Positions 1-64,000 of a stretch of DNA of 64,000 nt are shown here, in pieces (positions within the stretch are counted from its first letter, which is position 1; every line of letters begins with the position of its first letter). This DNA comes from Eledone cirrhosa. Its lineage: Eukaryota. Made by a program: the position numbers and the translations under genes. The notes beneath the pieces are model-generated. The model was not told the origin of the DNA and did not search any database. It was given only the letters and a program-made list of their open reading frames with translations. The DNA is taken from NCBI GenBank assembly GCA_964016885.1, contig OZ024742.1, positions 86,800,001 to 86,864,000 of the forward strand, written 5' to 3'.

Positions 1-99
1 TTTGGTGCTGCTGCTGATTTCGGTGGTTTTCTCAGACATTCCCTCTCGAGTACAGGTAGCAGCTCCCGCTATATTTGCCAATGACTAGAATAGAGCACA

Positions 100-480
100 G
101 GCAATTACAAATAAGACTGATGCTACCTTATTACAATGATATTTGTAGGCTAAACCCGAATGCGCCGAGAACAATATATGAAGTGTAACGACAGAACATT
201 TGAATCCATCCACCAGCTAATCCAATGTCACCGTAATAAAAGTTATGTGGGACAAGTAGTAATCGAAATTCCCGAGTCTAAACAAATGCGTGATTGGGAA
301 TTGTTATGAGCAACGATGCATCGTAGCATGCATACATCACGAAGATAGAGGTGATGTGCCCACGAGTTTTGGGATATTCTGTGAAATCTTTAAGGATAAT
401 TTACCGAGAAACCATGTGGTACGCTGAAGGATATCTGACTTCAGCCGAGTGCATTATTACTCCTAGTTGTAGTCACCCAC
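100..480 (+). mobile_element. Possible decayed Penelope-like GIY-YIG remnant
   Basis: LMLPYY, IQCHRNKSYVGQ and HAYIT..RVLG..RIIYRE resemble Penelope endonuclease motifs. Confidence 0.38.
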
Positions 481-630
481 ATTACAAATTTAAGGGCAGC
501 ACTTGAAACACCCAATGAAGCTACGGCAATATAATATTCTCAGTAAAAAAATATATATTGCTGCAAGAGGGAGAATGTAAAAACATTCTACTTCTTGGAG
601 CGGATATATATATATATATATATATATATA

Positions 631-682
631 AGATCAAAAGATGGTTAAAAGAGTTCCATGTATTTTAACCATCTTTTGATCT
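631..682. repeat. Short hairpin (20-bp perfect arms) next to (TA)n
   Basis: AGATCAAAAGATGGTTAAAA / TTTTAACCATCTTTTGATCT. Confidence 0.85.
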
Positions 683-1199
683 CATATATTATTTATACTC
701 CAGTCCTACAAACTGTACAGTGCTACTTATCCGATATCTGCATTGCTTTATTGTACTACAATAAAACTCACCTCCTACTTTATATATATATATATACATA
801 CATATGGTAGATATGGGAAAAGCTAGCATCAAACTTTGATATTTCAAGCTGGACTCGTTGCAAGCAGAGAGCCAGAGCCTAAGGCCAAATGCCCCATCAA
901 TCTCATTTAGAATAAGGCAAGATACTAAAAATAAATTTGGGTTTCAATTTATTCCAGCTTTTAAAAATGCTGTCAATAACAATGAGAGGTCTCTGTCTGA
1001 ATATACATGTGAAGGAGAATCTCGATATTCTGCTATATATGATTGCATAGGAAGAAATTGCAAGAAAGATATGTGCAGCAATGATGTATCCGCACATGCT
1101 GAAATTGCCAAACAAAGAAGAACGGTTATAGAAAATGTTGCATCAGAAAGGGTTACCAAGCATTGAATAAGCCAGTCGACTGGGAGAGGTAACAGCGTA

Positions 1200-1750
1200 A
1201 TGTGCTATATAATGATATATTTTAATGATATTTATAAACAAAAAACGTGAACGTGAAACTGGTTGAGTATTACACCAAACCTTATGAACTGATATCACGG
1301 GAGGATTCTGCTTGGCATAGTATGTAAAACACCCCAGCCTTTGAATTACATGTACGGTCAATCCGAGAAGCTTCCAATATGATATGATATGGCTTTATAA
1401 TTATATTTACAATGCTTGAATCGAACCAAAGACATTCTAAATGCGTGCGTATGTAAATTCCTATAGAACCTAGACAAAGATCATTCAAAGAGTTTGATTT
1501 ACAATAATATTTCTTGATATGACATGAAAGGGACATGGCATTAGAATCTGCGGAATACCACCTCAATAGAACGGTAAAATGTACTTTGACATGTGCTACT
1601 TATAACCATGAGGAACTCGTGGGATCCCACATCGAACTAGTAACAGTTTTGGTGCCGAGGAAACGCACAAACGGTAACAGAGGAGAAACTATGTTAGCAA
1701 ACGTATGAAATGCGATTCTCTCGTAGCATAACACAATGGTCCCAAACGAA
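1200..1750 (-). mobile_element. Possible decayed tyrosine-recombinase (DIRS/Ngaro-like) remnant
   Basis: Fragments RSIEVVFRRF..VPFMSYQEILL, IILEASR..VHVIQR and QPVSRSRF occur in the expected order. The catalytic HSxR motif was not found. Confidence 0.28.
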
Positions 1751-2107
1751 CAAATATAATTCATTCACACACACACACACACGCACACACACAGATATAT
1801 ATATATATATATACATATACATGCATATATATAAATGTGATTTACAATAAGATTTCTTGATTTGACATGAAAGGGACATGGCTTTAGAATCTGCGGAATA
1901 CTACCTCAGAAGTACGGTAAAAGGTACTTTGACATGTGCTACCTATAATCATGAGAAACTCGGGGGATCCCACATTGAAATAGTGCTAGGTTTGGTTCGG
2001 AGGAAACGTTAGACACGGAGAACGCACAAACGGCAACAGAGGAGAAACTAAGTTTGCAAACGTGCGAAATACGGTTCTCTCGTAGCATAACACAATGGTC
2101 CCAAACA
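1495..2107. repeat. Diverged direct duplication (1495-1747 and 1838-2107) separated by a (CA)n(TA)n spacer
   Basis: TGATTTACAATAA...ACAATGGTCCCAAAC is present twice, with a small indel. Confidence 0.9.
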
Positions 2108-2187
2108 AAAAGACTTACACACACTCACACACACACGCACACACATGCGCGCGCACACCCACACCCACACACGCACACACACACACA

Positions 2188-2263
<76 letters not shown>

Positions 2264-2355
2264 GAGTCAGTAACCCGACGGCTGAGCTTCGGCCGTTTCG
2301 ACAGCTTGATCCGAACTGCGTTATGGTCCACCTGGTACCTTACCGTACCTTCTTT

Positions 2356-2396
<41 letters not shown>

Positions 2397-2753
2397 GCAC
2401 CAGATGAGTTGCACTTCAATTTATTATTAATAATTTTCCAAACAGTTTGTTTAATAACAGATGGATGATTAGTTGTTGATTGTCAAATCTCTTTCCTCAC
2501 ACATGCTGTGCCCTCCACGGTGGCCTCTTCTCTTAATTTCGTCCGCATCTTTTTTCTTCAATTTTACAACATCTATGGATAAAAATAATATATAAAACTG
2601 TATAAGATGTATTATAATCTAAATATGAAATCATTGAAATAATCGAATGTAAATTCTCACTTTTATGGTCATGAATTCTGATGTAACAAATTTATATATA
2701 TATGTATGCGATCTTCCTATATCTCTCTCTCACTCCCAATCCATCTCTCTCTC

Positions 2754-2821
<68 letters not shown>

Positions 2822-3091
2822 TCTCTCTCTCGACCGCTCACTATTTCTCTCTCTCTATTTATCTATCTATCTATACATATGTGTGTGTGTGTAACATTAT
2901 ATTTATAAATGTTGATACACAGGACAAAAACTGGTAACTATGATTTCAAAACGTAATTATGAACATGTCCCCAGATTGCGCATGATAGGGGAAACTGGAG
3001 GAACGATCGAGTTGTCCAGCCCTCAGAGTTGGTCAATTAAATATATATATATATATATATATAGAAAGATATACGTACATGAATATATGCC

Positions 3092-3129
<38 letters not shown>

Positions 3130-3175
3130 CACACAGACAATGAAACAATACACACACACACATTTATTTATATAC

Positions 3176-3207
<32 letters not shown>

Positions 3208-4387
3208 CAGACACACAACCACACATACCCAGACATAGACACAACATATATATATATATAAATATATATGTGTGTGTATGAATGCATATATGTGTGTGTA
3301 TGAATGTATATATGTGTGTGTATGAATGTATGTATGCATGTGTATATATATGTAGGTGTTGATTATATGAGTTTTTTTTTTCTATAGTCCGAAACAAATT
3401 CCTTTCATTCGCCCTACAGGAGAACTATGATGTTTCAACATCATACACTACGTCAACATCTTCTTTATCACTAGCATTGCTTTAGCACATGCATTACCAT
3501 CATTTACAGCTGCTGCTGCTTCTGCTGCCGTTGCCACTGCAGCTACTGGTGGAGTGATAGAGTTGGTAGTATCACTAGTATCAGTGGCTGCAGCAGTATT
3601 AGCAGCTGCATCAAGATCCGATGGAGTAGCAGAATGTAATAACTGTGGTATCACTTTTTGTGGTGGTAATAGAAGTGTTAGTATTAGTTGTAGTGTTAAA
3701 TATTAGTTCCATTATTAGTAGTAGGAGAAGTATTACCACTAACTCCACCAACAGCAATAGAACCAGCGGTGGCGGATGCCGTGTCAGTTCCAACATCATC
3801 TCCACCACCTCCTTCAACTGTACCATTTTCAAACAAACAACATATCACCGAACCGATCATCAGCAGCATCTTCATTATCATCATCATTACTACACCCCCC
3901 ATCATCCTCATCATCACCATTATCTTTACAATTATCATCATCAATAACATCGTTACCATAACCCTCACCACTACGCAAAACAAGACCAACAGTTTCACCA
4001 ATATATCGGTATCACCAATACCAATAATCGCTCCCAAAACATTCCAAACTAGAACCACGAGACTATTCTATACACATACACGTAAAGCCACGATACATAT
4101 AATATGAAGACAAACACTAACATGAAATACCTATAACAATAACACCAAACACCACACTAATTATGACAGCATAACTCAATTTCCTTCAATACCGTTAATT
4201 AAATAAGAAATTTCCCCAAGTGATGAAACCGACCAAACATAATCATGAGCAATCTTCCGAAGATGAAAAGTTGGTATTTGTGTTCAAATATTCTCGCAAC
4301 CTGACAGACAACTTGTTGAGACATACAGCGACAACATTCTGCTCTTAACTATCACATCTCTCTCTCTCTCTCTCTCTCGCGCTATAT

Positions 4388-4475
<88 letters not shown>

Positions 4476-4517
4476 GATTTGTAAACCTGTGTCTGTATGT
4501 GTGTGCGTGCACTTCTG

Positions 4518-4562
<45 letters not shown>

Positions 4563-6455
4563 GAGTATATACGTTTGAATGTACATATAAATTAGTATAT
4601 ATTTTTTTCCTTTGCTTCTATATAAACCGCTGGGATATTTTTGTTCTTTTTTCAAAACGTATACATGTCCGACGTTATGTATCCATCCGAAATCTGACTC
4701 AAATTTTCTTTATCTATATATCAAGCAATCGATTCACATTCATATCTCTCTCCCGTTCTATCAATATATAACTAGATCAGCTAACAGTCACGCTTTTTCA
4801 TATATCTATCAAACTATCTATCTTTCTAACTGTCTTATCAATCTATCTATCCATCTATCAATCAATCACAATATCTGTCTATTGAATCATTTGGCTGTAT
4901 GTCTATCTATGTGTCTGTCTAATGTCGTTTCTTCATATAAGAGTCGTATTCGGCACATTCTAGTCTGCTATACATAACAATCAATCTCTCTTCCTATCAG
5001 TATGCCCATCTTTCTAATTCTCTACTCACAACATATCTTCTATTGATTTTCATTCTCTCTGTCGATATATCTTTACAAATGTCTTAGACTTTAGTCTAGC
5101 TTTTATACCCAGCATTAACTCTACTATTTTCGACTTAATTCAAGTTGTTTACGTTTTCATCTAATCACCGTTCTAACTGTCACTGCCTACTTATATCTAT
5201 CTAGTTACTAAAATAACTATTTCAATCCCTCTCCATTTAACACACTGACTCTTTCCTTCGTCACATTTCCTCTCTCTCTCCTCCCTCTCCTCCCCACACT
5301 CTCTCTCCCTCTCTCTCTCTCTCTAAATATATACATATATATATATGTATATATATCATAGTGCTATCTAGTTATAATATCGTTCTGTCCACTTCACTCT
5401 CTGCTTCAAATTCGCGTGTATACGCGGCGCTAATGTAGGTAGTCTTCCTTCGCCTTCTCTCCATCTATATCCATAGGTTTATTTATCCGTTTTTCTGCAA
5501 TCCATCATTAGTCTGATAGTTTTCCCCGAAAAAATAAGAAACAAAAAACATCGCATGTCCTTTAGCCCTATGTACAGACTATTACTGTGTAAATAAACCA
5601 TACTTGTCTCGGTCTATTTTCCATAGACATAGAAAATGGACTGATACATTTTACACGCTGTCCATTCATTGGTGGCACGAGTTGTCGCTGTTGTTGGTAC
5701 TATAAACTCGCAATATTGGTACTAGTTAACTTATTCATTGGCTCATTGGCTGCTCCTGATTTTTTCTTTATTAACCTTCTTTCTTTATTTCGTCCTTCAT
5801 TCAATTCTTCCTTTCATTCATTCTTTCATTTCTTTATTTTTATTTAGTGTTGTTATTATTTCACATCCTTTTTGCTTGGGGTGTCGACAGCGACGCTATA
5901 TATGTTTGCTAGTTCTAGTTATGGTACTTGTCGGCGTCGGGGATAGTAGCTTCCTTAGTTGCAAATAACAGTGGTTGCAGACGAAGAGGTGCTGGCGGTG
6001 GAGATTTAATTGCTGGAGACGGTATATGTAGGGAACGACAGTGGTGAGGCGATGTGGCTTGTGTTTGTGGCTGTGTGAGTGTGTGTGTTGGGATGCTGTG
6101 AGTTTGCTCGTGTGAGTCTGTGTGCTTGTACTGGTGTGGGTGTGGGAGTGTTCGGTGGGGGGATCTCTTGGTTACTGGTCGTTGTTATCATCTTTACTGT
6201 TTGCGTCGGTGCTGGGTGTGTCATCGGTGTTGGCGGCGGTGCCGTTGGCGGAAAACGGAGCTATAATATTATCGGTACTCGTACTAGTTGCAACGGAGGA
6301 TGTTCTGATGGTGGTGGAGAAGGTGGTGTTGGTGGCGGTGAAAGCAAAGGTTTTTACACAGGGCAAAGTGACATACAAGTTAAAGGCAGCAGCTAAAACA
6401 CGGATACCTTCATACGTATGTTCCCCTGCCTGCTTTGCTAACTCAACGTCACATC

Positions 6456-6522
6456 ATGACGTCCAAATTAACGTTGGCCCTTTTGTTCTACATCACTATA
6501 AGGAATATACAACTCACACTGG
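6456..6522 (+). CDS. Candidate first coding exon encoding a signal peptide (MTSKLTLALLFYITIRNIQLTL)
   Basis: ATG with A at -3, basic-then-hydrophobic N-terminus, and a strong phase-1 donor G|GTAAGC, in unique non-repetitive sequence. Confidence 0.45.
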
Positions 6523-6632
6523 GTAAGCACATTTTCCACCTATCTATCTCCCAGCATGTCTCATAACCAGTCTCTCTACTTATCATTCTCTCTTTCAACA
6601 GTTTTCTATATTATTTTGCCTCTCTTTCAGGT

Positions 6633-6681
<49 letters not shown>

Positions 6682-6890
6682 TAATGATGTTTACAGTCTA
6701 CAAATGTTTTGAGTACCTTACTAATAGTTGTTGCTCCTGATTTAGCCCGGGACTCATATATATATATATACATGCATACATACATTCATACATACACGCA
6801 CAGACACATACACACACACACATGTATATATATATATATATGTATGAATATGTGTGTGTGTGTGTGCATATAGTTATGTGTATGTATATA

Positions 6891-6974
<84 letters not shown>

Positions 6975-7017
6975 ATATACACATAAAGACACCCGCACCC
7001 ATCCACACATACCCATG

Positions 7018-7049
<32 letters not shown>

Positions 7050-7301
7050 AGTGATCGTGCGTGTGTGTGCGTGTGTGTGGCTGCGTGTGAATGTCCGTGT
7101 GGATTTCTTTATTAAATACATACATATTCTTCCATCACTAAATAACCACATACGTTAATCCAGACAATGATATGATCCGGACCTGTAATATCAATCATTA
7201 TGTAGTGACAATTCCTTCACATCTTTAGAAACAAATATCCCAGAGTGAGAATAAGAACTTTTCTGAAATACTCACACATCTATAAACACACGCGTACACA
7301 C

Positions 7302-7413
<112 letters not shown>

Positions 7414-7439
7414 ATATAGACATATATATATATATATAA

Positions 7440-7492
<53 letters not shown>

Positions 7493-7515
7493 GTATTATA
7501 TATATATGTATATAT

Positions 7516-7560
<45 letters not shown>

Positions 7561-7575
7561 TATATATATATATAT

Positions 7576-7624
<49 letters not shown>

Positions 7625-7647
7625 TATATATATATATATTTATATAT

Positions 7648-7685
<38 letters not shown>

Positions 7686-7693
7686 ATTCACAC

Positions 7694-7724
<31 letters not shown>

Positions 7725-7731
7725 CACACAC

Positions 7732-7817
<86 letters not shown>

Positions 7818-8615
7818 ATATGTATATATATATATGTATATATAACTATTTAGGCACAGAAACATACACACACACATATATATAAATATATATAAATATG
7901 TATGTGCGTGTGTTTTGTTTGTGTGTGTGTGTCTCTGTTGTGTGTGCGTGGATATTTTTTATATAGATATATATATTCCTGAACATGGAATCTATGTGTG
8001 CATACGTGTAAGTGCTTATCTATATTTTATGATTGTAAATATACATGATTGAATATGTACGTGTTTATGTTATGATTCCATATTCGTGTCTGCGTGTGTT
8101 CATCTAAATATGTATGCACAAAGAAATCCCTCACATTCAAAACCTATACATCTATATTCTAAATATGCAACTGTTGTTTCGATACTTTGTTGAACATGAT
8201 AATATTGACGGTAAATATTCTAAGACGATGTTTATGACAATGTTGATGTTAAAGCTTGCATTGCTGGTAGTCTCAAATTATATATCTATCATTTTATATA
8301 TATATATTCTTTCCCTCTCTATATCCTTCTCTCTCTTTCTCTATCTCTCTCTTTCTGTCTCTTTCGCTATATCTTTCTCTATCTCTCCCTCTCTATGTAC
8401 ACACACACACATTATATATATATATACATAATGTGTGTGTGTGTACATAGAGAGGACGCCTTTTTGTGTAAACTCCCCCCTTTGTACTTGTCCCACTTTT
8501 GATGCCCTAGTGGCAAATAAAAGAAATATATATATATATATACATATATATGTTTATATATATATATATATACAATATGTGTGTATATAGATATACATAT
8601 GTATATATATATATG

Positions 8616-8656
<41 letters not shown>

Positions 8657-8681
8657 GTGTGTGTCTCTCTCTCTCTCTCTG

Positions 8682-8929
<248 letters not shown>

Positions 8930-9500
8930 AATATATACATATGTAGGCATATAACTAACCGTGCAATCATATAATTAAGAAAATGTTATTATAATTAATA
9001 TTATTACCATCATTGTTGGTTGTTCTTATCCTTATAATCCCCATTGCTGTTGTTGTTTTTGTAGTATTTTATTTCCACTTTCAATTATTAACATTTGTCT
9101 AATTGTTTCCACGCATGACATGTGTGGTGGTTGCGGGTGGTGGTAGTCCTGGTCGTAGTAGCTCTGGTTGTAATATTTGTTGTGGTTGCTGAAAGATTTT
9201 GCTGCCCCTCCTCACTCGCTCTTTTTGTTGTTTTAAATGCTGTTCATTTTTTGTTGTTGTTGCTGTTTCCGTTATTGATTTTTTCCTTCTTATGTTATCA
9301 GTCTTTCCATTCAATTTCAATCTTCATATTTTCCTATACTTTCCCTTCTTTTCACATTTTCCTTCTAATAATATTCCTCTGGCTGACCCTGCACATCTAT
9401 TTCTCTCTATTCTCTCCGTCTTTCCTTCTCTCCTTCTCTCCATTCCTCTCTCACTCAGTGATCCTGTCGCTTTCTCACTATATTTACACACACACACATT

Positions 9501-9547
<47 letters not shown>

Positions 9548-9562
9548 GTATGTGTGTGTGTA

Positions 9563-9699
<137 letters not shown>

Positions 9700-9702
9700 G
9701 TA

Positions 9703-9788
<86 letters not shown>

Positions 9789-9789
9789 C

Positions 9790-9869
<80 letters not shown>

Positions 9870-9876
9870 ATGTATA

Positions 9877-9946
<70 letters not shown>

Positions 9947-10806
9947 CATAAATATATATAAATATATATATTTGCCTCACATTCTGTATCTTTTGTTTTC
10001 ATTCATTGTTTATATTTTTATTCTAAAGGTACTTCACTCACATCACTATATATATTTATCTGATTATTTAAAGTGTTGTCAATCTTTCACTCTACTCATA
10101 TTACGTATGGATCTCTCACTTCCTCCATATAGAATGCAGAGTTTATTTCTTCCTTTCTTCATTACTGTTTCTCTCCATTTATCTATCGCTCTACCATAAC
10201 TGACTATCTGGTCATATTCAAAGCACAGTTCAATCTCTGAATTTCTTTCAAATATTTCTAAAATTCATTATTTCTTAGCTTCGTCTGTTTTCTTTCTATC
10301 TTCCGTTCAACGATCATTTCTTCATTTCATTCATTCTACTATCGTTTCTTCCACACTTTCTTTCTTCCATGTGTTATTCTTTCATTTCCTGCAACAAGTC
10401 ATTCATCCCAAAGTATACTCATTATTTCATTTTTTTCTTTTTTTCGTATCTCGCTAACCTCCGTTCATCTATGGTCAACCAATTGCCTCTACGTTTCTAT
10501 CTATAATGTGCTACTACCACACCGACATACACGCATATACATACATGTGTCTTCTCGAACAAACACGTACACTCTCTGTTACTCATTTTCTTTTACTTTC
10601 TCTCACTCTTTCATCACTTATTTTCTCACCCTTTCTTCCATCAATCGTAATACACACACGCACATTAACGACTATTTCCAAATGCCATCATTGCGAAGAT
10701 GAAGATATTTTGTCTCACTGCCAATCTATCAAATTCAATTATGTTATTCTTCCTTAAGATATTAGATCATAACTTAGATTTCATTCTTACAATTTGTCCA
10801 CAAGAC

Positions 10807-10893
<87 letters not shown>

Positions 10894-10986
10894 CATATAC
10901 ATATATATATATATATTCAGTTAAGTACTCAGGGTAGTCTCTTACAATTAAATAGCACTAAGAAAAAAGCTTTTCCGAGCCGTACA

Positions 10987-11133
10987 ATATAATTGAATAA
11001 ACAAGAAAGATGAACACTAATATAAACATACATGTGTTCGAATCGTAAGGACCAAATTTGGTAGTAAATTTTGTCCTTACGATTCGAACACATGTATGTT
11101 TATATTAGTGTTCATCTTTCTTGTTTAATCAAT

Positions 11134-11138
<5 letters not shown>
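10987..11138. repeat. Near-perfect hairpin (~73-bp arms) within a dispersed repeat at 10915-11138
   Basis: Arms are reverse complements around a ~6-nt loop. Same family as 36760-37370. Confidence 0.92.
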
Positions 11139-11180
<42 letters not shown>

Positions 11181-11778
11181 GGGTGGCGGGGGTTATGTGT
11201 ATGTGTGTGTCTCAAGAAAGAGAGGGGGAGATAGAGAATATAACTAGAAAAATAGATATAAATATGAGAGAACAACCCAAACAGCTACGCTAATAATATG
11301 TTTCATTGACATAGTCCTTGGACGAACCGAGCCCGTGCTAGAACACACATGTTCAACGTACAGAAGAAGTATATTGTCAGAGAGTGACATTTTCACCCAG
11401 AGAATTGTGACTTTATCATTGAATATGTCATCCAGAGGAAGATGCTCAAAGGTTTCATGTTACGATATAAATATGAATAATTATTTTTGTATAAGAACTT
11501 AGTTATCGTGCCAAAAAGAATATTATAATCTAAGTGCAACGATGGAAGGGTCGCTCTAGAAACTCTGTCGAATTGCATCTACGATTAATTCATCTTCGAA
11601 TAACGTCCATCGTCAGATATCAACCATGTGGATGTGTTTTTAGTCCGGCTGCTTCCCAATAGCCTTGTGTTGAAGCCTCTGTTTGACTAATGCCTTGTCA
11701 GAATTTAGTGGGCGGAGATATACAGAACCCCTACACACACAATAGCAAACACACGCACACATATAAACACACACACTT

Positions 11779-11817
<39 letters not shown>

Positions 11818-12306
11818 CATAAGTGTGTCTGTGTATGTGGGGACGTGATTTTAATGTCAGTAACTGGACGGAGAGCTTGCGTGTATGGACACCCAGACTC
11901 TCAAATATATAGACATATATTCACAGATTCTTCTTATGCATTTACAGTTTATTGATCACTGCGATCTATTTAGAACTTTTAAAAATATGCCGGTAACTTT
12001 CGGCATTTTGAAGAAGGAATTTACATGGCTAACACTAAGTAAATTTGAACCAGGCTCCATTTATGTAAATGTTTTCAAGAGAGATTACAAAGTTATCGTG
12101 TATCATGAAAGACAGAGAGTGGGAGTGTGTATTTGTGTAACCCATGGTTAATACATATATGTATGCAAAAACAAACATGCATAAAACTGCACGCATTCAC
12201 ACTCAAATACAAACATATACTCACGGCTTTAAATATGAGATGATGGAAAATTAGTTACATCAAACCTTAGTAAAGAGTGACCAATACGCTATATCTATTT
12301 ATATCA

Positions 12307-12417
<111 letters not shown>

Positions 12418-12488
12418 CATACATGTCTATATATTGTCCATATATGTGTGAATATGTATACCTATATATATGAAAATCTATGCTTACT

Positions 12489-12524
<36 letters not shown>

Positions 12525-12635
12525 CGTATATATTTATTTATATACATATATATACATATATAAACACACAAACACGCACACTTACATGCAAATGCATGTA
12601 TACATACCGCCTATGGACGCAACCAAGCAACCTTA

Positions 12636-12694
<59 letters not shown>

Positions 12695-12704
12695 GGTGCG
12701 TGTG

Positions 12705-12767
<63 letters not shown>

Positions 12768-13099
12768 ATATGTGTGCGTACTTCATATTAGGCAGCGGTT
12801 AGGTTTGTGGAGAAAATAAGGCATTCGTTTATATATAGAGACACAATAAAAAAAATATATGAATGAAATACTAAGTTCTAAAAAATGAGACTTGGTACTA
12901 AAGACAATTTACATAATACAATCCAAAACAATTATGTGATAATGAGTCAGCGGCTAGGCTCTAAAATGTATCATCCTCTCTATAGACTGAGATGCTCACA
13001 ATTTTTGTCTCTATGCAAAATGTAATATATATTCATGTTCAATGTACGTATATGTCTGCTTTGTCTCCGTATCATCATATCTGACAATATATTTGGGCA

Positions 13100-13132
<33 letters not shown>

Positions 13133-13959
13133 GTGTGTGTGTGTGTGCACGTGTGTGCGTATGTATGTGCGTCCTTGCGTGTGAGTGTGTGTGTGCAAGT
13201 GTGCGTGTGTGTACGTGGGTGCGTGTGTGTGTTTGTGGGGTTGTTTTTGTTTGTATGTGACGGTGGTGACCGATAATTATTCAAAAGGCCTGTATAAACA
13301 GGTAGAAATATATAAAGAGCAAGGCATGTAAAATAAGACAAACGAAAGACCCAGTATGGTTCAACATGCTTCAGGCTTAATACATTTTTTTAAAATTGTG
13401 AAACGAGAACGATTCTCAATAAAAACGAACGATCGACCGTCCATCAGCTCACCCTCTAGGGAGCTGCTAATTGTACCTAAGTAAAGTTGTCAGTATATAC
13501 ATAAAATCTCAATGTAAATAGATCGTTAAAATAATCTCATTTACAACTGATAAAAGGTCTATAATGACTGCTTATTCTAGTGGCAGTTTGGACTCGCCAG
13601 ATTTGTCCATTTATACGAATTTATCTTCTTCATAGATCTACGCATGCGTGCAGGATTAATTTTATACGCCACACGGTTTCAATGAAGAATAAACACAATT
13701 CTATTAATAGTTATATCTATATATTTTTAATATTATTTCCTTATCCATTACAGAACAAATCTTCCGAAGAGAATTCCATGTTGTTAACGAAGGCTATATC
13801 CATCTATTAAAAGCATATATGTTATTATTTGGATTTTGAATCTGCAGTGATACATTTTTTGTATCCAAGGGAAAAATACATTTACATTATTCAAGCCCTC
13901 GATGATTTTCTATAGTATATGCTATGTATATAAATATATATATATATATATTTAAATAT

Positions 13960-14034
13960 AAGTATGTATGTATGTATACGTACATACATACATGTATACA
14001 GACGTACAGTAGTATGTATATATATACATACATG

Positions 14035-14127
<93 letters not shown>

Positions 14128-14832
14128 GTATCGGTTTACCGAACATTTATTATAATGCTCGGTTTGTTTGTTTGTAAACAAACAAACAGCCCGGATTACG
14201 CCGTACAGTGTTTAGGCAATCACGTCACCCTTTTGTTCGACACTGACACAGGAATGTATGTATATATATATATACATACTACTGTACGTCTGTATACATA
14301 TATGTATGTACGTATACATACTTAAATACTTACATTTAAGTAAGTGCCGTACTAAGAGTGAGAAATGGAATTTCGTTTCATTATATTCCATTTATCGTTT
14401 TCGGTGTGCCCGGCCGACTGAACTCACTCGATATGCAAATTAGGTTGCTCAGCCGTTAATATGCATAAGGAAAGTATATACTTTCAGACATTCAACATTC
14501 TGGCAGGAAGGTATATGATGCTGACGATAGCTAATAGGCTTGAAATTAGTACATCGTTCCTGTGTCAGTGTTGAACAAAAAGGTGACGTGGTTGCCTAAA
14601 CACTGTACGGCGTAATTCGGGTTGTTTGTTTGTTTACAGACGAACAAATCGAGCATTATAATAAATATTCTGTAAACCGATATGTGCATATATATATGTG
14701 TGCATGTCTGTTTATACATACTACTGTACGTCTGTATACATATACGTGTGTACGTATACATACATACTTACATATAAGTAAGTGCCCATCTAAGAGTGAG
14801 AAATGAAATTTCGTTTCATTCTATTCCATTTA
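13960..14832. repeat. Composite inverted plus direct repeat
   Basis: 14123-14253 is inverted versus 14556-14688; 14271-14395 is direct versus 14713-14832; 13960-14020 is inverted versus both direct copies. Confidence 0.88.
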
Positions 14833-14853
14833 TATATATATATATTTATATTA

Positions 14854-14886
<33 letters not shown>

Positions 14887-15099
14887 TATACTTGTATCCG
14901 TGTATATGTATAAGCGCGAAGATGTATGCGTGATTCTATCTTACTTATGGATACTTTTTTCTGTTCATCAAATGCGTGTGAAATTCTGTGTCAATATGTT
15001 TGGGAATGTGTTCCTTTGATATCAATCTAGTAATATCTCATCGCATTTGTTCCATTAATTCATAGCTGCAGACGATATGTAATATAGAATACGTAAAAC

Positions 15100-16450
15100 C
15101 CTTTCTATAACAATGCACATGACGGTGTAGATTGTATGGGTGCCTTTCACTAGACCATCGCATTGAGTATAGTTTGGAAGACATGTACGATAGAAGCCGG
15201 TGGGACACTCAGATTTTAACGAAATGTTATATTGAACACTGCATAAGGAAAATATCAGATCTGGGACAGGAACTAAGGAAGCAAAGAAAATCATACTGCT
15301 TGGAACTTATACACTCCTATCTGCTGATAAGAGTAAACTATCTCATGCACCACGTATACAATATATTCTAACATGTAACTGTACAGTTTTTATCGACATA
15401 AAACAATTTATTTAAAACAGTTTAATGCAATTCACAGCGTTTCCTAGATATAATATTTTTAATATTCTTTCAATTAAACTATCTTATTTTAACTCCATAA
15501 ACCTAGACAATTATATGTCGAATATATATCACCGGTGGCATTATATTTATGACAAACAAGATCCCTCACCATAAACGACGGAATAAGCAACGCCAAATGG
15601 CAAGGATAATATTGAGATCCTGCTTGACATATCTGCCGTTAGCATCGGTGAGTACTTACATAGGAAGCGTGTAACGTTGTTATGACCGAAACAGCTATAT
15701 ATATTTTGTACACTTTACTAGTTATGGCTGACTTAAGATATGTTCTAGTTTTATTGTGAGTTCGTTGATTTGCCCCTCAACTAAACCTCATACGTAGTCT
15801 TCCATACATTTGGGGTGACCAGATTGTCATTGCTCACACTCTCCATTAAAGACCCTCTCCAACATTATTCTATTTTCAGCAACATTGGCCATCAGGGCCT
15901 GAGAGTAGAAAGTGAGATGGCATAACATTTCCCTTTTTTCTTCCATATTTATTTGGATGACTGTTAGAACATCTATAATATATCTGCATAATTATATATT
16001 ATTCCTTCGATTGATCGTGGTTCAGATCATGTTTTATTTTTTTTTGTCAAAGAAGAAGAGCCGAAACATTCTAGACCCTAGATATTTCAAATTTCTCAGC
16101 AAGCGTGTCGCGTGTATCAAACAGTTATCTTTCTTTTTTGATTTAGAGAAATGAATTGAAGATTCCGCTTGATATGAGAATTGTATCAAAGGTCCACTTG
16201 CACAACTTGTCGATAGTTTGCCTTCATACAATAAACTCATCAGTAATGGCAATGATTTATATTTTGGAATCTTTTCGATAAATTTCGGTAAAAGTAAATT
16301 CATTGTAGATTTTACCATGACATATTTCTGGTGGGATGGTAGTTGTCCGTTTATTTATGACGTCTTGTACATCTATTTAAATGATATAATGATATATTCG
16401 GTGCAGATTCTTGCAGAGTAAAGGACCATACAATGCCTCTTTAATTAAAG
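15100..16450 (-). mobile_element. Highly decayed Penelope-like RT remnant
   Basis: LYEGKL; SSIHFSKSKKKDNCL, resembling HPSIxFTxExEKDNxL; YLKSAI. Many stops. Confidence 0.45.
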
Positions 16451-17106
16451 CTAGTATTCTATGATTTCGTGATGCTGATCAGATGTATATGGTGTTTTAT
16501 TTTCGATCTACATTTGTATTGTACTACTTGGATTAACAAATTAATCCTCCATATGACTACGGTGAGAATTAATTTATTAAACTGAAGAATTGTATACCCA
16601 GCTTAAGATATTTACGCAAAGCTGAGTTTCCCAACGTTTTTTTGTTGTTATTACTGATGATCTTCGTTTACGATATCCACTAAGAATTCAAATAAACTAC
16701 ATTATACATTGAATTTATGGTGACACACTAAAAATAATATTTTATGACCTTCGATGTAGAAAGTGATAAGTGTTTCTATTTGTAGTGTATTTTATGAGTT
16801 ATTCGATAACTATTTTGCTAAGAAGACTAATGATATATCTGAAGGTAGAAATATGTTTTTTCTGTTTGTTATTTTTCATTAGAAACCACAATCCTTTAGT
16901 TTCTATATATTTATATTTCAGGCAAAATGCCCGAAATATTAAAAGATGTATAGTCGATTTATTGATAACAATATATCATTATTACTCCTATGTTTCTCTC
17001 CTGAACGATGAAATGAAAATTAGACATTGCCAGTATTTATCTCTCATAATACAATATGGCTCATTCAGTAGACGCTATCACACACAAGGTTTGTAGATAA
17101 AATAAA

Positions 17107-17285
17107 TGTTTCTACTTTAGGCACAAGGCCAGCAATATCCAGTGCATTACTGGTACTTTATTTTATTGACCCCGTAAGGATGAAAGGCAAAGTCAACTTC
17201 GACGGGATTTGAACTCAGATCGTAAAGGGACGTAACTATACTGGAAAGCATGGCGTCCGACCCTCTACCGATACTGCCAATCCAC
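17107..17285 (-). mobile_element. tRNA-derived SINE, family A (Meta-domain-like core)
   Basis: A box TGGCAGTATCGG, B box GAGTTCAAATCC, and core GACTTTGCCTTTCATCCTTACGGGGTC..AAAATAAAGTACC. Multiple copies in the window. Confidence 0.88.
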
Positions 17286-18017
17286 GATATTTCCTAGGCA
17301 ACTTCAAATGTGTTTATATACGTACCTGGACACACATAAGGGTGTACCCTGAAACAATTTGTATCATTTGAATTATTAGTGTTGAATTATATAGAGCATG
17401 ACGCTAAAATATCTCTGCATATTTCGCAATATATCTTAGTATTCTAATACTTACAAACGGTTCCTCACACAACCAAACACACACACACTTACACATCCAA
17501 AGCTTCATCCTCCTCTACATATATATAAATACATAATTACATACATATATACATATATACATAGATAAGTACATACATACATACTTCCATAAATACATAC
17601 ATACATATGTACATATATACATACATAAATACGTACACACATACATAAATACATACATATATACATACCTAAATACGTACATATATGCAAACATACATAT
17701 ATACATAGTACATGAAGGACTTCTGCTCTATATAAAACTCGAAAACCCCTTTGACTTTACGTCTGTTCCTTCATGACATGCGATCTCAAATGGTTTTTGA
17801 ATCATGAAATACTGTAAAACATCATTCCATATAAAATAATAATGTTTCATTTCGTTGTTGTTTCCACATTGGATTTGTTTATCCTCGTGTCCCCTTTATT
17901 TACGTGTCCCAACGACTTTTTTTAGCCGTTGCTCGCACCAACCGGAGGTATATGGTCTTTAAAGCGATGAAATGCCTATGATAGTTGGAAGATGACTGAT
18001 GAAGGACAAACTTTTTT

Positions 18018-18048
<31 letters not shown>

Positions 18049-18077
18049 GCATACTCACACGAACCCCCCCCCACACG

Positions 18078-18157
<80 letters not shown>

Positions 18158-18168
18158 CATATACATCT

Positions 18169-18450
18169 GGAGGCACGTGGCCTAGTGGCAAGGGTGTTGG
18201 ACATACGGTCATAATGTCGTAGGTTCGATTCCTAGGTACCGTATTGTGTTCTTGAGCAAAACATTTTATTAAACATTGCTCCATTAAGCTCGGCTGAAAA
18301 TGAGTACCGGCAATAGCTGGGGGTTTAAGCCTGCGACGGACTCTCATCCTCTCCAGGGGGAATTCTTTTACTCCCAGTCAACTCACGCCACGAAAGCGGG
18401 ATATGCACCGGGATTAGAGCCTTCTGGCTTATAACACTCTTTAGACTTTT
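18169..18450 (+). mobile_element. tRNA-derived SINE, family B
   Basis: A box TGGCCTAGTGG and B box GGTTCGATTCC, followed by TGTGTTCTTGAGCAAAACA and CCTGCGACGGACT..TCCAGGGGG SINE-body motifs. Confidence 0.82.
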
Positions 18451-19256
18451 TTTTAGATATATATACATATTTGTGCGTGTACATTGTGTTTGGACATGTA
18501 TGTGCAAATGCCCAAATTTTGTAAAAATCGTTCTGTAATTAAATAAAATATGATTTTGATTATACAAAATACAGTACATGATCAAAAGAGATGCCTTACT
18601 ATTATGGGTGTTTATGATTGCCTTAAACCCACAAGTAGAAATCGGAAATTACTTTGGCAAGGAAGTCATCGAAAATCTAGTAGACACATGCATATATTTG
18701 TCATATACATTGTCATATATATTTGTCATATATTTGCCGATATATGCTTATGAAACGGAGCGAAAACACTTCTTATATAACAATGGTTTAGCTGTCAAAT
18801 GATGGTTTGTTACTAATTGGATTCTACCATAACACGAATATCTTCCACGATATGTTTTAAAATGTAAACATATATTCATATATTGAATTAACGAACCAAA
18901 CTCTGAGCTCAGAAACATGAAGCTTTTGATCACGATCACACCAATGAAAAATTGAAACAGTATAAACATAAGCACAGCCATTTATCTATTATTCCATTAA
19001 CATATCGTACTAATCAATGAAAGAACAAACTGAATAATACTGATATGTATTGCAATTTTCGAAAGCTACGTATTACTTGACAAAATACATAATATAAATA
19101 CTCTCATTTTCGAAAGTGTTTTTTTATATAAATCTCTCTATCTCTCTCTCTATATATATAAGGTATTGTAAGCACTCTGTGAACAGTAATGCTATGTCAT
19201 CAATGCCCCAACATGTCATCAGCCTGTCCGCTGGAACACGTAAAAGTGTAATGTAG

Positions 19257-19320
<64 letters not shown>

Positions 19321-19796
19321 TTGTGGGTTTGTTTGTGAGTGTGTGTGTGTGTGCATGTTTTTGTGTGCAGGTATATGTGTGATAGTGTATGGGTGGTGAA
19401 GGATCCCGATGTTAAGATTTTGATTTCCATTCTAAGATGAGGGTATTCTCATTCTGTATGACTTTTAATTTCATCTTGCTCCATTCCATGCAGCTCTCAA
19501 ATTCGATTATCATTCATTTTCTCATATTCTACCATTTTCAATATTACGTTAAGGATGTACGTGTCTGTGGAATGCTCACATCAATTTCCTGAATAGTCTA
19601 GAATGTTGTCCAACAACTGGTGCAATTGTCATCGGAATCCAAAGCTGTCGAAAAGTGTACACATACCCATAACCATACACAAGTTTGTTTTACATACACA
19701 CACACAGACAAACACACACAAAGACCCTCACACGCAGGTGCACGCACACACACACAACACATATATATAAAGGCATGCACGCACACGAACACACAT

Positions 19797-19849
<53 letters not shown>

Positions 19850-20385
19850 CGTGTGTGTATGTGTGTGATGGGTGCGGGTGTGTGTGTCTATGTGTGTATG
19901 TATGAGTGTGCTTAATTATGTGAGCAACATATTAGAAGTGTTTTAAAAATATTTAACCTCATGAAGACGTCGGAAAAATTAAGGAGTAATATCTCGAAAA
20001 ATGTGTATAGCAAATGTAAATGGTTTGCTGAGGTACTTTAATGCTGAAACAAACTGGAGAATCAACTTAAGATCTTAAATAATCAAATATTTCGTACATT
20101 TATTCATAATTTTCAAATGTTCTTATTAGAAATTCATTAAGCATATCATTTTAACAATTTATTATATTTGATCTTTAAATTTTCAACTTTGTTTGAGTTC
20201 ATCATTGATATTGTTATCGAAATTTAATTTTTACTTGATACATTTTAATCATAATCTGCAACGTCTACATCGTCAACATCATCAACATCATCAGTAGGAA
20301 CATCAACAACTTCGCAGGTGCCATTGTTGTGTAAACATAACGAAATCAAAAATGTGTTCAATACACACACACACACACGCACACA

Positions 20386-20460
<75 letters not shown>

Positions 20461-20734
20461 CAATCTAATATTTGATAAAATAATAAATAAATCTGCTCAA
20501 AATATGCAGCAATCTATTAGAACGTTGTGACTCAAATGATTCGATGTAATTCTAATTATTTCTAATTTTATCACATTTAACTAATTTTCAGTAAGAGGAA
20601 GGAGCGCTCCTCGGGGATGACCCTGTGATATTAGTATCGACAATGCTACACACACACTCACACACACACACAGAAACACACACACGCACACACACACACA
20701 CACACACCCACACACACACACATACACACACACC

Positions 20735-20822
<88 letters not shown>

Positions 20823-21480
20823 TATAAATATATCTATATATATATAAATCTGGAGAACAATTACTTGTTTTTTTTTTTCGTTTCAAATCACCTTGCAACG
20901 TGAACTCGGCTACAAAATAATTGTCATCTTATGTTTCGAAATTAAATCAGAAAGAATACATTCTTTTTTATCTCAATCTTTTATAAAATGCTACATCCAC
21001 CTTCCACAAACACAAATTGAGATTAAATCGAATAACATTATATATTTTCGGAGTTTTCTTTTAAGTTTTCCTTTTAACTCAACGTCGATTATTTCTCTCA
21101 TTAACAGCTGAAATATACAAATGAAACAGAATCACTTGTGCATAGCATAGTACGATGATCCATTTTTTTCTTTTCCTTTGACAAATAAAGAACCTAATTG
21201 ATGAGTTTAGATAATTGAGGTTTTCTATGTTCAGATTTCTTGCAATATGTATTGGCATTCTTAAGAATACAGCTGAAATTATGAGAAAGAAATGATCCTG
21301 AATGGAGAAGATCAAAGTTCTTAGAGAGCACTAATCAGTGTATGATTTTGAAGAAAGGTAGCAGATATTTAAAGGGAAAAAACCTCAGTTTTCACCACTG
21401 ATTCAGTGATAATACATATCTTATAGGAATTCTAGAGACAATGGAAGACTGGTGTTTATATGTATTGTAATAAATCTATA

Positions 21481-23823
<2,343 letters not shown>

Positions 23824-23884
23824 GTTATTATTATTATTATTATTATTTTTATTTTTTTATTATTATTATTAATATTACTATTAA

Positions 23885-24608
23885 TTCTCGAGGAACCGTA
23901 AGGGAAAAGTCCTTAATCAAAGCTTCCTGTGGTTCCTATCAGAAGCAACCGTTTCCACCTACTCCTGCTTGCTCCTCTGGTGTGACTAGCCGAGATCATG
24001 TGTTTTAGCCAATCATCTAGCCCCGGGTCTACCCATGGATCTCTTGCCGGATGGTTTTGCCCGTTAAATATTTCCAGCTATTCTTTTCTGAGACATTCGA
24101 ACAATATGTTCATTGTACCTCTCAAGTTGGAGACGTACCCGCTCTATTTGAACGACTCTTAGATCTCCGAGCTACGCACTCTATCGAGTAATGTTACTCC
24201 AAAACCCTTGAGAAGAAACACATTATCTGTGTCACAGAGGATAGGTGACAGTAAGAATTATCGTAAATTAAATGGTTTGGAATTTGCTCTATTTATCCTA
24301 ACACAAATACACGGGTTTTCCTATAGAGACTTCCGTATGACACGAACACATACACATGAAGAGGTTTCCACGGCAGGCGCCGTGGAACGCATTCATGATC
24401 CTTTTCTTGTCATACAAAGAACGATTACACCTCTTGGGAGTTCCCATGATTTCATAAAGACCTGCCTCAATGTGACAATTTAGTCGCCTGTATTGCTTTT
24501 GTGCATCAGCTAGACTGGACTACACAATCTTCCTACACCTCCTTGCCTGACACCTTAGAGGGTATGTTTACCAAGGTGATAATACTATAATTAGTGCGAT
24601 ATCTATAG
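23885..24608 (-). mobile_element. Decayed RTE-clade LINE, 3' part (RT with internal deletion, and C-terminus)
   Basis: Manual translation gives RTNYSIITLVNIPSKV, TLRQVFMKSWE, ICVRINRANSKPF, GVTLLDRVRSSEI and PSGKRSMGRPGAR. It ends in a (TAA)n tail. Confidence 0.8.
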
Positions 24609-24619
24609 GTTGTAGGCGG

Positions 24620-25938
24620 TGCTCCCTCAACTAAATTCAGTGCTCTGGTACCGTAGAATTGGATGAAAAATGGGAAATCCACTATTCAGGTGTGACGCCA
24701 GAAATCTTTCAGAAAGAGTTATGGATTTGATACCATTAGGAGGGCCGATTTTTTAAACAAGTAATCCGTATCCAGATGCTTCTTCCATGAATTCACTACA
24801 GCGCTAGATGTAGTTATGTCTCATTCATATATCCTAATGGGGGACTTTAATGCACATGTTGGTACTGAACACATTGCATGGAAAGGTGTAATTGGAAGGC
24901 ACGTCGATTCCTATCTATACAGAAAGGGAGAAGCCTTATTAGTCTTATGTTGTAGCAAACGGTTCTATTATGAACAACGTCTTCCAGTACAGAGACATCC
25001 ATAATTATACATGTAGTAAGAAATCAGAGATAGAGATCAATCATTGATTTTGTTTTCGTCTTTGCCCTCTCCGCTTCTCTGCTGGATATTTGTGTTTAGG
25101 GAAGGGCTGAGATGTCAACTGAAGATCTAGTTACCTGCAACTTTGGTTTACTTAAAGCCAAAGAATCTCACAATCGCAAGGTACATGTCAACTTAAGAAG
25201 CGTCCGTGGATAGGAAAGTGAGGACCAGGTATGCAAATACTATTGCATCAAAATTCAGAGCACTCTATAAGCAAACTGATGAAGTTAAAATGAAGTGGCG
25301 ATTGTTCAGCTCAACAGTTTCTGCTTCAACTATTAAAAGCTGAGAGCGAAAAAGGCTTGGTGTGGAACCGTGTTGCAGGTGCACACGTTTGTTCAATCAA
25401 GAGGTCAAATATTCCTTACGAACAAATGAGGCCGATAAAGTTTGGCTTCGAAATAAGTCCTCTTTTTTGCAATTGCGATAGTAAAAGCCAAAGTGTAGAC
25501 ATGAGTTGACTTTCGGTTTTAGCTGGTTTCCAACTTCACATCAGCAAATATAATGTTCTGACTGGCCATTAGCGGACTTCGAAATAAATATTTCTCCTCC
25601 ACACCCGCTATAAGGAATGCCTGTGATGTTTTCCTCATTTCAGGAAGGTGCATTCTTGCAAGGTTGAGAAATTACTGTGATGATCTCCTAAACCCAATCA
25701 CAAGAGAATCGTGTGGGATAAAAGAGTTGCATTTTGGATCGGTGACGAATATCTATGAGGTTGAGGTCACAGCACAAATTTATCGATGATACGGGGGAGA
25801 TGACATTTCGCCTGAGATGAAAAAAGCCTTAAATAGAGAGGCATTCTCTTGCTGACAAGTGTGTGCCGTGTGGTATCGTTCTCTTGAAAGGAATCTCAGC
25901 AATGGAAATCGATCCTGGCAATCCACATTTTCAAAATG
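24620..25938 (+). mobile_element. Decayed RTE-clade LINE, inverted 5' part (APE endonuclease, linker, start of RT)
   Basis: ILMGDFNAHVG, WKGVIGRH, SIIDFVFV, GGDDISPEMKKAL and QQWKSILAIHIFK. Confidence 0.8.
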
Positions 25939-25939
25939 C

Positions 25940-26130
25940 CTATCAGTTATGTAATTTGTTTATCCCAATTACATCCGAATATTTTTCATGCTTCCCATGA
26001 AGATAAAATTTGGATAACATTTCTTCAGCTATTTGAATTAATGAATCTCTCAACCAATACAAAGGTAAAAGCACCAGACACTTCGCTGAGCCTTCTGAAC
26101 TTTATGTCTATATCAGTTTCCTTTATTATT
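25940..26130 (+). repeat. Unclassified dispersed repeat; second copy at ~33100-33300
   Basis: Shared CATGCTTC..TGAAGATAAA, GAATTAATGA..CTCAACCAATACAAAGG and CACTTCG.TGAGCC. Confidence 0.75.
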
Positions 26131-26167
26131 TTCCATCTGTTTAATTACATATAAATACACACACACA

Positions 26168-26169
<2 letters not shown>

Positions 26170-26256
<87 letters not shown>

Positions 26257-26265
26257 ACATATATG

Positions 26266-26352
<87 letters not shown>

Positions 26353-26355
26353 ACA

Positions 26356-26445
<90 letters not shown>

Positions 26446-26477
26446 CATATATGTATATATATATATATATGTATACA

Positions 26478-26532
<55 letters not shown>

Positions 26533-26582
26533 TGTATATATATATATGTATACATATATGTATATATATATATATGTATACA

Positions 26583-26635
<53 letters not shown>

Positions 26636-26652
26636 TGTATATATATATACAT

Positions 26653-26692
<40 letters not shown>
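26170..26692. repeat. Long interrupted (TA)n microsatellite, representative of dozens in the window (e.g. 7400-7850, 8530-8940, 9500-9970, 34540-35020)
   Basis: Seen directly. Confidence 0.97.
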
Positions 26693-26694
<2 letters not shown>

Positions 26695-26828
26695 CACTTT
26701 TTGGACTTTCGCAGTTATCTCCCTTACACCTCTCGCACGCAGTCTAGTATTTCCTGTGTGATGTGACCGGGTTCCTTCGCATGCGCGTTCAATCGGTTGT
26801 CCTTCCTGTTCCTATAACCATGCACATT

Positions 26829-26868
26829 CCGAGCTGAGGATCCACTAAGTTGAAACAATTGTTCTAGG
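26829..26868 (+). ncRNA. Minimal hammerhead ribozyme (Penelope pLTR type)
   Basis: CCGAG-CUGAGGA-UCCACUAAGUU-GAAA-CAAUUG-UU-CUAGG, with palindromic stem III and weak stem II. Same family as 61981-62118. Confidence 0.6.
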
Positions 26869-26967
26869 TATGGTGAACTAACTGTTATGTAACCATTTAT
26901 ATATATATATATATATGAGAGACGTAAAATAAGAAAATTATAAAATTAACTTACTTACTAAAATTTC

Positions 26968-27050
26968 ACTCCCAACTAATTAGTTTCTGAAAGGGAATAA
27001 ACATACTTTCCGAAGAAGTGTACAGAGAAGCCTTTCCTCATCAGGGAAGT
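26968..27050 (-). ncRNA. Type I hammerhead ribozyme, array 1 copy 1
   Basis: Minus strand reads ACUUCC-CUGAUGA-G-GAAAGG...C(UUCG)G hairpin...CCUUUC-A-GAAA-CUAAUUAG-UU-GGGAGU. Stem I is 6 bp with one G-U pair. Confidence 0.82.
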
Positions 27051-27488
27051 ATATTCTCAGCTAAGTTTCCAGGCAATAGGTGGACACTGGGAACTTATAC
27101 AAAAATAATTTAGTGGATAGAAAAAAGCAAAGCGTGGACTAAATTCCTAGCCATTGAGAAAATCACTGCCTACTGCGTCGGTGGCAAATTCAAAAGAACC
27201 AATCACGTGACATCGAGGTCAATCAGTGGAAAGTGGTTTGTTAAGAAGACAGCAGCCTGACTGTTACCATAGCAGCAGTCTTGGCCAATTTTGCTCGACA
27301 AATAATTTGGAGATAATTATAAAGAATTAGTATATCTAGTAACATATATATACATACAGATGCATACTTATGCTAGCAAATATATAGGTTTTGTCTTAGT
27401 AACTTTGTGGTTCAATGCATGGGGTTGCAGAACAATAATATGAGAGACGTAAAATAAGAAAATTATAAAATTAACTTACTAAAATTTC

Positions 27489-27571
27489 ACTCCCAACTAA
27501 TTAGTTTCTGAAAGGGAATAAATATACTTTCCGAAGAAGTGTACAGAGAAGCCTTTCCTCATCAGGCAAGA
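27489..27571 (-). ncRNA. Type I hammerhead ribozyme, array 1 copy 2 (stem I weakened)
   Basis: Core, stem II and stem III match copy 1, but the 5' strand of stem I is UCUUGC, giving two mismatches against GGGAGU. Confidence 0.7.
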
Positions 27572-28492
27572 CTATTCTCAGCTAAGTTTCCAGGCAATAG
27601 GTGGACACTGGGAACTTATACAAAAATAATTTAGTGGATAGAAAAAAGCAAAGCGTGGACTAAATTCCTAGCCATTGAGAAAATCACTGCCTACTGCGTC
27701 GGTGGCAAATTCAAAAGAATCAATAACGTGACATCGAGGTCAATCAGTGGAAAGTGGTTTGTTAAGAAGACAGCAGCCTGACTGTTACCATAGCAGCAGT
27801 CTTGGCCAATTTTGCTCGACAAATAATTCGGAGATAATTATAAATAATTAGTATATCTAGTAACATATATATACACACAGATGCATACTTATGCTAGCAA
27901 ATATATAGGTTTTGTCTTAGTAACTTTATATATATATATATAAATGGTTACACAACCGTTCAATGGACGAAGAAAATCTTGTGATCTCTGTGTTACGGAA
28001 GCATATTACATAACTCGATCACGACCTCTACTGATTAACGATAGAACGGAGGTAACCATTAGCTGTGAACATCGAAAAGCTAATTCCTTCGCCAATAGAA
28101 TTGTTGACCCAACTTAGTCATGTAGCCCCATTTTTACTTGTAGCTAATAAGTTAAATTGCTATGAAAAACTCGATAATTATAAGTTACCTCCCCTATAAG
28201 TTGTCTCTCAATTAAAACATTTAAAAACTAGCACTTAAATATAAACACTCACAATCCCTAATCTCTCGAGAAGTTACTTCCCCTGAAACCACCCTCTAAT
28301 TAGTAAGGTAAATACGCCATTTGGCAGCCATCTTGTTACCCATATGCAGATCTCACACAATGCAACCTGGACAGATGAATACTGCTTGATTATGGCTGAG
28401 AAATGCTGCAACCAAGACACCATAGTAAAAACCAATATATGGAATATTATATTATGTAACATTATCCCATTATTTTAATTTATATTCCTTTG

Positions 28493-28617
28493 AAGTTCCG
28501 ATGAGCCACTCTGTTTTTTAAATATGTTAATTATTTTCAACTGAACCAGATCAATTATGATATATAGTCAACACTTCCAGAAATATTATATGGAGTAGCG
28601 AAACAATTGTAAATGGA
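28493..28617 (+). ncRNA. Decayed long-stem-II hammerhead-like motif
   Basis: CCGAUGA-GCCACUC...GAGUAGC-GAAA-CAAUUG-UA. Stem I pairs poorly. Confidence 0.45.
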
Positions 28618-28761
28618 CATTATTATTATTAATAGTATTATTATTATTCTCTACATTCCTTACATCAAACTAAAATATGTTGACAATCTTTTAATAATGT
28701 CTTCCTTGTGAAGTCTGTAGTCTTGTTTTGCTTAACTAATGAATATATATATATATATACA

Positions 28762-28992
28762 TAAAATTGCAAACTTGACTGTCACCACACATTATGAACC
28801 TGAAAATTGCGAAAGCATGAAAGTACTTGTTCAATCAACACTTAACATTTAATATTCTATCATACAATTTCATTACAAAACCAATATAAATTTTAAAGGA
28901 TTGTAAAGAAAACGAGTAAATCAGACAAAGTTGGAATTCCTTTATTAATATAATAATCTATACACAATCATAGACACCCGTGTATATTTATC
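28762..28992 (+). mobile_element. Short dispersed element with a minimal hammerhead at 28795-28833 (G8 mutated)
   Basis: UGAAC-CUGAAAA-UUGC GAAA GCAU-GAAA-GUAC-UU-GUUCA. Homologous to both arms of 58937-59273. Confidence 0.65.
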
Positions 28993-29057
28993 TATCCATA
29001 TATATATAAATATATATACATGTATATATATATATATATATATAATATATATATATT

Positions 29058-29135
<78 letters not shown>

Positions 29136-29151
29136 AATATATATATATATA

Positions 29152-29251
<100 letters not shown>

Positions 29252-30104
29252 TATATATAAATATTAAAAAAATAATGAATAAAACAATGAAACAGTTCCT
29301 TATATTAAACAAAAAAAGTTCATTATGTAACGATCGTTTCTAGGATATATATGTGTTAGAATTGGCATGCATATTCAACAGATCTATCTACAAAATTATA
29401 CAAAATTATACAAACTATCAAAATTAAATATACATACCAAACACATATATATGCCGTCTTCAGAAATAATTAAATATATTTATTGATAATAACAACAATT
29501 CAAAATTTCAGGTCTGCTTGGGAACAGAGTTCAAATTGACCAATGAAAATGCAAAAAGTGTATACAGTTAGGTGTGTGTATATACATGTAATTAACTTCA
29601 TTCACAGGTATGCATAAAGATATATGTTCACATGCATACGCATGCCAAAAAGATGTATGTAAATACAAAAATTCAAGGCTAATGTCTCTGTAAGTTTATA
29701 ATCTACAGATAAAATGCGTATAGACACATAAATATAAAATAAATATATACACACATTCATATACTCACACATATTCGTACATTCACACACACACGCGCGT
29801 ATACGCATAAACATACACATAACTACGAACATACATACACACATACACCCCCACACACATATATATGTGTATATACTATTATCATAAGCATATGGACATT
29901 AATGCACGCACATAAACACTGCCACACATATTTAGATCCAGATACAGAAATTAGGTGGGGGGGGGGAGAGGTCAGTATTCAACGGTGTCAGCAGACTGCC
30001 TATTTATAAATGTATCTATAAACTTAGAAATAAAAAGAAAAGAAAAAGAAAAAAGACATATATCAAGAAAATATATATATATATATATATGATTTATCTA
30101 CATA

Positions 30105-30180
<76 letters not shown>

Positions 30181-30302
30181 CTTGTGTATAATGGTAGCTA
30201 TGGTGCTTCCCTATGCGGTATACCAAAATTAGCACTCAATATTCAGCAGAGTAGAGTGTAGATAGACGAAAAATCAGTGATGCATCTGGACTCGATTTAT
30301 TG

Positions 30303-30393
30303 CGTGTTACAATTGTTTCGGCGGAAGGTATCTCGAGACACGCTTCCTGTATGCATCTGGCTTATTCTACGGCTGCAAGCTCCTTCAGCCACG
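30303..30393 (-). ncRNA. Decayed long-stem-II hammerhead-like motif
   Basis: Minus strand reads CGUGG-CUGAAGG...GCC-GAAA-CAAUUG-UA-ACACG. Stem I is CGUG/CACG. Confidence 0.4.
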
Positions 30394-30896
30394 GGTATTT
30401 CGCTCGTAGCAAATTTTATCACTGGGGTCTTATCTTCAAAAAACACCCCCAAAAAACCTCTTCCACTCTTGTTATGACATTGGCTGCTGTTACTCCACGT
30501 CATCTTATGTTCTGGTCATTAGCCATTTTCCGTCCGACACACTTCAATGGAGTCATGCTGGGTTCAGTATCTCACACATCTGTTCACACTCCAGTGCAAA
30601 CACCCACACATACGAATAAACACACACATATACACACACATGCAGACACAGACACATGCTTGCATACACACACGCACGCACACATGCGTAGACACACGCC
30701 CCCCCCCATATATATATATACATGTATATATACACACACACGCTCTTCTACACCTCCACAGACACAGACACAACCACTTCTAGACACAGACCGCCACAAG
30801 CCTTCTAACGGTGGCTTAAGTCGCGCCATATATCCAGTACGAGACACATACATACAAAATACACATACGTACACAAAATTACAAACACACATACAT

Positions 30897-30929
<33 letters not shown>

Positions 30930-31476
30930 CGCAAAACACTACATGTCTACGCACACCCACACATATACATACATATATACATGCAGACATATATACATCT
31001 AGATATACATACGCACACGGACTGCCACATGCAGGCACCTGCACAAATGCATACTTGCTTACACACACATGTTTCCACATATACATATATAAAGAAAACC
31101 GTAAATTAAAAATACATTATATAATAAAAAACACAATATACCATAAAATAACGGTAAAATATCATAAAATATCAATATTGTATACATTATAATCTATATA
31201 TACACATGCACAGACATTCGTACATACATATACGGATATATACAATGGATATATGATAAAATAATAGTAATAACATGTATATATACTCCATGTATAATCA
31301 TCCGTACACCTTCCTGTGATATGTGATGTAAACATAAATACACATACACATATATAGAGGCCCACATATGCATACACCCGCACCCTCACAAATATATATA
31401 TATATTCATATACATACACACATACGCACCCACATACACACACATACTCATACGTAGCCTTACGTACATACACACA

Positions 31477-31532
<56 letters not shown>

Positions 31533-31766
31533 CACACTCTGCCACATACTTACATACATGTACATGCATGCACACACACGGGCTCATAAGCTCATGCATA
31601 TACGCACACATGCCCATATACACCCCCCATAAACACCCATGTATATATATATATCTGCACACATACACACACACACCTACGCACAATTCCACACATAAAA
31701 ACACTCAAATATAAACACAATAGGATAGTAAGATAAAATAAATCAATTTACAATATTTTAGAATAC

Positions 31767-31805
<39 letters not shown>

Positions 31806-31827
31806 GTATATATATATATGTATATAT

Positions 31828-31895
<68 letters not shown>

Positions 31896-31932
31896 TATAC
31901 ATACTATATATATATACATATACACACACGCA

Positions 31933-31965
<33 letters not shown>

Positions 31966-32027
31966 CATATATGGACTTGTGCAATAAATCATGCCCATAC
32001 ACACAAATAGATACAGAGAAACATATA

Positions 32028-32105
<78 letters not shown>

Positions 32106-33471
32106 ATGTATCAAGAATAAATAGAACACACATATAAACAAACTATTCAAGTAATCGAATGTTAGCCTAATTCAGTTGGAAGTAAAATAACATATCGATA
32201 TAATAACAACTGATAAATAATATATCTATTTTACTTATGTTTTCAAAAATGACACTCACACACACATATATGCATATATATATATATATATCGGTGTGTG
32301 TATGTGTGTATGCGTGTGTATGCATGTGCATCTGTGTGTGTCTGTGTCATATATATACAGATATATATATGTTGTGTTTGTGTGTGTTTGTATGTGAATG
32401 GGTGTGTTTGAGTGTGCATGTGTATGTGCGCGCGTACGTATGAACAAACAGACTTATAAATGTGTGCAAATGTTAGTTGAGAATTACAATGTTTCCATCT
32501 TTTCTAAATATACGTGTGTGAAAATATATATTATTCCATTTTCGATTACATATTACAAAAAAAAATTGTAAACTATAGGTGTTTCAGGGTATAAAAAATA
32601 TGTTTTCATTTATTTTCATCTATGCTAGATCTGTTTTTTTAAAATTGTTACTGCTATGTTTATCCCAAAAGAATTACTTGCAGCTACAACAACAAAAGTA
32701 TAGACCCCAAAATTATTATCATAAATATGTCAAACAATACATATATAAAAGTAATGCTACTGTTTATAAAAGACAAAGGAATAGGTGGATACAAGGAATG
32801 ATATATAATATATATATTATTTTGATATTAAATAAACAAAGCCCGATAAATACTAGAATATGCTAAATATGATACTGTCTTGTATGTATCCCATCGATAT
32901 TATGAAATAAGTTACGTTTCAGCAAAGTCATTTCATCCCTGACTTCATACTAACACTTCTATTATCACGAAACACACAGGCATACACATACAGACACACA
33001 CAAGCACTCATATATATATATGAATTAAACATGTATATATATATATTTATATTCATATGTATATATATGAAGTATACATGAATACATATGGGCACGTTTA
33101 TCAGTTATTTAATTACTACAGGATTATCAATCCTTCTGTATCAAATATATGTTCGCACATTTCTCATGCTTCTCGTGAAGATAAAGTCTCAATAACATTA
33201 CATAAGTTATCAGAATTAATGATTTCCTCAACCAATACAAAGGAACCAAGACCAAGCACTTCGTTGAGCCATTGAACCATATTCATTATCTTTTTTTCCT
33301 TTTATATTAATACATACACACAGGCACATGGAGTGAAATTACCTTCTAGGACACTTCTCAATCTTCCAAATTAGATATTTGTGTATATTTTACCCGATGG
33401 GTTTTCAGCTACACATTCTGTATTCATACCGATATACATTTATACACACACACACTCACACACACACACAA

Positions 33472-33502
<31 letters not shown>

Positions 33503-33586
33503 AACGTTCCCCCCCCCACACTCACACAAACACGTACCCCCCCCCCCCATATATATATATATATATAAAGTGACAACAAGATTTGC

Positions 33587-33832
33587 AGCATTTTGTAAAC
33601 TTTATTTCATTTTACATTTGATTCTGAATCGATGAGCTCGGGTTTGATCATGCGATCGGATTCCGATTCTTAATCAACACTTCTTCAGATATGAGAACTT
33701 GAATGGGACCACGTATGGAAACACTCATATCAAAAGAAGTGTCGATCAAGAGTGAGGATCCGATCGCATAATCAAACACGAGCGTATCTATATAGAAACA
33801 ATTATAGTATGAAATCAAATTTGCAAAATGCT
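33587..33832. repeat. Diverged fold-back inverted repeat (~110-bp arms)
   Basis: TTTGATCATGCGATCGGAT / ATCCGATCGCATAATCAAA and ACACTTCTTCAGATATGAG / CTCATATCAAAAGAAGTGT. Confidence 0.85.
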
Positions 33833-33967
33833 AATATTCTCTATTATCACTTTGTATACACTCTGCAATCTACAATTGTTTTATACCCAGTAGTTACGGA
33901 TCCAGTAACAGCATCGAGTACTTCGACCAGCATCGCTGTAAGTAACTCGCCGTTAGTTACTCACATA

Positions 33968-34047
<80 letters not shown>

Positions 34048-34152
34048 GTTGCTCCTTCTACCTGGAGTTGCGACCGATAGATAGTACTAGCAACTGCAAA
34101 GACCAACGGAAACATTGTTTCCTCGGTCCGATTTGACGAAAGTCGATCGATC

Positions 34153-34209
<57 letters not shown>

Positions 34210-34252
34210 AGGAAGTTATAGTTCATTTGAAGCATTGTGTAATGAGACATAC

Positions 34253-34530
34253 ACGTTTGTAATTGTAAAGCCAAAACAATGCAGGTATGGATATAGAATA
34301 TAAATGCAAATGCAAAAGATAATGTTGACAATTAGTCTTTTACCTTAAATGTATTTAAATATCCTTAATTTTCGAGATAATATCTCTTCTTCGGAGGGAT
34401 GTAAAGTTGTTAAACAAGCGTTCTAAATAGCTTGCCAAGGTAGAAGACTAATTGTCAACAATAACTTTTGCATTTGCATTTATATTCTATATCCATACCT
34501 GCATTATTTTGGCTTTACAAACACAAACGT
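34253..34530. repeat. Fold-back inverted repeat (~90-bp arms) with a hammerhead-like motif in the spacer
   Basis: Arms are near-perfect. On the minus strand the spacer reads CCGAAGA-A-GAGAU AUU AUCUC-GAAA at 34361-34400. Confidence 0.85.
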
Positions 34531-34595
34531 TTATATATGTATATATATATATGTATATGTATAAATGATATATATATATATATATATATATATAG

Positions 34596-34693
<98 letters not shown>

Positions 34694-34724
34694 ATATATA
34701 TAAATACATATATATATATTTATA

Positions 34725-34774
<50 letters not shown>

Positions 34775-34802
34775 TATATATATATACGTGTATATATATA
34801 AA

Positions 34803-34842
<40 letters not shown>

Positions 34843-34847
34843 AAAAA

Positions 34848-34916
<69 letters not shown>

Positions 34917-35017
34917 CTATATATATATATATTTTTTTTTTCACTACATATATATATATATTTTTTTTTTCACTATATATATATACATATATTTTGTTTG
35001 TTCACTATATATATATA

Positions 35018-35305
35018 TATTGTTATACTTGGGGAGGATCATATTTGTGTAATATTGCCAGAATTAATAACAGAACGCACTCACTGTTTGGTTGGTTTTC
35101 GCTTTTCGCTTCTGTGTCTTTTATATCGGTAATCTAATTTAATTTATTCGGTCCTCAATGTTGCCATCGACTGACCAACGGTCTAAAATACAGATACAAT
35201 ATAGACACAAACACATATATATAGTTTATCAAAGTTCTTACGTTGCACATCTGCAACATCGTCAGTGGTGCTATTGTTTCCTCCCGTTGCATCGTATCTT
35301 CGCAA

Positions 35306-35361
<56 letters not shown>

Positions 35362-36013
35362 ATATGTATGTTTTATGTTCATATATATATATGTATGCAT
35401 GTTGCACTAAGGGAGGATTTCACGAGATGCTTCTTCTGTATATGTATGGTTAATACGTTCACCAGTGCATATAATTATGTCTACTTCATAGATTGCAAAA
35501 TATGCTATCCACGTGTCAAGTCTGCATTAATGTAATAGATAGTAATTTAATCTATGGAATATATATCTATCTGTATATATATGTATATATATATATATAT
35601 ATATAACTGTTTCTACTTTAGGCACAAGGCAGCAATTACCCAGTACATTACTGGTACTTTATTTTATCGACCCCGTAAGGATGCAAGGCAAAGTTAACCT
35701 GGGCGGGATTTGAACTCAAAATGGCAAGGGCCGTAACTATGATAGAAAGCATGGTGTCTGACGCTCTACCGATTCTGCAAAATCTACAAGGTCGATAAAT
35801 TAGTTTTGCGAGGTTTTTCATATGAAATCGTGTGTCTATATTGTATCTGTATTATTTTTGACCGTTGGTCAGTCAATTGCAACATTGAGGACCGAATAAA
35901 TTAGATTACCGATATAAAAGACACAGAAGCGAAAAGAGAAATCCAACCAAACAGTGAGTGTGTTTTGTTATTAATTCTGGCAATATTACACAAATATGAC
36001 CCTCCCCAAGTAT

Positions 36014-36020
<7 letters not shown>
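35018..36020. repeat. Inverted repeat (~190-bp arms) enclosing a SINE
   Basis: 35018-35208 is the reverse complement of 35831-36020. Both ends abut (TA)n. Confidence 0.9.
35608..35787 (-). mobile_element. SINE family A copy
   Basis: Homologous to 17107-17285. Confidence 0.88.
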
Positions 36021-36103
<83 letters not shown>

Positions 36104-36317
36104 TTGTCAGGTTCGCTATGGTGAAAAACATACTAACTATGGACAATAGGGTTTGCCAGATTCAATTACGATTTGAACACATATATGTATATGTCTGTGT
36201 TTATCTCTCTTTTATATTCAACTAGCAGTATATCCCGGCGTTGCACGGATAAGAACATCGGTAATTAGCACTTCCAATTAGAAATTTTTATTTGTCAGTG
36301 CCTGCTAAAAACTCACG

Positions 36318-36553
36318 AACTGGACATGCTGACCTATATCCACAGTTGACACTGCATTCAGTGCGCCTGTGGGAGCCCCTGCATGGACACGCTGGAAGAG
36401 GAAGACCAAAGTTAACATATGTTGATGCCCTAATGACAGACATTGGCTGATCTATTGGAGACGTAGGACATGGCAGCCATAACGATGGCCAGAGACTGCT
36501 GGAGAGAACTCGTCCATGGATCTCGGGATTTTACCCGCCCTAGATAGATAGAT
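36318..36553 (+). mobile_element. 3' end of an RTE-clade LINE with a (TAGA)n tail
   Basis: [37 protein letters not shown]. Confidence 0.8.
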
Positions 36554-36626
36554 AAATCTATTTTTATGTGTGTATTTATATATAAGTATATGTGTATTTA
36601 TATATATGTGTATATGTGTTTGTATA

Positions 36627-36751
<125 letters not shown>

Positions 36752-36759
36752 AAGATGTA

Positions 36760-37520
<761 letters not shown>

Positions 37521-37545
37521 ATGTAAACATGTATATATGTGTATG

Positions 37546-37631
<86 letters not shown>

Positions 37632-38023
37632 AATGTCGCCAAGATAATAACTCACCAATGACGTGTTTGTCATAATGTCGTTATGCAGACAGCCAGGCTA
37701 ACAATCAGATATTATAAGAGCGCGACGGAGATCGATAACCGGCGCCTGACACCCATTTAACAACAGAAAATTGAAAAATAAAAGCGGCAGTTAATATCTT
37801 TAGACGGCAAGGAATATATAAATGCAAGTCTGAAGTCAATCGGACTAGAAATGTGGATTTGTAAAGACTTTTCAAAAATTAGGACACACACACACACACA
37901 CACAGACAACTACAGTTTTATATATATAGATTTTAATATACGGCTCCGAAAAATCTCTTTCCTTGAGCTATTTTATTGTAAGAGACTATTTTGAGTTACT
38001 AACTGAAACTCAATATATACCTT

Positions 38024-38103
<80 letters not shown>

Positions 38104-38108
<5 letters not shown>

Positions 38109-38218
38109 AACGAGAAGGACCCCGACGGCTGAGCTCAAGCCGTTTCAACGGCTAATTAGTCCAGAATTAGCCGTCGAAACTGCTTGAGCTGAGCCGTCGG
38201 GGTCCTACTCGTTCCTAT
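38104..38218. repeat. Near-perfect GC-rich hairpin (~54-bp arms) of a dispersed family also at 2270-2355 and 62580-62775
   Basis: ATAGGAACGAGAAGGACCCCGACGGCT / AGCCGTCGGGGTCCTACTCGTTCCTAT. Confidence 0.92.
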
Positions 38219-38458
38219 TACCCACTCTACTACTCTAAGTATTGAGTACTTTGGTGCGTTATGGTCATTCTGGTTCCTTACCACATTTCATTCGTTATAT
38301 ATATATATATGTATATGTATTTTTATGTCTGCGTTTGTGTGTCTGTCTGTTTGACTATGCTAACTGTACATATACAGGCAAAATATACAGAGTTACATTC
38401 AAAATTCCTCGCATATATAGACGCCCCCACACATTCTTGTATATATTTATAGCTTGAG

Positions 38459-38552
38459 AATTTGCGGAAGACCCGAAAGAAGCTCTTGATATTCAAAAAT
38501 TAAACAAAATTAATGACATATTAACAGCACAAACCACCAGTCAATATTACAT
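38459..38552 (+). CDS. Weak internal exon candidate (FAEDPKEALDIQKLNKINDILTAQTTSQYY)
   Basis: GTAAGT donor and a phase-1 entry compatible with 6456-6522, but it needs a poor GAG acceptor. Confidence 0.22.
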
Positions 38553-40629
38553 GTAAGTATTCATCTATGTTGACGTTCTCAGTCAAAATAGTGCTTCTAA
38601 TTTTATAACTCAAATTTCTATACAAATTATATACATCCCACTCGGTGAAAAATGAATAGGGCTTTTTTATGTAATTGTTTTATAAACGTCCGTTATATTC
38701 AGTCAATCGCTATATATCATTACTTATAGTTAATGATATGAGGCTCAAATACTTTAATCAGTTTATACTTATTTCGATACACGCTATTGGGTTTTATTAA
38801 TAGGGTGTTACAAAAACCATGCGCAAAATAATGAAAGGGTGTGTGTTGTAATTTTGGCATTTTACCGTTTAAACTGCTCTAGTCGTTTATTTCTATTAAC
38901 TAATCCTTGTAAAAATGGCATGTAGAAGTTGAGCGCACTGTTTGTTAGCAATTGCCGTTGTGGCGCCGATCCTGACTAATGTGCAAATTATGAGTAGGCG
39001 TTCATCATTTACTCTGTGTGTGTGTGTATGTTTATGTGTTTTTGTTGTGTGTAAGTGTGTATGTTTGTGTTGTGTCGTTGGCTACATTACTCATTTGTAG
39101 TAGTGAGTTGTGTGGTTTTAAGATGTTATCATTTCTTAGTATGATACATCTGGCATAGGTGTCGTTGTGTAATATGTGTCTCTTTTTTCTATCGCCAGAT
39201 ATATCTGTTTACAGCGATGTGTACTTTTCACATTGATATAATTGCAGCCTACATTGTTCATTTTACAAGGCTATTGTCATGAAGTCTCAGTGCTAAAACA
39301 TTACTTTTATACTTTCTCGTACATATATTCTGCAATATATGATCTATATTCAAAAATATTAAAAAAATAAATATACAAACTGAGGAGGTAATCGATGAAC
39401 AACTACGACGTACGTCATCTTAACAATAGCCTACTTATGCTTCGTTAATGAGAATCGCTACAAGCCATCCTTTGCGAAGTAAAACCAATGAAAATCTTCT
39501 TTTACGACAAATATTGAATTTATCAAAGACAGCATAACAATAACCATTAAGAATTAAACATATACGCCCATTCAGTCATCTTGTGCAGGCGTGCGTGAAT
39601 TGATATTTTGATAGTAGATCACAATGTAAATATACTTATATTTTTACTGATTATAACATGTTTACGTAATATCTACTAAAGGGAATCTCCAATAAACCAA
39701 GTATTGCAGTTCTTACATAACTTGATGATACTTTGCGTATTCAAATAGGCGCAATGTTTTACTTCGTTCTTTAAAGTGAAATGTGTAACCATGTTCATTA
39801 GTTATATGGATTTATTGGGAATTCATTCTTGATTCTTTTAGAAAATATTATACTTATTTCATACGAATAACATCTTCAATGCATCATTTTATTCTTCTGT
39901 ATTGCTTTACTTTTTGTTACAAGGCCACACGCTCATAATGTAAATATATGTTCTCAAAATGATTATTGAATACAATCTTTGTGTCTCGCATACACAACAC
40001 TTATTCTGTTTTTAAGAATAGACGGAACGTTTTGGGGGAGATTTGATCAATATTTGTTAAGGTCCAATTAACAACATCAGAACTACTTTGTCAGCGCAAA
40101 TAAATGTTACTAAATGATTTCTTAGTATTTGATCATCTTAAGAAACCCGTTTCAGACAAATTTCTCATCTATTTGATCTTTAAGTTTTAGGCAAAAATCA
40201 AGAAAATGTCGGGAATTTTTGCATAGTGCCCTGAGCAGAATTCCGCTGAATCTAGATAAGAACAAAGGCAAAACACACTTTCATGTGAGATTGATTTTCT
40301 CACGAATGAAACTTTCATTAAAGACGCGTGGTAAGTTACAACAGGAACTAAAGTGAGAGAAACATACGAGGGAAACAAAAAAACCTTTTTTCCAAAATAC
40401 GCTACAGTAGACTGTATTGCATGAATAAATGTACGCCCATTAATGTCAGGGAGAGGAATCTTTAGCCTAGCGCACAAATACTGCTTTGTAGCACAATCAC
40501 AACTCCACGTGAGTAGGGATGCGTTCTCAATGCATACCAATCTTAATAAGTTGTTTTTTTGTTTGTGATTGCCATTATATCACCATTTAAGTGAAATTAA
40601 AGAGGCGTAGACTGTGTAAAATACAGCAT

Positions 40630-40710
<81 letters not shown>

Positions 40711-40714
40711 AGTG

Positions 40715-40777
<63 letters not shown>

Positions 40778-40879
40778 AATTTCTAGTAGTTGAACCTTAA
40801 AGTATTTTGGCTCGTCTAAATATAGGTGTTATGTAGCCTGGATGACTGTCACTACCCCGCTATCCGAGGCGTGAATTAA

Positions 40880-42030
40880 CTGCGCCTCGTGGTGTAAACG
40901 GCAAAAGTAGTACCCAGAGATTGGCCAGAGATACATGCTGCAACAGACACCCCACCTCACGGCACTTACTCCTGTTTCTGATGTGGAGGGGATATCAGAA
41001 GTGTAACACCAAGGAGCCAGAGATCTCGACGAGGAACAGTACAAAGAGGAAGTGCTCTGTCAGATCCCGATATTTGCCTATCACGCCCCCACCCCTTGCG
41101 CCGCATACCGGACAGTGGAAGACGGGTTTGTGGCCAGAGGCTCCCAAATTAGGGATTTTCTCATCCACGATAGCGAAGCGGTTTAATCAGTCAAGACTTT
41201 TGTCATAATCAGCTTCGAGACAGTCGGCGGCATTTATGTAGGGAAACCGGCTACCTCCAGGCTCCTTCTGACGATGTCTTTCAGAATAGCATGACGGGTG
41301 CGCTGGTCTGCACTGAGGCGACGAGATAAAAGGTGCAGACAAAACATGTCGACCACTGCTCTATAACAGCACTCCTTATAAAAACGGAAATCGCTTAATG
41401 AGGAGAGCACCGAATGGAGCCAAATACCACTGATTGACAGCGAGGCTGAACGTAGTTAGGCGAGATAGCGTTGTTCCGAGGAATACACGATACGCCTGAA
41501 GGTTGACTTGAACCACGCTGTCATACATACATATATCAACAGTTCACTAGGGGAGTGTAAAGCCAGCGTCAGTTAAATAAGTGAGGGTTGACGCCAGTTC
41601 CTGTGTTACATCGGGTTCTGTTTTCTTCAAGTAGGGAGAATGCCAGCAGTACCTTTTGAAGTGTTCATCAGACGGCGAAGCCACCGAATCTCACGGGGTG
41701 ATTCGGCTGGTGTCAGCCGGATGGTATTATCTAGTTCGGACGTGTCGATCAGCAAGAGGTTAGGATGGTATAGCGAGTAGAGTGAAGTGGAATTTCAGAA
41801 GAATAAAGCAGTTCGAAAAAAGTCGAGGTTCCTAACGTCTGGTACCATTGTCGGATGGTGGCATCTAGTCCGGTCGAGTCGATCAGCTAGAGGGTAGGAA
41901 GGCGTAGCGAATAGTGCGAAGAGGAAATTCAGGAGCGTAAAGCTGTTCGTCAAGAGCAGAGGTTCGCAACGTGCCGCTAAAACCCCAGGGAGCGTTGAAA
42001 ATGTCCAGGAGGCGCTGTAGCCTTAATTGG
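40880..42030 (-). mobile_element. Decayed CRE-clade RLE non-LTR retrotransposon
   Basis: Manual translation across frameshifts gives LLTNSF..FLFAL, PVRFGGFAV, GIWLHS, LSRRLSADQRTRHAILKDIVRRSLEVAGFP, KSLIW, KYRDLTEHFLFVLFLVEISG and LLQHVSLA. This matches the CRE-type RT/RLE C-terminal pattern. Confidence 0.72.
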
Positions 42031-42420
42031 TGGTGGTGGTCGGTAGAGATGATATAATATTATATCAAATATCAAATTATACATATTATATATTAATATA
42101 GTAAAATAAAAAAATATATGATATTTATTCATACATAGTATACAAATAAACGATTTTATCCATTATATATTATTTACAATTTGCAGCCAGGCTGTTCTCT
42201 CTTGAAACAGGGGTGTGAGATGGTGTGGGATGCTGAAGTTATTATATGACCGTGACACGGGTGGTATTACAAACAGTTTGAGAACAGTTTGAGGAGGATC
42301 GCCGTGTGCGCGTCGATGTGGCGTAATCTCCCTATTATTATCGTCAAGTCTGCATGCTTAGTCTCCAGTCACAATTCGTGTTGTCATTATATGTGTACAC
42401 AATTTATTTGCGCCTATATG

Positions 42421-42474
<54 letters not shown>

Positions 42475-43834
42475 CATATTATGTAATTGTAACATATTTC
42501 TAGAACAATTCGTTTAACACAGCCAAAATGCATATCCTACGAATTAACCTTAAACTATTTCCCATGTGATCTAAATTTCATTTCCCGTTTCTCTATTATT
42601 GCAACGGAAATTCGTAAACGCTTTTTTTTTCTCATCACAAATATCAAATTACATTATTACTACCAACTTCACACATAAACTTTACATTTCAGCATTTCTG
42701 TCTATTCCTTCATAGATATATATGTTTAAATAAAACATTGCAGAACATGTTTTGTTTAAATTTGAGGTTTATGATTTTCGCAGCAATCTTAACATTTCCA
42801 TTGATTCGATACTGTCTAAACAGTTGAGTAACAGATGGTTGTCCTTAAAATGTTATCATGGTTTCGACAAAAACATATAGTAGCCAAGTCTAGGAGTGTT
42901 CCTCCCAGAGCTTTCACGAATATTAAAAGAAAGAAAAACAACATTGCTTATATATTTTAATGTGAATTGCAATCACAATATCGTTTGCCATAACGTACAA
43001 TGGGTTACATTTGTACGTTTATGAACATTATCTAATGAGCAATTAATATTGCTATCACAAGTTCATTAAAATCCATAACGCTCTCTAGCTTCTCATCACC
43101 ACGAGCGGATAAATATAATGCACATATGTCAAGATATCAAACATAATATGTTCTTTTATTTAAATATCAAATAATATATGTATTGGGATATTTTTTCATG
43201 AAACTAAATATTAACGCAATCAATTGGAAATGTTCGATATAAAACTATTTGCACTGAGTAATTGAAGTAGATAGTATTTTAAGGGGTAATCTCATGCTTA
43301 AAAATACACCACATTTAAATATACATAATTATATTTGAGCGGATACTGTTAGTATTACAAAACACAAAATAAATATAAGCCAATGTTTATGATGGAAATA
43401 TCGGGGTACGTTTTATCAATTAGAAATTACATAACATCATATTCTTCGTTTCTGATACATCTACACTAACTTTAAAGCGTATCGTAAGTAACCATCACTA
43501 TATATACAGTTATAAAATGTTTCTCTATAAATAAATAGATGATTTGATTTGTAGATACATGGATATTTATAGATATGTTTATATATATATTAATAAAAGT
43601 AAACAAATATATCAAAATAAAACGAGAATTGTAAAGTAAACTCAATAGTGTTTGCAAACGCCGGAATTTGTTAAAACATGAGTAAATATTTACATTGGAA
43701 TGCTTTGAGAGTAGTATTGTATTAATAATAAATAATGAAAATCCGATGTATTTACTATTTTCATTTACTCACAAACTATATAAACATGAAGTATAATTTT
43801 ATTGTGAGCAATTCGTTCACTGTCTATCAAATAA

Positions 43835-44093
43835 TTGTTTCTACTTTAGACACAAGCCAGCAATTACCCAGTACATTACTGGAACTTTATTTTATCGAGC
43901 CCGTAAGGATGAAAGGCAAAGTTAACCTCGGCTGGATTTCAACTCAGACTGTAAAGGGACGTAACTATGCTAGAAACAATGGCGTCCAACCCTCTACCGA
44001 TACTGCCAATCCACCACCCTATCTTTCTATCAAATAATTGTTTCTACTTTTGGCACAAGGCCAGCAATTATCCCAGTGTATTACTGGTACTTT
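43835..44093 (-). mobile_element. SINE family A: full copy (43835-44017) plus a 3'-end-only copy (44037-44093)
   Basis: Homology to family A. TCTATCAAATAAT occurs three times around the two copies. Confidence 0.88.
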
Positions 44094-46911
44094 CTTTCTA
44101 TCAAATAATGACCTAAGTTTGGTGCAGTTGAATATTGGTTAACAAAGAAACTTAACACGATTTTTCTAATATATGTTTAACAATATCCTCCAATAAAAGT
44201 AGAAACATTATACCGATTAATTACTCATCGACATGTGTAGCGAATGACGTGATTACAACTCCATAAAGTACATTTGTTTGATGAGAATGTTGACGTGTGA
44301 TGCATTTACATTTACTTGTTGATTGCAAACAATAAGCGGTAAAGTGATTTCAAATTAATAATTACTTTATTCTGAGACTAGCATGTAACATTCATGTGCA
44401 ACGATGTATAATTTAAACAAATAACGATCCCTCATTAAACAAACATTCATTGTCATATTCGACAATGTTAGCAGATTATTTTAAGTACATCGAATTTAAA
44501 CTCATATTAAATTAGTTTGGGAGGGAAACCTTCATAAAAGTGAATATATATCAGATCTAACTTACTAAAAATTCCCTATTATCATTTTTTTTTTGCATTT
44601 AATTTGCTTTTCTGAAGAATTAACCCACAACAATTATTAAGCCGATTATCTATTTTACAGTGCCTGTTATATAATTTAGGGGTTATATCATGGATAAGAA
44701 AATACAAGTTGCATGGATTGATATATCTCAGCCGTATGCCAATATGATAATTAACATTATTGTTATTGACTAGTCCGCGAAATTTATTCGGATTTCCGTT
44801 AAATGTCATACCGGCCTTAAAATGTGCATGTTCACAGAATGTTTAATCTCAACTAATTTTCTTGAAGATTCTTTTATCTCAAATTATAAAATTTACTTAC
44901 AATTAACTAATCAAGTGCTAATATAGAAAATGTTGAGAGAAAAACCACGGTGTAGGGAGTAAATATAAACTGCTTAATCTGACGTGTTAATATTAACCCT
45001 CATGAAAATATACATATGGCGAAGTTTTTGAGACATTTATGTGATTATATTTCTATTTAGCTAGAATCCAGGTAGTTATGTTCAATAATATATTAATCAT
45101 ATTTAAGCATATTTACTTTCTAATTACTCCACGATAGTTTTCATGCGTCAATATGTGCAAGGTTTCATCGTACATTTTATTTCAATAAGTATCTACGCTA
45201 ATACATAATATCCGAGTGTTATTATGTAAGTTAACAACAGGTACTAGGTCTTTTCTAATCTATGAGGTCTCATTTCTATGAATACATCCGTAGATCAACA
45301 GTAGATTAGCATTGGTTGATATGTTTTGATTACGTAATACGAATACTTTAACATAATGTTGTTAATATGTACTCAATTACATGTTTACAAACTATTTTTT
45401 GTTATTTCTCTGTGTAATATAAATTAAAATAAATTGCTTTTATATAAAGACGTATTTCATTTATATTTGTGAATACTAACATACACAGTTGTAAGCATCA
45501 CATAATTACGACATCAAATTCTGCTATTGAATCTCATTCACCGTTAAGTTTAGATGAAACGAATCGTTATAACTTTCTCCTTCAAAACACACACTATTCT
45601 ATACGGAAATTATATTGTTTTATAGTTTGATTCATAGATGGATATAAATTCATAGATGGATATAAAACTGAGTGCGTATTCTAATGATATACATTTTAAA
45701 TGTTATATAATAATGCAAATCTCAATTAAGTTTTCATTTTATTAACCGTAGTGTAAAACCTCAGCTTAATGCACATATACCTATATATATATATGTGTGT
45801 GTGCGTGTGCGTGTGTGTGTATGTGTATGTCTGTCTGTGTCTGTCTGTATGTCAGTGCGCACGCGCGTGTATGTGAGTGTGTGTATGTGCATGTGTGTAT
45901 GTTTCTATATGTATGCACATAATGGATCAATGACAAATATAATGCCTGTTGAAAATATGCCTTTATAGTCCATTGTAATATGTATTATTTTATGTTTTTG
46001 GTGCTTTTGAAAAGTTCCTGGATATTCAATTGTGATAGAATATAAAATACGTAACGTCCTTGATCTTATGATTTAACAAAATGCATTGTCCCTAGTGCCA
46101 TACAGTACTATTTTTCATGCTGTTTAACATATTTTCCTAATTTGCGCTATTGTATTTAAATGTAATTTTATGCGGAAAGATTGGAAACGAAATGCAGATA
46201 TATACAATACACCATGTGTACATAAGTACATCACTTATAGTGTCTAGTTTGCTAGAGATAAGAGAGTTGATTTTTGTAAGAATAACTTTAAAAATATGAA
46301 GGTAGAATACAAAGTGCTTAAAATATAAATGTTGAAAAATAGTATGAAATAATTTTGAAGGGCCTCTGTGTGAAATGCTTTGTATATGTCTTATAAGGTT
46401 AAAATGATCAAATCCGAGGAAGAGGCATGTCTGAATAATCAACCATACAGCATATAATATGCATTGCTATCCTGATATCCCGTAGTTTCATAGTTTATCT
46501 ACGGGAATTTGGTAAGCAGTGCATTTAGCTATCTTTGGGGAAGCCATTACTATTTTCTGTATATGACCAGGAGAGGAGCTAGTTGAACGTTTCTATTGAT
46601 TTCAATTGTAATTATCATCTTTGAATGGCTGATGTTTTGTTTTGGAAAACATACTAGCTTTCGTATTCAAGAATAAAGTTAATCAATAGACAATTCAATC
46701 ATATTTGTGTATGAATTCAATGTAAATGATCTCTAAATTTATATGTATTTATAAGTTGAATTATGTAGCAAATGACACATGACTATTATCTGTCGATTAA
46801 TAGATGTATTTCTAGCAATTTTTATTAAAAATGCATATCTGTTTAAAATGCTAATAATCAGTGGTAACAAAAGCAGTGTTAACATTTTATGAAAACGACA
46901 CACACACATGC

Positions 46912-47006
<95 letters not shown>

Positions 47007-48916
47007 TGTGTGTGTGTAATGTATGTATTTATATAAGCATGTATGTAAGCATGTATTTATATATGTATGTATGTTTGTATGCATGTATATTATATATTCA
47101 CCAATAGGTTTGCAATAATGATATATTTAATTTTCAAAATGTCCAAATGCCCAAATATATCATATCTTAAGATCATTTAATGATGATTCTGCTACTGGTG
47201 GTCGATTTTATATTACAACATACTTTTGAAAAATATTTTTCCATCACCTGAACTTGTTATAAAATTCTTTTCCTTTAATTTGATAATTTCTTGTTCAAGC
47301 CATGTACTGTGTATTTTTACTTTCGTATCATATTCCTCTAATGTAATAATTTTTTTTTTTTCATGGTATAGAACGTTCATTTTGCAGGTGTTTGCAATTA
47401 AGTGAGATAATGAACTCGTGAATTTCCAGTTCAAATTAATCCTAACACATTGAATTGTTGAAATAAGAAGTTATGTGTGAATAGCTATCAGATAAACGCC
47501 TGAAAATGAGACACACTATCAACCTTCAATTTTCGAAAAAGAAATGTATTGCCTTACTGGAAAATAATTTCAATTTTTATTATTTTAGTATTTGTCATGC
47601 ACAATGTAAATTTGAACGTTGAAAGTGTTATTTTTTAGGGGGCTTTTACAGATAGTAAGCGCATTGACATTGTAAGATTATGATTATGTACATCATACTG
47701 AGAGTGTACAACGTGATCAGTATTGGAATATCAACTTTCATATGTATCTGATTAAGAATGAAAATTGGAAAAGTAACGTTTGGGTCCCTGTATAATTAAT
47801 ATATTTCGACCGACAGAACTTTTGCTTCACAAAAAAAGTCCAGTATAGTTCACATAAGCAGGAAACCCACACAATAAAATGTCCTTCATGAACCATTTAT
47901 ATTAGTGAAAAATTAATGGAATATTCTTTTAACAATTATTATTTCCATGTAACTGATGATTAATGCATCAACAAATAAGTTTGCTTTCCTAACATTTTCA
48001 TGTTGCATTTGCCAAACACATTTTACAGTATGCATTTGATCTCCCAGTATGGTTCTGGTGAAGAAACCACTTCTATCTCCAATCAAGCTAATTCCTGCTT
48101 GTAAATATTCCTTCTACTAAAAATAGATTTACTTTATTTTATTTTCAAATGTTTCGTTTGGGAAAAATTGATTAATTTCCATTTTACTTTTTAATTTTCA
48201 AACAAAGTTTATTGTGACACATTCTGTCTCGTTGGAAAAGCTATAATACATATAGAATAGTGTAATTAATCTACCAGCTTATAGTGTACGATCACAGTAA
48301 ATGCCTCAATAAGCCATTCGAATGCTTTAAGCACATATATAATACCAACAGAGAATAAAAGAAAGAGGAAAAGAGAACAATTTGAAATGAGAGAGAAACA
48401 ATTATTAAGAGGTAAATTAAGATAAACTCTGTTTATATTATTCATGACCATAACAGTATTAGAAAGGCTACTACCTGCACATGCATGTACAATGTGTATG
48501 CATATTATTTTAATTAGCAACAACCTAGTAGATATATTGATTGTTATATTTAAGATATTATCGGGGTTAGACCATCTAATGTGTTTACATATTTAAGAGT
48601 CTTTTTTACGAACTCGGTTAGTTAGAGTAATGACTCGTGTTTTTCGACACAGGAAATCACGATGTATAATTAACTAATAAATATTAGGATATAATTTAGT
48701 TATTTCATTTTATAAAGCTTTTTAGATGTTTGGTAATATTACTCTACATAACCATTAACTTATGATACAGGATAATAATAGATACTTTTATAATGAACAT
48801 GAACAAAGTAATATGCTAATGATATCTATAATAGTGTAACTTTATTTTTATCTCATTAAAACGTTTCGTACTTACACAAGATTTCAATCTTGTATTCATG
48901 TATGTATACGCTTGAG

Positions 48917-49013
<97 letters not shown>

Positions 49014-49125
49014 GTGTGTGTGTATGTGTGTGTGTGTAGTAATAATAATAAATTTGAAGACTAAAATCCAAAGAGGGATCGATAAGGATAAATATATATC
49101 AAATATATAAGAAGCGTAGAGCAAA

Positions 49126-49420
49126 TATTTATTAAAATAACAGATTAAAGCATAAGCAAAGTCTCGCTGCTTTCACCATTAACGGGATCTTCTGAAACTA
49201 AAAAAAAATCAATCTTTGAACACGGAAGTAAATATTTCGAAAAACGTTGCAACCGAAGGAAGATAGGAAGACGCCTTCCTTTCTTCCTTCGGTTGCAACG
49301 TTTTTCGAAATATTTACTTCTGTGTTCACAGATTGATTTTTTTTTTAGTTTCAGAAGATCCCGTTAAGGGTGAAAGCAGCGATTCTTTGCTTAAACTTTA
49401 ATCTGCTATTTTAATAAATA
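49126..49420. repeat. Long near-perfect palindrome (~145-bp arms, 4-nt loop)
   Basis: Centre is GGAAG-ACGC-CTTCC. Each arm has a CAGAAGA-UCCC GUUAA GGGU-GAAA-like motif. Confidence 0.93.
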
Positions 49421-49421
49421 A

Positions 49422-49472
<51 letters not shown>

Positions 49473-51719
49473 GATTTGTTTATAGGGTGGATATATATAT
49501 ATATATAGTTAGCTAGCTACAACATATATACATAAAGGCATACACAGGAAAATATTGTTATTGTGCGCATCTCATTTGGGTTAAGTAACATGCACCTGTG
49601 ACGTTCCACCAAAAAATGGTTCGTATTGTTGTTGCCACGCTACGTCTCCAATATTCGGGACAATTGAACGACTTTCTTACCCTCGTGTCCAATAGCACGT
49701 GTCGTAGCTTTCACAACGCACCCTTCGTGGATTAAATTGAGGAATTCGTCGAGTACCTATCCCGCCGCGAGCACGTTAACTTCGATATCTTTCTTAATGT
49801 ACTTTTCTATCTTCTTAACTAGTTATTCTTCTCGGATAGCTTTCTCTATCACTACACATCTACTAGTCCTTACCTATTCTACTCTCATTCCCCTTTCAGG
49901 GTGAAACACCATCATTTGATGATGAATGCCACCGTCAATTCTTGCTAAACAAAATTCAATAATCCATTCTATGAAATTTCTGCGCGCCGGGAACGATGCG
50001 ATCAGCCTCATGTATCCGGGGTCCTGTCCATGAAGCCTATATAAATCGATCATACAGACCAGATATCAGTGAGTTATCGACTACTTTGAGATACGAACAC
50101 TTATGCTAGCCTTAACCTTTCGTTATATAATACGCTAGATTCGAACTGGATGACTATATGTGGTTTGAACATGTTCACAACTGCACACCTGGGAAATCCA
50201 GTCTTATATATCCGAGAGTTGGAACTTTAGGAGCAGTGTTACCAGACATTGACAGTCTATTCTCTAGTCTGCTAATACTGCACAATTCCTGTTTGCGTAG
50301 AAGATACAGACCCAGTCACTCAAAAATACCAAGAGTTCCTAGAAAGTTTTCTAACGAATGAAGAAACTTTGTCAACATGCAACTCATTATAAGATACGGT
50401 GATGGTAAACTTGTCCAAACACAAATATTGACATCGAAAGGAAAATATGAGGAATGCAGATATAATTTCCTTATTGTAGACATTGATCTCAGAGGTGCAA
50501 TATGACTAAGCAATTTTATCACTCTATCACTTCTACATCACAGCTCTCGGAGTTATAGTTTATTAACAACGAAATATAACACAACATTACCAAGTACACA
50601 TCTGCAACATCAATATATGTTTAATGAAAACAAAGAAAATTAGATGTCAGGAATTAATTTAATCCACTCAGTAATCTCTATTATAATAACTGATGACATT
50701 TTAAATATTGATATGGAGAAAAATTGTTATTTACTATATGATATCCTATCTGACTGAACAATAAATATTGTGGGAAACTTATAATACAATAATAAGTCAA
50801 ACACGTCAGTAATAGCTGTTTAATACAAACAAATGATGTAATATTTAGGAAACATCTATACACAACTGTACTGCACACCTCATAGCCTTACTGGGAATTA
50901 TTCTACAGGCACCGAAAGGAAGAAGATTATTTTTGAACCAATGCAATGATAATGAAATGATAAAGAAAATTTATATAACACTGCAAACCATTTTGACCGC
51001 ACACTATATATTCTGACAAAACTAGAAAATAATGTCACAGTGGAAATAACACACACGTAGGAAGTTAAAAAGAAAAGTGAAATAAATAAATGAAACGTAA
51101 AACATAGCGCGGGAATGTACATTACTTAATTAAAAAGGACAAAGTAATGGAAGGCTGAAACATACACTGTAATATGTGAAACTTGAAATATTGCGTGCAA
51201 AGCACTGACATCCACACAGTAACAAAATATTTTTAGGTTAGATGCATGAACCAAACAGTCTAAATTAGAAACCTTCAACAAAGGATGCAACAATACAGAG
51301 ACAATGGTATGATTCGATCAGATCAAAAGATTTTTTTTCTCAAGAGATAAACGATGGGTGGAAAAAAGCAAAGATTTGTACCTAACGCGGAACAATACAA
51401 ATGTTATTGGAACAATATATTGAGTATCAATAACCCGGTACAGAATTGTTGATTACATTCGTATCCAATAGTACTCAATCATAACGTATATCTGAAGAGA
51501 ATCTACCGATACAAGCGCAATGACATACCTATCTGGAAAACAGGTGTCATTCATGGTTTCTATCTTTAGTGTATAGTAATGTGTAGTAATGCTGATGAGG
51601 TAATACGATAACGAGAGTGTCACATTACAAACATTCAGGCCTATCACTCGGTTAAACACATAGTTAAACACATAGTTAAACACATAGTCTAACATTTTGG
51701 TCAGGTGTTAGTGAAGATG

Positions 51720-53330
51720 TTGGCACTTCCCGTCGAGAATTTGGTAGGGGAGGCGCTAACTTGCGCAATCTCAACCGATAACCTCCATTGCATGCAACAC
51801 ATCATAATGAGAGTAGGGAGTAAAACTCTATCCGTAGAGGCTATGATCAATTTAGATCAATGAAAGCTTTTGATAAGTTCGTCAATCGATTTGTTGAGGT
51901 TGTACTCAAGGCAGCTGGCGTCGGCATGGTCTTGTGAAAATGGATCACTGCAATCACATCCGAATCTGCTTTGTGATCAAAGTAAACTGACACGTTTCGG
52001 AACCGTTTCAAATCACGCTATCGTTCCGTTCGGGCTGTGTTCTATGTTCCCTTCTGAACGTGTTGACTTTCGAGCCTTTTCTATGGAAGTTGGTGCTGTT
52101 GCAGTGCATTCCGCTCCAAATGAGACGTGGAAGATGTACGTCAGCATATGTGGAGGGCAGTGAGGTGGTCAGCAAGACCTTAGTGGAATATGAAAGTTAG
52201 ACAGTACCAACACTGAACCAGTAAATGTCCGGGTGTTTTCAGCCGAGCACCACAGAGGCAAATCTACGCCGCTCAACAGCGTCGTCGGATGCTGGAGGGA
52301 TGGAGTGGGAGATTTTCTCGGGGAGTTGTTTGAGCCCGCATGTGAATGAGAACTGGTACAAGCTAATGAGCAGTCTGGGCACTCTCATCCACAAATGGCC
52401 TAGAGAAATATATTCCTGAAATATAACGCGAATGTGGCGAACACCTTCATCACGTCAGTCACTTATAACTGCATGACTGTTGTGCTTTGAGCTGTTCACC
52501 TTTCACCAAATGTGAACGACTGCTATTCTAAATGGAGTGCTTGGCATGCTACGACGGATGATGCGCAAGCATGCACTAAGACATCTACAGAATAGGTGTG
52601 ATCGCTGTTTGTGAGAGATGTCTTTCCACAGTTTGTCTCTTTGTCTGAGCTGCAGTTCTGAGTCAAGAAGAGACTGGGCGCCTGGCATCTGGAATTGTGC
52701 CAGGGACCGAATGCTGTAGACCAGCCGGGAAATGAGGTCACTGGAAATTCCATTTTAGAGTTCTATTGAAGATTACTTTCGAGTATTTACGAAATCGTCC
52801 TCGGAGATGATTTGAACGTCATCGAAATCGAACACACCAGTCTGTTCCGAAGGACTTTCAAGGTCTAGGGATGAGTTCTCGAAATTCTTCACTTGGCACT
52901 GCTACCAGCAGCACTGCTGGTTTGAAATAAAATTTCCAGGCACAGACGTGCGGTCATAAGGACCTGTAGGAGATGCCCCCAGTGAGACAAAACCGTTCCC
53001 CCATTCTCTCGTCTAGTGTCTGAGCATTACTGATGATTTGTGGAATTATGTTGAACAGCTGCTATCGCTTGTGGTACAGATCCGGCTACCGACCGTTTTC
53101 TTTAATCCACGAGGGAAGGTAATTGTTCTTTGTCTGATGGTTGTAGTGAAGTGTATGTGTGGTTGACAAATATGAAATTACTGAAGACATACACTGTATT
53201 CTTCGGCCTATGCCTCATCATAGATTTGAAGTTTCACTGGGAAATGAAAGGGAGAGTGGAGAAGGAAGTGATGCAGTTCACTATATTTGTTAAAGGGTGT
53301 GTGTATATAATGCGAGGATAGGCCATATGA
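51720..53330 (+). mobile_element. Decayed L1/Tx1-clade LINE ORF2 (RT and CCHC)
   Basis: DNLHCMQHII, AMINLDQ*KAFD, SEPFQIT..RSGCVLCSLLNVLTFEPFL, SAYV, and CRRCP..KTVPHSLV*C..LWNYVEQLL. Confidence 0.82.
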
Positions 53331-53604
53331 ATGGGCCTACTCTCTATGTACCCCTGTTGGCTGTCTCATTTGGAGGGGAAAGTGCCACGTCTCTGGCTGC
53401 TCTTGGAGCGTTGGGAGGTTCAGTTTTGTTGGGGTTCCCAAGTCAACCATATTTGGTCCTTCCATTTATGGGGAATTTTCATTGTTGTAATTATTTTGTT
53501 AGTTATTATTTGTTTATTTGATTATACTTGATTTTATTGTAAACCCAGACTGCCAACGCCCATACTGTTTCCCGTTATATGCAGGCTTTTGTAGCCAAAG
53601 AACA

Positions 53605-54428
53605 CATTATTATCATGTATATCATTATTTAACTGGAAGGTTTGTTCAAATGAACATCAATCCGTTACTTGCAACCTCAGATATTCAGGACGTATCGAGG
53701 GTTCTAGCTGTTCCCAGCTGGTATGCCTTTTGAATTGTGAAAAAAAAAATAGGCTGGACTAACAATGTTCCTCAACCATCCTTGAAAACTATTCGAGATA
53801 TTATCTAGTACACCTATGACAATCGGGACAGCCATGATCTCATAAGTCCCACCTTAAATTTGCTTCTTCTACTTTTCTTGGGCTCTGGTGTCAAAGGGGC
53901 ACGCTACATCTACAATCAGGCACAATCTTTTTTCCTTGTCAAAAACAACCAGGTCATAATTAGTGTGCTCTAATTTCTTGTCTGTCTGTGTCTTGAATTC
54001 CCATATCAACTTCACTCGATCATCTTCTATCACCGAATTTGGCTAATAGACATGCCGTTTCTCAGATTGTGGTAAATTATTTACTTTGCATCAATAACAG
54101 TACATCCTAAAATCCCAAAGCACCTTCACTTGATCACTTTCTATTACCGACTCTGGCTTATGCGCATACCACTTCTCAGAATGTGGTAAATTGTTTATTT
54201 TGCATAGATTCCAGTGAAACACCATGCCTATCATATCATGTCTCCAGCATTTATAGTGAGTCTGGGCTAGGTGTTTACACTCGGATGCAAAGTGAGCTAC
54301 AGTCTCCTCTCTCTCTCTCCACAGATCCTACACAGTGAGCTAGCCTCCTCCTGTCAATATGGTGTTTCACGTATTTCGTTCTAAGGCTTGCTCTTGCGCA
54401 GCCATTAGCATTCCTTCTGTGGCTTGCT
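53605..54428 (-). mobile_element. 3' fragment of a second R4/Dong-clade LINE
   Basis: TEGMLMAAQEQ, LCRICGE..ETVAHFASECKHLAQTHYKCWRHD, KVLWDF, TDKKLEH..DLVVFDKEKRLCLIVDVACPFD and QKAYQLGTAR. Flanks are TTA-rich. Confidence 0.85.
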
Positions 54429-54442
54429 TATTATCATTATTA

Positions 54443-54766
54443 TTACGATCTGAGTTCAAATCCCGCCAAGGTTGACTTTGCCTTTCATCCTTACGGGGTC
54501 GATAAAATAAAGTACCAGTAATGAACTGGGTTATTGCTGGCCTTGTGCCTAAAGTAGAAACAATTATTATTATTAATATTGGTGGTGAATTGGCAGTATC
54601 GGTAGAGGGTCAGACGCCAGGCTTTCTAGCATAGTTATATCCCTTTATGATCTGAGTTCAAATCCCGCCGAGGTTAACTTTGCCTTTCATCCTTACGGGG
54701 TCAATAAAATAAAGTACCAGTACTGTACTGGGTATTTGATGGCCTTGTGACAAAAGGTAGAAACAA
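54443..54766 (+). mobile_element. SINE family A: 5'-truncated copy (54443-54563) plus full copy (54581-54766) with (TTA)n tails
   Basis: Homology to family A; A and B boxes are present in the second copy. Confidence 0.9.
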
Positions 54767-56019
54767 TTATTATTATTAATATTATCATTATTATTATTAT
54801 CATTAGTAGTAGTAACAGCAGCAGAAGCAGTAGTAGTAGTGGCAGTAGTAGTAGTAGTCGTGGTGGTGGTGGTAGTAGTAGTAGTAGTAGTTGTAGTAAC
54901 ACATTGTTTTACAAAATACTGGCAGGATTACTGGAATTTCCTCTGATCTGAGATGTACTTGAGGATACTTGGATTAACAGCTTAAACTGGGGAACTGCAT
55001 TGGCTTGAAGCTACTTGACATGCGTAAGGTTAACTGTGAAGCAAGAATCAATACATTTTTATCGTGCACTTTTTATACTATACAAGCAATTAGGATATAA
55101 ATCATTGACAAGCTAGACAGGGAGCTCAACTTTTACATGAGAACCGTGTGTTCTTGTTTAAAATTGTGAATAAAAGCATGAATATTAATAAACAAGACAT
55201 AAAATATTATTAAACCACTGAGGAATTTAACAGAGAAAAATGTATCTCATAGATTTGTCGAAAAAGATGCATGGCTGGGATTAAATGTATTTAAATTGTA
55301 TCAAATATTGAAAATACTGTATACAATATAATATCTTGCGTATCATAATTTGAATCTATAGAGTATTTTATCGTGCAAATAAACATAATTAGTGGTCCGT
55401 AAATAATTCACATCAGACAAGAGCGTAAGAACGTGCTTCCAGTCGTATTCGTTCAGGAAGTTCATTCCATACCAAGTTCAATTATAGATATTCAAAAAGA
55501 CAACTGAATGTTTTAATAGACGGAAGGATATATACAGTATAAATTGAGGCATATGCTGTAAGTTCTTTACATTCTATGTCTTTCATTATTGAATCAAAGT
55601 ACTTAATTGTTGTGCTTTCATTGCGGAATTGAATGTCAGACATAGCATTATTAACATTTCCAATCAAATCAAAATTAGATCCAACTAATATATGTATATA
55701 TATATATATATATTAATTCAGTATTTACTATGCTTCGGAATTCATATAGCTCCGTATATATTTCCCCACTTGTTGGATACATCGTCGACAAGGATCTTCA
55801 GATTAATAAGAAATAATAGAAACGGTGTTTTTTGCAACACAATATTTAAGAGAGGATGGGATAAAATATTATATAAGACACATGGTAATAATGTTCTTAA
55901 TTTTCTCGGCACAATTCCTATAATTATTAATAAATAATGTTATACAGATTTAACTCAAATTTTATAAGCTAAATTCCCTACACATCTCATTTATAGTCTT
56001 TAGAATGTTATATTTAGCA

Positions 56020-56140
56020 TCTAGATGTTGTGACTCCAATTCCCAGACAGAGAAGTGCGTTGTTTCCTTCAGCAATACATTTCTTTCACGTTGCTGAGGT
56101 TCATTCAGTTGTAGGCGTGAGTGGTGACATCTTTGATGAC
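56020..56140 (+). mobile_element. Decayed SINE family B fragment
   Basis: GCGTTGTTTCCTTCAGCAATACATTTCTTTCACGTTGCT resembles the family B body. Confidence 0.45.
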
Positions 56141-56195
56141 AGAAATCTAAATGTACCTTTCCCAGCGGTCGATAAATGTCAGTGATGTAAAGTGG

Positions 56196-56237
<42 letters not shown>

Positions 56238-56781
56238 TAAAGAATAGAAATTGTTGCGAGCATGAAGCCAACAGCATTTCATAATATATAAGTGACTATA
56301 ACGTCAAAATGGAAAAATAGTTAACGTAAGATGTGGGAAAATAATTCAAACTCAATTAAAAAAAAAATCAAGACATAGATTAATCCATATAATTTTGTGA
56401 AATCCAGGGAAAAATAAATAGAGCCATAACTCAGAATAAAATCAAGCTTAAATACTCATCCTTCAATTTGGAAAAACTACAAATGCTCTGTATAGTCTTA
56501 AAAATACTATTTCGCAAAATCTTCAGTGGGGATGGTCACGGTTGGAGTCGTTCATCAGCAGAGCTGAAACACGATAATCCTAAAGCCACTGTAGAATATG
56601 CCAAAAAGGTAATTCAAAGACAGGCTAGTTCACCTCGTTCGTACGTAATTATGAAAAATAAACGCAATGGAGAGACATGGCTGGTGACGTCAGAATGAGA
56701 CGAATGTCTGTTTACATGAAACAACAGTCAAAACACATTCCGAAAAAAACTCTACAAGTGTAAGGAGTTCAGCAAAATAGC

Positions 56782-56823
<42 letters not shown>

Positions 56824-56890
56824 CGTAAAATAAGAAAATATCTTTTAAAAAAATTTTTAAAAAATTTTTTACTTACTTACTTAAATTTTC

Positions 56891-56972
56891 ACTCCAACTA
56901 ATTAGTTTCTGCAATGGGATAAAGACAGTTACATAATCCAACTGTCGAGAATTCATTGCGTCATCAGGGAGT
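56891..56972 (-). ncRNA. Type I hammerhead ribozyme, array 2 copy 1
   Basis: Minus strand reads ACUCC-CUGAUGA-C-GCAAUG...GACAGUU(loop)AACUGUC...CAUUGC-A-GAAA-CUAAUUAG-UU-GGAGU. Core is intact, stem I is ACUCC/GGAGU, stem III is palindromic, cleavage triplet is GUU. Confidence 0.85.
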
Positions 56973-57444
56973 CTATTCTCAGCTGAGCCTCCAGGCAATG
57001 CGCGGACACTGGCGGCTCATATAAAAATAATAATTCGGTAGAAAGAACAGCTAGGCGAGGACTGGATTCTATGTACTGAAATTCTCACTGCTTCCAGTCA
57101 AATGGCCGATTCTAAAGAATCAATCACGTGACATAGAGGCCAGTTAGAAGGAATGGGATGGTAAGATGACTGACGCCTACTAACACCCCCAAAAAAATTT
57201 TGAAGTGGTTTTGGCAGGTTTGCTCGACAAATCAGTGATTTGGAGATAAATATAGATAATTTAATATATCAACTAACTTAGGCGCACAGATGTACGTCCA
57301 TGCCAGCAAATACACAGGTTATGTCATAGTACCTAGGTGGTTCAATGCAGGAGGGTGCAGAACAATAATATAAAAGACGTAAAATAAGAAAATATCTTTT
57401 AAAAAAATTTTTTAAAAATTTTTTACTTACTTACTTAAATTTTC

Positions 57445-57526
57445 ACTCCAACTAATTAGTTTCTGCAATGGGATAAAGACAGTTACATAATCCAACTGTC
57501 GAGAATTCATTGCGTCATCAGGGAGT
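57445..57526 (-). ncRNA. Type I hammerhead ribozyme, array 2 copy 2
   Basis: Same sequence and fold as 56891-56972. Confidence 0.85.
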
Positions 57527-57997
57527 CTATTCTCAGCTGAGCCTCCAGGCAATGCGCGGACACTGGCGGCTCATATAAAAATAATAATTCGGTAGAAAGA
57601 ACAGCTAGGCGAGGACTGGATTCTATGTACTGAAATTCTCACTGCTTCCAGTCAAATGGCCGATTCTAAAGAATCAATCACGTGACATAGAGGCCAGTTA
57701 GAAGGAATGGGATGGTAAGATGACTGACGCCTACTAACACCCAAAAAAAATTTTGAAGTGGTTTTGGCAGGTTTGCTCGACAAATCAGTGATTTGGAGAT
57801 AAATATAGATAATTTAATATATCAACTAACATAGGCGCACAGATGTACGTCCATGCCAGCAAATACACAGGTTATGTCATAGTACCTAGGTGGTTCAATG
57901 CAGGAGGGTGCAGAACAATAATATAAAAGACGTAAAATAAGAAAATATCTTTTAAAAACATTTTAAAAAAATTGTTTACTTACTTACTTAAATTTTC

Positions 57998-58079
57998 ACT
58001 CCAACTAATTAGTTTCTGCAATGGGATAAAGACAGTTACATAATCTAACTGTCGAGAATTCATTGCGTCATCAGGGAGT
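57998..58079 (-). ncRNA. Type I hammerhead ribozyme, array 2 copy 3
   Basis: Same fold, with one substitution in the stem II terminal loop. Confidence 0.85.
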
Positions 58080-58551
58080 CTATTCTCAGCTGAGCCTCCA
58101 GGCAATGCGCGGACACTGGCGGCTCATATAAAAATAATAATTCGGTAGAAAGAACAGCTAGGCGAGGACTGGATTCTATGTACTGAAATTCTCACTGCTT
58201 CCAGTCAAATGGCCGATTCTAAAGAATCAATCACGTGACATAGAGGCCAGTTAGAAGGAATGGGATGGTAAGATGACTGACGCCTACTAACACCCCAAAA
58301 AAAATGTTGAAGTGGTTTTGGCAGGTTTGCTCGACAAATCAGTGATTTGGAGATAAATATAGATAATTTAATATATCAACTAACATAGGCGCACAGATGT
58401 ACGTCCATGCCAGCAAATACACAGGTTATGTCATAGTACCTAGGTGGTTCAATGCAGGAGGGTGCAGAACAATAATATAAAAGACGTAAAATAAGAAAAT
58501 ATCTTTTAAAAAAATTTTAAAAAAATTTTTTACTTACTTACTTAAATTTTC

Positions 58552-58590
<39 letters not shown>

Positions 58591-58907
58591 ATACATGTAT
58601 GTGCGTGTGTGTGTTTGTGAATGTATCGATGCTTGTAAAAAGTAAACAATAACCAGGAAAAGGAAATAGTAAACTGAAGAAACTTGAAATAAAGACGACA
58701 TAGTCTTACTACTTCGGGCACTACTCGTCCCTGAGAAGATAGCATGAGAAATAAAAATATCAAATAGAAAGATAGCAGTGGGAAGAGGAATGAAGATACG
58801 TATGTGTTTGTGTACATGTTTACACAAATACGTACATATACACGCACTCGAAAACACCCGCATACACACAAAGCACACACGGTTATACATGTACAACCCC
58901 CCCCCCT

Positions 58908-58936
<29 letters not shown>

Positions 58937-58939
<3 letters not shown>

Positions 58940-59312
58940 TAATAAAAGGAATTCTAAATTTGTCTGATTAACTCGTTTTATTTACAATCCTTTAAAATTA
59001 TAATGATATTATAATGAAATAGTATGCTAAAATATTAAACGTTAATTGAACTTTCATGCTTTCGTAATCTTCTGGTTTATATTCAGTCGTCACAGTCAAG
59101 TTTGCAATTTTCCACCACTGAATATGAACTTGGAGATTGCAAAAGCATGAGAGTACTTGTTCAATTAACATTTAATATTCTACCATACTATTTCATTATA
59201 ATATCATTATAATTTTAAAAGATTGTAAATAAAACGAGTTAATCAGACAAAGTTGGAATTCTTTTTATTAATATAATTTTCTATACACAATCATACAAAC
59301 CCGCGTATATTT
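58937..59312. repeat. Fold-back (inverted duplication) of the 28762-28992 family; each arm has a decayed hammerhead
   Basis: Arms are about 58937-59085 and 59118-59273. Cores are CAGAAGA (minus strand) and UUGGAGA (plus strand). Confidence 0.75.
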
Positions 59313-59371
59313 ATTTACACACACACACACACGCCCCCCCCCCCCCCATATATATATATATATATATATAT

Positions 59372-61880
59372 AGTAAACAATTGAACGGGAACAAAACAGA
59401 GAGGTTGTACGAACAAAGGTCTATTAGTTTCACGCTCTTGAGAGTGGGGTGGTGGTGGGGAACGATGTTTCAGGCATAAGCCCTTATTCAGGTAAAAAGT
59501 GTGTGGGACGAGAGTTCCAAGGGTGTGTGGGGGAGTGGTGGAGAGACATATAGAAAAAAGGGGGTGAGAGGAAACGTTAGAAATGAAATTAAATATAACA
59601 GCATAATAAAAATAAAAATAAACACGAAGTAAAACAGGTGGTGCAAGGGTGTGGGGCGTGTAGGGGTGGTGGCGGGTGGAGTGGGGAGAGGGAGGCGGGG
59701 TGTCTGAGCGGGGAGGGCTGAAGGTGGTGTGTGTGTGTAGATGTACGTGTGTGTATGTGAAAGTAAGAGTTGAGGGGAAGAACGGGGTTGCATGTTCAGG
59801 AAGAGGTGTGTGTGGTGTGGGGTGTAGGTCGGAATGTGTGTGCGTGTGTGGGTGGGGAGGGGTCACAGGGGTGGTGGGAGAGGATTCCGGAGTCTGAGTG
59901 TGTAAATATGTGGTGGTACGCACGTGTTTGTGTGGTGTTTATGCCTGTTGTGGATGTAGGTGGCGTTTGGGAAAAAGAAATGTTTGAGTGTATGTCAGTG
60001 GGTGAGTCCTTAAGTTAGTTCCGTAGAGGATGTGGTGGAATGCTGGGTAATATCCTTGGGATGTGGTGGATTCTAGGGATCGATGTTCAATATGTGTAAT
60101 CCGTGGTTGGTCGGAAGAGGGGAGATGTGGGGTGCGCGCGCAACAGGAAGTGGTCAGAGGGTCAAGGCAGGAGGAGGGTTGTGTGTCTGTGTGTGCGGGG
60201 AGGTGGTCAGAGATAGGGTCATAGCAGCAGTCGGGTAGAATTATAAGTGAAGAAAGTCGGTATGTCAGTGTGTGCGGAGGTGCGTTGGACAGGGGAGAGG
60301 ATGGGTAGGTGCGAAATTTGGAGTGTGGGGGGGGGTGTATTAGTAGAGGTGTTAGTGGGATGTGTGTGTGTTTGAGAAAGGGTGTGGGTGTGCGGGGAGA
60401 GAAGGGTGTGGAGACCGGTGGAGGGAGTGTAGTGTACTGGTGTGTGTGTGCATGTTTGGATGAGTGTGTGTGTGGTGAAGAGTGTGTTAGAGGGTGTTAG
60501 TATACTGTAGGTGGGGAAAGGGTTGAATGCGGGTGTGAGTGGGGGTCAGTGGTGGTAGGTGTGTAGAGTGGGTGGGGTAAGAGGGTCTGTGTTTTCGTGT
60601 GCGTAGGGTTGGGGGGGTGTTAGTTATGTTAGTTGCGTGTGGAGTGGGTGGTGTAAGTGGGTGTGTGTGTTCGTGTGCGTGGGGTCGGGGGGTGTTACTG
60701 ATGTTAGTTGCGGGGTGGTGGGATGGATGTGTGGGGGTGAGGGTTAGTGGTGGTAGTAGGGTGTGTGTTTAGTGTGAGCGCGTGTATATATGTACCGGTG
60801 GGTGTGAGCGTGTGATAAGGGGAGCGGGGGAGAAGAAGGGAGGGATGTTATTATGTTAGTTGCGGAAGGGTGGTCGGGTGTGGGATGGAAATGTTAGTAT
60901 TGTTAGTTGTGGGATGGGCGGTGAAAAGGAGGGGTGTGTTAGTGGTGTTAGTGGGGGATATGTGTCGTGGGAGGGGGACGGTTGAAGGCTAAAGGAATAA
61001 GGGTGGGGAGTTCAGGCCGGCGGGAGTGTGGGTCTGTAGGGTGAAGATGGTTCGTTGTTCGACCCTGAGGAGAGCGGCTGGTGTTCCGTGGCATTGGAGT
61101 AGGCCACAGACTGTGAGGTGGTGTGCGGAATGTCCAGGGGCGCCAAAATGGCGGGCGATGGGGGAACTACCACCGAGACGAATATCTCGGAGGTGTTCAG
61201 TAAACCGGTCCGTGTTCAGTAAACCGTGTTTAGCGAAGTCCGTAGAATAGGTTGGAGGAGGTGCAGCGGAAGGCATGCCGGACAAAGTGAGAGTGGCCGT
61301 TGGGACCCTGGAAGGTGGTGGTGTTGGTGATGCGGGGACAGGTGTTGCAGCGAGGCCTGGAACAGGGAAGGGAACCGGGGGGCGTGGGGGGAGGGAGCTG
61401 TGGACGAGAAGGGTGCGGAGATTGCGTGCGCATTTGAAGGAGGGGAGTGGTGGGGCTGGAAAGATGTGGGAGGTGGAGGGGTCGGACTGGAGGCGTCGGA
61501 AGAGGCGGAGGATGGTGCGGTGGAGGGGTATGATGGAGGGGTGCTAGGTGATGGGGAATGGGAGACGGTGGGTGGGTGTGCGGTGGCGCGGGGTGAGGGT
61601 GGTGGAGGGGTGGAGAGCACGGGCCCGGGTGAGAGCAGTGTGGACGAGAGAGAGGGGGGGGCCTCTGCAGATGAAATGGCTGATTGGGAAAGGGCCTGGG
61701 ACTCAAAGTCAGCATCTCGGCTACAGAGGTGGGGGATCCTGAGGAGTTGGGAGTAGGGAATAGAGTGTTTAGTGTGTGTCGGGTGGGAAGAGGTGAAGTC
61801 GAGGTAGGAGTGGGAAGAGGTGGGTTTGAAGAAGGCGGAGGTGACGAGAGAGTGGTGGGAGGGGTCGAAGGCGACGGAGA
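59372..61880 (-). mobile_element. 5'-truncated Penelope-like element (RT C-terminus, GIY-YIG endonuclease, long CA-rich 3' region)
   Basis: FFKPTSSHSYLDFTSSHPTHTKHSIPYSQLLR, CSRPRCNTCP, FRCTSSNLFY and DRFTEHLRDIR..SPIARHF..EQRTIFTLQTHTPAGLN (60989-61880, frameshifted, YIG motif deleted). A hammerhead-like CUGAAUA-AGGGC UUAU GCCU-GAAA lies at 59457-59497. Confidence 0.88.
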
Positions 61881-61980
61881 TGTATATATATATATATATA
61901 TATAAATAGTGGTAGAACACTGGAAGGTAATATCCGTAGTGGTAGAGCACTCAGTCCGTGGGACAAGTTAGGTAGAAGTG

Positions 61981-62118
61981 GTTACACAACAGTTAGTTCA
62001 CCATACCGAGAAATATTGTTTCACATTAACTGATCCTCAGCACGTAATGCATTACAAGCTGATGATCCGCAAAGGTAATACAATTGTTCTCGGTGTGGTG
62101 AACTAACTGTTGTGTAAC
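61981..62118. repeat. Fold-back element with two back-to-back minimal hammerhead motifs
   Basis: Inverted arms GTTACACAACAGTTAGTTCACCA / TGGTGAACTAACTGTTGTGTAAC. Minus strand has CUGAGGA..GAAA at 62006-62045; plus strand has CUGAUGA..CAAUUG-UU-CUCGG at 62054-62093 with GAAA mutated. Central palindrome is GTAATGCATTAC. Confidence 0.7.
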
Positions 62119-62322
62119 TAATTCTCTCGCTCTATATATATATATAGATGTGAGAAAAACCTCCAACTCAACTCTACTTTTGAAAAGCAGAAGAATTGCG
62201 AAACCGGTAAAGAAACCAAATAAATATATATATATATTTTAAAATAAGACTCCAGTTGCATTTTCGATTTCATCTTTTTGTCTTTATACGTTCACTCAGT
62301 TAGGACACCTCGGTTACTTTCT

Positions 62323-62384
<62 letters not shown>

Positions 62385-62542
62385 AAATGCTCTGATGCCA
62401 TCAACACTATCAACACAGAGCTGGCATATCTAGGAACTGACTAACTGCATGATGAGGTCATAGCCATTGAATGGCTATCATCGAAATATATATGGCAGTG
62501 AATAAAGGATTATGAGTCCATGCAATTGACTTATGTTTCGTC

Positions 62543-62574
<32 letters not shown>

Positions 62575-62579
62575 ACGAA

Positions 62580-62775
62580 GGAAGTTTGCAAGGAACCAGG
62601 TCTATCATAACGCACCAGAGAACTCGATGCTTTGGGTAGTAGAGTGGGTAATAGGAAAAGTTTCAAGATCCCGACGGGAGAGCTCAAACCGTTTCGACAG
62701 CTATTGCTGGACTATTTCTGGATTCCAGAAATACCCGTCAAAAGGGCTTGAGCTCTGCCATCGGGGTCCTGAACC
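62580..62775. repeat. Opposite-orientation, more diverged copy of the 38104 hairpin family
   Basis: Reverse-complement homology to 38104-38290; hairpin at 62662-62773. Confidence 0.8.
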
Positions 62776-63598
62776 TATATATATATATACACTAAGTTCC
62801 TTCCAGTGTTGTCTTTTTAAAGAGCACTTTCAAAAGGTTCACACGAGTGTATAGCAGGTCTATTTTCATATGTAAATAACTTCTACAGTACGTGAACGTT
62901 TTTATTCGTAGATCTTTCGGATATCTCTGATGATTTCGAACGTATGATACCTTCTTATTCCTTTATAGGTGATTTTTATATGTACTAAAGTTATGCGAGT
63001 ATGTGTGTGTCGAGAATCATATATTAATATATGCTTTAAAATATGGGCTACCGTTTTTTATTAGGTGTTTATTTTTACTATCCAATTTTTTTTTTTCATT
63101 TAGAAATTTTTATACACAAATATCGTGTAAAATATCACAAACAATAACAACATGCCTCTTGGCAAACTGTAAATTTTAGTTTCCATAATTTAGGGGCGTA
63201 ATTGTTATCAATTCATATAAGATATCCTGTAGGAATTTAAACTAAAAAATAAAATGATTTCCTCCATAAATAATGTGTGAAATGATTTCAATTCTAAAGT
63301 GTTTACTATAATGAAGGGAAGGAAAATCAATACTACACCGTGAAACTATTATTAAAGTATTTAATAATAGAAAGCTCAATGCCGTATCCACAGGCTCTGT
63401 ATCATTGGTGCCTTAAATATAAAACTTACATTCAATTATTTCCGCATATACATTTTTTTTATCTATCTTATTAAGCTGCGTACTCTTCGCAACTAAAATA
63501 TATGTATGTATGAAATATCACACATACTTCACTAGATATAGACACAAGTGCATGTCGACACAAATACACAAGTCTTTCTTTGTGTCCTTCTGTGTGGT

Positions 63599-63642
<44 letters not shown>

Positions 63643-63644
<2 letters not shown>

Positions 63645-63760
63645 AGCGGATTTACCCGACGTTGCCCGGGGTTTGAAATTATGCTAAGAATATACAGCTA
63701 GGAAGTAAAAGAAGAAAATTATTTGTCCCCAACCTGTCAAATTAAGCAGAAATCTTCAAT
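63643..63760 (-). mobile_element. Helitron-like 3' end fragment
   Basis: Minus strand has a CCCGGGC-AAC-GTCGGG hairpin followed by CTTG|T, similar to 36222-36250. Confidence 0.5.
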
Positions 63761-63766
63761 AAATAA

Positions 63767-63978
63767 TTGTCTCTACTTTTGGCACAAGACCAGCAATTAC
63801 CCAGTGCATTACTGGTACTTTAAATAATAGTTTCTACTTTAGGCACAAGCCCAGCAATTAGCTAGTGCATTACTGGTACTTTATTTTATCGACCCCGTAA
63901 AGATGAAAGGCAAAGTCAACCTGCGTGGGATTTGAACTCAGATCGTAAAGGGACGTAGCTATGCTGGAAAGCATGGCG
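63767..63978 (-). mobile_element. SINE family A: 3'-end-only copy plus 5'-truncated copy
   Basis: Homology to family A. Confidence 0.85.
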
Positions 63979-64000
63979 ACTATGTTGATAATGAAGGAAA

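Follow-up and report, generated by a model that had tools for sequence, protein, structure and literature searches.

A type I hammerhead motif recurs in a 64-kb stretch of genomic DNA (the window, that is, the whole stretch that was analysed), where it is carried by a non-coding repeat that is present in more than 10,000 copies in the 3.0-Gb genome. On the reading that we consider probable, this hammerhead combines a covarying stem II with a likely pseudoknot and is predicted to cleave itself as a dimer, and the repeat is likely copied into (TA)n tracts by a Penelope-like reverse transcriptase (RT).

The repeat unit and its hammerhead

Scanning the window for the hammerhead core returned five full copies, all on the minus strand, with the core at 27044 and 27565 in array 1 and at 56967, 57521 and 58074 in array 2. 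The arrays and copies are:

26913..27927, minus strand: array 1, a 5'-truncated unit, a full 521-nt monomer (27494-26974) and a 3' piece
26953..27069, minus strand: array 1 hammerhead copy 1, with predicted distal stem I and pseudoknot strand; 122.8 bits with model R1, whose training set contains this same copy
27474..27590, minus strand: array 1 hammerhead copy 2, with a G.G mismatch that breaks stem I
56814..58551, minus strand: array 2, in which a unit of 553-554 nt is repeated in tandem about 3.1 times, ending at site A in (TA)n
56875..56991, minus strand: array 2 hammerhead, with C.A and the stem II base GCAAUG/CAUUGC
57429..57545, minus strand: array 2 hammerhead
57982..58098, minus strand: array 2 hammerhead

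The 3' piece of array 1 likewise stops at end site A, where it is joined to (TA)n. Because the arrays are about 70% identical across the 521-554-nt unit, they are subfamilies of one element and not the two separate families of the first-pass annotation. The unit measures 510-570 bp and occurs in tandem or inverted, with a same-strand spacing of 510-559 bp in 101 of 117 cases. It is non-coding (the longest ATG-initiated open reading frame spans 27-34 amino acids in three window monomers) and has a GC content of 0.36-0.38. Tandem units with one hammerhead each, lack of coding capacity and a GC content below 50%, which are among the traits of non-LTR retrozymes, are present.

Array 1 is embedded in (TA)n between pLTR-like pieces (window positions 26825-26922 and ~27940-27965) that resemble the ends of a fragment at 60989-62155, and beside it, at 26834 on the plus strand, is a minimal hammerhead-like motif whose stem III is palindromic. 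By its motifs, we take the frameshifted fragment at 60989-62155 to be derived from a Penelope-like element (PLE); its pLTR-like ends are inverted, and it contains minimal hammerhead-like motifs at 62040 (minus strand) and 62059 (plus strand), and Pfam returned no family for the two PLE-like frames in the window. A non-LTR retrotransposon remnant occupies 21777-23590 on the minus strand (RVT_1, E 7e-15, and zf-RVT), and a dispersed SINE-like repeat, some 160 bp long and containing a 61-bp subunit, is found with 85-92% identity at 17100-17255, 35600-35754, 43829-43984, 54443-54771 and 63760-63980. At locus L205 (1-588, plus strand), an open reading frame with repeated Met/Tyr/Asp-rich motifs may be reflectin-like, a resemblance that would suggest a cephalopod as host.

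The first hammerhead copy of array 1 is built as follows:

27054..27058, minus strand: GAGAA, pseudoknot 5' strand, in the stem I internal loop upstream of the core
27045..27050, minus strand: stem I 5' strand, partner 26973-26968
27038..27044, minus strand: core C3-A9, CUGAUGA
27037, minus strand: nucleotide after A9; the G found here is a rare mutation, about 95% of U7 copies having C and one subfamily A
27031..27036, minus strand: GAAAGG, stem II 5' strand
27025..27029, minus strand: UUCUC, pseudoknot 3' strand, inside the stem II internal loop
27002..27024, minus strand: distal stem II hairpin with a cUUCGg cap (27015-27010), varying between subfamilies, the basal 4 bp covarying
26989..26994, minus strand: CCUUUC, stem II 3' strand
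26988, minus strand: the A that precedes G12 (A11.1 or an additional A), replaced by another base in only 43 genome matches
26975..26987, minus strand: GAAA of the core and palindromic stem III, ACUAAUUAGU
26974, minus strand: U17, with cleavage predicted 3' of it (GUU triplet) from the hammerhead consensus

The core CUGANGA/GAAA/UH is arranged around stems I-III, the ends of the motif lying in stem I as in type I, with U at position 17 (GUU) in 308 of 315 parsed copies. The first-pass annotation had read the stem II base correctly, as GAAAGG/CCUUUC in both copies of array 1 (27036-27031/26994-26989, minus strand) and as GCAAUG/CAUUGC in the three copies of array 2. It was also right about the distal caps, which are C(UUCG)G at 27015-27010 on a weak, interrupted stem and GACAGUU/AACUGUC in array 2, and about the identity of the core CUGAUGA/GAAA and of stem III ACUAAUUAGU across the window copies. 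Its interval ended at 27050, leaving out the pseudoknot strand at 27058-27054, and it overlooked the pseudoknot, the fact that stem III is a palindrome and an insertion structure of the Penelope type.

The exact pattern CUGAUGA...GAAACUAAUUAGU has 9,187 matches in the genome (reversed-pattern control, 0), and the version in which N7 is not U adds 1,714 (control, 0), a few of which re-match the same site; the ratios of such counts are approximate, as gap ranges differ slightly among the search patterns. The base after A9 is other than C in 455 matches, mostly the A subfamily and U, while a base other than A precedes GAAA in 43. G after A9 followed by a second G occurs in only 29 matches genome-wide, two of which are window array 1. 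C.A was found in 70 of 70 copies from the loci of the first search (30 taken in order and 19 picked for diversity), and one locus (L099) holds a copy with the core of array 1 and C after A9. Since G.A is confined to those 29 matches, which are scattered over all subfamilies, and C.A is universal in the sample, G.A is a local mutation common to both array 1 copies; C.A is the norm and A.A marks a subfamily. The claim that both arrays have A at 11.1 stands as far as an A precedes GAAA in five of five window copies, and G.A as a family trait is ruled out. At four loci (L034, L091, L125 and L141), the distal hairpin is much shortened with the stem II base and the pseudoknot strand intact, and these copies represent natural truncation variants.

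The suspicion that standard models miss this variant was borne out. An Rfam search of the window gave no hammerhead family match at gathering score, and none appeared at E<=10 either when the surroundings of array 1 and five loci were searched.

Covariation, the likely pseudoknot and the core-side loop

Selection on the RNA fold, already proposed from the two window arrays, is supported by a tree-aware covariation test, by covariation scores and by RNAalifold. The tree-aware test, used in place of R-scape, included those 154 of the 315 parsed copies that have at least 260 nt of upstream unit and an intact CUGANGA; the tree was built from the flank alone, and its sample is enriched for rare variants by the search design. 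The six stem II changes on internal branches, each comprising at least three copies from three loci, consist of five double compensatory changes, one change of A-U to G.U and no break, so that the covariation holds in this larger alignment. On tip branches, breaks predominate, which is to be expected of copies once they have inserted. For random flank columns, the probability of co-change is 0.0225, and at this background the chance of five in six is ~3e-8, a rough value calculated by hand that ignores tree error and recombination. In 40 hand-picked copies, the covariation score of the named structure is 0.296, compared with 0.122+-0.009 for shuffled controls (0/500) and at most 0.088 for slid controls; stem I was omitted from this scoring because the alignment shifts its register. 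In the same 40 copies, one stem II position shows all four Watson-Crick pairs, the distal hairpin has double changes in all four basal pairs, and RNAalifold recovers the same ten pairs. The invariance of A11.1 was rejected as proof of selection, because 135 of 280 flank columns equally never change on internal branches.

The strand GAGAA (27058-27054), upstream of stem I, is complementary to UUCUC (27029-27025) in the stem II internal loop. Within the family of the window (family A), each of the five pairs is formed in 143-151 of the 154 copies; an 11-copy clade switched G-C to A-U, a 4-copy clade broke the pairing, and the family A pseudoknot rests on one compensatory event. The same layout is found in family B, which is unrelated to family A in sequence (stem III ACCAUGGU; 2,740 matches, control 6). 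Here, pseudoknot pairs 1-4 are kept in 64-68 of 69 copies and pair 5 in 47 of 69, and pair 4 is C-G in 43, U-A in 19 and U.G in 4 of the 69. The family B loci examined (L160-L189, L250-L283) have a GUA triplet and few same-strand pairs, which lie ~640-700 bp apart. Two small groups, C and D, have related pseudoknot strands:

Loci L123, L126, L127, L284-L288 and L290-L306: group C, old and diverged, keeping H-G...C-A, same layout
Loci L258, L261, L278, L279 and L282: group D, old and diverged, same layout, pseudoknot complementarity of up to 9 bp

The family A model finds 11 of 13 group C/D loci at E<=0.031. The mean longest pseudoknot helix measures 4.6-5.8 bp within families, 3.1-4.2 bp in shuffles and 2.5-4.7 bp across families, except for D with C, where a motif common to both gives 6.3 bp. 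The extended stem II and the strand upstream of stem I are likely joined in a pseudoknot, so that the tertiary contact linking stem I to stem II is predicted as a covarying pseudoknot, which is also the likely reason for the stem II extension.

Next to the core, a 1x1 C.A/A.A loop sits between A9.G12 and the next pair, and G10.1-C11.1 is not directly between A9 and G12. The non-canonical 10.1-11.1 pair of the first-pass annotation is a possible description of this loop, but only one of two registers. Slightly favoured is a bulged H9a followed by a canonical G10.1-C11.1 and one extra A. The PLE consensus given in PMC4209133 and its supplement reads CUGANGAH-G...C-GAAA, and the first G-C after the 1x1 loop is kept in 152 of 154 copies; on this match, the motif may be the Penelope H9a and G10.1-C11.1 plus an extra A. 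In group C, 20 of 21 matches have G as the second base. The other register, to which we assign somewhat less than an even chance, is a stacked non-canonical N10.1.A11.1 pair (C.A wobble or A.A) at the base of a 7-bp stem II. It accords with two bases facing each other as a 1x1 loop, with the true 10.1.11.1 position of family B (G-C 23, A.C 17, A-U 15, A.A 7, U.U 3 and four singletons; n=69), with U-A in 3 of 21 group C matches, and with the natural U.U known in other hammerheads. Against it speaks the 5' base, for which whole clades have either C or A while G turns up only sporadically, in keeping with the 'H' rule of PLEs, and so does the fixed adjacent G-C; moreover, U may reflect CpG decay, and AGAAA occurs in 1 of 56 PLE hammerhead rows in PMC4209133, which by row order, as inferred from the order of the PDF text, belongs to a Cotesia bracovirus PLE. 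G10.1-C11.1 is only quasi-conserved, with natural exceptions known, and both 10.1-11.1 mismatches and a helix II with internal loops have precedents (including PMC1636495, Table 1). Sequence by itself cannot decide between the bulged H9a and the stacked pair.

Families A-D, with more than 13,000 exact-core copies, may constitute an undescribed clade of animal hammerheads, in which an internal-loop pseudoknot between stems I and II would give efficient cleavage despite the lost canonical 10.1-11.1 junction or the extra A; the clade would be retrozyme-borne, and its two-site ends would record Penelope-like RT priming. We put forward this wider reading tentatively. If it is true, current models miss a whole clade, and similar families may hide in other genomes.

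In sCYDV-RPV, an alternative tertiary structure reportedly attenuates cleavage, a double hammerhead is said to be needed for cleavage, and loop 1 reportedly pairs with an internal loop, in likeness to family A. By analogy, the pseudoknot may act as a brake that keeps monomers and circles uncleaved and restricts cleavage to the double hammerhead. In the sCYDV-RPV plus strand, internal loops interrupt a long helix II (PMC1636495), and stem III is here also a dimerising palindrome, but the topology, in which the stem I side pairs with the strand continuing 10.x, is the one that PMC3088659 describes for activating pseudoknots in type II hammerheads, and a brake appears unlikely. Disruption of those type II pseudoknots cut cleavage rates by orders of magnitude (PMC3088659).

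Predicted cleavage and insertion

As a hairpin, stem III has an energy of +1.5 kcal/mol, compared with -9.0 kcal/mol for the palindrome duplex, and the palindrome suggests that cleavage would occur in dimers; the double-hammerhead arrangement is known for animal type I motifs. Hammerhead and minimum-energy folds of three window copies have energies of -19.0/-25.9, -14.3/-25.7 and -22.0/-24.5 kcal/mol, which places the hammerhead fold 2.5-11 kcal/mol above the minimum in calculations that contain neither pseudoknot nor dimer terms. The 114-nt folds do not differ significantly from shuffles (z -1.0 to -1.4). Slow cleavage is predicted by the GUU triplet, by the weakness of stem III and by the mismatch. 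For Xenopus retrozyme dimers, 8 of 9 predicted were without in vitro cleavage in the account of bioRxiv 2026.07.22.740005.

In the mechanism that we propose, tandem arrays would be transcribed, and neighbouring copies would exchange the 10-nt palindrome to form a stable stem III. The GAGAA/UUCUC helix would substitute for the loop 1-loop 2 contact and dock stems I and II, with the distal hairpin serving mainly for strand return, and this docking would let the core tolerate the 1x1 C.A/A.A loop beside A9.G12. Cleavage after GUU would release monomers, which may circularise, and a PLE RT/endonuclease would prime from (TA)n at two internal RNA sites ~120 nt apart, giving rise to tandem-plus-inverted insertions.

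Alternatively, the fold may be a signal by which a PLE protein recognises its template or assists cleavage; the RNA would then have hardly any ribozyme activity of its own, or none, and the core-side mismatch would be a sign of relaxed catalysis. The anole PLE hammerhead is described as protein-assisted and as dispensable for insertion in vitro (PMC11167929), poor cleavage is reported for PLE hammerheads (PMC4209133), and 10.1.11.1 is relaxed in family B. Nonetheless, tandem units of constant length fit cleavage to monomers, as does a core kept across subfamilies that have diverged by ~30%, whose conservation is no independent test, since the search patterns required the core; we regard the protein signal as improbable. 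That the repeat is a neutrally evolving satellite or SINE that resembles a hammerhead by chance, in line with the weak folding of array 1 monomers against shuffles (z -1.1, 4/40, compared with z -3.9, 0/40 for array 2), is very improbable and is largely refuted by the covariation in family A, with its repeated double compensatory changes in stem II, by the pseudoknot tally of family B and by the architecture shared by families B, C and D, which are unrelated in sequence.

No sequencing run recorded as RNA was matched with the element sequence, contigs of two runs of unrecorded type from one sample were uninformative about ends or circles, and one metagenome scan with the exact family A pattern returned 0 matches.

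Terminal 3' ends of the element fall at two fixed sites, A ~80 nt and B ~200 nt past the predicted cut. Among A ends, 86 of 95 continue into (TA)n or (CT)n, and among B ends 66 of 81 do so (152 of 176 overall). Of 47 inverted insertions, 44 combine an A end with a B end, the sites lying ~120 nt apart. Both window arrays end at site A and are without an inverted partner. A tandem-plus-inverted structure with a one-sided tail is a hallmark of PLEs (PMC8557442), and the tail has been explained by two internal RT start sites (PMC11167929). The pairing of A and B ends and the (TA)n junctions match this signature, which makes it likely that Penelope-like enzymes spread the element; the PLE of this genome is a candidate partner only.

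This PLE is young and abundant (23,549 candidates, 135 scored, open frames of up to 1,257 amino acids), and it has two 3' ends that run into (TA)n. With its C-terminal GIY-YIG and linker cysteine motif (L220-L249; L206:462-1328, minus strand), it is presumably Neptune-like. In the one PLE family examined, 27 of 29 loci carry a minimal hammerhead of the element's own and none a family A hammerhead, and the idea that the repeat unit is the pLTR of this PLE was rejected on that ground. PLE-like pieces are present in 29 of 219 hammerhead loci, in varied positions and from varied families, and the inspected junctions between hammerhead repeat and PLE are mostly separated by (TA)n; an arrangement in which the repeat flanks an RT-GIY-YIG open reading frame as the pLTR of an autonomous PLE was not found. 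In a single case (L206, ~1300-1340), site B joins a 5'-truncated PLE open reading frame directly, without (TA)n, possibly through an RT template switch.

Significance and relation to known systems

With thousands of copies in many subfamilies, the element provides a natural mutational series at the most conserved helix junction and at the pseudoknot contact, which makes directly testable what the G10.1-C11.1 pair requires and if its loss can be made good by a docking helix. It also illustrates that Rfam-type searches can overlook families of 10^4 copies, and its A and B ends provide genomic evidence for the proposed, little-tested link between retrozymes and Penelope elements in animals. The literature searched, including that on cephalopods, contained no description of family A; the Lunse 2017 catalogue of PLE-linked variants may bear on its novelty.

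Judged by sequence-level traits, the closest class is that of the metazoan non-LTR retrozymes. As described for coral, mussel and axolotl (PMC7229834; bioRxiv 2026.07.22.740005), these are likewise non-coding, low-GC tandems that carry a single type I hammerhead in each unit, occur in thousands of copies and have a stem III that is short and palindromic; in the axolotl Amex2 retrozyme, a U.U at the foot of stem II resembles the core-side mismatch, and mussel hammerheads without standard loop contacts resemble family A. In contrast, the units given there are 150-450 bp (PMC7229834) or 51-972 (bioRxiv 2026.07.22.740005) compared with 510-570 bp here, where stem II consists of 6 bp, an internal loop and a distal hairpin with a covarying pseudoknot, C.A or A.A lies beside the core, and inverted insertions have two fixed ends.

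The minimal hammerheads of PLEs (PMC4209133) share CUGANGAH-G...C, a longer helix II, a palindromic helix III and a GUH triplet, whereas the unit described here is without an open reading frame and has a full stem I with an internal loop and a tertiary helix, features absent from the minimal PLE hammerheads. In pseudoknotted hammerheads (~40% of the representatives in PMC3088659, the type II consensus and human C10orf118), the periphery of stem I forms the same kind of Watson-Crick helix with the strand continuing 10.x, but here the motif is type I, each partner is a strand of an internal loop, and stem II is closed by a hairpin. A pistol-like PK hammerhead, in which a pseudoknot replaces helix II in the description of PMC11300833, is ruled out by the intact helix II, and the non-circular permutation described in PMC10085705 is likewise ruled out as the identity of the motif. 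The plus-strand hammerhead of sCYDV-RPV (satRPV) also has a long helix II interrupted by internal loops (PMC1636495); it differs in being a type III motif of a plant satellite RNA with a long helix III, and its contact is reported as attenuating (cf. PMC6155905). PLE insertions, as characterised in PMC8557442 and PMC11167929, show the same partial tandems, 5' inverted copy, one-end tail from two RT start sites and AT-rich or (TA)n targets, with a tail of 30-40 nt compared with ~120 nt here, where the element is non-autonomous. Every single ingredient thus has a precedent, and the element extends a known class, that of the animal retrozyme hammerheads, rather than founding a new one.

Follow-up and report, generated by a model that had tools for sequence, protein, structure and literature searches.

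Insertion ends of a non-LTR retrozyme family as a possible genomic record of hammerhead self-cleavage

Background

Metazoan non-LTR retrozymes are described as head-to-tail units bearing a type I hammerhead ribozyme, for which mobilisation by Penelope elements has been proposed (available parts of PMC7229834 and 10.64898/2026.07.22.740005). The repeat discussed here, array 2 of a 64,000-nt stretch (the window) of an AT-rich animal genome of 3.0 Gb, is a protein-free non-LTR retrozyme of this known kind. It has a GC content under 50% and a type I hammerhead in each unit, and shares with the elements described in those parts the absence of ORF and LTR, the low GC and a palindromic stem III, whereas the long stem II extension of its family is unlike them. 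Its 553-nt unit lies above the 150-450 nt given in PMC7229834 and within the 51-972 nt of 10.64898/2026.07.22.740005. The link to Penelope is made in the available parts of both sources through shared ribozymes, co-occurrence and homology, and in the array 2 family through the structure of the insertion ends, of which no mapping was found in those parts.

Penelope elements themselves carry hammerheads in their pseudo-LTRs, for which in vivo evidence is said to be lacking and the function to be unclear (available parts of PMC4209133 and 10.1101/2021.04.23.441226). According to the same parts, a small palindromic helix III and an unpaired base after A9 are common to these ribozymes and that of the array 2 family, as are partial tandems, an adjacent inverted 5'-truncated copy and a bias towards microsatellites to Penelope elements and this family, which differs from Penelope-like elements in having no ORF. 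The anole Penelope-like element PAc (Poseidon) displays two internal reverse transcriptase (RT) start sites and an optional tail in vitro (PMC11167929). The array 2 family apparently shares with PAc the cutting and extension of both DNA strands, AT-rich targets and an uncut RNA as the main template, with a tail of 122 nt as opposed to 30-40 nt (PMC11167929). Unlike in PAc, both start sites match the target (TATAT), and they are strictly paired in the inverted insertions, whereas PAc showed no strand difference (PMC11167929). For PAc no RNA-seq reads were found at the cut and cleavage was not needed, whereas a minority of genomic ends in the array 2 family lie at the cut, a footprint that merits a bench test in view of that report (PMC11167929).

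A genomic trace of ribozyme activity has been described for the R2 retrotransposon, in which 5' junctions reflect the self-cleavage site of an HDV-like 5' ribozyme (available part of PMC3774820). Untemplated bases on run-off and joining by microhomology are shared with R2, but its ribozyme class and RT are different, and its cut forms the full-length 5' end, whereas most passes in the array 2 family cross the cut (same part of PMC3774820). A literature search covering few subscription journals and no supplements turned up no study in which the insertion ends of retrozymes or Penelope elements were mapped onto a hammerhead cut, and no strict pairing of two RT start sites.

Array 2 and its boundaries

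Unit positions are counted from the predicted hammerhead cut, +1 being the first base after it; the features are collected in Table 1.

Table 1. Coordinates of the retrozyme arrays and their parts in the window (slashes mark the predicted cut)
Feature	Position	Strand	Remark
Retrozyme array 2, 3.1 head-to-tail units of 553 nt	56814..58551	-	unit +6 to +82
Array 2 5' boundary, unit +6	58547..58551	-	five bases past predicted cut
Array 2 3' junction, unit +82	56814..56840	-	first of two fixed 3' ends
(TA)n target, 3' side of array 2	56783..56818	.	
(TA)n target, 5' side of array 2	58552..58572	.	
122-nt tail between fixed 3' ends +82 and +204	57799..57921	-	middle unit of array 2
Type I hammerhead, copy 1	57998..58079	-	predicted cut 58003/58002 (GUU/GGAGU)
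Type I hammerhead, copy 2	57445..57526	-	predicted cut 57450/57449
Type I hammerhead, copy 3	56891..56972	-	predicted cut 56896/56895
Array 1, related subfamily, ~70% identity to array 2	26913..27927	-	in (TA)n
Array 1 hammerheads, two	27490-27565, 26969-27044	-	

The original prediction placed the 5' end of array 2 five nucleotides from the predicted cut, and this is borne out: on the minus strand the array starts at 58551 with GAAAATTTAAG, directly after the (TA)n run at 58552-58572, and lacks the five bases that form the 3' strand of stem I. The boundary is sharp because the preceding base is A where the unit has T. The GGAGU said to start the predicted product on the minus strand is likewise present in the three internal units, which read GUU/GGAGU-GAAAAUUUAAG, and their three predicted cut sites were copied through with no scar. 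The units differ from one another by 4-6 substitutions, mostly within homopolymers. At its 3' end (unit +82) the array closes in TATAT, matching the (TA)n target, and it nowhere ends at +204. Array 1 had been noted as ending elsewhere, and its 5' end does lie near +116; yet its 3' end, at the equivalent of +82, is common to both arrays.

As one event the boundary of array 2 is weak evidence, because in a 553-nt unit an end has a 2-4% chance of falling within ~10 nt of any one site chosen. Taken alone, the +6 end is ambiguous, since it could equally have arisen by run-off from a cut, by stalling of RT at the stem I base or by trimming at microhomology; +6 is also the point where RT would first meet stem I.

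Hammerhead fold

The unit carries a type I hammerhead fold, located at the end of each unit, that is predicted to be self-cleaving. It is comprised of stem I (ACUCC/GGAGU), the core CUGAUGA, stem II (GCAAUG/CAUUGC) with an 8-bp extension, GAAA, a palindromic stem III and the triplet GUU, a weak triplet among hammerheads. The core reads CUGAUGA in 409 of 411 intact copies, which were gathered by a pattern that required a hammerhead core; these copies retain the type I order and bear GUU, GUA or GUC as the triplet, with position 17 being U, A or C and never G. Among 13 hand-picked variants, 90% of the cells in the stems are paired, as against 34-44% in slid controls, and 9 of 22 pairs show two-sided change, a covariation signal in which stem III is invariant and the share of stem I depends partly on the alignment of array 1.

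An unpaired base precedes the G-C pair at the G10.1-C11.1 position on each side of the core. On the 5' side, after A9, such a base is usual in metazoan and Penelope-type hammerheads, and no description of one on the 3' side was found in the available part of the same source (PMC4209133). No hammerhead model of Rfam matched in either gathering or E-value mode. The lowest-energy fold of the monomer is inactive (-24.3 kcal/mol, versus -20.1 for the active fold), whereas two unit copies are predicted to pair through the palindrome, as is described for those metazoan hammerheads that act as dimers (available part of PMC4209133).

Fixed 3' ends and paired arms

The 553-nt repeat is inserted at more than 1000 places in the host genome, where a 28-nt ribozyme core has 1846 matches and exact junction matches number 1143 for +82 and 545 for +204. 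Its copies are dispersed, with fixed 3' and variable 5' ends, as expected of a retrozyme spread through RNA. Both fixed 3' ends, the presumed start sites of RT, finish in TATAT against (TA)n, and the presence of (TA)n on both sides of the insertions masks any target-site duplication longer than 4 bp.

Arms were sampled through 100 of the +82 junctions and 93 of 100 +204 junctions among the matches listed, together with their partner arms; five arms of a divergent family and one censored arm were dropped, leaving 253. Head-to-head pairs account for 179 of these arms. A +82 arm is joined to a +204 arm in 86 pairs, no +82 arm has another as its partner, a single +204 arm has a +204 partner, and six arms have a partner that is unclassed. 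Median divergence is 0.7% between partner arms and 3.1% for arms of other loci, with the partner being the closest arm in just 15 of 47 pairs. The structural marks of a Penelope-type insertion are present here, namely two 3' ends with a tail, an inverted 5'-truncated partner and a microsatellite target, and the retrozyme likely moved into (TA)n by means of a Penelope-like RT.

Among internal unit junctions, 372 of 381 are exact and none bears an indel. Template jumping between cut monomers, considered as a source of the tandems, is therefore unsupported, as all 381 are scar-free. A satellite of at least 70 kb, built of 541-nt units of a related subfamily, is found at G000:C28:8.91-8.98 Mb (L353, L354).

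Distribution of 5' ends

The original prediction held that the boundaries of this family, plotted within the unit, should not scatter at random, and both the 253 sampled arms and the genome-wide joins display a non-random distribution with a sharp edge at -1/+1. For the sampled arms, 5' ends were taken from BLAST and counted per base at risk; a core-based sample (60 loci) and a DNA search, each length-biased, were excluded from this hazard test save for those arms that also matched the 3' patterns. The zone +1..+56 holds 86 of the 253 ends, 48 of them placed imprecisely by BLAST within a variable A/T tract, and the other 167 lie elsewhere. The ending hazard is 4.4 per 1000 nt in this zone and 1.4 elsewhere, a 3.2-fold difference (p about 1e-15), and the excess persists when one arm is taken per locus (59/166), in simple insertions (27/74), for +204 arms alone and past the first 300 nt. 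Within the zone the rate per 1000 nt is 6.1 in +1..+12, where ~78% of ends are in excess of background, 3.5 in +13..+25 and 4.2 in +26..+56, as compared with 1.3 in -13..-1, where two of the five ends fall at -1. Four other AT-rich bins have a mean of 1.3, one reaching 2.6 (+411..+432), and a perfect 12-nt A/T palindrome just upstream of the cut ends at the background rate. Overall, 88 of 387 passes end in +1..+56 and 77% cross the cut site; this crossing, together with the exact internal junctions, indicates that the main template is an uncut multimer or a seamless circle.

Base resolution was obtained from genome-wide pattern lists of joins and flanked ends, read by hand. Symmetric head-to-head joins were kept at 33 of 36 loci (one unrelated and two duplicates dropped), giving 66 ends. 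Downstream of the cut, 4 lie at +6, 3 at +5, 1 at +4, 8 at +3, 5 at +2 and 16 at +1; upstream, 12 lie at -1, 5 at -2, 1 at -3, 0 at -4, 3 at -5, 1 at -6 and 7 beyond. The scissile bond (-1/+1) thus holds 28 of the 66. Both ends are at -1/+1 in 9 of the 33 loci, three of which are blunt +1/+1 joins, although the ends of one join are non-independent and, if joins are assumed to be always symmetric, 9/33 gives only p=0.086. Some joins at the cut show single untemplated-looking A bases. Fifteen symmetric loci were read on both arms: in ten a +1..+82 arm and a +1..+204 arm make up the whole insert, which lacks a ribozyme core, as would be expected if two primers shared an RNA that has a single 5' end, and in five at least one of the arms is longer by a unit.

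Ends flanked by TA, among which only runs ending in T are visible, were kept in 48 of 54 cases (four of another family and two duplicates dropped). They fall 24 in -2..+6, 12 in -3..-20, including 7 at -18..-20 at the base of stem II, and 12 at +7, a count inflated by an A run. A control window, +447..+472, contains 17 such ends in 26 nt with no peak (one duplicate of 18 dropped). A search for non-T at -1 gave 84 matches; the first 30 listed comprise 15 junctions at +1 and 15 intact GUA/GUC variants, which extrapolates to roughly 40 junctions at +1.

Template and mechanism

Since 5' ends pile up at the predicted cut, a minority of templates in this family probably self-cleaved, with a minority of cDNAs likely running off the ribozyme-cut RNA. 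The best surviving competitor retains real cleavage: the RNA would be cut and then ligated to a circle, with RT stopping at the ligation junction or at a point of re-cleavage. Circles have been demonstrated for other retrozymes (available part of PMC7229834), and would suit the scar-free internal junctions, arrays reaching ~10 units and two arrays whose 5 and 6 units are identical outside masked tracts. The units of arrays L240, L003 and L078 differ among themselves, however; a satellite such as that of ~70 kb could possibly supply multimeric RNA instead, and a linear 5' end most simply accounts for both arms ending together at the first pass. A stop on a circle is an unlikely, if serious, source of the pile-up; linear and circular templates are inseparable from DNA and may coexist.

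Distinctly less probable is a stall of RT at the folded, uncut ribozyme, whether at an extended stem I or at the three-way junction, with cleavage not needed. An extended stem I (~+1..+17) is predicted and would be the first structure met by RT, array 2 is one of many insertions with an end in +4..+7, at the stem I base, the small cluster at the base of stem II also fits, and cleavage was not needed by the anole element in vitro (PMC11167929). A stall is nonetheless at odds with a mode at the scissile bond, since symmetric-join ends are far more numerous at +1 and -1 than at +4 and +5, and with the blunt +1/+1 joins and single A bases; moreover, the stronger stem II with its 8-bp extension yields merely 1.5-2.0 ends per 1000 nt.

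A transcription start that coincides with the ribozyme, at the sequence TTAGTT (A at -4), which is presumed here to be Inr-like, is a highly improbable cause. There are 16 junctions at -4 genome-wide, ~3 times a rough background of 5, but they are outnumbered by the extrapolated +1 junctions, only 1 of the 16 has the preceding G that a copied cap would leave, and -4 is empty in the symmetric joins. For a start near +465 no sign was found either, as ends show no peak in +447..+472. The junctions at -4 and the ends at the base of stem II imply, therefore, that stalls or microhomology also shape the end profile. The least credible account, disfavoured for the family though plausible for the array 2 locus alone, gives +1 no special standing and explains the boundary by chance together with A/T microhomology, either between arms or with (TA)n: +6..+56 is rich in A/T and in part palindromic, in 17 of the 86 pairs the arms meet at unit positions no more than 15 nt apart and +411..+432 is mildly raised, but the peak sits in the G-rich GGAGT, and the 12-nt A/T palindrome and other AT-rich bins are at background.

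Under run-off from self-cleaved RNA, a Penelope-like enzyme would nick both (TA)n strands, each target strand would prime at one of the two internal sites (+82, +204) of one RNA, and the cDNAs would extend towards the RNA 5' end. Most passes would cross an uncut or seamlessly ligated cut site, whereas ~15% above background would stop since the RNA ends at the cut, and at joining the run-off cDNAs would either acquire one untemplated base or be shortened by as much as ~55 nt. Partial self-cleavage would probably proceed via dimeric folding. On this basis the genome may well preserve a nucleotide-exact fossil record of germ-line hammerhead self-cleavage, with insertion of the retrozyme following a Penelope-type course with two primers, whereby each target strand starts synthesis from a fixed site of its own on a shared RNA and the two cDNAs can run off the same cut end. 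For array 2 itself, the proposal that its template ended at a ribozyme-cut terminus holds insofar as the 5' ends of the family pile up at or just downstream of the cut, and is not established for this locus; its +6 end falls in the +1..+12 bin, and a trimmed run-off product of cut RNA is a slightly favoured account of it.

If correct, the mapping of insertion ends would serve as a general in vivo activity assay for the hammerheads of retrozymes and Penelope elements, including minimal hammerheads that barely cut in vitro. The DNA alone suggests that most templates are read through while a measurable minority ends at the cut, and the paired +82/+204 arms are structural evidence for the use of a Penelope-type reaction by a retrozyme. 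The test requires an assembly only and is repeatable in any genome rich in such elements.

Neighbouring and related elements

GIY-YIG and RT fragments with hammerheads of their own are found at neighbouring (TA)n runs, and no autonomous partner sharing the 553-nt unit was detected by tblastn, ORF and hammerhead scans of 310 loci. A GIY-YIG-linked element with a minimal hammerhead, intact in L161 and L207, agrees with the cut-end footprint, though less cleanly. It has 73 symmetric joins, 50 of which were among the matches listed (three unreadable and one duplicate dropped). Hand reading of these identified at least 15 loci with an end at -1/+1 without long microhomology, among them a blunt +1/+1 join and a join that has a 2-nt spacer; a further 6 loci are compatible, and ~21 ends among the same listed matches fall at -3 or farther out, many of them at a palindrome. 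In some joins of this element (e.g. G000:C1:314337920) a short copy of its own downstream sequence follows the arm that ends at +1, as if the cDNA end had folded back and primed itself.

The 3' end of the same element occurs in the window as a head-to-head pair at 58935-59313, 82-88% like L161 and L207, which lies in simple repeats and is built like the head-to-head pairs of the retrozyme, with a minimal hammerhead in each arm and a tail on one arm only. A broken, C-rich Penelope-like fragment, 67-83% like L225, lies on the minus strand at 60989-62125, next to an inverted repeat whose minimal hammerhead-like motif (62019-62040) is related to a motif at 26834-26855, beside array 1. The fragment itself, GIY-YIG-like by eye, had no match in Pfam. 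A 436-aa fragment of a non-LTR reverse transcriptase (RVT_1, weak zf-RVT; 22283-23590, minus strand) shows no link to the array. At 57640-57700 (unit +315..+345), sequences taken here to be an E-box (GTCACGTGA) and a YY1-like motif (GGCCATTT) could form a possible internal promoter; both recur in the 3' regions of nearby GIY-YIG elements.

A second tandem family, with a 318-nt unit (L322:1500-1820) and 150 genome matches, bears a hammerhead that appears to have a U3-A8 core variant and has two 3' ends ~31 nt apart. It has in common with the 553-nt family only a 15-nt motif just 3' of the ribozyme, which could be a signal for the RT; considered as an ORF-bearing partner by virtue of this 15-mer, it proved, in the four loci examined, to be another retrozyme. 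Near (TA)n runs in loci L005-L310, no fewer than eight additional hammerhead-like families are found repeatedly.
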